Source of the DNA: an uncultured Acidobacteriota bacterium
GTDB taxonomy: Bacteria > Acidobacteriota > UBA6911
Length of the DNA stretch: 64,000 nt
Assembly (NCBI GenBank): GCA_963843575.1
Contig: CAWJKZ010000019.1
Span: forward strand, 1-64,000
Reading direction: 5' to 3'
The notes beneath the pieces are model-generated. The model did no database searches and was not told where the DNA came from. It saw nothing but the letters and a program-made list of their open reading frames with translations. Made by a program: the position numbers and the translations under genes. This document shows positions 1 to 64,000 of this stretch, one piece after another (position 1 is the first letter of the stretch; each line of letters opens with the position of its first letter).

Positions 1-129
1 ATCGTTGGCGCCCTGCACGTTCGCTCCTGACGCCCGCGCGGCACGGGCTCCGAGGAGAGGTAATGCTGCCGCGGCTGCGCCCAGCCCCGCGGATTGCTGC
101 AGAAACTCACGACGGTTACCCGTTTTCAT
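1..129 (-). CDS. 5' fragment of a Tat-exported protein, probably a Gfo/Idh/MocA oxidoreductase (runs off the window edge)
   Basis: ATG at 129 reads MKTGNRREFLQQSAGLGAAAAALPLLGARAARASGANVQGAND. It has a twin-Arg RREFL signal and the GAND motif also seen in the Gfo/Idh/MocA protein at 9395-10630. GGAG RBS upstream. Confidence 0.7.
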   Translation of the reverse strand, partial: MKTGNRREFLQQSAGLGAAAAALPLLGARAARASGANVQGAND

Positions 130-285
130 CTCCGACTCCTGTTGTGTGCCCGGGTCACTTTATCAACCAATGCTCCCCGGACATGCAATAGAAATCCGCC
201 GAGCGGTCCTGCGCTGGACAAACCAGAGCGCCAGCATCTATCCCGGGCAGCCGCGCCGATCAGCAGCATCCCGTTCAACTCACAA

Positions 286-1200
286 TCAGAATCGTGCCCC
301 TATGCGCGCCAGCTGCATTTCCAGGTCGTCGAAGCCGGGAAGCCACATCCAGCGTTTCCTGCGGTCACCCTCGCGCAGCACGCCCTCGCGTCCCCCGACC
401 CAGAGCTCGATCTCGTCCCGAAGCCTGCCGGCGAGGGCACGCAGTTCCTGCTCCACGCCCGGATTGTCCGCGATGACGCCGAGTACCACCACGGTCGCGG
501 AAACCCTCCGGGCGGAGCCCGCGATCTCTGCCGCGGGGAGATTGGGACCGAGGTACACCGTCCTCAGACCGCCGCCCGCCGCCAGCAATGCGGCGGAGAG
601 GATCCCGAATTCGTGCAGTTCGCCGGCGGGCGTGGCCAGCAGGACTGCGGCGCCATCTTCCACACGCGCGTAGAGACGCATCATGCCCCCGACCAGGTTG
701 CGCAGGCCGGCCGAGACCAGGTGCTCCTGCGCGATGCTGAACCGGCCCTCCGCCCACCCGCTGCCGATCCGCTGCAACAACGGGTGGACGACCTCGCGCA
801 CCAGCGCGCGGGGCGGGAAGACGAGCGCAAGCCTCCCCAACTCTCGATCCATCTCCGCGGAATCGAACCCCTCGACCGCGTCGAAAAGCGGGCGCAGAAC
901 CGCCGGGACCGCAACCTCGGCGGCCCCGGAACTCCCTCGCTCCGCCGACGGCTCGACACCCTGCGACAGCTCCTCCAGCCTTGCGTCGGGAAGGGACGCC
1001 ATCTGCCCGATCGAGTGTCCGCGGGAGACCAGCCCCTTCAGCAGCAACAGACGCCGCACGTCGCGGTCCCGATAGACTCGGCCCCGTTCCCCTCGTTCCG
1101 GCCTTACCGCGCCGTAGCGCCTTTCCCACGCTCGAAGCGTGTCGAGGCCGATCCCCGTCATCTTTGCCACCGCGCGTATCGGATACTTGGGCATCTCCAT
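286..1200 (-). CDS. carH: MerR-family cobalamin-binding transcriptional regulator (CarH/LitR type)
   Basis: N-terminal MerR HTH with RAWERRYG; W-x9-EH motif (WAEGRFSIAQEH); B12-binding ExH motif (GELHEFG) followed by a Rossmann-like YLGPNLP segment. Confidence 0.85.
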   Translation of the reverse strand: MEMPKYPIRAVAKMTGIGLDTLRAWERRYGAVRPERGERGRVYRDRDVRRLLLLKGLVSRGHSIGQMASLPDARLEELSQGVEPSAERGSSGAAEVAVPAVLRPLFDAVEGFDSAEMDRELGRLALVFPPRALVREVVHPLLQRIGSGWAEGRFSIAQEHLVSAGLRNLVGGMMRLYARVEDGAAVLLATPAGELHEFGILSAALLAAGGGLRTVYLGPNLPAAEIAGSARRVSATVVVLGVIADNPGVEQELRALAGRLRDEIELWVGGREGVLREGDRRKRWMWLPGFDDLEMQLARIGARF

Positions 1201-1223
1201 TTTTGCCTCTCCCGCTGGGAATG

Positions 1224-1252
1224 ATACTAGAGCGGCTTAGTTAAGTTGTCAA
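1224..1252 (-). promoter_or_regulatory. sigma70-type promoter for carH
   Basis: Minus strand: TTGACA (1252-1247), 17-bp spacer, TAGTAT (1229-1224). Confidence 0.6.
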
Positions 1253-1286
1253 TAGCATTGTCCATGACAAATGCTTGACAAATGAA
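1246..1286. promoter_or_regulatory. putative CarH/LitR operator
   Basis: TGACAAATG repeated at 1265 and 1276 (11-bp period), plus inverted TTGTC copies at 1246 and 1258. The block overlaps both -35 boxes. Confidence 0.6.
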
Positions 1287-1303
1287 CTCGACTGTCCTAT
1301 AAA
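1275..1303 (+). promoter_or_regulatory. sigma70-type promoter for the 1346-7504 operon
   Basis: TTGACA (1275-1280), 17-bp spacer, TATAAA (1298-1303). Confidence 0.75.
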
Positions 1304-1345
1304 GTCTATTCGAAGATCTCAAGGGGACTCGACGGAAGGGAATTC

Positions 1346-2596
1346 ATGAAAAAGGTCGCGGTGATCGGTTCGGGGATTTCGGGAATGAGCGCGGCGTATT
1401 ACCTGAGCCGCAAGCACGAGGTTTTTCTTTTCGAACGGGACTCGCGCCTCGGGGGCCACACCCACACGGTCGAGGTCGACAGCAGCATCGGCAAGCTGCC
1501 GGTCGACACGGGCTTCATCGTGCACAACGACCGCACCTACCCTAACCTGGTGGCGCTGTTCCGCGAGCTTGGCGTCGAGACGCAGCCGAGCGACATGTCC
1601 TTCGCCGTCTCGTGCCGCCGCACCGGTTTCGAGTACTCCAGTCACGGAATGCGGGGATTTTTTGCCCAACCCTCGAACGTCCTTCGCCCCGGCCACTACC
1701 GCCTGCTCGCCGAAATCCTGCGCTTCAACCGGGAGGCTCCCGCGCTGTTGGCCGATCCCCGGGGCTTCAACATGACGCTCGCTGATTTCCTGGACCGCGG
1801 CAAATACGACGGTGAACTGGTCGAGCGATACCTCCTCCCCATGGCCTCGGCCGTCTGGTCGGCGTCGGCGGATTCCGTGAAGGCCTTCCCGGCATACACG
1901 CTCGTGCAGTTTTTCGACAACCACGGCCTGCTCGGGGTCAACACCCATCCGCAGTGGAAAGTGCTGCGCGGCGGGAGTTCGACCTACATCGAACCGCTGA
2001 CGGCACCATATCGGGAGCGTGTTTACCTCGGCCGGACGATCCGGACGGTACGCCGGTCCGAGCGGTGTGCCACGCTTGCCTTTGAAGACGGGCAGGAGAT
2101 GCCCTTCGACGAGGTGGTGTTCGCCTGTCACGGCAACCAGGTGCTCCCTTTGCTGGAGGCGCCGACGGACCGCGAGCGCGACATTCTCGGCAACTTTCAG
2201 ACGTCGCGTAACGACGTCTGCCTGCACACGGACTCGTCGCTGCTCCCGAAGCGTGCGGCGTCCAGAGCGTCGTGGAACTACATTCTCAACCTGGAGGGGT
2301 CGAGCGCGGCAACCCTCACGTACCACATGAACCGACTGCAGTCGCTGAACACCCCGGAGGACTACTGCGTGACCTTGAACGCGAGTGCCTTGATCGAGTC
2401 CGAGCGGGTCGTGCGACGTCTGGTGTACCATCACCCGCTGTACACGCGCGAGGCGATCCGGGCGCAGGCGCGCTGGCCGGAGATATCGGGGGCGAACCGG
2501 ACCCACTTCTGCGGCGCGTACTGGTTCTACGGCTTTCACGAGGACGGGCTCAATTCCGCGCTGCGGGTGGCCCGGTCGCTGGGGGTGAACTGCTGA
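1346..2596 (+). CDS. FAD-dependent oxidoreductase (COG2907 amine oxidase family; UfaD-like fatty acid desaturase)
   Basis: VAVIGSGISG FAD motif, RLGGHTHT, VDTGFIVHNDRTYPNL, C-terminal GAYWFYGFHEDG; adjacent to DUF1365 and a cfa-like gene. Confidence 0.85.
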   Translation: MKKVAVIGSGISGMSAAYYLSRKHEVFLFERDSRLGGHTHTVEVDSSIGKLPVDTGFIVHNDRTYPNLVALFRELGVETQPSDMSFAVSCRRTGFEYSSHGMRGFFAQPSNVLRPGHYRLLAEILRFNREAPALLADPRGFNMTLADFLDRGKYDGELVERYLLPMASAVWSASADSVKAFPAYTLVQFFDNHGLLGVNTHPQWKVLRGGSSTYIEPLTAPYRERVYLGRTIRTVRRSERCATLAFEDGQEMPFDEVVFACHGNQVLPLLEAPTDRERDILGNFQTSRNDVCLHTDSSLLPKRAASRASWNYILNLEGSSAATLTYHMNRLQSLNTPEDYCVTLNASALIESERVVRRLVYHHPLYTREAIRAQARWPEISGANRTHFCGAYWFYGFHEDGLNSALRVARSLGVNC

Positions 2597-3384
2597 TGGA
2601 ATCGGCTGTCTATTCGGGTACCCTGCGGCACCGCCGGTTCGAACCGCGGTCCCACGAGTTCTCCTATCCGGTCTTCATGGCGTTCCTGGAGGTCGACAAA
2701 ATACCGGAACTCATGGCGGTCTCCCCGTTCGCCGGGTACAACCGTTGGAACTGGGCCAGTTTTTACGAGAGGGACCACTTCGGCGACCCGCGGCGGACGC
2801 TGCGCGAGCGGCTCACTGCGGACGCAGAGGCGCAGGGAACCCGTTTGCCGGAAGGCCGGATTTTCCTGCTCACGAACCTTCGTTACCTCGGATACAACTT
2901 TAATCCGGTGTCGTTTTTCTACTGCCTGGACGAAAGCGGCAAGGTCGGGGCCATCCTCGCGGAGGTGAACAGCACGTTTGGCGAGCGTCACAACTACTGG
3001 CTGGCGGACGCTGCCCGGCCGGACTCACGCCAATCGAATCACTACCGCTGCGGCAAAGCGATGCACGTGTCCCCGTTCATGCAGATGGATATGACCTACA
3101 CCTTCGCATTCTCGACGCCGGGACCGAAGCTGGGCGTGCACATGACCACCCTGGAAGCCGGGAAGCCCCTCTTGGACGCGACGCTCACACTCAGGCGTGA
3201 GCCTTGGAGCGGCAGGGCGTTGCACCGTGCGCTCCTGCGGCACCCGTGCATGACCGCGAAGGTCATCGCCGCGATTCACTGGGAGGCGCTCCGGCTCTAT
3301 CTCAAGGGAGTGCCGGTGTACGCCCACCCGGCGCGCCGCCCACGGACAGGAACTCAGACCGCATGCCTCGAGTTGAAGCGATGA
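2596..3384 (+). CDS. DUF1365 family protein (UfaO-like)
   Basis: ATG overlaps the upstream TGA (TGATG). Motifs HRRFEP, GYNFNPVSFFYC, AEVNSTFGERH, KAMHVSPF, IHWEALRL. Confidence 0.85.
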   Translation: MESAVYSGTLRHRRFEPRSHEFSYPVFMAFLEVDKIPELMAVSPFAGYNRWNWASFYERDHFGDPRRTLRERLTADAEAQGTRLPEGRIFLLTNLRYLGYNFNPVSFFYCLDESGKVGAILAEVNSTFGERHNYWLADAARPDSRQSNHYRCGKAMHVSPFMQMDMTYTFAFSTPGPKLGVHMTTLEAGKPLLDATLTLRREPWSGRALHRALLRHPCMTAKVIAAIHWEALRLYLKGVPVYAHPARRPRTGTQTACLELKR

Positions 3385-4639
3385 AGGCCCCATTAGGAAA
3401 GAAACTCGTACTGAAAAGTCTGGAGCAGCTCAGGGACGGTTACCTCGAACTGGTCTGCCCTGGTGAAACCAGATATTTCGGCCGGAGGGACGATCCTCTG
3501 CACGCTACTGTCGCCGTGCACAACGAACGCTTCTTCCGGCGCGCCCTTTTCGATGGCGACGTCGGAATGGGGGAGTCGTTCGTGGATGGGGACTGGTCCT
3601 CTCCCGACCTGGTCTCCGTCATCCGTCTGGCGGTCCGGAACATGTCGGTGCTGGTACAAGGAACTGCACTTTCGTCGCTGGTCAGCGGCCTGCTGAACCG
3701 TGTGCAGCATCGCCTGCGCCGCAACACGATTTCCGGCAGCCGGTGCAACATCCACCGGCACTACGACCTGGGCAACGACTTCTTCCGCCTGTTCCTTGAC
3801 CGGAACATGCTCTACAGCTGCGCCTGGTACGAGAGGCCTGACGATTCGCTGGACACCGCCCAGGTCCAGAAAATGGAACGCATCTGCCGCAAGCTGCAGC
3901 TGGGGCCCGGTGACCACGTCCTCGAGATCGGCTCGGGCTGGGGCGCATTCGCCGTGCACGCCGCGCGGAATCATGGTTGCCGCGTCACCACCACCACGAT
4001 CAGCCGCGAGCAGCACGATCTGGCCCACGCGCGGTTCGCCGGAGCGGGGCTGCCCCCGGGTCAGATTGAGCTGCTGTTCGAGGACTACCGCGACCTGCGT
4101 GGTGCCTACGACAAGATCGTCAGCATCGAGATGTTCGAAGCCGTGGGACTCGAGCACTACCGGGACTACTTCGTGGCCTGCGACAGGCTGCTGAAGCCGG
4201 ACGGCTCGATGCTGCTGCAGACGATCACGATGAACGAGCAGTCGTTCCCTGCGTACAGCCGGGGCGGAGACTGGATCCAGAAGTACATCTTCCCGGGGGG
4301 GAACTCGCCTCCGTCCTCGAGATCGTCCGTGTGCTCGCGAGGACGACCGGTCTGTTGTTGTTTAACCTCGAGGATCTTGGAAGGCACTACGCTCGGACAC
4401 TCGAGGCCTGGCGCTCGCGGTTCCACGCCGCGTTGCCGCAGGTGCGCGCGCTGGGCTTCGACGAGCGGTTCATCCGGATGTGGGATTTCTACCTGGCCTT
4501 CTGCCAGGGGGCGTTCGAAGAGCGACACATCAGTGATGTGCAGCTGGTGTTGGCCAAGACGTACAGGCGGGGCGCACTCCTGAACGAGCCGTGGGGACAG
4601 GACCCTACAATGGCACCGGAGGGTGCGACCCCGTCCTGA
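3381..4639 (+). CDS. cfa: cyclopropane-fatty-acyl-phospholipid synthase family SAM methyltransferase (UfaM/Cfa-like), one frameshift
   Basis: HYDLGNDFF, VLEIGSGWG, SIEMFEAVG, YIFPGG. The reading frame continues one frame over after the G7 run at 4295-4301 (ELASVLE...HYARTLEAW...WDFYLAFCQGAF). ATGA overlap with the upstream gene. Confidence 0.85.
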
Positions 4640-4661
4640 GGGGGCGGGCTGGAGGGCCGGC

Positions 4662-6068
4662 GTGAAACGGGCGATATGGTGGGTGCGACGCGACCTTAGA
4701 CTGCGCGACAATCGCGCGTTGCAGCAGTGCCTGGAGCATGGCGGCGCGGTGATCCCAGTTTTCATACTGGATCCGGCGATCCTGGCCGGCGCATCGCACG
4801 GGGAAGCCGCGCGTCGGACCGGATTCCTCTTCTGGGGCCTGCGCGCCCTGGACGCCTCGCTCCGGACTAGGGGCGGGCGGCTGATCGTGCGCGAGGGAGC
4901 CCCCGCAGTCGTCCTGCGCGGCCTGCTCTCGGAGGCGGGCGCCGACTTGGCCTGCGCCGAGGAAGACTTCTCCCCGTATGCCCGGAGGCGCGACGCTGCG
5001 GTTGGGGGCGAGCTGCCGCTGCAACTGGTGCCGGGCGTCTCGGTGCACCACCCGCGCGACGTGGTGAAAAGGGACGGGTCGCCCTACACCGTGTTTACTG
5101 CTTACAGCCGCGCCTGGCAGGCGCTGCCGTTGCCGGCGGCGGTGACAACGCGAGGCCGCGGGGTGCTGGGCACGCCCGCGGCCCTGGACTCTCTGCCGCT
5201 GCCCGAAGTCCCTGCTTCGCCCGAATTCCCGCCCGGCGAACACGAAGCGCGCCGCCGGTTTTCACGATTTCTGAGGCGGCGTCTGGGGGATTACCGGCAT
5301 GGCCGGGATCGGCTGGCCCAGGACGGTACGTCTTGCCTGTCGCCCTATTTCCGGTTCGGCATGCTCCCCGTCCGGGAAGCAGCGGGCGTGGCGCGCACGA
5401 TTGTCGAGGCGGAGACGGGATCCGGGCGCACGGCGGACGGTGCCGCAGCCTGGCTCGGCGAGTTGATCTGGCGGGACTTCTACCTGTCGGTGCTGTTCCA
5501 TTACCCCACCGTGCTGCACGAGGAGTTCAACCCGGCGTTTCGCGCGGTACGGTGGCGCCGTGATGCGGCCGGGTTGGAGGCGTGGCAGCACGGGAAGACC
5601 GGCTACCCGGTAGTGGACGGCGGGATGCGCCAACTCCAGGCGACCGGGTGGATGCACAACCGGGCGCGCATGATCACAGCCTCTTTCCTCGTGAAGGATC
5701 TCCTGATCGATTGGCGGGAAGGGGAGCGCTGGTTTCTGCGCCAGCTGGTCGACGGGGATCCGGCGGCCAACAACGGCGGCTGGCAGTGGACTGCGGGCGT
5801 AGGCACCGACGCCGCGCCCTATTTTCGGGTTTTCAACCCGGTCACCCAGGGTGAACGGTTTGACCCGTCCGGCGATTATGTGCGGCGGTGGGTACCGGAG
5901 CTGGCCGGATTGCCGGCCAGGTGGATTCATCGTCCCTGGGAAGCCCCGCCCATCGAGTTGCGGGCCGCCGGGGTCGTGCTCGGACGGACCTATCCGCGGC
6001 CGATTGTGGACCACGGCGAGGCGCGGCTGCGGGCGCTCGACGTTTTTGCAGAGGCGAGGCGACGGTGA
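4662..6068 (+). CDS. phrB: deoxyribodipyrimidine photolyase (class I CPD photolyase)
   Basis: WWVRRDLRLRDN, TSCLSPYFRFG, ELIWRDF, GWMHNRARMI, NNGGWQW, FRVFNP; GTG start. Confidence 0.93.
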   Translation: MKRAIWWVRRDLRLRDNRALQQCLEHGGAVIPVFILDPAILAGASHGEAARRTGFLFWGLRALDASLRTRGGRLIVREGAPAVVLRGLLSEAGADLACAEEDFSPYARRRDAAVGGELPLQLVPGVSVHHPRDVVKRDGSPYTVFTAYSRAWQALPLPAAVTTRGRGVLGTPAALDSLPLPEVPASPEFPPGEHEARRRFSRFLRRRLGDYRHGRDRLAQDGTSCLSPYFRFGMLPVREAAGVARTIVEAETGSGRTADGAAAWLGELIWRDFYLSVLFHYPTVLHEEFNPAFRAVRWRRDAAGLEAWQHGKTGYPVVDGGMRQLQATGWMHNRARMITASFLVKDLLIDWREGERWFLRQLVDGDPAANNGGWQWTAGVGTDAAPYFRVFNPVTQGERFDPSGDYVRRWVPELAGLPARWIHRPWEAPPIELRAAGVVLGRTYPRPIVDHGEARLRALDVFAEARRR

Positions 6069-7504
6069 GCGGACTCATCCTCCTAACCGGGGCAAGCGGG
6101 TATATCGGCGGCCGTCTTCTGCGGAGGTTGGAGGACGACGGTCGACCTCTGCGCTGTCTCGCACGGCGCCCCGAGTATCTTGTCCCGAAAGTTGGCGCAG
6201 GGACTCAGGTAGTGCGCGGGGATGTCCTGGACGCTTCGACGCTGCATGCCGCACTGGAGGGTGTCGACACGGTCGTCTACCTGGTGCATTCCATGGCCGG
6301 CGCTGACTTCGAGGCCGCCGACCGCAAGGCTGCGCATAACGTCGCCGAGGCGGCGCACGACGCCGGGGTGCGCCGGATCATCTACGTCGGGGGGCTCGGC
6401 GATAGCCGTGTGCCCCTCTCCGCGCATCTGCGCAGCCGCCAGGAAGTGGGCGAAGTCCTCGGAAGCACCGGGGTCCAGGTCATCGAGTTCCGCGCCTCCG
6501 TCGTCATCGGTTCGGGGAGCCTCTCGTTCGAGATGATCCGGGCCCTGGTCGAACGACTGCCTGTAATGGTGACACCGCGCTGGGTGGCCTTGACGGCGCA
6601 GCCGATCTTCATCAACGACCTGCTCGACTACCTTGAAGCCGCACTCGACCTCGAAGCAGAAGGGAGCCGGATCTTTGAGATCGGCGGCCCCGATCAGATT
6701 TCCTACGGCGGACTCATGCGCGAGTACGCCCGTCAGCGGGGGTTAAGACGGTGGATGATTCCGGTGCCGGTGCTCACCCCCCGGTTGTCGAGCCTGTGGC
6801 TAGGGCTGGTGACACCCCTGTATGCCCGGGTCGGCCGGACTTTGATCGACAGCCTCCGGCACCCGACCGTGTTGCGCGACAGCTCGGCCTCCGCCGTCTT
6901 CGACATCCGGCCGAGGGGGGTCCGCGAAGCGATCGCCAGCGCCCTCGTTAACGAGGAGAGCGAGTTCGCCCAGACGCGCTGGTCGGATGCGGCGTCCTCG
7001 CTCGGCCCGCCGCGCCAGTGGGGCGGCGTGAGATTCGGCAACCGCCTGATCGATTCTCGCAGCACCCAGGTGAGAGTGCCTCCCGCCGCCGCATTCGCCC
7101 TCATTCTCCGCATCGGCGGGCAGACGGGCTGGTACTACGGCGACTGGCTCTGGACCTTGCGCGGCTGGCTCGACCTGCTGGCCGGCGGCCCCGGGATGCG
7201 CCGGGGCCGCCGTAACCCGCACGGATTGCAGCCCGGGGATGTCGTGGACTGCTGGCGGGTCGAAGCCGTGGAACCCGGGCGGCGGTTGCGTCTCGCCGCG
7301 GAGATGCGGATGCCGGGCCGGGCCTGGCTCGAGTTCGAAGTCCAGAAAGATGGCGGCGGCTCCATTATCCGGCAGACCGCGGTATACGATCCCGTCGGCC
7401 TGGCGGGCCTGGCGTACTGGTACGCCCTGTACCCCCTCCACGAATTCGTTTTCGCCGGCATGCTGCGCAACATCGCAGCGGCGGCTACCCCTGACCCCAT
7501 CTGA
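6065..7504 (+). CDS. SDR/NAD-dependent epimerase with C-terminal DUF2867 (YbjT-like)
   Basis: ILLTGASGYIGG, YLVHSM, GSGSLSFE, AEMRMPGRAWLEF; GTGA overlap with the photolyase stop. Confidence 0.85.
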   Translation: MSGLILLTGASGYIGGRLLRRLEDDGRPLRCLARRPEYLVPKVGAGTQVVRGDVLDASTLHAALEGVDTVVYLVHSMAGADFEAADRKAAHNVAEAAHDAGVRRIIYVGGLGDSRVPLSAHLRSRQEVGEVLGSTGVQVIEFRASVVIGSGSLSFEMIRALVERLPVMVTPRWVALTAQPIFINDLLDYLEAALDLEAEGSRIFEIGGPDQISYGGLMREYARQRGLRRWMIPVPVLTPRLSSLWLGLVTPLYARVGRTLIDSLRHPTVLRDSSASAVFDIRPRGVREAIASALVNEESEFAQTRWSDAASSLGPPRQWGGVRFGNRLIDSRSTQVRVPPAAAFALILRIGGQTGWYYGDWLWTLRGWLDLLAGGPGMRRGRRNPHGLQPGDVVDCWRVEAVEPGRRLRLAAEMRMPGRAWLEFEVQKDGGGSIIRQTAVYDPVGLAGLAYWYALYPLHEFVFAGMLRNIAAAATPDPI

Positions 7505-7670
7505 CCTCTGGCGAAACCGGACGGGATCCGATACCATCGGCGGGAGGCCTCGAGGTGAGTTCTGCTGCTCGCCTCGAAGACTCAAGGTCCCCGGCGCATC
7601 CTGCAATCCACGGTGAGACGGGCTCCTGGAATCTGGACAAGCTGCAAGACAGCATCGCGAGGGAGGGGCT

Positions 7671-9092
7671 ATGACCGTTTTCGTCCGTCTGGCTATGCTG
7701 GCCTGCGCGCTGCAGCTCGCCTCCGCGGCAGCCCAGGCGGCGTCCCCGCAACTGCGAGTCAGCCCCAACGGCCGGTTCCTCGTTTATTCCGACGGCCGAC
7801 CCTTCTTTTACCTGGGGGACACCGCCTGGGAATTGTTCCACCGTCTGAACCGCGAGGAAGCCGACCGCTACCTGCAGGACCGGGCGCGCAAGGGCTTCAC
7901 TGTGATCCAGGCCGTCGCACTGGCCGAGCTTGACGGGTTGAACTCGCCCAATCCCTACGGCCACCGTCCGCTGGTCGACAACGACCCCACACGGCCCGAC
8001 GTCAAAGACGGACCGGCCAACGACTACTGGGACCACGTTGACTACATCGTCGACCGCGCTGCCAGCCTGGGCCTGTTCATCGGTTTCCTCCCGACCTGGG
8101 GAGACAAGTGGAACAAGAAATGGGGCGTCGGCCCAGAGGTCTTCACTCCCGAAAACGCCGAGATCTACGGCGCGTGGGTCGGTCGGCGCTACCGCGACAA
8201 GCCGGTCATCTGGATTCTCGGCGGCGACAGGCCTGTCGAGAACGACACCCAGCGGGAGATCGTGCGGCGGATGGCTCTGGGGCTGCACAAGGGCGACGGC
8301 GGCACGCACCTCCACACATTCCACCCGACGGGTGCACAGGGATCGTCCGCATACTTTCACGACGCCGAGTGGCTGGACTTCAACATGCGCCAGAACGGTC
8401 ACGTCGCCGAGTTCACCGGGCGCTACGCGCAAACCCGCGCCGATTATGACCGCACTCCCGTGAAGCCGGTGCTCGACGGGGAGCCCTTGTACGAGGACCA
8501 CCCGGTCTCGTTCGATGCGGCGAAGCTCGGCCATTCCGTCGCCGCCGACGTGCGGCGGGCGCTTTACTGGGATCTCTTCGGTGGGGCTTTCGGCCACACC
8601 TACGGCCACCATTCGGTGTGGCAGATGTGGCAGCCGGGGCGGCAACCCGTCAACAATCCGCTGATGCCCTGGTCGGAAGCGATCGACCAGCCCGGCGCAG
8701 GCCAGATGCAGTACGGCCGCCGGCTAATGGAGTCGCGCCCCTTCCTGAGCCGCATCCCGGACGACACCGTCGTGGTCCCCGCCGATGTGCAGACCGCGGT
8801 GCCCGGGACCGGCCGTTACCGGTTCGCGGCCACGCGCGACTCCGAGGGGAGCTATGCGATGGTTTATGCGCCGGTGGGGCGGAAGTTCAAGGTCAGGATG
8901 AATGCCGTCGCCGGCCCCGCGGTCAAAGCCTGGTGGTACAACCCGCGCACCGGCAAGTCGACCGCGATCGGGACGTTCGCGAACAGCGGCGAGCGCGAGT
9001 TCGCACCCCCGGACCCCGGCGAGCTCCTCGACTGGGTGCTTGTTCTCGACGACGCCTCCAGGCGCTTCCCTCCACCCGGCCTGCCGCGCTGA
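7671..9092 (+). CDS. secreted glycoside hydrolase, DUF4038/GH140 (apiosidase-like) with C-terminal collagen-binding-like domain
   Basis: Signal peptide; [55 protein letters not shown]. Confidence 0.8.
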
Positions 9093-9183
9093 CCCATGTC
9101 CAAAGGTCAGGCCACCTGCGCCTGCAATCTGGGATGCGGCGCCTCGGCGCCGAACCAAATGGCGGGCGGCGGACAGCCCTTCA

Positions 9184-9370
9184 GAGACTGTCCAACGGTT
9201 GATCTGCCCGATCCAAACAAGATACACGTGGGTCCGGGCTTCAGCCCGGACGCTGTCTGCGGTCGCTATAACGTGCGCTCGTCGGCACCTTTAGATCAGA
9301 TCAAAAGACGTGAAGCCCGGACCCACGTGTCTCACGGGCAGGGCGGGCGGTTCAACCGTTGGACAGCCTC
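9184..9370. mobile_element. MITE-like element with nested REP-like inverted pair
   Basis: 19-bp terminal inverted repeats (GAGACTGTCCAACGGTTGA / TCAACCGTTGGACAGCCTC, 18/19 match), flanked by direct TTCA (9180-9183, 9371-9374); inner 23-bp inverted pair at 9221-9243 and 9311-9333. Confidence 0.7.
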
Positions 9371-9394
9371 TTCAACCCAGACGCACTTGTGTCG

Positions 9395-10630
9395 CTACAC
9401 GATCTCCTCGGTCTTCTCGTCCCAGCGGACGGTTCGGCCCTGACGATAGGACGTGATAGCCATCCGGCAAGTCACGGCGGAACGGAATCCGATTTCCAGC
9501 GGGCAGTTCGGCTCCTTGCGGCTGCGCACGCAGTCGAAGAAGTTCTGCATGTGCAGGATGGTTGCGTCGGAACCGCCGACGATGTCGGGCGCCTTGGCGG
9601 CGGCACCCGCTCCTTTGGACGTTGGCGCGCCCCTGCCCTGGGGCTTGTAGTTCACCACGTCGGCCTCGTCGCGGTGGATCGTCCCCTTGTTGCCCAACAG
9701 GAGGTCGTCCCCTTCGCCGAAGTAGTTGTTCCCGAACATCGAATTCCACGTGAACAGGAGTTTCCCGCCCTGCTGCATCGACACGTCCATGGTGTCGGGC
9801 ACCTGCATCTCCGGCGAGAGGTAGTTCGCGCCGGTCATCGTGACGGTGGTCGGGATCTTCAGGTCCAGGACCTTGTCCCAGAAGCCCACCTGGTGGACCA
9901 TGTTCTCGTAGACGTTCCCCCCGGAGTACTCCCAGTAGAAACGCCAGTTGATGACCCGGTTGGGATCGAACGGCCGTTTTTCGGCCTCCCCCTGGAACGC
10001 CGTCCAGTCGACCTGTTCCGGCGTGCAGTCCGCCGGGATGGGGCGCTTCCACCCTCCATAGGGCGCGTTGCGGTAGTGGTGGGTATGGAGCGCGGTTATA
10101 GTTCCCATTTGCTCCGGCGTGAGGTGTTTCCTCACCCGTTCGACGGCCGGGCCGCTCAAGGACTGGATCCCGACCTGCACGATCCGGTTCGATCCCCGCA
10201 ATGCGGCGCGCATGCGTTTCGCGTGTCCGGGGTCGAAGGCCATGGTTTTTTCCTGGTACACGTCTTTTCCCGCCTGAATGGCCGGGACAAAGTTCAGCGC
10301 GTGCACGTGCTGCGGGGTCGCGATCAGCACGGCGTCGATGCTCTTGTCGTCCAGCAACCGGCGGAAGTCCTGATAGGTTTTCACCTGGGGCGCGTATTTC
10401 TTGACCTCGTCAAGGCGCCGCGTGTATACGTCCGCGACGGCGACCGCTTCCGTGTTGGGGCATTTCAATGCCGATTTAAAGATCTCCTGGCCCCGGCCTC
10501 CGGCACCGATCAGGCCGATGCGCACGCGGTCATTCGCGCCCAACACCCTGCGCGCCAGTCCGCCGCCTGAAACGGCCAGGGTGGCCGCGCCCGAAACCAC
10601 TGTGGAGATGAATTCACGACGCGTGGACAT
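9395..10630 (-). CDS. Tat-exported Gfo/Idh/MocA family oxidoreductase
   Basis: MSTRREFI twin-Arg signal; RIGLIGAGGRG, DAVLIATPQHVH, KDVYQEKTM, NWRFYWEYSGG. Confidence 0.9.
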   Translation of the reverse strand: MSTRREFISTVVSGAATLAVSGGGLARRVLGANDRVRIGLIGAGGRGQEIFKSALKCPNTEAVAVADVYTRRLDEVKKYAPQVKTYQDFRRLLDDKSIDAVLIATPQHVHALNFVPAIQAGKDVYQEKTMAFDPGHAKRMRAALRGSNRIVQVGIQSLSGPAVERVRKHLTPEQMGTITALHTHHYRNAPYGGWKRPIPADCTPEQVDWTAFQGEAEKRPFDPNRVINWRFYWEYSGGNVYENMVHQVGFWDKVLDLKIPTTVTMTGANYLSPEMQVPDTMDVSMQQGGKLLFTWNSMFGNNYFGEGDDLLLGNKGTIHRDEADVVNYKPQGRGAPTSKGAGAAAKAPDIVGGSDATILHMQNFFDCVRSRKEPNCPLEIGFRSAVTCRMAITSYRQGRTVRWDEKTEEIV

Positions 10631-10730
10631 CTGTTCCCTCCTGCAATTGAGTTTTGGTAAGGGCCCGACGATCATACACCACCAGGGGACAAGCCCGAAC
10701 ACGGAAGCCGCGAGCCGGTATACCCCTGTC

Positions 10731-13126
10731 TTAATGCCCTGCTCGAGGCCGCAGGACGAGGCGGTGGACGGCGGCTATCTCGACTGCCCCCGAGGTGAAC
10801 TCGAGCGGGAAGGTGCGACCTTCGTACCACGCGTCCCACTGGTCCATGTAGTGAGGGCTGAACAGGTTTCCCGATTGTCCGGTGACGGTGTTGAGCGTCG
10901 AGCGGTCCAGATCGGAGAGATCGGCCGTGAAGCGCTCCGAGGGTCCGAACCCGCGTCCCACCTGTTTGATCGTGTACGACCCCCGGACTGTTCGTGAAGT
11001 CCTGGGGCGGACCATCTGCGCAGCCCGGGGATGGTGCGGAAGACCGGGTGCTCGATTTCCAGGGGGAATACGCGACCCCAGCGCCACTGTTCGAGGCGGC
11101 CCGGCACGGCTGGACCGGTTATGGCGATGTCGAGTGCCGCCGCCAGCAGTTCGCGATAGCTTGGGACGTTGCCTGGGAGCCAGTGCGGTGCTGCGCCGGC
11201 GATGGTTCGCTCGAGCCACACCGGGGACATGAACCAGCGGTAGTTGTAGTCGGGCCCCAGTTTGGGTTCCAGCAACAACCGGGCGAGCTCTTTGCGGGCT
11301 GCGACAACTATGGTGGCGGCAGCGGAGGCTGCCGCCAGTTGCCCGTCCCAGGAGCCCAGCAACCGGGCAGCTTCTTTCAGCCGCGCGCCGGCCCCGGGCA
11401 AACCCTCGACAGCCTCGGCGAACCGCTTCGCCATCCGGCGGTCGAAATCCGAGTAGACGTCGGTTTGCAGCTCGAGCATGTCCTCCGGTCCGAGCTTCCG
11501 ACCACTCTCGAGCATGGACAGGATTCTCCTGGTGCGGAAGGGAGGGTCCCACTGGCTCGCAAGGAGGTATGGGTAGCCGTCCGGCACGATGCGGCCGTTG
11601 GCTGTCGCCAGCACGCCCGACGGAGGGTCGAACACGCTCGGGAGCTTGTCGAACGGGACGTAACCAGTCCACTCGTGGCTGTCATCCGAACCGGGCACCG
11701 GAACGGTGCCGTCGCCGGAGGCACGGACCGGGACCGCCCCGGTCGCCTGGTAACCGATGTGGCCGTCGATGTCGGCATAGACGACATTCTGCCCGGGTGC
11801 CAGGAAATGGGAAAAGGCCGATCGGAATTCGGTCCAGTTGGTGGCGGTGTTCACCTCGAAGAACGACAAAGACGACAGCAGGTCGGGATCGTACAGCGTC
11901 CAGTGCAGCGCCAGCGAGCGCGTTTCTCCGGGCACGAGCGCGGTCACGATGGGGCCGTGACGCGTGACGAGCACGTCGAGGACGACATTCTCGCCGCCCT
12001 TGACGCGGATCACCTCGCGGCGTCGTTCCGGCATGCGCCAGCCTTCGGGTGTGCGGAATTCGCCCCGGTCGTTGAATTCCTCGATGTAGATGTCCTCCAC
12101 GTCGGGGCCGAGGTTGGTGAAGCCCCAGGCGATCCGGCGGTTGTGACCCACCACAACCCAGGGAGCGCCCGGCAGGGTCACGCCGGCGACGTCGTAGGTG
12201 CCGCACTGCAGGTGCGCCTCGTACCAGAGATTAGGCATCTGGTGGCCGAGGTGCATATCGTTCGAGAGAAGGGGCTTGCCGGATACCGTGTGGGCCCCCG
12301 AGACTGCCCAGTTGTTGGAGCCCGGCGCGAACTCGAAAGCCGGCGCGGGCGGGCCCCACGGGCCGGCCCCGGCCAGGCCGCTCCGTTGCGCCGGCGCCGG
12401 CGATCGCAGGCCGGCGGCCGTGGCGCCCTGCGGTGGGGCGTCCTCGGGCGACGAGGCCGGGTACAAATCAGCCGTCAGCTCGGCGCCGAGTCTGGCCAGC
12501 ACCTTTTCCCGCGCCAGTTCGGTCTCGAAATTGTAGTGGTTCAACATCTGGCACATGTAGCCAGCCACCAGGAGCGTGTCCCTCGGCGTCCACGGCCGGG
12601 GCTCATAGCGCAGCATCCTGAATTCGAGCGGCAGGTGCCCGCGCTGTTGATCCATATAGGCGTTTACGCCGCGGGCGTAGGCCTCCACGTATCGGAGTCG
12701 CGTCGGTTGCAGGCGTCGCACGGCGCGCTCGGCGGTGGCACGGAGCCCCAGGATCCGTTGCGTGCGGTCGTGGGCGAGCGCGGAGGGCCCTATGACCTCG
12801 GACAATTCGCCCGCCGCGTAACGGCGGATCATGTCGAGCTGCCACAGACGGTCCTGGGCGGTCACATACCCCTGGGCCAGGAAGAGGTCCTCGAGCTGTT
12901 GGGCCTGCAGGTGCGGGACTCCGTGGGCGTCGCGAAGCACGGTGACGGGCGCCGTCAGACCGGCGATCGCGACGTCTCCCTCGAGCGTGGGGAGCGCGGC
13001 CCGGGCCGCTAGGTAGAACCACCCGCCCGCCGCAATCAGCGCGGCGGCCAAAACCGGGACCACGACGAGCAGTACCCGGAACAAGAGCCGAGGCCAGTGG
13101 CGCTTCTTGTGTTCCGGGTCGGGCAT
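10731..13126 (-). CDS. penicillin acylase family (Ntn hydrolase), one frameshift near the C-terminus
   Basis: RDAHGVPH, AQDRLWQLD, nucleophile GSNNWAVSG, NDMHL. The C-terminal GQSGNLFSPHYMDQ lies in the next frame after the C5 run at 10980-10984. Confidence 0.85.
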
Positions 13127-13156
13127 ACGGCTGTCCGGGTTATCTATCCTGGTCGC

Positions 13157-13208
13157 CCGCGGCGCCTAGGCGCCGCGGAACAAAGCGGCGTCGAGCCGCC
13201 GCACTCCA
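13157..13208 (-). repeat. REP-like palindromic repeat, copy A
   Basis: Minus strand TGGAGTGCGGCGGCTCGACGCCGCTTT (13208-13182), followed by the perfect 22-bp palindrome CCGCGGCGCCTAGGCGCCGCGG (13157-13178). Confidence 0.7.
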
Positions 13209-13210
13209 TA

Positions 13211-14620
13211 TTATTCGCCGCGGCGCTGCAGTTCCTTCCGGGCGAGGTCGCGAGCGGCGGCGCAGTCGACGCTGCTCTCGTGTGGCCCGGTGTGGCTGCC
13301 GGGACGTCTCAGCACGGCGTCGGGTACTTCTGCGGCGCGGCGCAGGTCTGCGGTCAGGCACGCCCCGGCGGATTGCCCGAGAATACGGGTCAGGGCGTCG
13401 GACGCGGCGCGCGCAACGTCGTGGACGTCGGGGTAATCGGTTGTGGCGTCCCGGTTGGCGGCGATCGCCCCGGACAGGGCTCCTGCGGAAGCCGGATCGC
13501 CGATCTCGCCGATCGCCTCGGCGGCGAGCCGCTGGGCGGACGCGTCGGACCCCGCGAGCGTGCCGTGCAGGTACGGCAACGCCCCGGGACCGATCCGAAC
13601 GAGCGACCGGGAGGCAGCCGCGGCTGCGGCGCGGTCGGGGTCGCACAACGCTTGCGCCAGTGCTCCGGCTGCTTCCGGCGCGCGCAACTCGCCCAGGGAC
13701 TGGGCGGCCTGGCTGCGGCGGAGCGGGTCGCGCGACCCGAGAGCTTCCGTCAGTGCTGGCACGGCGATCGCCCCCTGAGCCACGGCGGCGTCAAAGCGGC
13801 CGGCGATTACGGCGAGGCGCGCGCGGTCGGCCGGCTCGGACGACTCGACCCTCATGCTGGCGAGCGCGGCGGCAGCCGCCTCGCGCACCGATTTCCGGGT
13901 GGTGCCGTCGATCACCTTCCTCAACCCCGCGGCTGCGGGAACGCCGCCGATACGGCCCAATGCTCCGACGGCGGCACGCTGAATGGGTTCGCTGGGGTCT
14001 TCGGCAGCCTTGACGAGGGCGTCGACCGCATCTTCCGATCCCAGGTGCCCGAGGGCTTCGGCCGCGGCTCGGCGGGTGTCCGCATCCTTGTGGGCGAGGG
14101 CGGTCACGAGGGGGGCGAGTGCGGCGTCGTCGCGCAGCCGGCTTAGGGCCAGTGCCGCCTCCCTCCTGACTTCGGAACGCGAGTCCGCCAGTCGGGCGAT
14201 CAAGGGATCACGCGCCGCGGCGTCGCCGGCCAGTCCCAGCGCGTGGGCGGCCCAGCGCCGCACCTCTTTGCCTTCGTCGGCCAGCAGGTGCACGAGCGGC
14301 GTGACGGCGTGGCTGCCGAGCGCGGCGGCAGCCGTGGCGAGTTCACCGGGCTCCGCCGTATCCCCGGCGTCGGCGCGGCGTCCCGCGGAGCGCGAGCACG
14401 CGCGGACGAGCGCGGCGCACAGGGGTTCCGCCGCCGCGGGGTGACCCAGCTGCGCCAGGGCTGCGGCCGCGGCTCGCCGCACCTCCGCGGACTCGTCCTG
14501 CAGCGCCGCGACGAGCGCCGGGACCGCTCCGCTCTCGCCGCTCGCACCAAGACTGCGGGCCGTCTCCGACCGGGTCTGGACATTTGAGGACTTCAGACGC
14601 CTCACCTTCCACCAGAGCAT
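13211..14620 (-). CDS. HEAT-repeat (PBS lyase-like) protein
   Basis: Recurrent units such as AVPALVAALQDESAEVRRAAAAALAQLG; the start at MLWWKV has a GGAG RBS. Confidence 0.8.
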   Translation of the reverse strand: MLWWKVRRLKSSNVQTRSETARSLGASGESGAVPALVAALQDESAEVRRAAAAALAQLGHPAAAEPLCAALVRACSRSAGRRADAGDTAEPGELATAAAALGSHAVTPLVHLLADEGKEVRRWAAHALGLAGDAAARDPLIARLADSRSEVRREAALALSRLRDDAALAPLVTALAHKDADTRRAAAEALGHLGSEDAVDALVKAAEDPSEPIQRAAVGALGRIGGVPAAAGLRKVIDGTTRKSVREAAAAALASMRVESSEPADRARLAVIAGRFDAAVAQGAIAVPALTEALGSRDPLRRSQAAQSLGELRAPEAAGALAQALCDPDRAAAAAASRSLVRIGPGALPYLHGTLAGSDASAQRLAAEAIGEIGDPASAGALSGAIAANRDATTDYPDVHDVARAASDALTRILGQSAGACLTADLRRAAEVPDAVLRRPGSHTGPHESSVDCAAARDLARKELQRRGE

Positions 14621-14648
14621 ACAGGTCTCCGTCATTGCGGCCGCGCAC

Positions 14649-15740
14649 TCAGGGCGCCGTTCCGTCATGTCGTGCAAGCCGGTACAGCAGGTCGCGCCGG
14701 ACGGGAGTGAACCCGCTGTTCCTTATGAACTCGCGCGCCCGCTCCTCGGTCTTCAACCCGTAGCTTTTCAGCACGTTCTCCTCGATCACGACCGACGAGA
14801 TGTCGTCCGCGCCGGCGTGCAGCGCAAGCGATCCGGTGGCCTGGCCGAGCACCATCACGGAGGTCTCGAGGTGCGGGATGTTGTCCAGGAAGATCCGGCA
14901 GATGCCAAGCACCTTCAGAAACTCGTGCGGTGGCACGTGGCGCGTGCGGAACCGCTTGGTCTGCTGCTGGAACGTCCAGGGGATGAAGGCCAGGAAACCC
15001 GAGGTGCGGTCCTGCAGGTCGCGGACGACCTGCAGGTGCTCGACGATATCCCGCGGCGTCTCCTCCGATCCGAATACGATGTTGGCGCTTCCCGGGAGGC
15101 CTTCTTCATGGCACGTTTCCATGACCCGCACCCATTCCGAGGGGCCCGCCTTCCGCGGCGACAGCAGGGCCCGCATGCGGTCGGTCAGGATTTCGGCCCC
15201 CGCGCCCGGGACAGAATCCATGCCGGCGGCCTTCAGCTCGCGCAGGACACGGCGCAGCGGCATCCCGGTCGATTGTTCGAGACCGATGAGCTCGACCGGC
15301 GAGAAGGCGCGCACATGGATGTGGCTGCCCAGTTCCTGCTTCACACTGCGGATCACGTCGAGGTAGTACTCGAAGGGGAGGTCGGGATTTACTCCTCCCT
15401 GGAGGAACATCTGGTCGGCCCCGATCGCGACCGCCTCGCGCATCTTGCGCACGACGTCTTCTTTCGAGAGGGTCACGCCGCGGGGCGAACCCATCGGTTC
15501 GAAAAAACTGCAGAACGAGCAGTCGACGTTGCAGAAGGTCGTGTAATTCACGACCCGGAACATGGTGTAGGTGACGATCTCCGGGTCGAGCCTGCGATTG
15601 CGGAGTTCGCGAGCGGCGGCGGCGATCTTGAGGAAATCCCCGCGCTCGCACAGGGTGAGGGCCTCCGCCGGTGTGATACGTTCGCCCGCGACGGCCTTGT
15701 CGAGGACGCAGTCGGTTGGTTCCTGTCTGAACGCCGTCAT
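14649..15740 (-). CDS. mqnC: radical SAM protein, CofH/MqnC family (cyclic dehypoxanthine futalosine synthase-like)
   Basis: CxxxCxxC (CNVDCSFC), [32 protein letters not shown]. Confidence 0.7.
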
Positions 15741-15863
15741 GGCCAAAAATCTTACCACAGCCGCCCGCAGTCCTCGCACGCTGACCGACGACGACACGGC
15801 ACGGTTGGCCGGCGCATTGCCCGGCGTCGGTCGGCGTACGGGGTCAGGAGATCGCCCGATGCC

Positions 15864-17057
15864 TCAGTGGTGCGGCGTCTCCGACAGGTCGCATTCCGCG
15901 AAGCCGAGTTCGGGGCGGGCGAACAGGAAACCCTGCAGCAGGTCGCACCCGAGGGCGAGGACGGTGTCGCGCTCCTCCGGGGTTTCGATCCCTTCGGCGA
16001 TGACCTGGATGCCGAGTTCGTGGCAGAGATCGGTCATCGAGCGGATCAACTTCTGTTTGGTGGGGGATTTGTGAACCTCGGCGACGAGCGAAATGTCGAG
16101 TTTGACGACTTCCGGTTCGAGCTGCGCGAAGGTGCCGAGGCCCGAGTATCCGGCCCCGAAGTCGTCGATGGCGATGCGGAACCCCATCTGCCGGAGCGTC
16201 CGGATCCGGGCCGGGAGATCGTCGATGCCAGTGAGCGAGGCGCGCTCGGTGATTTCCAGGACGATGCGGGGCGCCAGGTTCGACAGCGGGGCGCTCGAGA
16301 GATAGATCGTGTCGTCCCGCAGGTCCTGCGGGTGAAGGTTGATGTAGAGGATCGCGTCCTCGGGTCCGGCCAGCGCCGAGAGGGCCGCGAGCTCCCGGAT
16401 CCGCCTGCCGAGGTCGTTCAGCTTGCCGACGCGGTGGGCGATCGAGAACAGCGTGGCCGGGTCATTCAATCTGGGCTCGGCCGTGCGCACCAGCGCCTCG
16501 TAACCGTAGACGCGCCGCTCGCCCCAGTTGACGATGGGGTGGAATGCGACCCAGAGACTGCGCAACGCCCGGTGGAAGGCGGCTTCGATCTCGGCCCGGT
16601 CCCCGCTGCGCCTGTCCGACGACTGCAGAAAGGCGACGGCGTCCCGGCTCAGCTTCGCCAGCCTCCGAAGCCGGACGGCCTTGGCGATGACGCGTTGGAA
16701 CTCGCGGAGGTCGAAGGGCTTGACCATGTAGGCGACGATGCCGTGCTCGACTCCCTGGACCGCGGTCTCGACGGCGGGATTGCCGGTGATGAGGATGACG
16801 GGGACGTCCGCGTCGCGTTCCCGCACCGCGCGCAGGAGCTGGATGCCGTCGACACCGGGCATCGAAATGTCGGAGATGATCGCATCGAACTGCTCCCGGT
16901 TGATCAAGTCCAGGGCGGAGCGGCCGTCCGACGCGGTGTCGACCGTGTGGCCCGAGGATTCCAGGATGCGCCGCAGCGAGTTCAGGAGCAGCGGTTCGTC
17001 ATCGGCGATCAATACGTGCCCCAGGACTTCGGTGCCCTGGGCAGGAGGTGTCCTCAT
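15864..17057 (-). CDS. response regulator with EAL (c-di-GMP phosphodiesterase) domain
   Basis: REC domain (LIADDE, SDISMPG, YMVKPF) followed by YEALVR, LEITER, IAIDDFGAGYS, IAEGIET, LQGFLF. Confidence 0.9.
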   Translation of the reverse strand: MRTPPAQGTEVLGHVLIADDEPLLLNSLRRILESSGHTVDTASDGRSALDLINREQFDAIISDISMPGVDGIQLLRAVRERDADVPVILITGNPAVETAVQGVEHGIVAYMVKPFDLREFQRVIAKAVRLRRLAKLSRDAVAFLQSSDRRSGDRAEIEAAFHRALRSLWVAFHPIVNWGERRVYGYEALVRTAEPRLNDPATLFSIAHRVGKLNDLGRRIRELAALSALAGPEDAILYINLHPQDLRDDTIYLSSAPLSNLAPRIVLEITERASLTGIDDLPARIRTLRQMGFRIAIDDFGAGYSGLGTFAQLEPEVVKLDISLVAEVHKSPTKQKLIRSMTDLCHELGIQVIAEGIETPEERDTVLALGCDLLQGFLFARPELGFAECDLSETPHH

Positions 17058-17121
17058 ACGCGTTACGCTCGTGCTCAGTCTGTCCGATCATGATCGTATC
17101 AGCCCGGGCGGGTCGATGTAA

Positions 17122-17393
17122 GGGTCTGTTCCAGAATAACAGGTCCACTTTGCTGCAGGCTCCCAGGCCCGCTGACAAGGCGCGAGCGACGAGCATACCC
17201 GGGGTGGTATGTAAGGAGCGAGCAACGCAGTCAGCGGGCCTGCGGGCCGCAGCCCGGAGGGGCGCGGCGGCGGGCGGGCATCTGCGGCGTTGCCGCTCCT
17301 CGACGATGTCCCCACATCGCCTGCGTCGCGGCGCCTTGCATCTGCCCGCCCGGCGCTCGCGCCAAAGTGGGCCTGTTATTCTGTGACAGACCC
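17122..17393. mobile_element. MITE-like element with ~32-bp terminal inverted repeats
   Basis: 17121-17152 (AGGGTCTGTTCCAGAATAACAGGTCCACTTTG) matches the reverse complement of 17363-17394 at 29/32. Flanks are TAA and TAG. Two internal hairpin modules. Confidence 0.7.
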
Positions 17394-18088
17394 TAGCCCT
17401 GAAATGCAGCCGGAGGGAAAGGAAGGGAGCGCCCCGTCAAGGTCAGGACGAAGCCCATCTCCGCTTTCCACCACCCCTCGAAGAGCCGGCCCAGATCCGG
17501 GCAGCTCACCGACAGGGGGGCCCAGTCGCGCCCGTCACCCGGTCCGGCCACCGATACCGAGACGGACCTGGTGTCGCGGCGGAGCCCCTCGCGAAGCGAT
17601 TTGAGCGCGCTTTCCTTGGCACTCCAGACGAGGGTGCACAACAGCGGCTGCCGGTCGGGGGCGGCCGCGAGCGCCATGCTGGCCTCGGCCTCGGTGAAAT
17701 AGTCGAGGACGAACTCCACCGTGCGAACGTCGATCAACTCAAGGTCGCACCCGAGCGCAAGGCCCGGTTCTCCCACTGCGGCGAGGGCAACCCCTCCGCT
17801 GTGGCTGATCGAGAGCGAAACGGGCGCGGGCTCCCCCGCGACATACGCTTCGGGCGCCCCGTCCCGGGAGGTGCGGATTTCGAGGCTCTCGGAGGCGGCC
17901 GCGAGGTAGCGGCCGACGGCGAGTTTCGCGGTCCAGCGGCCAAGCTTCCAGTCCTGGAGGCGCTTCGGGAACCGCAGCGTCTTCGCGTGCTCCCTCTCCC
18001 ACGGGCCGAGCCATCCGTCGTCCGGCGGCACATCGGCAACCGTCTGGGTGAGGATTCGTGTGGTGCGACGGCTCGACCCGAGCTGCAT
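17393..18088 (-). CDS. 4'-phosphopantetheinyl transferase (Sfp type)
   Basis: GRWTAK, SLSISHS, LGCDLE, WSAKESALK; immediately downstream of the PKS. Confidence 0.9.
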   Translation of the reverse strand: MQLGSSRRTTRILTQTVADVPPDDGWLGPWEREHAKTLRFPKRLQDWKLGRWTAKLAVGRYLAAASESLEIRTSRDGAPEAYVAGEPAPVSLSISHSGGVALAAVGEPGLALGCDLELIDVRTVEFVLDYFTEAEASMALAAAPDRQPLLCTLVWSAKESALKSLREGLRRDTRSVSVSVAGPGDGRDWAPLSVSCPDLGRLFEGWWKAEMGFVLTLTGRSLPFPPAAFQG

Positions 18089-18186
18089 ACGGTCAATTAC
18101 ACAGGGTTGACGACGTTATTTTCGGACGCGGATTGATACAGATCCACGAGAATTAAAAACAAACACATGCCACGCTGGGCTTTACA

Positions 18187-27169
<8,983 letters not shown>

Positions 27170-27294
27170 GCTTCTCCCCTGCCTCCGTAGTACGAATAGC
27201 TGTCTGAGATACCCGGAGGGCTTCGGTTACGGGGGGGGCGAGCTCGAAGACCCGCCTCCCGGACCCCAAAGTACTCGTATGGATCTCGAAGGAT

Positions 27295-28971
27295 TCAGTC
27301 TGCCGCCGATTTCGCCCGGCCCCGGCCGTAAAGCAGGTCGGCCGCAAGGTCCATGTCGGCCAGCAGGCCTCCCTGGGCCCGGCAGATGGCCGACAACCCC
27401 GCTTTTGTCTCCAGTTCGGTGGTTTCGGCGTCCGGGCCGGCTGCTGAGGCGACCCAGCGCACGCCGTCGCCGGCCACCTTCATGGCCGCCTCGCGCGCAA
27501 AAACGCGGCTGAGCACGGCCAGCGCGGCGGCGTCGAAGCGCGCGTGCGCCTTCTCATTCAGCTCTCCCCGCGCCGCCCGTGCGGCGCGCCTTGCCAGCGC
27601 GCCGGCCGCTTCGGCGTGGGCGATCAGTTCGCCGAGCCGGAACAGGAGGTGTTGGTGGCGGGTGAGGCGCCGGACGCGCGCGGCCTCGAGCAGTTCGGCT
27701 AGCGCGTGCAGCGCTTGGGCGGCGACACGCGCGCCGACGTCCGGGTGCGCCAGGTGCAGCTGATCCAGCGCCTGCGCCTGGTCGTGGTAGTAGCGGCCGT
27801 GCGTCTTGAGATGGAGCTGCCAGCGGTCGCGGCAGATGGTCATCTCCATGATCTCCGACGTGCCTTCGTAGATCAGGGTGATGCGCACGTCCCGCTTGAT
27901 TTTCTCGACCAGGTATTCCCGCGTGTACCCGTATCCTCCGAGGGCCTGGATGGCGGCTTCCGCCGCCATGTTGCCGGCCTCGGTGGCGAGATACTTGGAG
28001 ATGGCGCCTTCGGTGTTCAGGTTGCCTTCCCCCCTGTCGATGCGCTCGGCGCTCTCTTCGATGTAGGCCCGGCTCGCTTCGAGGCGCGCGGCGTGAGGGA
28101 CGATCAGCTTGTGCGTGTACCCCTGTTTCTCGGAGAGGGGCGCGCCACCCTGGATGCGTCCGGTGGAGTAGGGAATCGCGCGGTCGAGCGCCGCCCAGCC
28201 CGAGCCGAGGCCGAAGGCGGCGACCATCAGGCGGGTGTAGCCAAAAACGAGCTGGGCCTGGATGAGCCCCTGGCCTTCCTGGTGGCCGATGAGCCGGTCC
28301 GCGCCCACATAGACGTCCTCGAGCGACAGCGTGGCGGTGTTGCTGGCGCGGATGCCGTGCTTGTCCTCGGGTTTCCCGTGGCCGAGCCCGGGCGTCCCCT
28401 TTTCCACCACGAACCAGCTCGGCCCCCCGGGCGCCAGCGCCAGGATGCTGTACAGGTCGGCGACGCCGCCGTTGCTGATCCACTGCTTGGCGCCGTTGAG
28501 TCTGTAGCCGACGACCTTTGCGTCTTCGACAACCGGGGTCGCGGTCGTGCGCAGGGCTGCGAGGTCGCTCCCGGCCTCCGGTTCCGTGGCGCCGTAGGCC
28601 ATCAGGAGCCCCTCGCGCGCGATGCGGGTCATCCAGAGCTGTTTCTGCTCGTGCGAGCCGCCGAACAGGATCGGATCGCTCCCGAGGAAGGTCGCCAGCA
28701 CGGCGGTGGAAACACCGAGGTCGATGCGCGCCATCTCCTCGCACACCCGGTAGACATCGAAGGCCCCGCCGCCCATCCCCTCGAATTCCTCGGGGATGAA
28801 CAGCAGCTGTATGCCGAGGCCGGAACCGCACATTTCGTGTACCACGTCCGACGGGAACTCGTCGTTGTGGTCCAGTTCCAGCAGCTTGGCCAGCGGGAGG
28901 TGCGCTTCGGCAAACTCCTGAATGGCGGCAACCGTGAGTTCGAGAGTCTCTTTGTCCAGTCCTTTGTTCAT
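27295..28971 (-). CDS. acyl-CoA dehydrogenase with C-terminal helical extension
   Basis: [48 protein letters not shown], plus about 150 extra residues; upstream of and co-oriented with the PKS. Confidence 0.9.
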
Positions 28972-29260
28972 CGTCGTCACGCCTCGTGCTATGGTCTCGC
29001 GGATCGGTACAGGGGGACGCGCGTCCCCTCTACAGCGCCACACGCCCGGAACTCGGGTGACACAGGCTCCGACAAGGGGTCCTGCGGCCGATGTGCCACG
29101 ATGCCGTGGGATCGAACACACGCTCTGCAGTGTGACGCGCGCGACGCTGCAAACCCCGATGCGTCACGACGCCGTCGGGAGGCCGGTTCCGGTCATTAAA
29201 ACGAAAATCTTCTCACAAAACTGCGCAAATTGCGTCGACTTTCTTGTCGAAAGGCTACCG

Positions 29261-29310
29261 TGGAGTGCGGCGGCTCGACGCCGCTCTGGGGTCGGCGCCT
29301 GGGCGCCGAC
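29261..29310 (+). repeat. REP-like palindromic repeat, copy B
   Basis: TGGAGTGCGGCGGCTCGACGCCGCTCT followed by the hairpin GTCGGCGCC-TG-GGCGCCGAC; same bipartite layout as copy A. Confidence 0.7.
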
Positions 29311-29365
29311 CTTTCGCAGCCGCCAGCCAATCAATCCTCGACAGCGGTGTCCAGGCACCGCCGGA

Positions 29366-30760
29366 TCACTTCCAGTGGGTGGCGATGTACTCCTCGGTCT
29401 CCGGGAGGCCGCCCTGCATGATGAGGTAGCCGTTGTGGGGCTCGCGGGCCGTGATCTCGGAGGAGATCGGGTGGCGCATCATGCGCATCACCTCGGCGTG
29501 CTCGCCCGTGTGCCCCAGGACCCACGACAGCTTCATCAGCGCTGTCTCGGGGAGCATGTTTTCGAGTGGCACCACCCCGATGTCCATCAGGTCGCGGCCC
29601 GTGTCGTAGACGTACATCTGGGCATATCCCCACAGCGTCTGGACGGTCATGACCACGTGTACGCCTGCGTCGATGGCCCGTTTGAGCGCGGGGTACAGCG
29701 GCTTGTTGACGTGACCGAGGCCCGTGCCCGCGATGACGATGCCGCGGTAGCCGCTGGCGACCAGGCTGTCAACCAGGTCGGGCCGCATTCCGGGGTAGTA
29801 GTACAGGATCGTGGTGCGGTCGTCGAAGACGGGGTCGACCCTCACCTTGCGCGTCGGGTCGCGCGGACGATAGTTCTTGCTCAGGTACTTGAAGCTGTCG
29901 CGGCTGACTACCGCCAGAGGGATGTCCCCGATGGTGCGGAAGGTGCTGCGGTAGGAGCTGTGCATCTTGCGGACGCGGGTGCCGCGATGCAGCAGCCCGT
30001 AGCGGTCCGAGGTCGGGCCGAACATGCAGATCTGCACCTCGGCGATGTCCCCGTGGGCGGCGAAGCGCACCGCGTGGATGAGGTTCAGGGCGGCGTCCGA
30101 GGAGGGACGGTCGCTCGAGCGCTGCGAGCCGACGATGACGATGGGCACCGGCGAGTCCTGGACCATGAAGGACAGGATCGCGGCGGTGTGGCCCATAGTG
30201 TCGGTGCCGTGGCCGATGACGATGCCTTCGGCGCCCGCTTCGATCTCGTCCCCGATGGCCCGCGCAAGCGCGATATACTGCTCGCAGGCCATGTTCTCGG
30301 AGAAGACGCCGAACAGTTTCCGGGTGGTGAGGTTGCAGATGTCCGCCAGCTCGGGGACCGCGCCGTACAGCTCGCCCGGAGTGAACGCGGGGATGACCGC
30401 GCCCGTGCGATAGTCCAGGCGCGAGGCGATCGTCCCTCCGGTCCCAAGCAGCGTGACCTTGGGCAGGTTGGGCCGGAGCGGGAAGTCGCGCTCCGGGATC
30501 TTGTACACCGCCACCTTGTAACCGAGTTCGACGGCGCGCGCGATCCGGGTGAAGTGGATACCGACGTTGTAGCCGTTTCTCAACTTGACGACGATGTGCT
30601 CGTCGTCGAGCGTCTCCGAGCGGGGGAGGATGATCCCTTCGAACACGCTGCCCGCGTCGTTTGTGATCCGCGCCTCGCTCCAGACGCGCAGCCCGAGCTC
30701 CTCCAGCCTGGCGCGGGCGCGTCCCCGGTATCCCTTCAGTGTGTCATCGGCCCCGGTCAT
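29366..30760 (-). CDS. gatD: Glu-tRNA(Gln) amidotransferase subunit D (asparaginase-like glutaminase)
   Basis: GatD-specific N-terminal domain (EGIILPR...IVVKLRNGYNVGI), TGGTIASRLDYRTGAV, HGTDTM, GSQRSSDRPSSDA, HRGTRVRKMHSS, GTGLGHV. Confidence 0.9.
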   Translation of the reverse strand: MTGADDTLKGYRGRARARLEELGLRVWSEARITNDAGSVFEGIILPRSETLDDEHIVVKLRNGYNVGIHFTRIARAVELGYKVAVYKIPERDFPLRPNLPKVTLLGTGGTIASRLDYRTGAVIPAFTPGELYGAVPELADICNLTTRKLFGVFSENMACEQYIALARAIGDEIEAGAEGIVIGHGTDTMGHTAAILSFMVQDSPVPIVIVGSQRSSDRPSSDAALNLIHAVRFAAHGDIAEVQICMFGPTSDRYGLLHRGTRVRKMHSSYRSTFRTIGDIPLAVVSRDSFKYLSKNYRPRDPTRKVRVDPVFDDRTTILYYYPGMRPDLVDSLVASGYRGIVIAGTGLGHVNKPLYPALKRAIDAGVHVVMTVQTLWGYAQMYVYDTGRDLMDIGVVPLENMLPETALMKLSWVLGHTGEHAEVMRMMRHPISSEITAREPHNGYLIMQGGLPETEEYIATHWK

Positions 30761-32720
30761 TGCCCCCTCCAATCGCCAACCACGCCGCGGCCGCGACCTC
30801 GCGAGCCTCTATCCTGCCCCGCAGGGCCGCCATGGCGTCCCCGACGGCGATCCGGAGGACGCGCCGGGGATCGGTGCTGTACGCGCGGGCGCGGGCGGAC
30901 GCCACGACGGCGGGAATCGTCTCGCGCCAGCCGAGCGGTGCGCCGTCGAGCCCCTGCCGCGCGATTACCGAGTCGACGGTCGAGCCGGCATGCGCCGCGA
31001 GGGTCCGGACCACGGATTCCCAAGCCTGCCACAGCACCGGCCTCTCCCGGGTCGCCCGGAACCACTCCACCCAACGCTCAAACGGGATCGCGTCGACCTG
31101 CACCCCCGCCCGCCTGAGGTAGACCAGCCTTTCCCCGAAAAGGTAGCACGCCCGTTTCAAGTCGGCGCCGGCTTCCCGCACCAGGCGGTCGACCGTCGAT
31201 GCCCCGCCGCGGCGGATCAGGAAGTGGATGACCGGAGTGGCCACCCCGGCGCCCGAGTAACGGGCCTCGCGCTCCCAGGGGCGTTCGGGGAGGCCCGCCC
31301 GCAGCCGCTCGACACGCTCGCGTGCGACGCGGGTCGGGGGCGAGTCGGTGTCGGGATACATCCGGTCGGGTCCTGGGAGGATGCGCTCGAAATCGGTGGA
31401 CCCGTCGGCGAACGGCTGACGGGTTTCGTTCGGCACGCCCTGGAGGGCGTCGACGTAGCGCAACCGGACCTCCTCGGCGGCCGTGACGGTGTCCTCCGAA
31501 GGGCCCCAGACCACCACCAGGGCATCGTCCGGGGTGCAGTGCAGTCTCCCGCGCAGTTTGCGGAGCTCCTGCAGCGAGCCCCGGTAATCTGGCCATTTCT
31601 CGCTGTGCAGCAGGATGGGTCGCTGGTCGAGGCCGGCGATGACGCGCACGCGCCCCGCCAGCTCGGAGGCAAAGGACGCATCGGGTTGGGTCGGCCAGCC
31701 AAGCGTCCCGGCGAGCCCCCTGAGCCGCACGGCGCGCACGCAGAATGGGCCCCCACCCAGTTCGAAGCCGGGCCGGCGCCTCTGCTCCTTGACCCAGGCC
31801 TCCCAATGCTCGCGCCGCAGGAGCTGGTAATCGGAAGCGGTGAAAAGATCGGTCACGTCGGCGCTCTCGATCCCGATCGCCTCGGGCGAGCCCATCCCGC
31901 GGCGCAGGAGTTCGTCGCGCAGACGGAGCAGGTTGACCTGCCGCACGGCCTCCCCGTGCACCAGGAGCCGCGCCCAGCCCGCCTGCGGCACCCCCTTGAT
32001 CTCGACGCGCCGCCCGCCGCGCACCGAGACGTTGACGTCCTGTCGTGAAGCGCCGAGGCCGACGCGGACGTGCTCGGTCGAACGGCAGACCCGCCCGACG
32101 AGCAGTATGGCTTCCTCGACTTCCTCCGGCGTTCGCAGGTCGGGGCCGGTCACGGTCTCGATCAGGGGCATCCCCAGGCGGTCGGTGCGCCACACGATGA
32201 GGTGCCCCTGGTCGGAGACCTCGCGGCAGGAATCCTCCTCCACGCTTACCTGGGTGACCGAGAGGTCGCGGCCCCGGAAGGGAAGCCTGCCGTTGACCCC
32301 GACGATGGCGGTGCGCTGAAAACCGGTCGGGATCGAGCCGTCGAGGTACTGTTTGCGGGCGATGTGCACCTCGTCGACGATGTCGCAACCGAGCATGAGG
32401 CACTGCTCGATGGCGATGTCGACGGCCTCCTGGTTCACGAGAAAAGGCGGCGTGTCGTCCATTTCGTACGTGCAGACGTTCGACTCGTGCAGGAGGTAGA
32501 TGATGTTCTTCCGGGTCTTGAACTCCATCAGGGCGGTGCCGTCGTACTCCCCCAGCTCCGAGAGCGTGGGGCGCATGTGGCGCAGCACCGCGCCGTCGTG
32601 CGTCTCCGTGTACATCCCGGCCGGGCAGCGGCAGAACATCTTCGTCGCCGTCAGGAGCTGCTGGTGCACCTCCAGCCCCGCCATCAGCCCGACTTCCGCG
32701 TAGTCGATCGAGGAGTGCAA
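30744..32720 (-). CDS. gatE: Glu-tRNA(Gln) amidotransferase subunit E
   Basis: GLEVHQQL, KMFCRCP, RPTLSELGEYD, DGSIPTGFQRT, EEDSCR, DRLGMPLIE, RQDVNVS, VEIKGV, a long central insertion, PNETR...PGPDRMYPDTD. TTG start 7 nt after GGAGGG. Confidence 0.9.
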   Translation of the reverse strand: MHSSIDYAEVGLMAGLEVHQQLLTATKMFCRCPAGMYTETHDGAVLRHMRPTLSELGEYDGTALMEFKTRKNIIYLLHESNVCTYEMDDTPPFLVNQEAVDIAIEQCLMLGCDIVDEVHIARKQYLDGSIPTGFQRTAIVGVNGRLPFRGRDLSVTQVSVEEDSCREVSDQGHLIVWRTDRLGMPLIETVTGPDLRTPEEVEEAILLVGRVCRSTEHVRVGLGASRQDVNVSVRGGRRVEIKGVPQAGWARLLVHGEAVRQVNLLRLRDELLRRGMGSPEAIGIESADVTDLFTASDYQLLRREHWEAWVKEQRRRPGFELGGGPFCVRAVRLRGLAGTLGWPTQPDASFASELAGRVRVIAGLDQRPILLHSEKWPDYRGSLQELRKLRGRLHCTPDDALVVVWGPSEDTVTAAEEVRLRYVDALQGVPNETRQPFADGSTDFERILPGPDRMYPDTDSPPTRVARERVERLRAGLPERPWEREARYSGAGVATPVIHFLIRRGGASTVDRLVREAGADLKRACYLFGERLVYLRRAGVQVDAIPFERWVEWFRATRERPVLWQAWESVVRTLAAHAGSTVDSVIARQGLDGAPLGWRETIPAVVASARARAYSTDPRRVLRIAVGDAMAALRGRIEAREVAAAAWLAIGGGNDRGR

Positions 32721-32774
32721 TTCGGTGCCCTCCGGCGCCCCCGGCAGCGGCGCGTGCAAGACATGGATGCTATC

Positions 32775-32837
32775 AGACGGAAGGCAAAAGACGGAAGCCG
32801 GAAGACGGAAGCCGGAAGACGAAGGCGGAAGACAGAA
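32775..32837 (+). repeat. tandem heptamer tract AG(A/C)CGGA, about 9 units
   Basis: agacgga aggcaaa agacgga agccgga agacgga agccgga agacga aggcgga agacaga in a divergent intergenic region; TATAAT at 32844-32849. Confidence 0.75.
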
Positions 32838-32890
32838 GGGGGATATAATGGCGGCGCAGCCAAACGGTATCAGGATCGATGGGAGGGACA

Positions 32891-33820
32891 ATGAGACGTC
32901 GTGAATTCTTGACCCGCGTGGGCGCGGGTGCTGCAACGGTGGTTATGGCCAATGCCGGCGTCGAGGACGGCGCGGCGCAGGGCGCGGCCGGTGACAAGCG
33001 GAGCCGCATCGCCGTGTCGACCTGGAGCCTGCACAACTATTTCGAGTCGACCCGCGAGAGCGAATTCAAGCTCCCGGGCCGCATGATTTCGCTGCTCGAA
33101 TTCCCGGAGATGATCGCCGACCGCTACAAGGTCCACAACATCGAGGCGTGCGTGCCGCACTTCGCCTCGGCTGAGCCGGGCTACCTGAAGGAGTTCAAGG
33201 CTCGCCTCGCGAAAGCGCGCACGCAGCTGGTGAACATGCCGGTCGACATCGACGAGATCTCGACCGAGGGGGGCTTGTCGGATCCCGACGAGAGGATCCG
33301 CGGCAACGCGGTCAAGGGCTCGAAGAAGTGGATCGACGTCGCGGCCGTTGTGGGCTCGAAGGCCGTCCGGTGCGATCCGGGGAAGTTCGACCCGAAGAAG
33401 CCCGGCCCGACCGTGACCTCCTACCGGCAGCTCTCGGAGTACGGACGGTCCAAGGGCGTGCACGTCATCATCGAGAATCACGGCGGGGTGGGGTCGGAGC
33501 ACCCCGAGGACCTCGTCCAGCTGTTTACCGCCGTGGGCGGCGCGCACGTCGGTGCGCTCCCCGATTTCTTCAACTTCGCCAACGAGACCGTCCGGATGAA
33601 AGGGCTCGAAATGCTGTTCCCCTACGCGCGGGTCGTGTGCCACGCCAAGGGGATGGAATTCGACGCGGCGGGTCAGGAGAAACAGTACAACTTCGGCAAG
33701 TGCATGGAGATTGCCAAGAAGGCGGGATTCAAGGGGATCTACTCGATCGAGTACGAAGGCCCCGGGGACCCTTACGACGGCTGCCAGAAGGTGCTGAACA
33801 ACCTGCTGAAGTACCTCTGA
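32891..33820 (+). CDS. Tat-exported sugar phosphate isomerase/epimerase (xylose-isomerase-like TIM barrel)
   Basis: MRRREFL signal; IIENHGG, LPDFFNF, CHAKG, YSIEYEG. Confidence 0.85.
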   Translation: MRRREFLTRVGAGAATVVMANAGVEDGAAQGAAGDKRSRIAVSTWSLHNYFESTRESEFKLPGRMISLLEFPEMIADRYKVHNIEACVPHFASAEPGYLKEFKARLAKARTQLVNMPVDIDEISTEGGLSDPDERIRGNAVKGSKKWIDVAAVVGSKAVRCDPGKFDPKKPGPTVTSYRQLSEYGRSKGVHVIIENHGGVGSEHPEDLVQLFTAVGGAHVGALPDFFNFANETVRMKGLEMLFPYARVVCHAKGMEFDAAGQEKQYNFGKCMEIAKKAGFKGIYSIEYEGPGDPYDGCQKVLNNLLKYL

Positions 33821-33827
33821 TTAAGGA

Positions 33828-33856
33828 GTGGGCCGCGGCGAGCCGCCGCGGCCCAC
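33828..33856. terminator. GC-rich hairpin between convergent genes
   Basis: GTGGGCCGCGGCG-AGC-CGCCGCGGCCCAC, a 13-bp perfect stem; no clear U-tract. Confidence 0.5.
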
Positions 33857-33863
33857 AACTCCC

Positions 33864-35195
33864 CTAGGTCCTGGTCTGCAGTTTTTCCGCATCCCAGAAA
33901 ATGCGCTGCTTCTGGCGGTACGAGGTGTTCGCCATGTGGCAGGCTACGGCGGTGCCGCACCCGAAATCGACGTTTTCGACCGGCTGATTGCGAGTCCCGA
34001 TGCAGGAGAAGAAGTTGCGGAAGTGGTCCTCCGTGCCCTCGGGGGTCTGCTTGATGGTCTCCTTCTGGCGCTGCCGCTGCTGCTTGGCCGTCCCGATGTC
34101 CGCCAGAGGGTCGTTCTTGTGAGCTTCCATGAAGGGGGTCTTGGTGTCCTTGGGCCAGGACTCGAGCGGGTACGAGTATTCCTCGATCGGGTTGTAGGGT
34201 ATGAGGGTGGCGCTCCACTCCAGGAGCTCCACGGTCCCCTTGTCGCCCATGAAGCGCACGATCTCGCCCCCCTCGAAGTTCGACACCAGGTTGGCGCTGA
34301 CCTGCACCTGGAACTTGCCGTAGTCGTAGAGTGTGTTGTGGATGTCGGGCACCTCCCGGTCCCCCTTCCACTTGTAGATCCCGCCGTTCGACACGGCGCT
34401 GACCGGGAATTGCACGCCAAGGACGTGGTGCACGCGCGACAGCAGGTGCACGTATTCATCACCGGCGATTCCGGTGCCGTAGTCCCACCAATTGCGGAAC
34501 TGGAAGAAGCGGGCGGCGTCGAACGGCCGTTTGGGGGCATTCCCGAGATACCGTTCCCAGTCGATGGTCTTGGGTGAAGCGTCGGGTGGAACCGGGTAGC
34601 GCCACGCGCCGATCGCGTTGGGCCGGTAGATCGAGCACTGCACCATGAAGACGTCGCCGATGAGTCCCTTCGATACCCACTCTCTCGCCTTGTGCGTCGA
34701 TACCATGCTCAGGCTCTGGCTCCCCACCTGGACGAGGCGGCCGGTCTGCTTGGAGACGCGCACCATCTCCAAGGCTTCGGGAATCGTGTGGGCCATCGGC
34801 TTTTCACAATACACGTCCTTCCCGGCTTTCATCGCGGCGATCGCAATCGGAGCGTGCCAGTGGTCGGCAGTGGCGATGACGACCGCATCGATATCCTTCC
34901 TGGAGATGACTTCGTTGTAGTCCCGCGTCACGGGGGTGTTCGCCTGGATCTCCTGGGCGCGCCTGAAGTGGCCGTCATAGAGGTCGCAGACGACGGCAAC
35001 CTTGCCGCCCACGTTGAGCACGTACTGCATGAGTTCGAGCCCGCGGATCCCTGCGCCCACGATGCCGACGGTCACCGGTTTGTCGGCGGGGGCGCCCGTC
35101 CCTGCGGGTGCCGACGACAGGGCAGCTCCCGCGATGGTCGCCCCGGCCAGCGATTGCCCGATGAATCTCCGGCGGGTGATGTGCACTTCCGACAT
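33864..35195 (-). CDS. Tat-exported Gfo/Idh/MocA family oxidoreductase
   Basis: TRRRFI signal; VGIVGAGIRG, IATADHWH, KDVYCEKPM. Confidence 0.9.
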   Translation of the reverse strand: MSEVHITRRRFIGQSLAGATIAGAALSSAPAGTGAPADKPVTVGIVGAGIRGLELMQYVLNVGGKVAVVCDLYDGHFRRAQEIQANTPVTRDYNEVISRKDIDAVVIATADHWHAPIAIAAMKAGKDVYCEKPMAHTIPEALEMVRVSKQTGRLVQVGSQSLSMVSTHKAREWVSKGLIGDVFMVQCSIYRPNAIGAWRYPVPPDASPKTIDWERYLGNAPKRPFDAARFFQFRNWWDYGTGIAGDEYVHLLSRVHHVLGVQFPVSAVSNGGIYKWKGDREVPDIHNTLYDYGKFQVQVSANLVSNFEGGEIVRFMGDKGTVELLEWSATLIPYNPIEEYSYPLESWPKDTKTPFMEAHKNDPLADIGTAKQQRQRQKETIKQTPEGTEDHFRNFFSCIGTRNQPVENVDFGCGTAVACHMANTSYRQKQRIFWDAEKLQTRT

Positions 35196-35381
35196 AGCGT
35201 TCCTCCTACCTTGGTTTATCCTGCAGTTTCGCTGCGATTGCCGGGCGATCTTACTACGATTTACGTCGGGGGAACAATTTACGCCCGGGGGCCTCTATTG
35301 AAGCATGGCACAGACCGCGGCCCCGCCGTCGAGCGCGGGGCGCGTCTGCCAACCGCCCGAAGGATCATCGAGGGATGCGCC

Positions 35382-37801
35382 ATGGAACTGTTCTGGAGGG
35401 ACGTCCGTTACGCGTTGCGCACCTTGGCCGGAAGCCCGTCGTTCACCGCGGTCGCAGTCTTCGCGCTCGCGCTGGGCATCGGCGCCAACAGCGCGGTCTT
35501 CAGCGTCGTCGACGCGGTCCTGCTCAGGCCGCTCCCTTACCCGGAGCCCGCCCGCCTGGTGCAGATCTGGGGCTCGAACCCTGCGCGCAACATCCCCTTT
35601 CACAATGTGTGGTACGCCGATGCGTGCGAGTGGCGGAAGCAGAGCCGCTCGTTCGAGTCCATGTCGGCCGCTGCCTCCGGCTCGAAAAGCCTGGTCCTGG
35701 GCAGTGAGCCGGAGAAGATCCCGTCGCTCGCGGTAAACGCCGTCTTTTTCGACATGCTGGGGGCGCGCTTTCAGGGCGGCCGCGGGTTTATGCCCGGGGA
35801 AGACGTCCCGGGCGCCCCACGGGCGGCCGTCATCTCGCACGAGTTGTGGAAGCGTCGTTTAGCCTCCGATCCCGCCGTTGTCGGCAGTACTCTCCTGCTC
35901 GACGGTCAGGGTTACACCGTCACGGGCGTGCTGACCCCCGGTTTTTCTCTGGCCGGCCGCACGATCGACGTCTATACGCCGCTGGCGTTGAGCGAGGCGC
36001 GCGAACAGCAGGGACCTGGGAGCACCGTCACGGTCTTCGCCCGTCTGAAGCGCGACGCCACGGTGCGGCAGGCGCAGGCGGAGATGGACACGATCGGGGG
36101 CCGGCTGGCGGCATTTCGCGGCAGCCTAGGGACGGTGCCGCGCGTGTGGGGCCTCCGAGATTTCATCGTGCGGGATCTGCGGCTAAGCCTGGTGATCCTG
36201 TCTGCTGCGGTCGCCCTCGTTCTGCTGATCGCCTGCGTGAACGTCGCCAGCCTGATGCTCGCGCGCGCCGGGGAGCGGCAGAAGGAGATGGCGCTGCGTA
36301 CGGCCCTCGGGCAACCCGGGGCCGCGTCCTGGCCCAGTTGCTGACCGAGAGCGGCCTGCTCGGGCTCGCCTCCGGCGCGGTGGGGGTGGTGCTGGCCTAC
36401 TGGGGCGTCCGGCTTCTGATCCGGGTCATCCCGGACAGGTACCCGCTGCTTTCCGACGCCGCCATCGATCTTCCCGTGCTCGCCTTTACCACCGGTCTGT
36501 CGGTCGCCACCGGGCTGCTGTTCGGGCTGGCGCCCGCGCTCGCCTTGTCGCGGGAGGGCGTGCTCTGCAGCGCGCTCAAGGAGGGGGGCCGGAGTTCGGG
36601 CGAGACGATCGCGCGCGCCAAGCTACGCTCGGCGCTCATCGTCGTGGAGGTCGCCCTGGCGCTGGTTCTGATGATCGGCGCGGCGTTGATGGTTCGCAGC
36701 TTCGTCCGGCTGAACCGCGTCGATCCGGGCTTCAACTCCCGCGATGTGCTGACGGCAAGCATCAGCCTGCCGGCGTCCCGGTACGACAAGCCCGGGCAGC
36801 GCGTGGATTTTTTTCGCCGGTTGATCGAGAAGCTCGATTCCATGCCAGGTGTCGTCACGTCGGGCGTCGTTAGCGCGCTCCCGCTAACGAACTACAACAC
36901 CGGGACCGCCCTGTTCGTGGAAGGGAAACCCATCCCGCCACCGGCCGACGCCCCCATCGTCTGGTTCCGTTCGGCCAGCACCGGCTATTTCAAGGCCATG
37001 GACATCCCGCTGCGTCGTGGCCGCCTCTTCGCCGACCAGGATGAGGACCGGCCCGTGGCGGTAGTCAACGAGACCCTGGCGAAGCGCTTCTGGCCGGGGG
37101 AAGATCCCGTCGGGAAACGCTTCACCAACGGTTATCCGCCGCCCAATCAGCCCATCCAGTGGGCGACCGTGATCGGAGTGGTCGGCGACCTCCGCCACAA
37201 GGGGCTGAACCAGGAACCGGACGCCGAACTGTTCTGGCCCTACCGGATGCTCGCGCCGGCGGGCCTCAACCTGACCGTGCGTACCAGCCTCTCCCCGATG
37301 CAGGCCGCCCCCACGCTGCGCCGGGCCGTCGCCGAGATCGACCGGGACCAGCCGGTCTCGCAGATTCTCGGCATGGAGCAGGTCGTGGCGAACTCGATCG
37401 CCCCCCAGAGACTTTCGGTGACGCTGATCGGGGTCGTTCGCCGTCGCTGGCCCTGATCCTCGCGACCCTGGGGATCTACGGCGTGATCTCCTTCGGGGTG
37501 GCGCGCCGGACCCGCGAAATAGGAGTCCGGCTGGCGCTGGGCGCGCTGGGCGGGGACGTGGTTCGGATGGTCGTGCGGGAGGCCCTGATACTGGCCGGGA
37601 CCGGCCTGCTGATCGGCCTGCTCGCCGCCCTGGCCTTGACCCGCTTTCATCGCCAGCCTGCTCTTCCGCGTCAGTGCGACCGACCCGGTGATGATTGCGG
37701 CGGTGTGCGTCCTCCTGGCGGCCGTCGCGGCGCTCGCCAGCTACATACCGGCGCGTCGTGCCGCTGCAATCGATCCGATCGAGGCGCTGCGCTGCGAGTG
37801 A
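35382..37801 (+). CDS. ADOP-type (acidobacterial duplicated orphan) ABC permease, MacB/FtsX family, frameshifted at about 36310, 37435 and 37647
   Basis: DVRYALRTL, ALALGIGANSAVFSVV, LLIACVNVASL, QLLTES, GIYGVISF, C-terminal YIPARRAAAIDPIEALRCE, spread over successive frames with no internal stops. Confidence 0.8.
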
Positions 37802-37907
37802 CGGTCTTCGCGGCGGAATGCCGGGCGCGGTTCGTCACCAATGCCTTTGTTTTTGATCTGTGAGGATCCGCGTCCGAAAAAACGTCACCGAACTTACGCG
37901 ATTGGCC

Positions 37908-38789
37908 CTAAGGACGCGAAGAAGCCCGGAGCACGGCCACTAGCGACATCGGGTCGACCCTGGTTTCCGCCAGCCGAACCGACCAGTGCAGGTGCGGGCC
38001 GGTGACCCTGCCGGTGGCCCCGACCTTGCCCAACACACTCCCGCGTTCGACAACGTCGCCTTCGGCCACCAGGATCCTGGAGAGGTGGCCGAAGTAGGAG
38101 TACAACCCCATACCATGGTCGAGCAGGACGGTGTTCCCTGAAAAATAGAGGTTCCCGGCCAGCACGACCCTGCCCCGGTTGGGTGCCTCGATGGGGGTGC
38201 CGGTGGCCGCCCGGAAGTCGGTCCCCGCGTGCGGGCTGCGCGGCTGGCCGTTCAGGATGCTCCGCCTGCCGAAACCGCTGATCGCCGGTCCCGGCACCGG
38301 CAGCACGAAGGGTCCGTCCCAAAGCCTGTCCGGCGTGGTGCGCGCCAGCAGGCCTCGCAGCAGTTCGGTTTCCTTCCGGATGCGCTCGAGCGTATCCGCG
38401 GGAGGCGTCACGTATTTCTCTTCGACGCTGAGTCGCCGCTCGGGAAACGCCTTGCGGCTGATCGCGAGAGGGTAATCGGCGGCAACGGGGCCACTGCCCG
38501 CGGTGCGTCCCCGCACCTTGACGGTGTACGCGCCCGGACGCACGTCGAGATCGATGCCGATCAGGCATTCCCAGCGGCGCGCGCCCTGCCGGAAGAACTC
38601 GAAGCGCCTGTCGAAGACCTCCGCCTCGAGCGCCTCGAGGCCCGCGGGCCCTGAAGCCGTCAGGAGCACGACCTCCCCGGGCTGCAGCGAGCGCGCCGAG
38701 TGCCGGACCGTCAACGGTGCCGCGCCCGACTGTGCGGCGGCGCCCGGGACGAGCCAGACCAGGACCAAAGCCAGTGCGAGTGGTCGCAT
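37908..38789 (-). CDS. M23 family metallopeptidase, secreted
   Basis: Signal peptide; HAGTD (HxxxD), YFGHLS, TGPHLHW. Confidence 0.9.
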   Translation of the reverse strand: MRPLALALVLVWLVPGAAAQSGAAPLTVRHSARSLQPGEVVLLTASGPAGLEALEAEVFDRRFEFFRQGARRWECLIGIDLDVRPGAYTVKVRGRTAGSGPVAADYPLAISRKAFPERRLSVEEKYVTPPADTLERIRKETELLRGLLARTTPDRLWDGPFVLPVPGPAISGFGRRSILNGQPRSPHAGTDFRAATGTPIEAPNRGRVVLAGNLYFSGNTVLLDHGMGLYSYFGHLSRILVAEGDVVERGSVLGKVGATGRVTGPHLHWSVRLAETRVDPMSLVAVLRASSRP

Positions 38790-38792
38790 GGC

Positions 38793-39980
38793 CTACACCG
38801 CGGCCTGTGCGGCGCTACGCTGCGCGTGGAAGTCCCCGATCAGCACCTTACTGATCTCGTCGCGCTGGATCTGGTTGGTTCCCTCGTAGATCTGGGTGAT
38901 CTTGGCATCCCGCATGTACTTCTCTATCGGGTAATCGCGCATGTAACCGTAACCGCCGAAAACCTGGACGGCGTCGGTGGTCACCTGCACCGCGACATCG
39001 GAGGCGAAGCACTTGGACATGGCGGAGTACATCGTTGGCCTGTGCGCCGGGGCGGAGTCGACATAACGGGCCACGGCGTAGGTCAGGGCTCGGGCCGCCT
39101 CGACCCGCATCGCCATGTCCGCCAGGGTGAAGCGCAGCCCCTGGAACGCCGATACGGGAGAGCCGAACTGGCGCCGCGTGCACGCGTACTCCGTGGCGAG
39201 CTCGAGCGCCCCCTGCGCGATCCCCACGGCCTGCGCGGCCACCCCCGGTCGCGACACGTCGAAGACTTTCATCGCGGTCAGGAACCCCGTTCCCTCGCGT
39301 CCCAGCCTGTTGGACACGGGGACGCGGCAGTCCTGGAAGCTGAGTTCGCGCGTGGACGAGGCGCGGATGCCGAGTTTGTCCTCCTTCTTGCCGAAACCGA
39401 ATCCCGGCGTCCCTTTCTCCACCACGAGGCACGAGGCGCCCCGCGGGCCCTTTTCGGGATTGGTCAGGACGAACACGCAGTAGATCTCGGCTTCGCCGCC
39501 GTTGGTGATCCATTGCTTGGTGCCGTTGACGACGTAGTGGTCGCCGTCGCGCCGGGCCGTGGTGGAGATGGCCCCGGCGTCCGATCCCGCCTGGGGCTCG
39601 GTCAGGGCGAAGGCGGCCAGCCTTCGCCCTGACGCGATGTCGGGAAGATAGCGCCGCTTCTGCGCTTCGTCGCCGGAGAGCACGATCGGGAGCGCGCCCA
39701 GCGCCGAGCCTGCGAAGCAGAGTGCGATCCCGCCGCAGGCACGCGAGAGCTCCTCGGTGATCAGCACCATGTTGAATATCGGGGAACCGCCCGCAATCCC
39801 CTCGTAGTCTTCGTGGATGAAAGCCCGGAAAAGGTCGGTCTCTCCCATGACCTTCACCACGGGCCAGGGGAACTCGCCGGTGCGGTCATACAGCGGTGCC
39901 ACCGGCCGGACCTCTCGTTCGGCGATTTCCCGGGCCAGGCGCCGGATCTCCAGTTGCTGGTCGGAGAGAAAATAATCCAT
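38793..39980 (-). CDS. acyl-CoA dehydrogenase (short/branched-chain type)
   Basis: MDYFLSDQQ start; FALTEPQAGSD, NGTKQWITNG, KLGIRAS, VQVFGGYGY, IYEGTNQIQR. Confidence 0.92.
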   Translation of the reverse strand: MDYFLSDQQLEIRRLAREIAEREVRPVAPLYDRTGEFPWPVVKVMGETDLFRAFIHEDYEGIAGGSPIFNMVLITEELSRACGGIALCFAGSALGALPIVLSGDEAQKRRYLPDIASGRRLAAFALTEPQAGSDAGAISTTARRDGDHYVVNGTKQWITNGGEAEIYCVFVLTNPEKGPRGASCLVVEKGTPGFGFGKKEDKLGIRASSTRELSFQDCRVPVSNRLGREGTGFLTAMKVFDVSRPGVAAQAVGIAQGALELATEYACTRRQFGSPVSAFQGLRFTLADMAMRVEAARALTYAVARYVDSAPAHRPTMYSAMSKCFASDVAVQVTTDAVQVFGGYGYMRDYPIEKYMRDAKITQIYEGTNQIQRDEISKVLIGDFHAQRSAAQAAV

Positions 39981-39982
39981 GG

Positions 39983-40698
39983 CTACGCCTTCTGCCACAG
40001 GGATGGCTTCAGGGCTTCGGCCGCGCCGTCGCGGACCTGGATCCGGAAATTGCGGTCCAGGGAGCCGGGCGCAAAGGAGCTGACGTCCAGCTCGGCCTGC
40101 AGGGACTCCGGCGGGTCGGCGAGTTCCTTCATCTTGGACAGCAGTTCCCGGGCGCCCACGTTGACGTTGTTGAAACGGACGTACACCGTGTTCTGCTCGC
40201 ACTCCGAGGGCATGTCCCCTTCGGGGTACAGCCCTTCGAACTGGTCCACGAAGGCCTGCAGGCTCTCGGCGCGCTGCGGCGAACCGGCAAACCGGGCCCA
40301 CCCCGAGATGCACGTTTCCCGCGGGTTCGACGTCCTCGATGGCTTCCACGGGATCGCGGGTCGTCCGGGCGTAGTCGGGGTGCGGCCACTGGATGCGCAG
40401 CTCCGCCGCGCTCGACGACGATCCGGAGCAGCTGCCCGCTGCGGTCCTTCACGTAGAGCGCCCCGCCGGGCATGCTCTCCCGGTGCTCCGAGGGAAGCGA
40501 GTCGATCATGGATATGAGTTCGCACGGCACCCCGGACATCGCGGGGCAGCCGACGGGCTGGACGTGGCGGACGATGATGGCGTTCTCCTCCGGCGCATAT
40601 TCGAGCCAGTTGCCGGTGAATTGCGCGAGCCGCTCGCTGATGTCCCAGGGGAGCGCCCCGCACCTGATTTTACCTTCGCACTCCAGTTCGCCCTGCAT
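39983..40698 (-). CDS. hypothetical protein (about 237 aa) broken by two +1 indels
   Basis: Protein-like segments MQGELECEGKI...IVVERG, ELRIQWPHPDY...EDVEP and ETCISGWARFAG...PSLWQKA lie in successive frames. GGAGG RBS; stop 2 nt before the ACAD ATG. Confidence 0.55.
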
Positions 40699-40997
40699 AC
40701 GCACTGCCTCCAGATGGGCGGGCGGGAGTCGCGGGGCCGGACCGGATGCCCGGGCCCGAAACGCCACGCCCGAGTTGCGACCGCTAGAATACTGGAATCC
40801 CGAGCCGGACGGGCACAAAAAACCGGGTGCCCGCGCTCCGAACTCTTCGGGTTCCCGGGGCCAGGAGGTGGGATCCCCTGCCTGGAGTACCGCGCCCCGT
40901 TGCCCGGCGGGCCGCGCCGCGGGCTTGTGAGCCCGCGCGGTTTCGTGTTAGGTTGGCGCCAATCCGAAGACCGTTGAAGGACTCTCCGGGGAGAGCC

Positions 40998-41453
40998 ATG
41001 AACCGGGAGACTGCCGAATACTGGATGCGTGAAGCGATCGCGGAGGCCCGGAAAGCCGAGGCCGAAGGCGAAATCCCCGTCGGTGCCGTGCTGTTGATCA
41101 ACGAAAAGATCGTCAGGCGCGGGCACAACCACTGCATCCGCACCAGCGACCCCACCTCTCACGCCGAAGTCCTGGCGCTGCGCCACGCCGCGCACAGCAT
41201 GCGGAACTACCGCCTGCCGGGCTCGATTCTCGTCGTGACCGTCGAGCCATGCGTCATGTGCACCGGGGCCATGATACAGGCGCGCGTCGACGAGCTGATC
41301 TACGGCGCCGCCGACCCCAAGGCCGGTGCGATCGACTCCCACTTCGGCCTCGCCGACGCCGCGCACCTCAACCACAGGGTCGCGGTGATTTCCGGCATCC
41401 TCGGGGAGGAGTGCGGGGCGCTCCTGCGGGAGTTTTTCGCGTCGCGCAGGTGA
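40998..41453 (+). CDS. tadA: tRNA-specific adenosine deaminase
   Basis: EIPVGAV, SHAEVLAL, TVEPCVMCTGA, GAADPKAGA, FFASRR. Confidence 0.92.
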   Translation: MNRETAEYWMREAIAEARKAEAEGEIPVGAVLLINEKIVRRGHNHCIRTSDPTSHAEVLALRHAAHSMRNYRLPGSILVVTVEPCVMCTGAMIQARVDELIYGAADPKAGAIDSHFGLADAAHLNHRVAVISGILGEECGALLREFFASRR

Positions 41454-41654
41454 GATCCCGGCCGATCCGCGTGAACCGGCAAATCCGCGGACATCCACGT
41501 TCTGCCGTCGTGTGACACACCCGTTATCCCGGGAAGTCGTTGGCGTGTTTAGCCTCCCACCCGGAATCCCCGGAACCACGCACTCTGGCCTCGGCGCGCT
41601 GCCCTGTGGCATACTTCCCTGCCTTGATCCGATGCCCGGGATGGTTGTGAATCG

Positions 41655-44600
41655 ATGACTTTGAAAAGCCCGGAATTTTTCTGCTCTGTGTGGTCCTGCT
41701 CCTGTTGCCGTGCACCGGGTGCGGGCGCAGTCCGTGGGGGCGACGGTGCGCGGGGTTGTCAGGGACCGCTCCGCCTCCGTGTGCGTCGCCGCCGGGTCAG
41801 CATCGTGAATGAGGAGACCAACGACAGCGCGGGAGGTGCTCAGCGGGGCCGACGGGACCTTCGTGGTCAGCGTCCTGCCGCCCGGGCCGTACCGTGTCGA
41901 GGCCGAACTCGCGGGGTTCCGCAAATACGTCAGCCCGGGGTCATGCTGCAGGTGGGCCAGGACGTGCGGCTCGGCATCGTTCTCGAGCCGGGTCCTCGTG
42001 CCGAGGAAGTTGTCGTCAGCGCCACCCCGGCCCTGCTGCGGCACGACACGGCGGCCGCCGGCACCGTCGTCGACACGCGGCAGATCGCTTCGTTCCCGCT
42101 CGACGGGCGGAATTTTCTCCAGCTCAGCCTGCTGGCGACCGGGGCGGCTGCCCGCCGCCCAGGGGTCCCCGGGATCGGTCCGGGGCGACTTCGCCGTAAA
42201 CGTCAACGGCGCCCGCGAGGACTCCAACAACTTCGTTCTGGATGGAGTCTACAACAACGACCCCAAGCTCAATACTTTCGCGATCAACCCGCCCGGCCGA
42301 CGGGATCCGCGAGTTCGAAATCCTCGCCAGCTCGTACGACGCGGGCTCCGGGCGGACCGGCGGGGCGCAGGTCAACGTGGCGCTCCGCTCCGGCGGAAAC
42401 ACCTTGCACGGAACCGTGTACGACATTTCTGCGCAACGGCGTCACCGACGCCCGGAACTACTTCGCCCCACCCGAGGGCGGCTCTGCCCGCTACCAGAGA
42501 AGCCAGTTCGGTTTTTCGCTCGGGGGTCCGGTGCGACGGGACAAGACTTTCTTCTTCGCGGACTACGAAGGGCGAAGGGTGACGGGAGGGGATCACCCGG
42601 GTCACTAACGTCCCCACTCTGCAGGAGCGGTCCGGCGATTTCTCGCACAGCATCTTCGCCGCTCCGATCAATCCGTTTACCGGCACGGCCTTCGAAGGGG
42701 GGCGCCTCCCCGGGGAAGCCATGAGCGCCGTCGGCCGGGCCATCGCGGCGCTGTACCCGCTTCCCAACCGCGACATGCCCGGCGAGAACTTCATCTCCTC
42801 CCCCATCCTGCGCGACCGGGACGACCGCTTCGACCTGAGGCTCGATCACTCGATCTCGCGTTCATCGGCGCTCATCGCACGATACAGCTTCTGGGACCGT
42901 GACTTGTTCGAGCCTTTTTCCGGGCCCGCTTTTGCGAGGGTCCCGGGGTTCGGCGACCGCGTGCCGCGCAGGGCTCAGAACGTGATGGCGGGCGAGAACC
43001 ACATCTTCTCGGCCGACCTCGTCGGCGAACTGCGGGTGGGCTTCACCCGGGTCGCCTCCGGCGTCTATCAGCAGGACCAGGGCGGCAGCCTGAACAGGGA
43101 AGTAGGGTTGCCGGAGTTCTCCGGCAACCCCCGCGACTACGGGCTGAGTTTCATCAGCGTCTCGGGATTTTCACCGCTGGGCGACGAGTACAACAATCCC
43201 CAGCACAGCGTCACTAACACCTTTCAGGCGTTGCAGCACATCAGCTACCGCCGCGGGAAGCACCTGTGGAAGGCCGGCGTCGAGTTCAGGAACCTGCAGC
43301 AGAATGCCTATCGGGACATCCAGGCGCGGGGTTTTCTGACCTTTTCCGACTTCGGCCAGGTGACCGGCAACGGCCTCGCGGACCTGCTGCTCGGTTTTGT
43401 CACCTACTCGGGCGTCGCCCGGCTCGAGAACCCGCAATACCTGCGCAGCCGCAGCTGGGGCGTTTACCTGCAGGACGCCTGGCTTGCCCGGCCCAGCCTT
43501 ACCCTGTTGTTTGGGCTGCGCTACGAATACAACTCGCCCCCCGTGGACCGCTTCGACCGCGCCTCCTTTTTCGACGCCGCGACCGGCAGCCTCGTCCAGG
43601 CGGGCGCCCGCGGGGCGCCGCGCAGCGCCTTCCGGCCCGATCGCAACAACTGGGCGCCGCGCGTCGGGCTGGCCTGGGGACCCTCGCCTTCGACCGTCGT
43701 GCACGCCGGCTACGGAATCTACTACGACCAGTCTTCTCTGGCTCCCGGAGAGGGGCTCTATTTCAACCCGCCCTATTACGATTTCCGCCTGTTCTTCCCG
43801 CTCCCGACCCTGCCCCTGACGCTGCAGAACCCGTTTCCGGCCGACTATCCCTACGCGCTTCCGCCGTCGGCCCTCGGCTTCGCTCCGCAGCTCGGGACGC
43901 CCTACATGCAGCACTGGAATGCCAAGGTGCAACGCCAGCTCGGCCCGCACCGCGTCGTGGAAGTCGCCTACGTCGCATCCAAGGGGACCCGGATCCTCTC
44001 CGCCCGCGATCTTAACCAGCCGCAGGCGCGCCCTGCGACGCCGAACTTGCGCCCGCAGCCGCAGTTTGCCGACGTCATGTTCCTAGAGTCGCGCGGGAAT
44101 TCGTCCTACCACAGCCTCCAGGTTTCCCTGCAGCAGCGCATGAGCGGCGGTTTTGCCGCCCAGGTCTCCTACACGCTCGGCAAGTCCCTGGACGACACGT
44201 CGTCCTTCTTTTCGAGCGCCGGTGACGCCAATTTCCCCCAGGACAGCTGGAACCTGGCGGCCGAGAAGGGGCGCTCGAATTTCGACGTCCGCCACCGCCT
44301 CTCGGCGAGCTATTCCTGCGAGCTCCCTTTCGGCAAGACGCGCCGGTTTGCCCGGCGCGGCCTCCTCGCCGCCCTGTTGGGCGGCTGGACTACGAACGGG
44401 ATCCTCACCCTGCAGTCGGGCCGGCCCTTTACGGTCGCGCTGCTGCCGGAAATCGACAATAGCAATACCGGCCGCGCGAGCCTCGGGTTCGGGGCGAACG
44501 ATCGTCCCGACCGCCTCGCCTCCGGCGCGCTGGCGCACCCGGGACCGCATCAGTGGTTCAATACCAAGGCGTTCGCGTTCCCCGCCTACGGCAGCTTCGG

Positions 44601-44838
44601 CAACTCGGGCCGCAACATCCTGGAAGGACCGGCGTTCGCGGATTACAGCATGAACCTGCTGCGGGAGGCGTGGCTGAAGGAAGGGGTACGACTGCAGTTC
44701 CGCGCGGAGGCGTTCAATGTGCTCAACAGGGCGAATTTCGACCTCCCGGACATATACCTGGCGTCGTCTACGTTCGGCCGAATCCTGTCGGCCGCCAGCC
44801 CGCGCCGCCTGCAGTTTGGCCTCAAGCTGCTGTTTTGA
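41655..44838 (+). CDS. Oar-like TonB-dependent receptor with carboxypeptidase-regulatory-like N-domain; multiple frameshifts in 41655-42600
   Basis: [66 protein letters not shown]-terminal [12 protein letters not shown]. Start position uncertain. Confidence 0.8.
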
Positions 44839-44843
44839 AACTT

Positions 44844-44912
44844 TGGAGTGCGGCGCCTCGGCGCCGCTTTTACGTACGTCACGCCTCCGGAATGCCCGGC
44901 GCCTCGGCGCCG
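44844..44912 (+). repeat. REP-like palindromic repeat, copy C
   Basis: TGGAGTGCGGCGCCTCGGCGCCGCTTT (44844-44870) and a second CGGCGCCTCGGCGCCG (44897-44912), just after the receptor stop. Confidence 0.65.
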
Positions 44913-45075
44913 CCGAAAAGCGGCCCGTTTTTGCTGAGACCGAGAGCCCGCTTCGAGTTAGTCTCTAGGGTAAGAACTCGACGAATTTCCAAGCCTATCA
45001 AGCAAGAAGCAAGCCAGACAACTGTGAGGGTCACCTCGGCTTCCGGCTTCCCGCTTCCTGCTTCCGTGGGTTAGT

Positions 45076-46488
45076 ATGGCCGTCATGATCGGGCGAACAC
45101 TCAAGCATTACGCCGTCGAGGAGTTGCTCGGGAAGGGGGGGATGGGAACCGTTTATCGGGCGCGCGACACGCGTCTCCAGCGCTCCGTAGCGCTCAAGGT
45201 GCTGTCGACGGAACTGACCTCCGACCCCGAGCGCCGCCGCCGGTTTCTGCAGGAAGCGCGGGCTGCCGCCGCGATCAACCATCCGGCCGTCGCCCAAGTC
45301 TACGACGTCGACGACGTCGACGGGGTCACGTTTATCGCTATGGAGTTGGTCGAAGGGGAGACGGTGCGCCAACTTGTCAACCAGCGTGATCTCGACGTGA
45401 TGGCCGCCCTCGAGATTGCGGTGCAGGTGGGCGAGGGGCTAGCCCGGGCCCACGAACTCGGGATCGTGCACCGCGACATCAAGTCCGAGAACATCATGGT
45501 GACCCGCGACGGGCACGCCAAGATACTCGACTTTGGCCTGGCCAAGCTCGACCCCCTCCGCAGCCACGAGGCCGCCGCCACCGGGACCGGCGAGGAGCAC
45601 ATCTCCCAGATCGCCACCATGGCGGAGACCAAACCGGGCATGGTCGTGGGCACCGTTGCCTACATGAGCCCGGAGCAGGCCCGCGGCCGGCAGGTGGACT
45701 ATCGCAGCGACATCTTTTCTCTCGGGGTGACGCTCTACGAGATGGCGACGGGCAAGCTGCCGTTCCGCGGCGACAGCCCGCTGGACACCATGCACGCGAT
45801 CGCGTTCGAGGAGACACGACCAGTCACGGTGCTGCGCCAGGACCTCCCCGGGGGCCTGCAGCGCATCATTTCGCGCTGTCTGCGCAAGCGCCCCGAGGAT
45901 CGCTACCCCGACACACACAGCCTGGTTTCGGACCTGCGGAACCTGCGCAAAGACATGGATTCCGGCGTGAGCCGCGCCGTGCCCTGGGGCGAGCGCCTGC
46001 GGCAGGGCGTGGACTCCATGCGAGGCGCCCGCTGGTGGAAGAGCGGCCGGGTCCTCGCGGCGACGGCCGGCACGGCCCTCCTTGTTGTGCTCCTGGTGGT
46101 GAGCCGCTATTTCAACCTCACCCCGGTCGTCGTGTTGATCGTCTTGGGATTGTGGTTCTTCCAGCGCTATCGGGTGCGTGGGCCGAAGCTGATGAGAAAG
46201 TTCGCCGCGAAGCTGGCGCGCTTGCCCGAGGTGCGGGTGGTCGCGTTCCGGCAGGACCTGGCCACGGTCGTCGTGGACCGCATGCAGGCGAAGGTGTACC
46301 TGCGGGCAGCCTCCCTGATGGAGGCGGTGAACGGGAAATACTTCCACGGCCGCCCGATCCGGTTGTCGGTGCGCGACGACCTCACCCCGGAAGAGTTCCG
46401 GCGCATGCTTCAGGAGGGCGGCATCCTTTATCTGCGCGACGACGTTTTCGAACCCGCGCCCACAAGCCACGACACCGGCCCGCGCTGA
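45076..46488 (+). CDS. Hanks-type Ser/Thr protein kinase with two TM helices and a small C-terminal domain
   Basis: LGKGGMGTVY, VALKVL, HRDIKSEN, DFGLAK, GTVAYMSPEQ, SDIFSLG; a pair of hydrophobic segments after the kinase domain. Confidence 0.92.
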   Translation: MAVMIGRTLKHYAVEELLGKGGMGTVYRARDTRLQRSVALKVLSTELTSDPERRRRFLQEARAAAAINHPAVAQVYDVDDVDGVTFIAMELVEGETVRQLVNQRDLDVMAALEIAVQVGEGLARAHELGIVHRDIKSENIMVTRDGHAKILDFGLAKLDPLRSHEAAATGTGEEHISQIATMAETKPGMVVGTVAYMSPEQARGRQVDYRSDIFSLGVTLYEMATGKLPFRGDSPLDTMHAIAFEETRPVTVLRQDLPGGLQRIISRCLRKRPEDRYPDTHSLVSDLRNLRKDMDSGVSRAVPWGERLRQGVDSMRGARWWKSGRVLAATAGTALLVVLLVVSRYFNLTPVVVLIVLGLWFFQRYRVRGPKLMRKFAAKLARLPEVRVVAFRQDLATVVVDRMQAKVYLRAASLMEAVNGKYFHGRPIRLSVRDDLTPEEFRRMLQEGGILYLRDDVFEPAPTSHDTGPR

Positions 46489-46538
46489 ACCGGGCCGGGA
46501 GCCGTCAGCAAAATGTGAAATTATTCTTGCGCGAGCCC

Positions 46539-47675
46539 TTAGGGTGCGGACGCGGCGACCAGAGCCTCTTCGGCGAGCCTGGCGATGTGACGGTGCGCCC
46601 GGTTGCCGTTGGTGAGGATGGCGCACCCCAGTCTACGGTCCAGGTTGCCCAGCAGGAAGGCCGTGTACCCCGCGACGCTGCCGCTGTGGGCGATGTACCT
46701 TTCTCCCCCCTTGCGGGAGGTGATCCAAGCGAGTCCGTAGCCGGTGGTCGCGTTGCCGAAGCCGTATTCCGTCGGCCCGGCGAACTTGTCGTACTGGCGT
46801 CTGTGCATCTCCTCCAGCGTCTCCGGGCGCAGCAGCCGTTTTCCACGGAATTCCCCGCCGTTGAGGTTTACGATCAGCCAGTGAGCCATGTCCTGGACCG
46901 TGCCGTAGACGATGCCCGCGGGCCATACGTCTGCCTTGGTGCGGGCCACGGGCTCCTGGCGCCCCGCTTCGACCACGTACGGGATCGCGAGGCGTTCCTC
47001 CATGTCCGGGCGTGGCGCGAATTCGGTGCTGGTCATTTCGAGCGGCGTGAAGAGGCGCTGCCGGATGAGCCGCCGGAACTCCGTCCCCGTCAGCCGCTCG
47101 ACCAGGTATGCCACCAGCGTGAACGCAAGGTTCGAGTATTCCAGCCGCTCCAGCGGCGGGCGCGTCGCCCTCAAGGCGTCCCTCAGGTATTCGGCGAGGG
47201 GCCGCGGCACCGTATCACCCCACACGGGATGCGCGCCGAACGCCGTGGGCAATCCCGACGTGTGGGTTAGCAGGTGCCGGAAAGTCACCGGCCGCCCCGC
47301 GACCTCCCCGCGGATCGCGAGGCCGCCGAGATAGGGGCCGACCGGGTTGTCCAGCCTGAACTTCCCCCGTTCCATCTGTTGCAGCAGCAAAAAAGCCGAC
47401 ATTGTCTTGAAGGTCGAGCCGATCAGGTAGACCGTCTCCGGCGTCGCGGCCGTTTTCGCCCGGAGGTTGGCCAGGCCGAAGCCCTGCGCCCAGATCACCC
47501 TCTCGCCGGCGACCAGCGCGATGGTCAACGAAGGGATTCTACCGGCCCGCATCGCGTCCTCGACCATCGGCTGAACCGCCGCGGCGATGCGCTGCTCGTC
47601 GGCCGGCCGGGGCACCGCCGGCCGGCAGCAGAAGCACAACAGCACGAAAAAGACGATGCGGCGCCCGCGTCTCAT
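46539..47675 (-). CDS. serine hydrolase (beta-lactamase-related family)
   Basis: SxxK (STFK), LLTHTSGL, YSN, HSG. Confidence 0.88.
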   Translation of the reverse strand: MRRGRRIVFFVLLCFCCRPAVPRPADEQRIAAAVQPMVEDAMRAGRIPSLTIALVAGERVIWAQGFGLANLRAKTAATPETVYLIGSTFKTMSAFLLLQQMERGKFRLDNPVGPYLGGLAIRGEVAGRPVTFRHLLTHTSGLPTAFGAHPVWGDTVPRPLAEYLRDALRATRPPLERLEYSNLAFTLVAYLVERLTGTEFRRLIRQRLFTPLEMTSTEFAPRPDMEERLAIPYVVEAGRQEPVARTKADVWPAGIVYGTVQDMAHWLIVNLNGGEFRGKRLLRPETLEEMHRRQYDKFAGPTEYGFGNATTGYGLAWITSRKGGERYIAHSGSVAGYTAFLLGNLDRRLGCAILTNGNRAHRHIARLAEEALVAASAP

Positions 47676-47891
47676 CCCAACCCCCGGAACGCTCATTATA
47701 GACGCGCCCGCTGCCGGCACCAGCGTCTCCAGGATGCCCAGCTGAACATTTTGACGGGCGCCTGTATCTGTTGGTGTTAGGACGGCACAAAAGGAGCCGC
47801 TCCTGCGGCTGGTTGAAGGATGGGCGGGTTGCCCGGTGAGGAGAGCCGCGACAGTACTCATACGGACTACGGTCCGGGAAGGAATCCGGTT

Positions 47892-48440
47892 ATGAAGCGC
47901 CTAATGCTGTTTGTCTTGCCGTTGCTGTTCTGGCTGCCCCGGCCAGGATATGGCCAGGAGGAGACTCGCGCTGAAGTCTTCGGCGGCTACTCGTTCTTCC
48001 GAGCCGACACGTTTGACTATGTGAAAACCAACCTCAACGGCTGGAACGCCTCGGTCGCGGGCAACGTCAACAACTGGCTTGGTATCGAGGGCGATTTTGC
48101 CGGTCACTACGGTTCCCCGGGAGTCGGCCCGTTTCAGATCCCCTTTGTCGACGTGAACCTTTACACGATCATGGGCGGCCCCAAGATCGCGTACCGGAGC
48201 AGCAGCGCGGTCACGCCGTTTGGCCACTTCCTCATCGGGACGTCGCACGCCAGTGCCGGGATGTTCGGCCTGTCGTATGGTAAGAACGCGCTGGCCGCGG
48301 CCGTGGGCGGCGGGATCGACTTCCGGGTCAGCGAGCATGTGGCGGTGCGCGCGATCCAGGCGGACTATCTCATGACGCGTTTCTTCGACGAGCGGCAGAA
48401 CAACATCAGGCTCTCGGCCGGTGTCGTGTTCCGGTTCTGA
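47892..48440 (+). CDS. outer membrane beta-barrel protein
   Basis: Signal peptide, EVFGGYS, GGGIDF, alternating beta-strand pattern, C-terminal Phe (GVVFRF). Confidence 0.8.
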   Translation: MKRLMLFVLPLLFWLPRPGYGQEETRAEVFGGYSFFRADTFDYVKTNLNGWNASVAGNVNNWLGIEGDFAGHYGSPGVGPFQIPFVDVNLYTIMGGPKIAYRSSSAVTPFGHFLIGTSHASAGMFGLSYGKNALAAAVGGGIDFRVSEHVAVRAIQADYLMTRFFDERQNNIRLSAGVVFRF

Positions 48441-48445
48441 GGGGA

Positions 48446-51400
48446 TCATTCCGAGCGCAGCGCCGCGAGCAGGGGTGCGCGGAAGGCCGCCACGGCGGCC
48501 AGCAGCGAGGCCGCAAGCCCCACGGCAAAAACGGAGCAGACCAGCGTCAGAACCGAGGCAATCGGGAAGGGGTGGGCACGGGCGACCAGGGCCGGACCGA
48601 CGGCAAACAGGGCGGCGACGGTTCCGGACAGGAGCCCCAGCCCCACCAGGACGGCGTTCTCGGAGAGTACGGTCGCGACGAGAGCGCCCCTCGAAAACCC
48701 GACGGCGCGCAGGAGCGCCAGTTCCTTGCGGCGCTCGAGCACGTTGCGAAGCAGGACCGCGGCCATTCCCACGCTGCCCAGCAGCAGCCCGAAGCCCCCG
48801 AGCGACTGGAATGTGGAGAGGTAGGTGTCCTCCACCTGGTGGTAGGACGCAAGCCGCTCGGGGGCCGATTGGGCGTCGAAACCCCAGTCCGCCAGGCGGT
48901 CCTCCAGCCGTCGGGCCACCTCGGAAGCCTGCGACGGATCCACGTCGACCAGGAAAAAGCGAAACCCCTCCTGGTCGGGGAAATATTTCAGGAAATTTGA
49001 TTCCGAAATCAGCAGTTCGCTCTGAAAAATGCTGTCGCGCAACGCCGCCACTAGCCGCAACCGGACCGGGCCCCCGTCGCCGGCGCGCACCGTGACCAGG
49101 TCGCCCGGGGCCCGGTGCAGCGTGTACCGGATGGTGTTTGCGTCCGCAATGGCCGGTACGGCGCCGTCTGGCGGCTCGGCTTCCAGCAACAGCCACGGGT
49201 TGGCTCGCGCCGCCGCCGTCGTGGCGGAGGGCGTGGCGCCGAAGCGAAAGCGGCCGCCCTGGATGAAATCGCGCGGGACCCCGAGCAGCCGGGGTTCCTG
49301 CGGGGCATAGAGGTTGAGGCAGCTCGTGTCGTCCCCCGGCCTGACCCGGAACTGCGTGAACCCCAGTGCTCGAAACCCGGCCAGGTCGTCCTGCAACCCG
49401 ACCGCTGTGCGGCCGTCGGCCCCGTTGAGATCGTAGGCGAGCGGCAGGGTGGACTCGGCGGCCAGGGCGAATCCTCCCGTCCCGGAACGACGGTCCGCTG
49501 CCGCGGTCGCAGGGCTCTGCCGGAAGGCTTCCAGCGAGACGATCACAAACGTAGCCCCTGCGATAAGTGCGACGCACGAGAGGGACCTGCCCGCGCGATA
49601 CCCTGCATTGAGGGCGCCGAGCCGAAACACGGCGCGCCAACCCCCGGCCCCGAGCGGCTCCGGGATCCTGCGGAAGAAAAGGGAACAGGCCGAGAGCGCG
49701 CAGACGAGCAGGAGCGATCCCGCGGTGAAGAAGCCTGCGGTTTCCGGCAGTGCCCCGGCCCTCGCCGCCGCGAGCACGGCGGCGGCGAGGGCGAGCGAGG
49801 CCGCCGCGGCGGCCCGGTCGATCCGGGCGCGCGTCCGGCTGCGCCCGCGGTCTTCGAACACCCCGGCCAGCAGCGCCCGGGCGGAGCTGCGGCCGAGGCC
49901 ACGCAGCGTCAGGGCGGTCGACAGCAAGGCGGCCGCTATCCCCATCGCGGCTCCAACCGCAAACGAAACCCACGACACGTGAAGGCTGAGCCGCGTCGCA
50001 CCGGTCGCGCCGGTCCACCACGTTCCGAGCCCGTGGAGCAACAGCGCAGCATAGGCGGCGGCGGCCGGCAGCCCCACGACCGTCCCCGCGCCCGCGATGG
50101 CGGCGGCCTCGACCAGAAACATGGATCGCAAACGGGAGGGGGCGAAGCCGGCGGCCGTAAGGGCGCCGACTTCGTGGACGCGCTGTTCTATCCCCAACCG
50201 GAAGAAGAGTCCCGAGAGCAGGAGGGAGGCCGCGATCAGGAAGAAGCTGAAGTACAGGAAGTACTGGCCGAAATCTGTCGAGCCGAGCGCCGCCTTCAGA
50301 CTGAGCGCGCGCACGTCGGTCACGTCGAATCCCGCGTGCTCGACGTCGAGACCGTTCCGTAGGACGGCGGCATAGGCCAGACTCGCGGCCTGCAGGTCCA
50401 CCGCGCCCGAGGGGCACAGGCGCACCGAGGTGGCGCCGCCGAACCGCGTGCCCCAGAGCGAGCGGCCACGATCGAGGGCGATGAAGGCCTTGGGCGTCGT
50501 GCGGTACTCGTCCCAGTAACGCTCGTCCTCGGGCCGGATACGCCGCAGGTCGAAGGGGAAAGGAGGGTCCCACTCCGTCAGGGTCGTCGCCTCGGTGATC
50601 CCCGGGAAATCCGGGGCCATGGACGGACCCGCAGCCGCGCCCGTCTGCACGGTCCCGGCGAAGCGAAACTGCACGGTTTCGGCGTCCAGGCGGCCGCCGC
50701 TACACCAGACGAAATAGGAAATTTCAACGGGTTCACCCGGGCCGGGCCTCAGTTCGCGCACGGCCCAGTCGTTGAGCCACACGGCCTGACCTTCGGCGGG
50801 CGGCGGACCGGTTGCCGCGGTCCGCGGCAACCGCGCGAGCGCGCCGCTGCCCAGATCGGCCGCCGTGATCACCGCATACGGAATCTCACGCGTGCCGCAA
50901 CGGATCGTTGTGGCGAGATAGGTGTAGAGGGGAGACGCCGGAATGCCGGAACGTTGGGCTGCGTCGGTCGCGGCACGGGCCAGGGCGTCGCTGAGCAGGA
51001 CCCCGGGGCTCTCGACCGACAGCGCGCCTTCGGCGGAGACCGTGCGCAACACTACCCCCGCATCGGCCAACGTCCACCCCGCGCGCAATACCCTCCGGAT
51101 TTCCTGAGGTCCATGGCCCCCGGACACGAGCAGTGTGTTGGCCCCACCGGGAGTGCCCAGATCGCGCTGGAGCCGGCCGAGAGGCACGAAAACCGTGAGT
51201 CCCTCGGAACCCCCCGGCCTGACCGAGAACTCGCCGAGCTGCCGGCGCGCGAGCACACCGGCGCACCTCAGCCGGAGAGTTCGGCCGGGGTCGTCGCGGT
51301 GCCCGAACAGCGATTCCTGCGGCGCTTCCTGCCCTTTTTCCACCCGGAGCAGAACCGTGTCGCCGACCTCCAGCTGCAGCTCGCGCGAGAGGCTTTCGCC

Positions 51401-51814
51401 GGCGTAGAGTTCGCGCCCGGCAGGGCCGCGGAACTGCGCGAGGCCGTGAAAGAGCCAGAATGCGTCGTCTACCCCGTACACCTCGACCTGCTGCGCCCGG
51501 CGCCCGGATTTTTCCGCCACGGCGATCCCGCGCGCCCGCAAGACCGGGCAGATTGTGCCGGAACTGCCCGGGCTGCCGAGGCGCGTCGCCATCTCCGCCG
51601 CCAGCCGCGCGCGAAACCAGTGCGCGGACGTGACGACGGATTCCGTGTTTCCCAGCCGATCGAGCACGCGGTCGCGCAGGCTGCCCCGGACCGAGTCCCC
51701 GACAAGCAAAGCTCCGGTCAGCACCGCGACGGCCGTTGCCACGCCCGCCACCACGGCCAGGTTGCCGCGCCAGTAGTAGAACAGGTTCCGCCGCACAAGC
51801 CGTGCCAGCCTCAT
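48446..51814 (-). CDS. large FtsX/MacB-type ABC transporter permease (1122 aa)
   Basis: AVLTGALLVGDSVRGSL, FLYFSFFLI, NVLERRKELALLRAVGF, C-terminal LLAALRSE. Confidence 0.85.
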   Translation of the reverse strand: MRLARLVRRNLFYYWRGNLAVVAGVATAVAVLTGALLVGDSVRGSLRDRVLDRLGNTESVVTSAHWFRARLAAEMATRLGSPGSSGTICPVLRARGIAVAEKSGRRAQQVEVYGVDDAFWLFHGLAQFRGPAGRELYAGESLSRELQLEVGDTVLLRVEKGQEAPQESLFGHRDDPGRTLRLRCAGVLARRQLGEFSVRPGGSEGLTVFVPLGRLQRDLGTPGGANTLLVSGGHGPQEIRRVLRAGWTLADAGVVLRTVSAEGALSVESPGVLLSDALARAATDAAQRSGIPASPLYTYLATTIRCGTREIPYAVITAADLGSGALARLPRTAATGPPPAEGQAVWLNDWAVRELRPGPGEPVEISYFVWCSGGRLDAETVQFRFAGTVQTGAAAGPSMAPDFPGITEATTLTEWDPPFPFDLRRIRPEDERYWDEYRTTPKAFIALDRGRSLWGTRFGGATSVRLCPSGAVDLQAASLAYAAVLRNGLDVEHAGFDVTDVRALSLKAALGSTDFGQYFLYFSFFLIAASLLLSGLFFRLGIEQRVHEVGALTAAGFAPSRLRSMFLVEAAAIAGAGTVVGLPAAAAYAALLLHGLGTWWTGATGATRLSLHVSWVSFAVGAAMGIAAALLSTALTLRGLGRSSARALLAGVFEDRGRSRTRARIDRAAAAASLALAAAVLAAARAGALPETAGFFTAGSLLLVCALSACSLFFRRIPEPLGAGGWRAVFRLGALNAGYRAGRSLSCVALIAGATFVIVSLEAFRQSPATAAADRRSGTGGFALAAESTLPLAYDLNGADGRTAVGLQDDLAGFRALGFTQFRVRPGDDTSCLNLYAPQEPRLLGVPRDFIQGGRFRFGATPSATTAAARANPWLLLEAEPPDGAVPAIADANTIRYTLHRAPGDLVTVRAGDGGPVRLRLVAALRDSIFQSELLISESNFLKYFPDQEGFRFFLVDVDPSQASEVARRLEDRLADWGFDAQSAPERLASYHQVEDTYLSTFQSLGGFGLLLGSVGMAAVLLRNVLERRKELALLRAVGFSRGALVATVLSENAVLVGLGLLSGTVAALFAVGPALVARAHPFPIASVLTLVCSVFAVGLAASLLAAVAAFRAPLLAALRSE

Positions 51815-52110
51815 GTCGCCTCAGCCTGATTACGGCAAGATAGAGTCTTCTGCCCGGCGATGCAACCCCGGATGTCCACACGAACACCCGGATCCCGACG
51901 GCAATCGCTGCCGCCCGTCTGCGAAGTCGGATGTGCCGCGCCCGCCCCTTCCCGCGCGGATGCCCCCCCGACGGCTCACTCCCATTTCGCAGATCGTTCC
52001 GTTAATGCCTTAAATGAGGAAAACAGGGGCAAAAACTGAAATCAACGCGGTTTTTTTCGTCGATTTCTCTCGCAAACAATTAGGTGGACATGACTTATCC
52101 AGGTCCGTCC

Positions 52111-52719
52111 CTACGAGAGACCGCGCTCGAGGAGTTCGGCGTATTCGCTGGAAGCGTAGACTTCGAAGCCCACTGTTTGCGGGTCGAGGCGCGCGAAGGC
52201 GCAGGACGACTGGCGGCAGGAAAACATGTGTTCGGCGTAGCGGTAGTACTCGCGCAGGAATTCCGCGGTGACCGAATCGCGTTTCGGCAGCTCGGCGAAA
52301 ACGGAGTTCAGGCCCACGGCACGGGAGAAGACGCGGCGGAAGTCGACGACGCCCCATTTGCGCAGCTTTGTGGTGACGTTGGGCGGCGGGGTGTCGGTGA
52401 TGAGCGCCACGAAGGTCTGGAGCTCCATCTGGGCGGGCCACGCCTGGGGTTTGCGCCGGACCGAGTCGAGGCACTGCTCCGCCCAGCGGACGACATCCTT
52501 CCCGATGTAAAACAGCATGCGGACTTCGCAATAGCGGCCGTCGAGGACGCGTTTTTCGAGTTCCTCTTGCCGTGTCGCCTGGATTGCGGTGCCGTGCAGC
52601 AGTTCGCTCGCGCGTGAACAGGCGAGTAGTGTCGAGGCGTCCGCGGAGTTTGAAAACGGGTGCAACACGAGCGGGGGCAGGCTGCACGCGCGGCCACATG
52701 GCGATTCGTGATCCGGCAT
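52111..52719 (-). CDS. hypothetical protein
   Basis: About 200 aa with globular composition (LPPLVLHPF, GRYCEVRMLFYIGKD), co-oriented with its neighbours; no motif recognised and start uncertain. Confidence 0.6.
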   Translation of the reverse strand: MPDHESPCGRACSLPPLVLHPFSNSADASTLLACSRASELLHGTAIQATRQEELEKRVLDGRYCEVRMLFYIGKDVVRWAEQCLDSVRRKPQAWPAQMELQTFVALITDTPPPNVTTKLRKWGVVDFRRVFSRAVGLNSVFAELPKRDSVTAEFLREYYRYAEHMFSCRQSSCAFARLDPQTVGFEVYASSEYAELLERGLS

Positions 52720-52782
52720 GCACCACATATCGTCTGACCCCGGCGTGAGCTTTAGGCCGTACCGGGGGCGGACTCGGCCCTC

Positions 52783-53448
52783 TCACCCCCCGATCAGGCG
52801 CCCGTCCCGCAGCGTGAATGTGCAGCCGAGACGTGCCGCGACTTCGGGGTTGTGCGTGACCACCAGGAGGATGTTGCGCAGTGAGCGATGAAGCTCGAGG
52901 AGCAGGGTGGTGACGGCATCGGCGGACCGGTGGTCGAGGTTGCCGGTGGGTTCGTCGCACAGCAGCAACCTCGGTTGCAGGATGAGGGCGCGGGCCAGTG
53001 CCACGCGCTGCCTCTCCCCGCCGGAGAGTTCGGCCGGATGATGCCGGAGCCTCGCTCCGAGCCCGACCTGCTCCAGGAGCGAGACTGCCCGCGAGCGGAA
53101 ATCGTTTCCGGAACGAGCCACGACGGTCGGGACGAGCACGTTTTCGAGGACCGAACATTGCGGCAGAAGATAGTGGTCCTGGAACACGAAACCCACCTGT
53201 GCGTTGCGGAAGGCGGCCAGCGCGCCTCCGCGCAGCGCGAAGGGGTCCTGGCCGTCAAGCCGCACCGTCCCCCGGGTCGGCGGTTCGAGCGCTCCCAGGA
53301 TGTACAGGAGGGTGCTCTTGCCGCTGCCCGAAGGGCCGACGATCGCCGCCGAATCGCCCGGCACGAGTGTCAATGAGACCCCGGAGAGCACCGGCACATT
53401 CCCGGTGACGACGGGGTACTCCTTCACGAGGTCGCGCGCTTCAAGCAT
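52783..53448 (-). CDS. ABC transporter ATP-binding protein (LolD/MacB-like)
   Basis: [39 protein letters not shown]. Confidence 0.92.
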
Positions 53449-54760
53449 CCGCTTGCCCTCCCCGCCCTGCGGCGGTTTCCGCCAGCACCTCGCCGTAGAC
53501 GGCCAGGGCTTCCTCCGCCATGCGGGTGGCCGTGAAATGGCGGCGGACGCCGGCGTGGGCGGCCGCGCCAAGTTCGCGGCGCTGCCCCGCGTCGGCGGCC
53601 AGCAGGCGAATCGCCTCGGCCAGCCCCTCCGGGTCGTCGGGGGGCACGAGGAGTCCCCCGCCGGTCGCCTCGATCAGCTCGGGGTACACACCGCGCCGTG
53701 GCTGGACCACCGGAGTGCCCGCCGCCATGGCCTCCAGGAGGAAAATCCCCTTGGTTTCATCGTAGGGCCCGGGTACCGAGAATATGTCCAGTCCCTGGAG
53801 AAACACGATCTTGGCTTTCCGGTCGAGCTCCCCGAGATACTGGAACTCGGCCGACAGCCCGGCTGCGTCCATCTCGCGGCGGACTTGGGCCAGATATTCC
53901 CTGTGCTCGGCCCCGAGATAGCCCGCCGCCACCAGGCGGCATTCCGGGAGACGAGCCGCCCGCCGCAGCCGACGGTAGGCGTCGCACAGCACGTGCAGAC
54001 CCTTTTCGGGCGCGATGCGGGCCAGGTAGCCGATGGTAACGACGTCGTTGCCGGCCGGCCGCGACCGCTCGTAACCGTCCATGTTGATTCCGAGCCTCAC
54101 TACCCGGACTTTTTCCGGAGGGAGTTCCAGCCGGTGGGACATCGAGCGGGCGCAGAACCTGCTGACCGCAATGAACCTGTCCACGTGGGGAACGTGCGAA
54201 CGGATGAGGCGCAGCGCCTCGCCGCGGTGCGGTTCTCCGAGCCCCTCCAGGAAGAAGTCCTCCCCCTGCAGGGTGCAGCAGAGCGGTGCCCGCAGCGTCG
54301 CCTTCAGCGCGGGGGCGAGCCCGAGCAGGAGCGAGTTCGGGATGATGACGACGTCCGGCGCCAGCTCCTCGAGATGGCGGACGAGCGTATCCACTTCGGC
54401 GCGCTGAAAACCGCTGCGCCCCTTGAGCATGGAAACCGTGAGGCTCCCGAGGCGGGCAGGCTCGACCTTGACGTTCCACCGTGTGGCGAGGGCCAGGAGC
54501 GGCCCCGCGTCCAACGCCCGGTGCACGACGCGCGGGACGTGGCGAAACAGCGGGACATGCTGCTCCAGGAAGACGTTGATGCCGCCCAGGAAGACCCGTT
54601 TTCCGCTGACGTTGGGCTCGTCCGTCCGGGTGGGCGTGTAGGTCGGGATCAGGGAGACGTCGTGCCCCGCGGCCAGGAGCGCTGCCGCCAACGTGTTGTC
54701 GCGGAGGCAGCTGCCGCAGTACATCCCCCCCGCTCCGGCCGTGATCTGGGCGATTTTCAT
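53441..54760 (-). CDS. glycosyltransferase family 4 with N-terminal YCGSC motif
   Basis: IGYLARIAPEKG, ETKGIFLLEAMAAGTPVV (E-x7-E), MYCGSCLRD. Confidence 0.85.
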   Translation of the reverse strand: MKIAQITAGAGGMYCGSCLRDNTLAAALLAAGHDVSLIPTYTPTRTDEPNVSGKRVFLGGINVFLEQHVPLFRHVPRVVHRALDAGPLLALATRWNVKVEPARLGSLTVSMLKGRSGFQRAEVDTLVRHLEELAPDVVIIPNSLLLGLAPALKATLRAPLCCTLQGEDFFLEGLGEPHRGEALRLIRSHVPHVDRFIAVSRFCARSMSHRLELPPEKVRVVRLGINMDGYERSRPAGNDVVTIGYLARIAPEKGLHVLCDAYRRLRRAARLPECRLVAAGYLGAEHREYLAQVRREMDAAGLSAEFQYLGELDRKAKIVFLQGLDIFSVPGPYDETKGIFLLEAMAAGTPVVQPRRGVYPELIEATGGGLLVPPDDPEGLAEAIRLLAADAGQRRELGAAAHAGVRRHFTATRMAEEALAVYGEVLAETAAGRGGQADA

Positions 54761-54763
54761 GGG

Positions 54764-55891
54764 TCAGCCGCCGAAACAGTACAGCACCCCGTCCTGGGAC
54801 CCGATGACGACGGCACCCTCGGCGGCGGCCGGCGACGCAGAAAGGGGCGCACCCGCGGTGAAGTCCCACACCTTTTTCCCGGTCGACAGGTCGAGACCGT
54901 AGAAGTGACCGTCGTTAGAGCCCACAAAGACGCGGTTGCCCGACACGAGCGGCGAAGACTCCACTCGGGCCCGGGTCTGAAAGGTCCAGACCGGCTTCCC
55001 CGTCGCCCTGTCGAGGCAGTGGATCATCTTGTCCCGGCCGCCCAGGACAACCCGCTCCGTGGTGACGGCCGCCGAGGAGTAGAAAGGGAAGCTGAGCTTC
55101 GTGTGCTGGTAACGCCAGGTGGCCGTGCGTTTCTGGAGATCCAGTCCGAGCACTTCGTTGCCGAACGTGCCGAGGTAAGCTTTGTCACCGATCGCCGCCG
55201 GCGACGCCCCGGCGTAGGCACCGAGCGGAAACGCGAAGATCTCCTTGCCCGACACCGCGTCGAGGGCGCGAAACGTCTCGTCGCACCCCGCCACGTAGAC
55301 CCGCCCCTTGCTGACGGACGGGGTCGAGTGCACCGGGCCCGCCGTCTCGAACTTCCAGACCAGCGAGCCGTCCCTGGCGGAAAGACAGTAGAGTTGCTGG
55401 TCGTACGAGCCGATGTAGATGCGGCCGCCATACCAGTTCGGCGAAGACTTCACCTCGGAGTCCGTTTTGAACGTCCAACGGACCCTGCCGTCGGCCGCGT
55501 CCACGGCGTGCACGACCCCCTCGAGATCCCCCACAAATACGAGGCCCTCACGCACGCAGGGGGAGGATTCCTCGACAGGTCCCGTCGTGCGGTACTCCCA
55601 ACGCGGCTTTCCCGACTTGAGGTCGATGGCGTGCAGACTCCCGTCCATGGAACCGACGTATACGGTCCCGTCCGAGATCGCCGCAGACGATTCGATCGAG
55701 TCTCTGGCCTGGAAGGTCCAGCGCACCTTCATCGCCGGAGGCAGGGCGCCGGGGTAGACTCCGGTCAGACCGGGATTCCCGCGGAACACCGGCCATTCGT
55801 CGCGGCCGGCGTCCTGGGCCAGGACGCGGAGCCAAACCGCCCCGGCGAGCAGCAGCGCTGCGGACCCAAAGGCATGCTTCCTGTGTCTCAT
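54764..55891 (-). CDS. secreted PQQ-type beta-propeller repeat protein (BamB-like)
   Basis: Signal peptide, WPVFRGN, repeated SSP...VYVGSxDGxLxAxDxxxGxxxW units. Confidence 0.88.
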
Positions 55892-56332
55892 AATCGGCCA
55901 AGCCATGTTAACATGGGGACGGATCAGGATAAACCTTTTAAAACCAGGTGCATCCGGCGCTTTTAGGCCGGAAAATGGCCCTTATTTGCGCTTTTTGGGG
56001 CCGTTTCCGTCGATTAAGGCACGTGCCGAGCGACAAGACCTGCCTTGTTGCCTCCAAAAGGCCGCAGGACACCCCCTCCGATCGTGGATCTATCCCGGAT
56101 CCAATGCAATCTCCATGAGAAACCTCGATTGTTTAATGCGACCAGACGTGCGGGATCGCAGCTGCATCAGCACTTTCGATTTGAACAGCAACGCGTTCCG
56201 GGCGCCGCTCATGCCGTTGACGGGTATATGGCCGGTCGGCTCTTGGGCGCCGAGGCCTACCGGATGGGCTGCAACCGCTGGCCTGGCAGGGTTGCAGGGC
56301 TGCGTCCGGGCCAGCGCGGCCCACCCTGACTG

Positions 56333-56590
56333 TCATGTTCTCAGCGAAACGATAGTGGCGCCGCGGTCGGGGGTGTCGTGGAAAGCGAGCACGTCGGGGT
56401 GCTTGCGCAGAATAGACTGGACGATTTCGCGCTGGACGCCCATGCCGCGGCCGTGGACGATCCGCACGAGCGGAAAGCGCCGTTGCACCGCCTGGAACAG
56501 ATACTCCTCCACCACCCCGGGCACGTCCCGGGGGCTGAACGTGTGTAGGTCGATCCAGTCTTCGATCGGCACCTCGAAGGGCGTGGACAT
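56333..56590 (-). CDS. Smr/MutS2 C-terminal domain protein
   Basis: IDLHTF, RIVHGRGMG, GATIV. Confidence 0.85.
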   Translation of the reverse strand: MSTPFEVPIEDWIDLHTFSPRDVPGVVEEYLFQAVQRRFPLVRIVHGRGMGVQREIVQSILRKHPDVLAFHDTPDRGATIVSLRT

Positions 56591-56594
56591 AGGG

Positions 56595-58664
56595 TCAGCG
56601 GCGGGCGGCGCGGGCCGCCGTTCTCCTCGCGGGCGCCAGCTGGGCGGAGAGTGCGTCGACGGCGCGGGCCGCTCCGGGGACGTTCTGCTGAAGGGCGATG
56701 CGCGCGTGCGTCAGGGCGAGCCCGTATAGCTTCATGCGCCAGTAATTCATGGCGAGATCGTAGTGGGCAGCGCCCCAGTCCGGCCGCAGCCCGATCGCAT
56801 TGCGGAACGGCTCGATCGCCGCGGCATAATCGCGTGCGAGATAGAGCGCCAGCCCAAGATCGCGCTGCCGCGCCGCATCGCCGGGCGCCATGTTCCGGGC
56901 GCTCCGGTAATTTGCCACGGCCTCGGCGACGTCGCCCCGGCAGCGGTGCAGGAACCCGAGGCTGGCGTAGACCCAGGCGTCCGGCCCGAACCTCTCGAGC
57001 GAGGTCTCGAAGATGCGGATCGCGCGCGCCCATGCGCCGCTTTTCATGAGCGAAAAGGCCAGCCCGTCCAACGTGCTCTTGCCCGCCGTGCCGCTTGGGG
57101 CGAGCAGCTCGAGCTGCTGGGCCGCCGAGCGGAAGTCTCCGGCGGCGATCCTGATGTAGGCCAGCTGCTCGCGGCAGTCGCGGTCGGCGGGGAGGCGGGC
57201 CAGGCACGAGCGGCAGGCGCGTTCGGCGGCCCGCGCGTCTCCTGCCCGACCGCAGGCTTCTATCAGCCTGTGCCACACGTCGGCGCGCTGCGGCTGGCTC
57301 CGGCTCAGCCTGGCCAGGAGCGCAAGTGCATCCGCCGTCTTTCCCCTGGCCAGCATGTAGCGCGCCGTGCCCAGGAGAGCGTCAGGCTGCGCGGGATCGA
57401 TCCGGGCGGCGGCGGCATACGATTCCCGTGCCCCGCTTTCGTCGCCGCCGGAGGACTGCACATAGCCCAGGAAAGACAGGAGGTCTGGATCGTCGGGGAG
57501 TTCCCGGACGGCGCGGAGCATGACGGCCGCGGCCTCCGGCGCACGCCCGTGTTCCAGGTAGGCCGCGGCGATCCCGGCCAGGACGTCGGGGTCGGCGATG
57601 CCACGGTCCGCCGCTCGCTGCAGCACGGTCAGCGACTCGGAAGTTTTTCCCTGGGCGAGCAGGGTTTGTGCCAGGCCGAGCCGGGCCGCACCGCTTTCCG
57701 GATCGGTTTCGATCGCCATCAGGTAAGCACGGTGCGCCTCGTCGAGCTCGCCCTCGCGCTGCAGTACGCCGCCCAATTCCGCCCAGGCCTTCGACTGCAT
57801 CGGATTCAGCGACGTGCTTTCCTCGAGCAGCATCCGGGCGGCGCGGGCGTCTCCCGCGGCGAGCGCCCGCACGGCCCGGCCGTAGGCGATCTCCGCCGCG
57901 CGCGTCCGCGCGGCCTCCTGCCGCTCCGCCTCGGCTTCGTCCGGTCTCCCCAGCCTGTCGAGTGCCGCGGCCTTCTCTTCACGCAGGACGGGATGGTCGC
58001 GGTCGGCGGCCAGCCCCAGGTCGGCCCAGCGCAGCGCGGCCGCGTAGTCTCTCGTGCTGCGGCAGACATCGACAAGGTTGAGGTAGTAGCGCGGATTGTC
58101 CGGTTCGAGTTCGACCGCGCGCTCATAGGAACGGAGCGCCCCGGGGGCGTCCCCGCCCGCCTGCAGCAGCGTGCCGAGCAGCCCGTGGAACTCCGGCGCC
58201 ATTGGGAAGCGCTCGCAGGCCTCGCGCGCCTCGCGCAGGGCGCCGGCGTCGTCTCCTGCGAGAAAGAGCGCCTCGATCCAGTGCAGCCGGGCCTTCTGGC
58301 CGACAGCCTCGTCCGGCAGCGCCCGCGCAAACTCGCCCGAGGCAGCCTGCGGCTGCCCCCTGCGGGCCAGGACCAGGCCCAGCCCCAACCGCGCCGTGCC
58401 GTTGCCCGGCTCCGCCGCCAGAACCGCCCTGAATGCGGCTTCCGCCTCCTCGAGCCGCGCGCGTTGCAGCAGTAGCAGCCCGAGAAGCGACCGGGCAAAA
58501 ATATCGTCGGGTTTGCCTCGCAGGAGGGTGCGCAGGACTTGTTCCGCTTCGGCGGGCCGGGAGGCGTTGATCAGCGACATGCCGCGCCGCAGCATGTCCT
58601 CCGGCTCCTGCGCCGACGAGGGCGTCGCCAGAAACAGCATCAGCGCCAGCGCCATTGTCTTCAT
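56595..58664 (-). CDS. secreted tetratricopeptide repeat protein
   Basis: Signal peptide and many TPR units (e.g. ARLGLGLVL...A...F..AL...P). Confidence 0.85.
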   Translation of the reverse strand: MKTMALALMLFLATPSSAQEPEDMLRRGMSLINASRPAEAEQVLRTLLRGKPDDIFARSLLGLLLLQRARLEEAEAAFRAVLAAEPGNGTARLGLGLVLARRGQPQAASGEFARALPDEAVGQKARLHWIEALFLAGDDAGALREAREACERFPMAPEFHGLLGTLLQAGGDAPGALRSYERAVELEPDNPRYYLNLVDVCRSTRDYAAALRWADLGLAADRDHPVLREEKAAALDRLGRPDEAEAERQEAARTRAAEIAYGRAVRALAAGDARAARMLLEESTSLNPMQSKAWAELGGVLQREGELDEAHRAYLMAIETDPESGAARLGLAQTLLAQGKTSESLTVLQRAADRGIADPDVLAGIAAAYLEHGRAPEAAAVMLRAVRELPDDPDLLSFLGYVQSSGGDESGARESYAAAARIDPAQPDALLGTARYMLARGKTADALALLARLSRSQPQRADVWHRLIEACGRAGDARAAERACRSCLARLPADRDCREQLAYIRIAAGDFRSAAQQLELLAPSGTAGKSTLDGLAFSLMKSGAWARAIRIFETSLERFGPDAWVYASLGFLHRCRGDVAEAVANYRSARNMAPGDAARQRDLGLALYLARDYAAAIEPFRNAIGLRPDWGAAHYDLAMNYWRMKLYGLALTHARIALQQNVPGAARAVDALSAQLAPARRTAARAARR

Positions 58665-58714
58665 GGCCCGGGCCCCTCCTTGAATTCAGGCGGCGATCCG
58701 CCGGCCTGAGGTGG

Positions 58715-59587
58715 TCACACGCGCAGGACGAGGTCGAGGGAGACGTCCAGGGACGTGGCGCTGTGCGTGATCCACCCCATCGAAAGCAGGTTCACCCCGG
58801 TCGAGGCGACCGCGGCTGCAGTGGAGGGCGTGATCCCGCCGGAAGCCTCGGTCATGGCCTTGCCCCGCGCCAGAGCGACGGCGCGGGACAGGGTGTCGAG
58901 GTCCATGTTGTCCAGCAGCACCGCGTCGATCCCGAGGCCCAGGGCCTCTTCGAGCTCCTCGATCGTGTCGACCTCGACCTGGATCTTGACCATGTGGCCC
59001 ACGTACGCGCGGACGCGCCGGACGGCCTCGGTGATCCCTCCGGCGATCATCCGGTGGTTGTCCTTGACCAGGACGCCGTCGTCCAGTCCGAACCTGTGGT
59101 TTGCACCGCCTCCCGCGCGCACCGCGTACTTCTCGAGTGCGCGCAGGCCCGGGGTCGTCTTGCGCGTGCACACCACCCTGGCGCCGTGGGGGGCGACCGC
59201 GCAGGCCACGTCGCGGGTCGCGGTGGCTATCCCGCTCAAACGGCCGAGCAGGTTGAGGGCGGTGCGCTCGGCCGACAACAGCGCCCGGGCGTTGCCCCGC
59301 AGGATGGCCAGGTGCTCGCCCCGGCCCGCGTCTTGGCCATCGGCCACCCTCCGTTCGACCCTCACCTGCGGATCGAGTCGGCGGAAGGCCGAGAGCGCTA
59401 CCTCGAGCCCGGCGATCCGGCCCGGCTTGCGGGCGAGGATCACTGCCGTGGCCTCGTCGGCCGGGAGCACGATGGCGTCGGTTGTCAAATCCCCGGCACG
59501 GCCGAGGTCCTCCTGCAGGGCCGAGCGGACGAGCTCTTCATACAGGAGAGGGTAGGGGGGCATCAGGGCCTGCGCGTCGTCGGGCAT
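58715..59587 (-). CDS. nadC: quinolinate phosphoribosyltransferase (nicotinate-nucleotide diphosphorylase)
   Basis: EDLGRAGDLTT, ERTALN, TRKTTPGLR, NHRFGLDD, KDNH, EVDT, LLDNM, EASGGI. Confidence 0.95.
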   Translation of the reverse strand: MPDDAQALMPPYPLLYEELVRSALQEDLGRAGDLTTDAIVLPADEATAVILARKPGRIAGLEVALSAFRRLDPQVRVERRVADGQDAGRGEHLAILRGNARALLSAERTALNLLGRLSGIATATRDVACAVAPHGARVVCTRKTTPGLRALEKYAVRAGGGANHRFGLDDGVLVKDNHRMIAGGITEAVRRVRAYVGHMVKIQVEVDTIEELEEALGLGIDAVLLDNMDLDTLSRAVALARGKAMTEASGGITPSTAAAVASTGVNLLSMGWITHSATSLDVSLDLVLRV

Positions 59588-59588
59588 C

Positions 59589-60647
59589 TCAGCGCCCCTG
59601 CCGCGTCCCGAGATCGAGCATGCGCTGCACCGCCAGGTGGGCCCGCTCGGCCACCCCGGGATCGACCTCGACCTCGTGCTCCATCTGGACGAGCGAGTTG
59701 AGTATCTTCGGGAGCGTGATCCGCTTCATGTGAGGGCACAGGTTGCACGGGCGGACAAACTCCAGGTTCGGGAATTCCACCGCCACGTTGTCGCTCATCG
59801 AGCACTCCGTGATCAGAGCCACCCGGGCCGGCTCGTACCGCCTCACGTGCTGGATCATGCCCGACGTGGACCCGACGTAGTCGGCCTCGGCCAGCACGTC
59901 GGGCGGGCACTCCGGGTGCGCCAGGACCGCAACCCCCGGGTACTGCTCGCGGAACTGGCGCACGTCCCCGGCCGTGAAACGCTCGTGCACCTCGCAGTGC
60001 CCCTGCCACAGGATCACCTCGGCCCGGACATGGCGTGCGACATAGCGTCCCAGGTACTCGTCGGGCAGAAAGATAACGCGGTCCGCACCCAGCCCGTTCA
60101 CGATCTCGACCGCGTTGGCCGACGTGCAGCAGACGTCCGACTCGGCCTTGACCTCCGCTGAGGTGTTGACGTACGTCACGACCGGAACGCCCGGGTAGCG
60201 CCGCCGCAGCCCCCGCACATCCTCGGCCGTGATGGAGGACGCCAGCGAGCAGCCGGCTCCCGGGTCGGGGATCAGCACCGTCTTGCCCGGATTGAGCACC
60301 TTGGCGGTCTCCGCCATGAAGTGCACGCCGCAGAGCACGATCACGTCCGCGTCGGTATCGGCCGCCTCGCGCGCCAGCGCCAGCGAGTCGCCCGTGATGT
60401 CGGCCACGCAATGGAAGATTTCCGGAGTCTGATAGTTGTGGGCTAGGACGACGGCCCGGCGCTCGACCTTCAACTCCCGGATGGCGTGAATGTAAGGGGC
60501 GTGTACGGCCCACTCGACTTCCGGCACGACGTGGCGGACGCGCTCGTATAGCGGCGCCGTCTCCCTCTCGACCTCGGCGGTATATGCCGGCGTCTCCTGC
60601 ACGACGACTCGACCCGATCGTTCCACTCCACCCTCGCTTATGCTCAT
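59589..60647 (-). CDS. nadA: quinolinate synthase
   Basis: [45 protein letters not shown]. The start may be the GTG a few codons downstream. Confidence 0.95.
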
Positions 60648-60658
60648 TGTGAGTATAT
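60638..60658. promoter_or_regulatory. NadQ-type operator palindrome 1
   Basis: TTATGCTCA-TTG-TGAGTATAT fits the NadQ consensus as I recall it (ttATRCTCannntGAGYATaa). Confidence 0.75.
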
Positions 60659-60701
60659 ACTGGGGCCAAAAAAACAGGCCCGCCCCACAGGCCAGCGCTA
60701 C

Positions 60702-60722
60702 TTATACTAACGTCGAGCATAT
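60702..60722. promoter_or_regulatory. NadQ-type operator palindrome 2
   Basis: TTATACTAA-CGT-CGAGCATAT, a degenerate second copy 64 bp from site 1. Confidence 0.65.
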
Positions 60723-60800
60723 CGGGAGTCAACCGGGAATAGAGACGTGGGCCGCGTCGGTCCGACGCGGCCCACTCATCCGCCGCACTTCAGGATCCAC

Positions 60801-61817
60801 TCAGGAGTGGCGCTGGCCGGGGACGCCGACGCCCGGGGCGGGGCGTTCCCGCAGGACGTCGCGGCGGAAGCGGAAGAGCTCGGCCGGGCGTCCTCCCGTT
60901 GCGCCGTGCAGCCGCCCGGTGCCTTCGACGAGGCCGCCGGACTCGACCAGGCGGCGCAGGTTCTGTTTGTGCAGGCGGACGCCGGAAAGCGCCTCCACGA
61001 CGCGTTGCAGCTGCAGCAAGGTGAAGGTGGCGGGGAGCAGCTCGAAGACCACGGGCCGGTACTTGAGCTTGCCGCGCAGCCTCCCGAGTGCGGTGGCGAC
61101 TATACGGCGGTGGTCGAGGGCCATGAGGTGCCCGAGTGCCGCCACGGGGGGCGCGGGATCGCCGAAATCCCGGCCGGCTTCATGGGCTAGTCCGACCTCG
61201 TAGATGAGCTCGTAGCGCTCGAGCACGCGCTCGGGTACCCACGGGGCGCCGCCGAGGCCGAAATTGATGTCCCGGCGTTCGCCGCGCTCCAGCCGGCGCT
61301 CCCCCACGGGGGCGGCTGCGACCCACGTGTCGAGCGCGGGCACGATCGGGTTCTCGATGATCCCGGGCCTCCCCGCACGCCAGTCCTCCCACGGCAGAAA
61401 CCGGTAGCACTCGCGCCACACCGCGTTGCCGGTGCCGGCCGGCGCCTCCTCGCGCACCAGCGCCAGGTAGGCAACCGAGATCACGCGTGGCCCCCCCTGC
61501 CTCTCCAGGGGATCGCGGTGCCGGTTGCCGAACGTGTAGAGCTGCTCGACGTAGCCCAGCTCGAGCCCCGACTGCTCGCGCACCCAGCGCCGCAGCCCGA
61601 GCTCGAGCGTCCGGTCGCTGGCCGGGTCGAAGGGTCCGAAAGGGAGCGCGTCGTAGCGGTGCCGCGGCGATCGGCCGCCGGGGGCCGCCGGCGGCTCCGC
61701 CAGGGCGTGCTCCGCCCTGGTCACGGTCAAAATGCGCGGCGTCCCCTGCGTGACCGCGACGATAACCGCGTTCAGACCGATGACGACGGGCGTGTCCAGC
61801 GCGATTTTCCTCGTCAT
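60801..61817 (-). CDS. nadQ: NAD-responsive Nudix-like/wHTH repressor (NadQ, COG4111)
   Basis: LPFGPFDP, GYVEQLYTFG, FLPWEDWR, VLERYELIYE, DHRRIVATAL, FTLLQLQ, HKQNLRR, GGRPAELF; directly upstream of nadA. Confidence 0.8.
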   Translation of the reverse strand: MTRKIALDTPVVIGLNAVIVAVTQGTPRILTVTRAEHALAEPPAAPGGRSPRHRYDALPFGPFDPASDRTLELGLRRWVREQSGLELGYVEQLYTFGNRHRDPLERQGGPRVISVAYLALVREEAPAGTGNAVWRECYRFLPWEDWRAGRPGIIENPIVPALDTWVAAAPVGERRLERGERRDINFGLGGAPWVPERVLERYELIYEVGLAHEAGRDFGDPAPPVAALGHLMALDHRRIVATALGRLRGKLKYRPVVFELLPATFTLLQLQRVVEALSGVRLHKQNLRRLVESGGLVEGTGRLHGATGGRPAELFRFRRDVLRERPAPGVGVPGQRHS

Positions 61818-62038
61818 TCCCCTGCCAGCCCCGGATGATCCACCATCCTAGCAGCCTGAAGGGAAAATGCAAAAGCTTCGCCCAAATGGCGCCGGCGAGC
61901 CACCGGTTGCCGCGCTTTCCGGGCCGTGACGCGGAAATCGGCGCCCGCGGCTCGAACGGCGATTGTTGTCTCCGCGATGTTGTGCGAGAATATGCAACCT
62001 TTTCGGTAATGATTGAAATTCGGAGATCAGGGGAGAGT

Positions 62039-63091
62039 ATGCAAACCAGATTGCCGGTGGGCGTCCTGGGGGCCACGGGGGCCGTCGGACAGAAGTTCAT
62101 CAAGCTGCTGGAGAACCATCCGTGGTTCGAGGTCACCGAGGTGGCGGCGTCGGACCGCTCCGCGGGCAAGCCCTACCGCGACGCGGTGGCCTGGAAGCAG
62201 GTGACGCCGATTCCGGAAGGGGTCGCGGACCTCGAGGTGCGTCCCTGTGTTCCCGTCCTGAAGTGCCGTGTCGTGTTCTCCGGCCTGGACGCGTCCGTGG
62301 CGGGGGAGATCGAGTCCGATTTCGCCCGGGCAGGCTACGCGGTCCTGAGCAACTCCAAGAACCACCGGCTCGACCCGGACGTGCCGCTGGTCATCCCGGA
62401 GCTGAACGACGATCACCTCGCGCTCGTCGCCGTTCAGCGAAAGAAATACGGCGGGGCCGGTTACATCGTGACGAACTCGAACTGTTCGACGATGTTTCTC
62501 GCCATGGCCCTCGGCCCGCTCCACCGCGCCTTCACCGTCGAGAAGGTGTTCGTCGCAACGATGCAGGCGGTTTCCGGGGCCGGCTACCCCGGCGTGCCCT
62601 CGCTCGACATCCTGGGCAACGTCATCCCGTACATCGGCGGCGAAGAGGAGAAGATGGAGATCGAGACGCGCAAGATCCTGGGCCGCTTCAATGGGAGCGA
62701 GGTGGAGTTGGCGGACTTCGCGGTGAGCGCGCAGTGCAACCGGGTCGCGGTCGAGGACGGCCACACCGAGTCGGTCTCGGTGAAGCTCGCCCGCAAAACC
62801 AGCCTGCAGGAGATCGCGGACGTGCTGAGCAGCTTCTCCGGCCCGCCGCAGGCACTCGGCCTGCCGAGCGCCCCCGAACGCCCGCTGGTGGTGATGCGGG
62901 CGCAGGACCGGCCTCAGCCGCGCTTTGACGTGAACCACTCTCACGGCATGGCGACCCTGGTGGGCCGCATCCGGCCCTGCTCCGTGCTGGACTACAAGTT
63001 CACGGTACTCGGGCACAACACGATCCGCGGTGCCGCGGGCGCATCCATTCTCAACGCCGAGCTGCTGAAGGCTCGGGGGGACTTCGACTAA
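62039..63091 (+). CDS. asd: aspartate-semialdehyde dehydrogenase
   Basis: VLGATGAVGQ, HPWF, NSNCST, MQAVSGAGYPGV, EEEKM, RVAVEDGH, HNTIRGAAG. Confidence 0.95.
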   Translation: MQTRLPVGVLGATGAVGQKFIKLLENHPWFEVTEVAASDRSAGKPYRDAVAWKQVTPIPEGVADLEVRPCVPVLKCRVVFSGLDASVAGEIESDFARAGYAVLSNSKNHRLDPDVPLVIPELNDDHLALVAVQRKKYGGAGYIVTNSNCSTMFLAMALGPLHRAFTVEKVFVATMQAVSGAGYPGVPSLDILGNVIPYIGGEEEKMEIETRKILGRFNGSEVELADFAVSAQCNRVAVEDGHTESVSVKLARKTSLQEIADVLSSFSGPPQALGLPSAPERPLVVMRAQDRPQPRFDVNHSHGMATLVGRIRPCSVLDYKFTVLGHNTIRGAAGASILNAELLKARGDFD

Positions 63092-63094
63092 ACC

Positions 63095-64000
63095 ATGATC
63101 GTCTGCAAGTTCGGCGGGACCTCCGTCCAGGATGCCCCGGCAATGGAGCGCGTGGCCGGGATCGTCCGGTCGCGTATCGGCCAGAACCCCGTCGTGGTGG
63201 CATCCGCGATGGGCAAGACCACCAATGCCCTCCTCCACGCGGCCGAGTTGGCCGCCTCCGGGAAGCACCCGGAGGCCCTCGAGGTCCTGGGTAAGGTCCA
63301 GCAGGGGCATGTCCGGGAAGCGGAGTTGCTCGGCCTGAATCGCGATGGCGACCAAGACGTCTTCGAGGCGCTCGAGGTGTGTTTCAAGGAGATGTCCAAC
63401 ATCGTCCAGGGCCTGTGTACCCTCGGGGAACTCACCCCGCGCAGCATGGATGCCATGGCCAGCTTCGGCGAGCGGCTCTCCACCCTGATCCTGGCGCGCG
63501 CCATGGAGAGGCGCGGTATCCCCGCGCAACTCCTCGACGCCCGCAAGTTCATGGTGACCGACGAAAATTACACGCGCGCCGCCCCTCTGTTCGAGTTCAC
63601 CGACCCGGCCATCCGCGAGCACCTCCTGCCGGTGATCAAGGCGCACCGGGTGCCCGTGATCCAGGGGTTCATCGGCGCCACCCGCAAAGGGGTGACCAGC
63701 ACGATCGGGCGCGGCGGATCCGACTACACCGCCGCGATCGTGGGCGCCGCCCTGGAAGCCTACGACATCCAGATCTGGACCGACGTCGACGGCATCATGA
63801 CGACCGACCCGCGCATGGTCCCGGAGGCGCGGCGCGTGCGGGTGATCTCCTTCGACGAAGCCGCCGAACTGGCCTACTTCGGGGCTAAGGTCCTGCACCC
63901 GGCGACGATCCTCCCCGCCGTCCGCAAGAAAATCCCGGTGCACGTGCTCAACAGCTTCAAGCCCGACCACGAAGGCACCCTCATTACCGACGAGGCCCCG
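63095..64000 (+). CDS. lysC: aspartate kinase (truncated by the window end)
   Basis: MIVCKFGGTSV, SAMGKTTN, SFGERLS, QGFIG, GRGGSDYTA, IWTDVDG, FGAKVLHP; absent from the ORF track because there is no stop in the window. Confidence 0.93.
   Translation, partial: MIVCKFGGTSVQDAPAMERVAGIVRSRIGQNPVVVASAMGKTTNALLHAAELAASGKHPEALEVLGKVQQGHVREAELLGLNRDGDQDVFEALEVCFKEMSNIVQGLCTLGELTPRSMDAMASFGERLSTLILARAMERRGIPAQLLDARKFMVTDENYTRAAPLFEFTDPAIREHLLPVIKAHRVPVIQGFIGATRKGVTSTIGRGGSDYTAAIVGAALEAYDIQIWTDVDGIMTTDPRMVPEARRVRVISFDEAAELAYFGAKVLHPATILPAVRKKIPVHVLNSFKPDHEGTLITDEAP

Follow-up and report, generated by a model that had tools for sequence, protein, structure and literature searches.

The tRNA-dependent amidotransferase GatDE is called archaeal in the relevant passages of PMC2330236, PMC2811023, PMC8007984 and PMC9499178, in agreement with an earlier note on the DNA studied here, and our literature search on the enzyme turned up only statements to that effect. 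Archaea have A1-U72 in their tRNA(Gln) and no GlnRS, according to passages in PMC2330236 and PMC9499178, and GatCAB reads U1-A72, as a passage in PMC2811023 states. [quoted passage not shown]

Here we analyze a gatE-gatD pair from the genome of a soil acidobacterium, lying in a window (the whole stretch of DNA that was analyzed) of 64,000 nucleotides. Judging from sequence comparison, we consider it probable that the locus is a resident, intact gatE-gatD operon belonging to a bacterial GatDE clade and encoding an enzyme with the generic amidotransferase mechanism; this degree of confidence covers identity, residence and generic mechanism, and attaches to no particular substrate.

Gene organization and family identity

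The two genes, both intact and full length, overlap by 17 nt (Table 1), which suggests translational coupling, and this overlapping operon is one of the features that distinguish the pair from archaeal GatDE (M. thermautotrophicus 2D6F, P. abyssi 1ZQ1). The pairing of the subunits, which form GatD2-GatE2 in the archaeal enzyme, is predicted here from gene adjacency and overlap; in 63 of 84 related loci gatD follows gatE immediately, in the same orientation. The open frame of gatE extends over 30744-32936 (minus strand), of which homologues cover 30744-32720, and the gene caller's product in the protein collection has 671 aa. The gatD frame is open from TTG 30772 (29366-30772, 468 aa), with ATG 30760 its likely start, given the GGAGG ahead of it inside the 3' end of gatE.

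Table 1. Features of the acidobacterial gatE-gatD locus, in window positions.
Feature	Position	Strand	Description and basis
gatE	30744..32720	-	658 aa from TTG 32720; kinase/transamidase subunit of a GatDE-type tRNA-dependent amidotransferase; NCBIfam and 1zq1_C match
gatD	29366..30760	-	464 aa from ATG 30760; asparaginase-type glutaminase subunit; Pfam, NCBIfam and 1zq1_A match
gatE-gatD junction	30744..30770	-	GGAGG 30770-30766; gatD ATG 30760-30758; gatE stop TGA 30746-30744; sequence inspection

The G+C content of 0.70 at 30001-32000, against 0.63-0.71 over the window, agrees with the earlier description of the genes as GC-rich like their neighbors, which encode an acyl-CoA dehydrogenase, a xylose-isomerase-like TIM barrel, a GFO/IDH/MocA oxidoreductase, a MacB/FtsX-type permease and an M23 peptidase. 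Apart from gatE and gatD themselves there is no synteny with same-family genomes, ORF clustering over some 84-85 gatE loci gave no conserved partner besides the two genes, and no tRNA or Rfam element was found in the 64-kb window. A scan of positions 29,000-33,100 for promoters and terminators yielded no promoter-like site and a single terminator-like one, where 1.7 terminator-like sites were expected.

GatD has the Pfam domain order GatD_N (PF18195, 50.7 bits), Asparaginase (PF00710, 181.5) and Asparaginase_C (PF17763, 110.2), all above cut-offs, and scores 493.1 bits against the NCBIfam equivalog NF003217 (cut-off 310) and 492.3 bits against TIGR02153 (cut-off 324). Models of type I and type II asparaginases score lower than these equivalogs, with asnASE_I (TIGR00519) at 368.6 bits, which exceeds the subfamily cut-off (260.5). 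GatD shares the asparaginase-fold core with type I L-asparaginase (AnsA) but differs in the extra GatD_N domain, the higher equivalog score (493 bits) and the apparent translational coupling to gatE. Among solved structures it matches 1zq1_A (P. abyssi) at 398.1 bits and 2d6f_A at 387 bits, and asparaginases at no more than 144 bits. The motifs TGGTIASR, HGTDTM and RKMH, which we take to hold the Thr-Lys-Asp triad residues, are identical or conservative relative to 1zq1_A and 2d6f_A.

GatE exceeds the cut-off of NF003107 narrowly (468.7 bits against 456) and also that of TIGR00134 (390.9 against 319.55), whereas six GatB models all fall below theirs (at most 130 bits against at least 314; the best 129.9 against 338). 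It matches P. abyssi 1zq1_C over its full length at 300.6 bits (query 4-642, chain 7-619) and a second archaeal GatE at 285.1, with GatB chains at 87 or less. Residues H19, E161 and E188, invariant across 13 bacterial GatE, align with the Mg ligands His15, Glu157 and Glu184 in the 2d6f_C alignment. The Pfam GatB_N match spans residues 13-470, which together with the full-length alignment to 1zq1_C indicates that the insertion domain is present; within it lies a 14-residue insert relative to 12 other bacterial GatE. The Pfam GatB_Yqey tail model has no match in GatE at E<=0.001, and the tail motif reads RGRIEA here versus RG[KR]xDG in archaea.

Set against archaeal GatDE, both subunits give full-length matches with domains in common and keep the GatE Mg ligands and the GatD Thr/Asp/Lys motifs, whereas the tail motif has drifted and the proteins fall in a separate clade. 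Set against bacterial GatCAB, GatE is a paralogue of GatB, with the cradle domain (Pfam GatB_N) and the overall chemistry in common, but it pairs with an asparaginase-type GatD instead of the amidase GatA and GatC, carries a GatE-specific insertion, and is without the 3_10 turn and Lys-rich tail motif of GatB described in part of PMC2811023. The overlapping, intact pair claimed earlier is therefore upheld by the overlap, the equivalog cut-offs passed and the catalytic residues kept; comparison with GatB and AnsA by profile search and phylogeny, which the earlier note had proposed, returns true GatD and GatE in the profiles and structure matches, and the GatE trees agree.

A bacterial GatDE clade and the probable residence of the locus

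Of 401 genomes from the phylum, 62 have a GatE that scores over the cut-off, with the gatE-gatD pair carried by 61 genomes besides the host, and species-representative genomes from several bacterial phyla contain at least 595 relatives; the 80 of them listed include Acidobacteriota, Myxococcota, Planctomycetota, Ignavibacteriota, Bacteroidota and others. This clade is already annotated as GatE by NCBI and JGI, and among the best 120 proteins listed for GatE all the named ones are called GatE except P0096, which has the NCBI name gatB. The closest relatives among the matches listed are bacterial (Acidobacteriota, 73-88% identity) and not archaeal. Orthologues (GatE 78.5%, GatD 84% amino-acid identity) occur in G280 and G063, two genomes of the same family, and the GatE proteins of the window and of G280 are sisters in the tree.

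Bacterial-type GatE forms one clade, with support of 99 in FastTree (213 rows), 99 in a quick IQ-TREE run (93 rows) and 100/100 in a careful IQ-TREE run on a 48-row subset, in which the bootstrap had not fully settled (correlation 0.985); in the tree rooted on GatB it adjoins a Heimdallarchaeota-labelled sequence. The only archaeon-labelled locus within it, L077, has uninformative neighbor genes, and its label is doubtful because its bin holds GlnRS at 743 bits. The pair had been read as an old transfer between domains, with an implied rarity. A true GatDE, acquired long ago by a bacterial host, stands, its age borne out by the same-family orthologues and by composition like that of the neighbors; a one-off import does not fit 62 genomes and at least 595 relatives, and the pair, far from rare, is one member of a very large clade.

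The gatE-gatD pair very probably results neither from misassembly nor from a recent transfer. Frame errors do occur in the assembly (gatB, the only bacterial AspRS and the window permease are each split over several frames), the contamination estimate of the genome is 3.28%, and the flanks are not syntenic with same-family genomes. Seven soil or sediment read runs contained no more than 0.10 of the sampled words, and no RNA run was among those listed; alignment of four of the runs gave, among the pieces listed, short ones of at most 346 nt that fall in gatD, gatE and the flanks. Some of these are identical to the window, and none of those listed bridges the junctions at 29,121-29,366 or 32,720-32,880. 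Chimerism or contamination of the contig at 29.3-32.8 kb by an archaeal fragment, or decay of the genes into relics, is nevertheless very improbable, given that both genes are whole, that the nearest listed relatives are acidobacterial, that the pair recurs in 61 other genomes of the phylum, and that the window, even in G+C, makes up the first 64 kb of a contig of 528,906 bp. The best matches of the neighboring acyl-CoA dehydrogenase and of GatE also sit on contigs of identical size (68,840, 85,527 and 940,781 bp, with acyl-CoA dehydrogenase/GatE identities of 89/84, 80/79 and 79/77%).

Translation inventory and the tRNA recognition loop

The host genome encodes GlnRS (764.7 bits), GatA (621.5 bits), GatB and AsnRS. 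Its gatB lies on contig C26, separate from gatE, and its broken frames, like those seen in AspRS, are probably assembly errors. The one GluRS present carries Arg where T. thermophilus has Arg358, the D-GluRS-specific residue, so that little Glu-tRNA(Gln) may be made, subject to the warning in PMC3927822 that this marker of a discriminating GluRS fails in H. pylori. Neither AsnA nor AsnB is over cut-off in the host genome. Both tRNA(Gln) genes (UUG, CUG) have U1-A72 and G73, and the tRNA(Asn) genes likewise read U1-A72, a pair that to our knowledge both tRNAs have in bacteria generally. These tRNA(Gln) genes, with GlnRS and GatA/GatB, support a bacterial host, and the best named matches of a flanking gene and of GatE are in Acidobacteriota MAGs; the inventory of glnS, asnS, gatCAB and the tRNA(Gln) 1-72 pair, suggested along with that claim, recovers GlnRS, AsnRS, GatA, GatB and U1-A72.

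With these enzymes and a D-type GluRS, GatDE is not needed for Gln-tRNA(Gln) in the host, where it appears auxiliary, in contrast to archaeal GatDE acting, beside a non-discriminating GluRS, as the sole route on an A1-U72 tRNA(Gln). The host pair is the one that GatCAB targets, and altered recognition would be required of GatDE if it works at all. In the alignments the predicted first-base-pair loop of GatE has a bacterial-specific signature: other archaeal GatE read V-K-R-G-[LI]-G-T-I (R in 75 of 76) and bacterial-type GatE V-R-[T60/R44/V19]-G-x-G-A(100/128)-[AST], and the acidobacterial loop is HVRVGLGAS, that is, VRVG..GAS where archaea have VKRG..GTI.

Across GatDE-bearing genomes of the phylum, GlnRS is present in 57/61 (20/23 in a cross-phylum set), AsnRS in all 61 and AsnB-family genes in 45, and GatB is missing from 40. 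Over the phylum and cross-phylum sets together, GatB is kept in 6/7 GatDE genomes without GlnRS versus 22/77 with it; GatDE alone is thus apparently not relied on for Gln-tRNA(Gln). Both AsnA and AsnB are missing from six of the 40 GatB-less carriers (G207, G167, G079, G347, G018 and G065; completeness, rounded, 94-99%), while AsnB is present in 19/20 genomes without any amidotransferase and in 18/18 of those at least 90% complete; the difference (6/40 vs 0/18) is not significant and involves about three lineages. The GluRS of six GatB-less carriers also has the D-type Arg. A second GluRS was rejected as the supplier of Glu-tRNA(Gln), the host having one and G018 alone among five GatB-less genomes having two full copies. 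Nor does a non-discriminating AspRS of archaeal type accompany GatDE: it passes the cut-off in 1/62 genomes, and the remaining matches are the short AsnRS itself. In 3/84 loci, from two lineages, gatE has a tRNA-Gln-type gene no more than 200 nt upstream, a link to tRNA(Gln), and the tRNA-Gln genes adjoining gatE in relatives are U1-A72. In one Holophagaceae MAG gatE adjoins an additional tRNA(Gln)-like copy whose anticodon is CUA.

Candidate substrates and implications

Most likely, as far as protein and tRNA sequences can tell, GatDE functions as a tRNA-dependent amidotransferase whose recognition has been re-tuned to the tRNA of bacteria. GatE would bind a mischarged aminoacyl-tRNA and phosphorylate its side-chain carboxylate with ATP/Mg2+, GatD, an asparaginase-type amidase, would free ammonia from Gln or Asn, and GatE would use this ammonia to amidate the activated intermediate; both this activity and a shift of recognition from the A1-U72 tRNA(Gln) of archaea to the U1-A72 tRNA of bacteria are presumed. 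We give roughly even chances to Glu-tRNA(Gln) as the substrate, in a back-up or clean-up route, and regard Asp-tRNA(Asn), or dual specificity, as comparatively unlikely, to the same degree as a substrate other than these two. It is possible, if doubtful, that bacterial GatDE does not serve as a route to glutamine, and that, after a single ancient exchange with an archaeal lineage of Asgard-like type, it spread among bacteria already equipped with GlnRS and AsnRS, took the place of GatCAB in most of these and now has another purpose, such as tRNA-dependent asparagine formation or the amidation of a different aminoacyl-tRNA, through the re-tuned loop.

A more specific proposal, which we find unlikely, makes bacterial GatDE an Asp-tRNA(Asn) or dual amidotransferase that replaces GatCAB as the tRNA-dependent asparagine route. 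GatCAB is retained alongside GlnRS and AsnRS, for the tRNA-dependent formation of asparagine, in Thermus, Deinococcus and Bdellovibrio, as part of PMC4206432 describes, and the genomic situation is the same here, with neither AsnA nor AsnB over cut-off in the acidobacterial host; but the enzyme here is GatDE, and two of those organisms have a second AspRS. Loss of GatB in 40/61 carriers, six of them also without AsnA and AsnB, against the near-universal AsnB of genomes without an amidotransferase, speaks for an asparagine role, and since tRNA(Asn) and tRNA(Gln) are all U1-A72 in the host, first-pair recognition would not separate them. These numbers are small, however, and AsnRS and AsnB-family genes are widespread among carriers, an archaeal-type non-discriminating AspRS passes its cut-off in only one of 62 genomes, the tRNA genes adjoining gatE are tRNA-Gln and not tRNA-Asn, and the host's GatA and GatB could themselves do the asparagine job; nor is Asp-tRNA(Asn) used by archaeal GatDE, according to a passage in PMC2330236.

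Slightly less likely again is recruitment of the GatDE chemistry, carboxylate activation with channelled ammonia, to another aminoacyl-tRNA or tRNA-like molecule in a non-translational or non-canonical role. Nearly all carriers lack the canonical need, GatB is retained where GlnRS is missing, the D-type Arg recurs in the GluRS of the host and six GatB-less carriers, the tRNA-facing loop has its bacterial signature, and the CUA copy in the Holophagaceae MAG would suit such a role. Yet no third gene is conserved with gatED in 84 loci, the catalytic residues are all kept and the full tRNA-binding architecture apparently so, and nothing points positively to any particular alternative substrate.

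Reviews up to 2022 place GatDE only in archaea, in the passages concerned of PMC9499178 and PMC2330236, and build on this their arguments about co-evolution with archaeal tRNA(Gln) and about which amidotransferases LUCA had. A large, single bacterial GatDE clade, in genomes where GlnRS and AsnRS are nearly always present and GatCAB is mostly lost, alters that archaea-only picture. The acidobacterial locus is one ordinary member of the clade, and its value lies in the clade-level pattern, which raises a testable question: what role an amidotransferase plays in cells whose translation does not depend on it.

The gatE-gatD pair and its host genome

The overlapping minus-strand genes at 29366-32720, which the earlier note had read as a complete archaeal-type GatDE, are confirmed as such. 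GatD has the Pfam domains GatD_N, Asparaginase and Asparaginase_C, scores 493.1 and 492.3 bits on the NCBI GatD equivalogs (cut-offs 310 and 324), and retains the asparaginase motifs TGGTIASR, HGTDTM and RKMH. GatE scores 390.9 bits on TIGR00134 (cut-off 319.55) and 468.7 bits on NF003107, where the margin over the cut-off of 456 is narrow, and all GatB models score far under their cut-offs; the Pfam GatB_N match is stretched over residues 13-470 because of the GatE insertion. Residues H19, E161 and E188, invariant across 13 bacterial GatE sequences, align with His15, Glu157 and Glu184 of Methanothermobacter thermautotrophicus, which passages of PMC2330236 name as the three Mg ligands in the kinase site of GatE. 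Among solved structures, GatE of P. abyssi and GatE of M. thermautotrophicus align end to end with the window GatE at 300.6 and 285.1 bits, respectively, compared with at most 87 bits for GatB chains, and two archaeal GatD chains match the window GatD at 398 and 387 bits, compared with at most 144 bits for asparaginases. By homology, the pair is predicted to carry out GatDE amidotransferase chemistry; homology does not extend to a need for this activity.

Features in the window and elsewhere in its genome (G000; C13 and C26 are contigs of G000)
Feature	Location	Strand	Remarks
gatD ORF	29366-30772	-	downstream member of overlapping pair; Pfam and NCBI equivalogs
gatE	30744-32720	-	upstream member of overlapping pair; Pfam and NCBI equivalogs
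gatD ATG	30760	-	preceded by GGAGG; 17 nt inside gatE
gatE stop TGA	30746-30744	-	
MacB_PCD/FtsX permease	34692-37863	+	broken into three reading frames
gatB	G000:C26:825-2294	-	broken into three reading frames
aspS, sole bacterial AspRS of G000	G000:C13:658872-660623	+	broken into three reading frames

The contig, 528,906 bp long, begins with the 64 kb of the window and belongs to an assembly of 6.68 Mb (27 contigs, 88% complete, 3.3% contaminated); G+C content is even throughout the window. The closest GatE relatives among the matches listed are 73-88% identical and belong, where names are given, to Vicinamibacterales, Acidobacteria or Acidobacteriota MAGs; the acyl-CoA dehydrogenase neighbouring gatED likewise has its best matches in Acidobacteriota. 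Contig sizes of 68,840, 85,527 and 940,781 bp are common to the nearest relatives of both proteins (acyl-CoA dehydrogenase/GatE identities of 89/84, 80/79 and 79/77%, respectively), and from these equal sizes we infer that both relatives lie on the same contigs. In soil and sediment runs, which hold at most 0.10 of the window words, no listed contig crosses the junctions of the gatED segment. We conclude that gatED is a real, intact and resident bacterial GatDE operon. An open frame of 2340 aa lies on the same strand a few kb from gatD (20147-27169).

The three-frame splits of the permease, gatB and aspS point to indel errors in the assembly, and apparent pseudogenes there are therefore untrustworthy. 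Both ends of gatB are readable, with high identity to same-family GatB, and its middle is garbled; given the other frame errors, in aspS and the permease, the break is probably a sequencing artefact and not a loss.

Distribution and descent of bacterial GatE

GatE scores over the cut-off in 62 of 401 genomes of the phylum, from many families; this sample takes in three unpublished, GatE-negative genomes (G049, G152 and G024), used in tallies only. Species-representative genomes hold at least 595 confirmed relatives. Those listed, 80 in number, belong to Acidobacteriota (Vicinamibacterales, Holophagales, Thermoanaerobaculia, Aminicenantes), Myxococcota and 'Deltaproteobacteria', Planctomycetota, Eisenbacteria, Ignavibacteriota, Bacteroidota, Chlorobiota and Rhodothermota, together with a few bins labelled Pseudomonadota and one labelled Thermoplasmatales. 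In 63 of 84 loci gatD directly follows gatE. No conserved genes beyond the pair were found around them in the compared loci, and same-family genomes have only these two genes in common with the window (in G280, GatD is 84% and GatE 78.5% identical). PMC2811023, PMC8007984, PMC2330236 and PMC9499178 state that GatDE is archaeal, and our full-text search, outside which the key 2008 phylogeny paper lies, found no paper on bacterial GatDE. The clade to which the window GatDE belongs is large and bacterial, and the window GatDE is an ordinary member of it; databases annotate this clade, and the literature searched has not taken it up.

A GatE phylogeny against GatB, one part of the trees that the earlier note had called for, was built from 117 of the best 150 representatives at 50% identity (those of 590-720 aa; the other 33 lay beyond this length range), 94 of 96 locus-derived GatE sequences (2 short ones were left out) and the window's own GatE, and was rooted with same-family GatB. 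Every bacterium-labelled GatE falls in one clade, with support of 99 in FastTree (213 rows), 99 in a quick IQ-TREE run (93 rows) and 100/100 in a careful run (48 rows by 633 columns, LG+G4); several basal rows of this bacterial-type clade are without a name. Adjoining it (support 94, 94 and 100/98) is the representative protein P0159, whose 90% cluster includes a Heimdallarchaeota-labelled GatE, the only Heimdall-labelled sequence in the set. Close to the root are sequences whose clusters bear the names Lokiarchaeum, Thorarchaeota and Odinarchaeota, and the other representatives form a separate clade (support 99) with named members from Diapherotrites, Parvarchaeota, Methanofastidiosum and Thermoprotei. 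The root is unsure because the GatB branch is long; if it were placed on the bacterial stem of the unrooted tree, all archaeal GatE together would form the sister group of the bacterial clade, and descent from LUCA is therefore among the remaining readings.

The Thermoplasmatales-labelled bin (L077; 1.4 Mb) falls inside the bacterial-type clade and encodes a GlnRS (743 bits), which makes its label doubtful, since archaea are said in passages of PMC9499178 to be without GlnRS. In this bin (L077 4370-9309) gatD and gatE are in divergent orientation, with a gene for type I glutamine synthetase after gatE.

Within bacteria the GatE tree departs from phylum boundaries, and the GTDB family of G000 has two GatE lineages, the G210 copy being 49% and the G280 copy about 79% identical to the window's; both observations point to a spread of GatE among bacteria. 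The G210 copy (L027/L115), which groups with Aminicenantes/Ignavibacteria-type copies, separately from those of its family members G000, G280 and G063, points to a replacement or a second acquisition.

Companion enzymes, tRNA reading and possible roles

An inventory of this genome, also proposed in the earlier note, recovered glnS, asnS, gatA and gatB (764.7 bits for GlnRS, 621.5 for GatA, 473.8 for AsnRS), and both tRNA(Gln) genes have U1-A72 and G73, whereas archaeal GatDE reads A1-U72 (passages of PMC2330236). This set of enzymes and tRNAs, together with the Acidobacteriota matches and the even G+C content, speaks for a bacterial host. Passages of PMC2811023 describe, beside the first base pair, a GatE loop that is short, conserved and positively charged; bacterial GatB has a 3_10 turn in its place. 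This loop is V-K-R-G-[LI]-G-T-I-RQD in 76 'other archaeal' rows (R in 75/76, I in 72/76), V-R-[T60/R44/V19]-G-x-G-A(100)-[A/S/T]-RQD in 128 bacterial-type rows, and HVRVGLGASRQD in the window GatE; the groups were drawn from the 213-row FastTree tree, so that the signatures describe clades and are no independent test. The bacterial signature is consistent with a changed recognition of the first pair.

Among the 61 other carriers (GatE-positive genomes) in the phylum, 57 have GlnRS over the cut-off and all 61 AsnRS, and only 21 have GatB; 23 carriers from other lineages have GlnRS in 20 cases and GatB in 7. Most carriers thus possess both amide synthetases, with GatDE as the sole amidotransferase. 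The single bacterial GluRS of G000 and six GluRS sequences from GatB-less carriers covering the site have Arg at the position of T. thermophilus Arg358, described in passages of PMC3927822 and PMC12088422 as D-GluRS-specific and binding C36, a marker that failed in H. pylori (PMC3927822). The GluRS gene (gltX) of G000 adjoins glnS (G000:C10:513591-516750), an arrangement also seen in five more phylum genomes inspected (G017, G058, G018, G207 and G276). A short AsnRS of about 435-440 aa, encoded at G000:C14:509407-510684 and in 39 other phylum genomes, reaches about 450-480 bits with asnS (over cut-off) and, with the aspS model of archaeal type, 270-336 bits; the long form in other families scores about 620-650 bits.

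Bacterial GatDE might serve asparagine supply, as G000 has neither AsnA nor AsnB over the cut-off, 6 of 40 GatB-less carriers are likewise without both, and AsnB occurs in 19 of 20 genomes having no amidotransferase at all; against this, 45 of 61 carriers have AsnB, and in only 1 of 62 genomes does GatDE occur together with a non-discriminating AspRS of the archaeal type. A possible glutamine-linked role has in its favour that 3 of 84 loci, representing two lineages, have a tRNA-Gln-type gene at most 200 nt upstream of gatE.

In a Holophagaceae MAG, gatE is preceded at a distance of 69 nt by an extra tRNA(Gln)-like gene (L057:4188-4263), which has the amber-reading anticodon CUA and one additional D-loop base and is labelled 'Pyl' by ARAGORN; that genome has a normal tRNA-Gln(CUG) elsewhere (L128), and a sister genome has one at the equivalent place (L054:5857-5931). 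All tRNA(Gln) genes (CUG, UUG) of two Holophagaceae genomes (L127-L134) have A73, versus G73 in G000; in E. coli, G73 belongs to the identity elements for GlnRS.

GatB retention bears on the glutamine-linked role as well. Six of the seven carriers without GlnRS retain GatB (G031, G047, G013, G061, G405 and G409; the seventh, G420, is a bin whose completeness is unknown), compared with 22 of 77 carriers with GlnRS, the genomes being related, from about five lineages, and hence not independent. The direction of this retention argues that GatDE by itself is not trusted for Gln-tRNA(Gln) synthesis.
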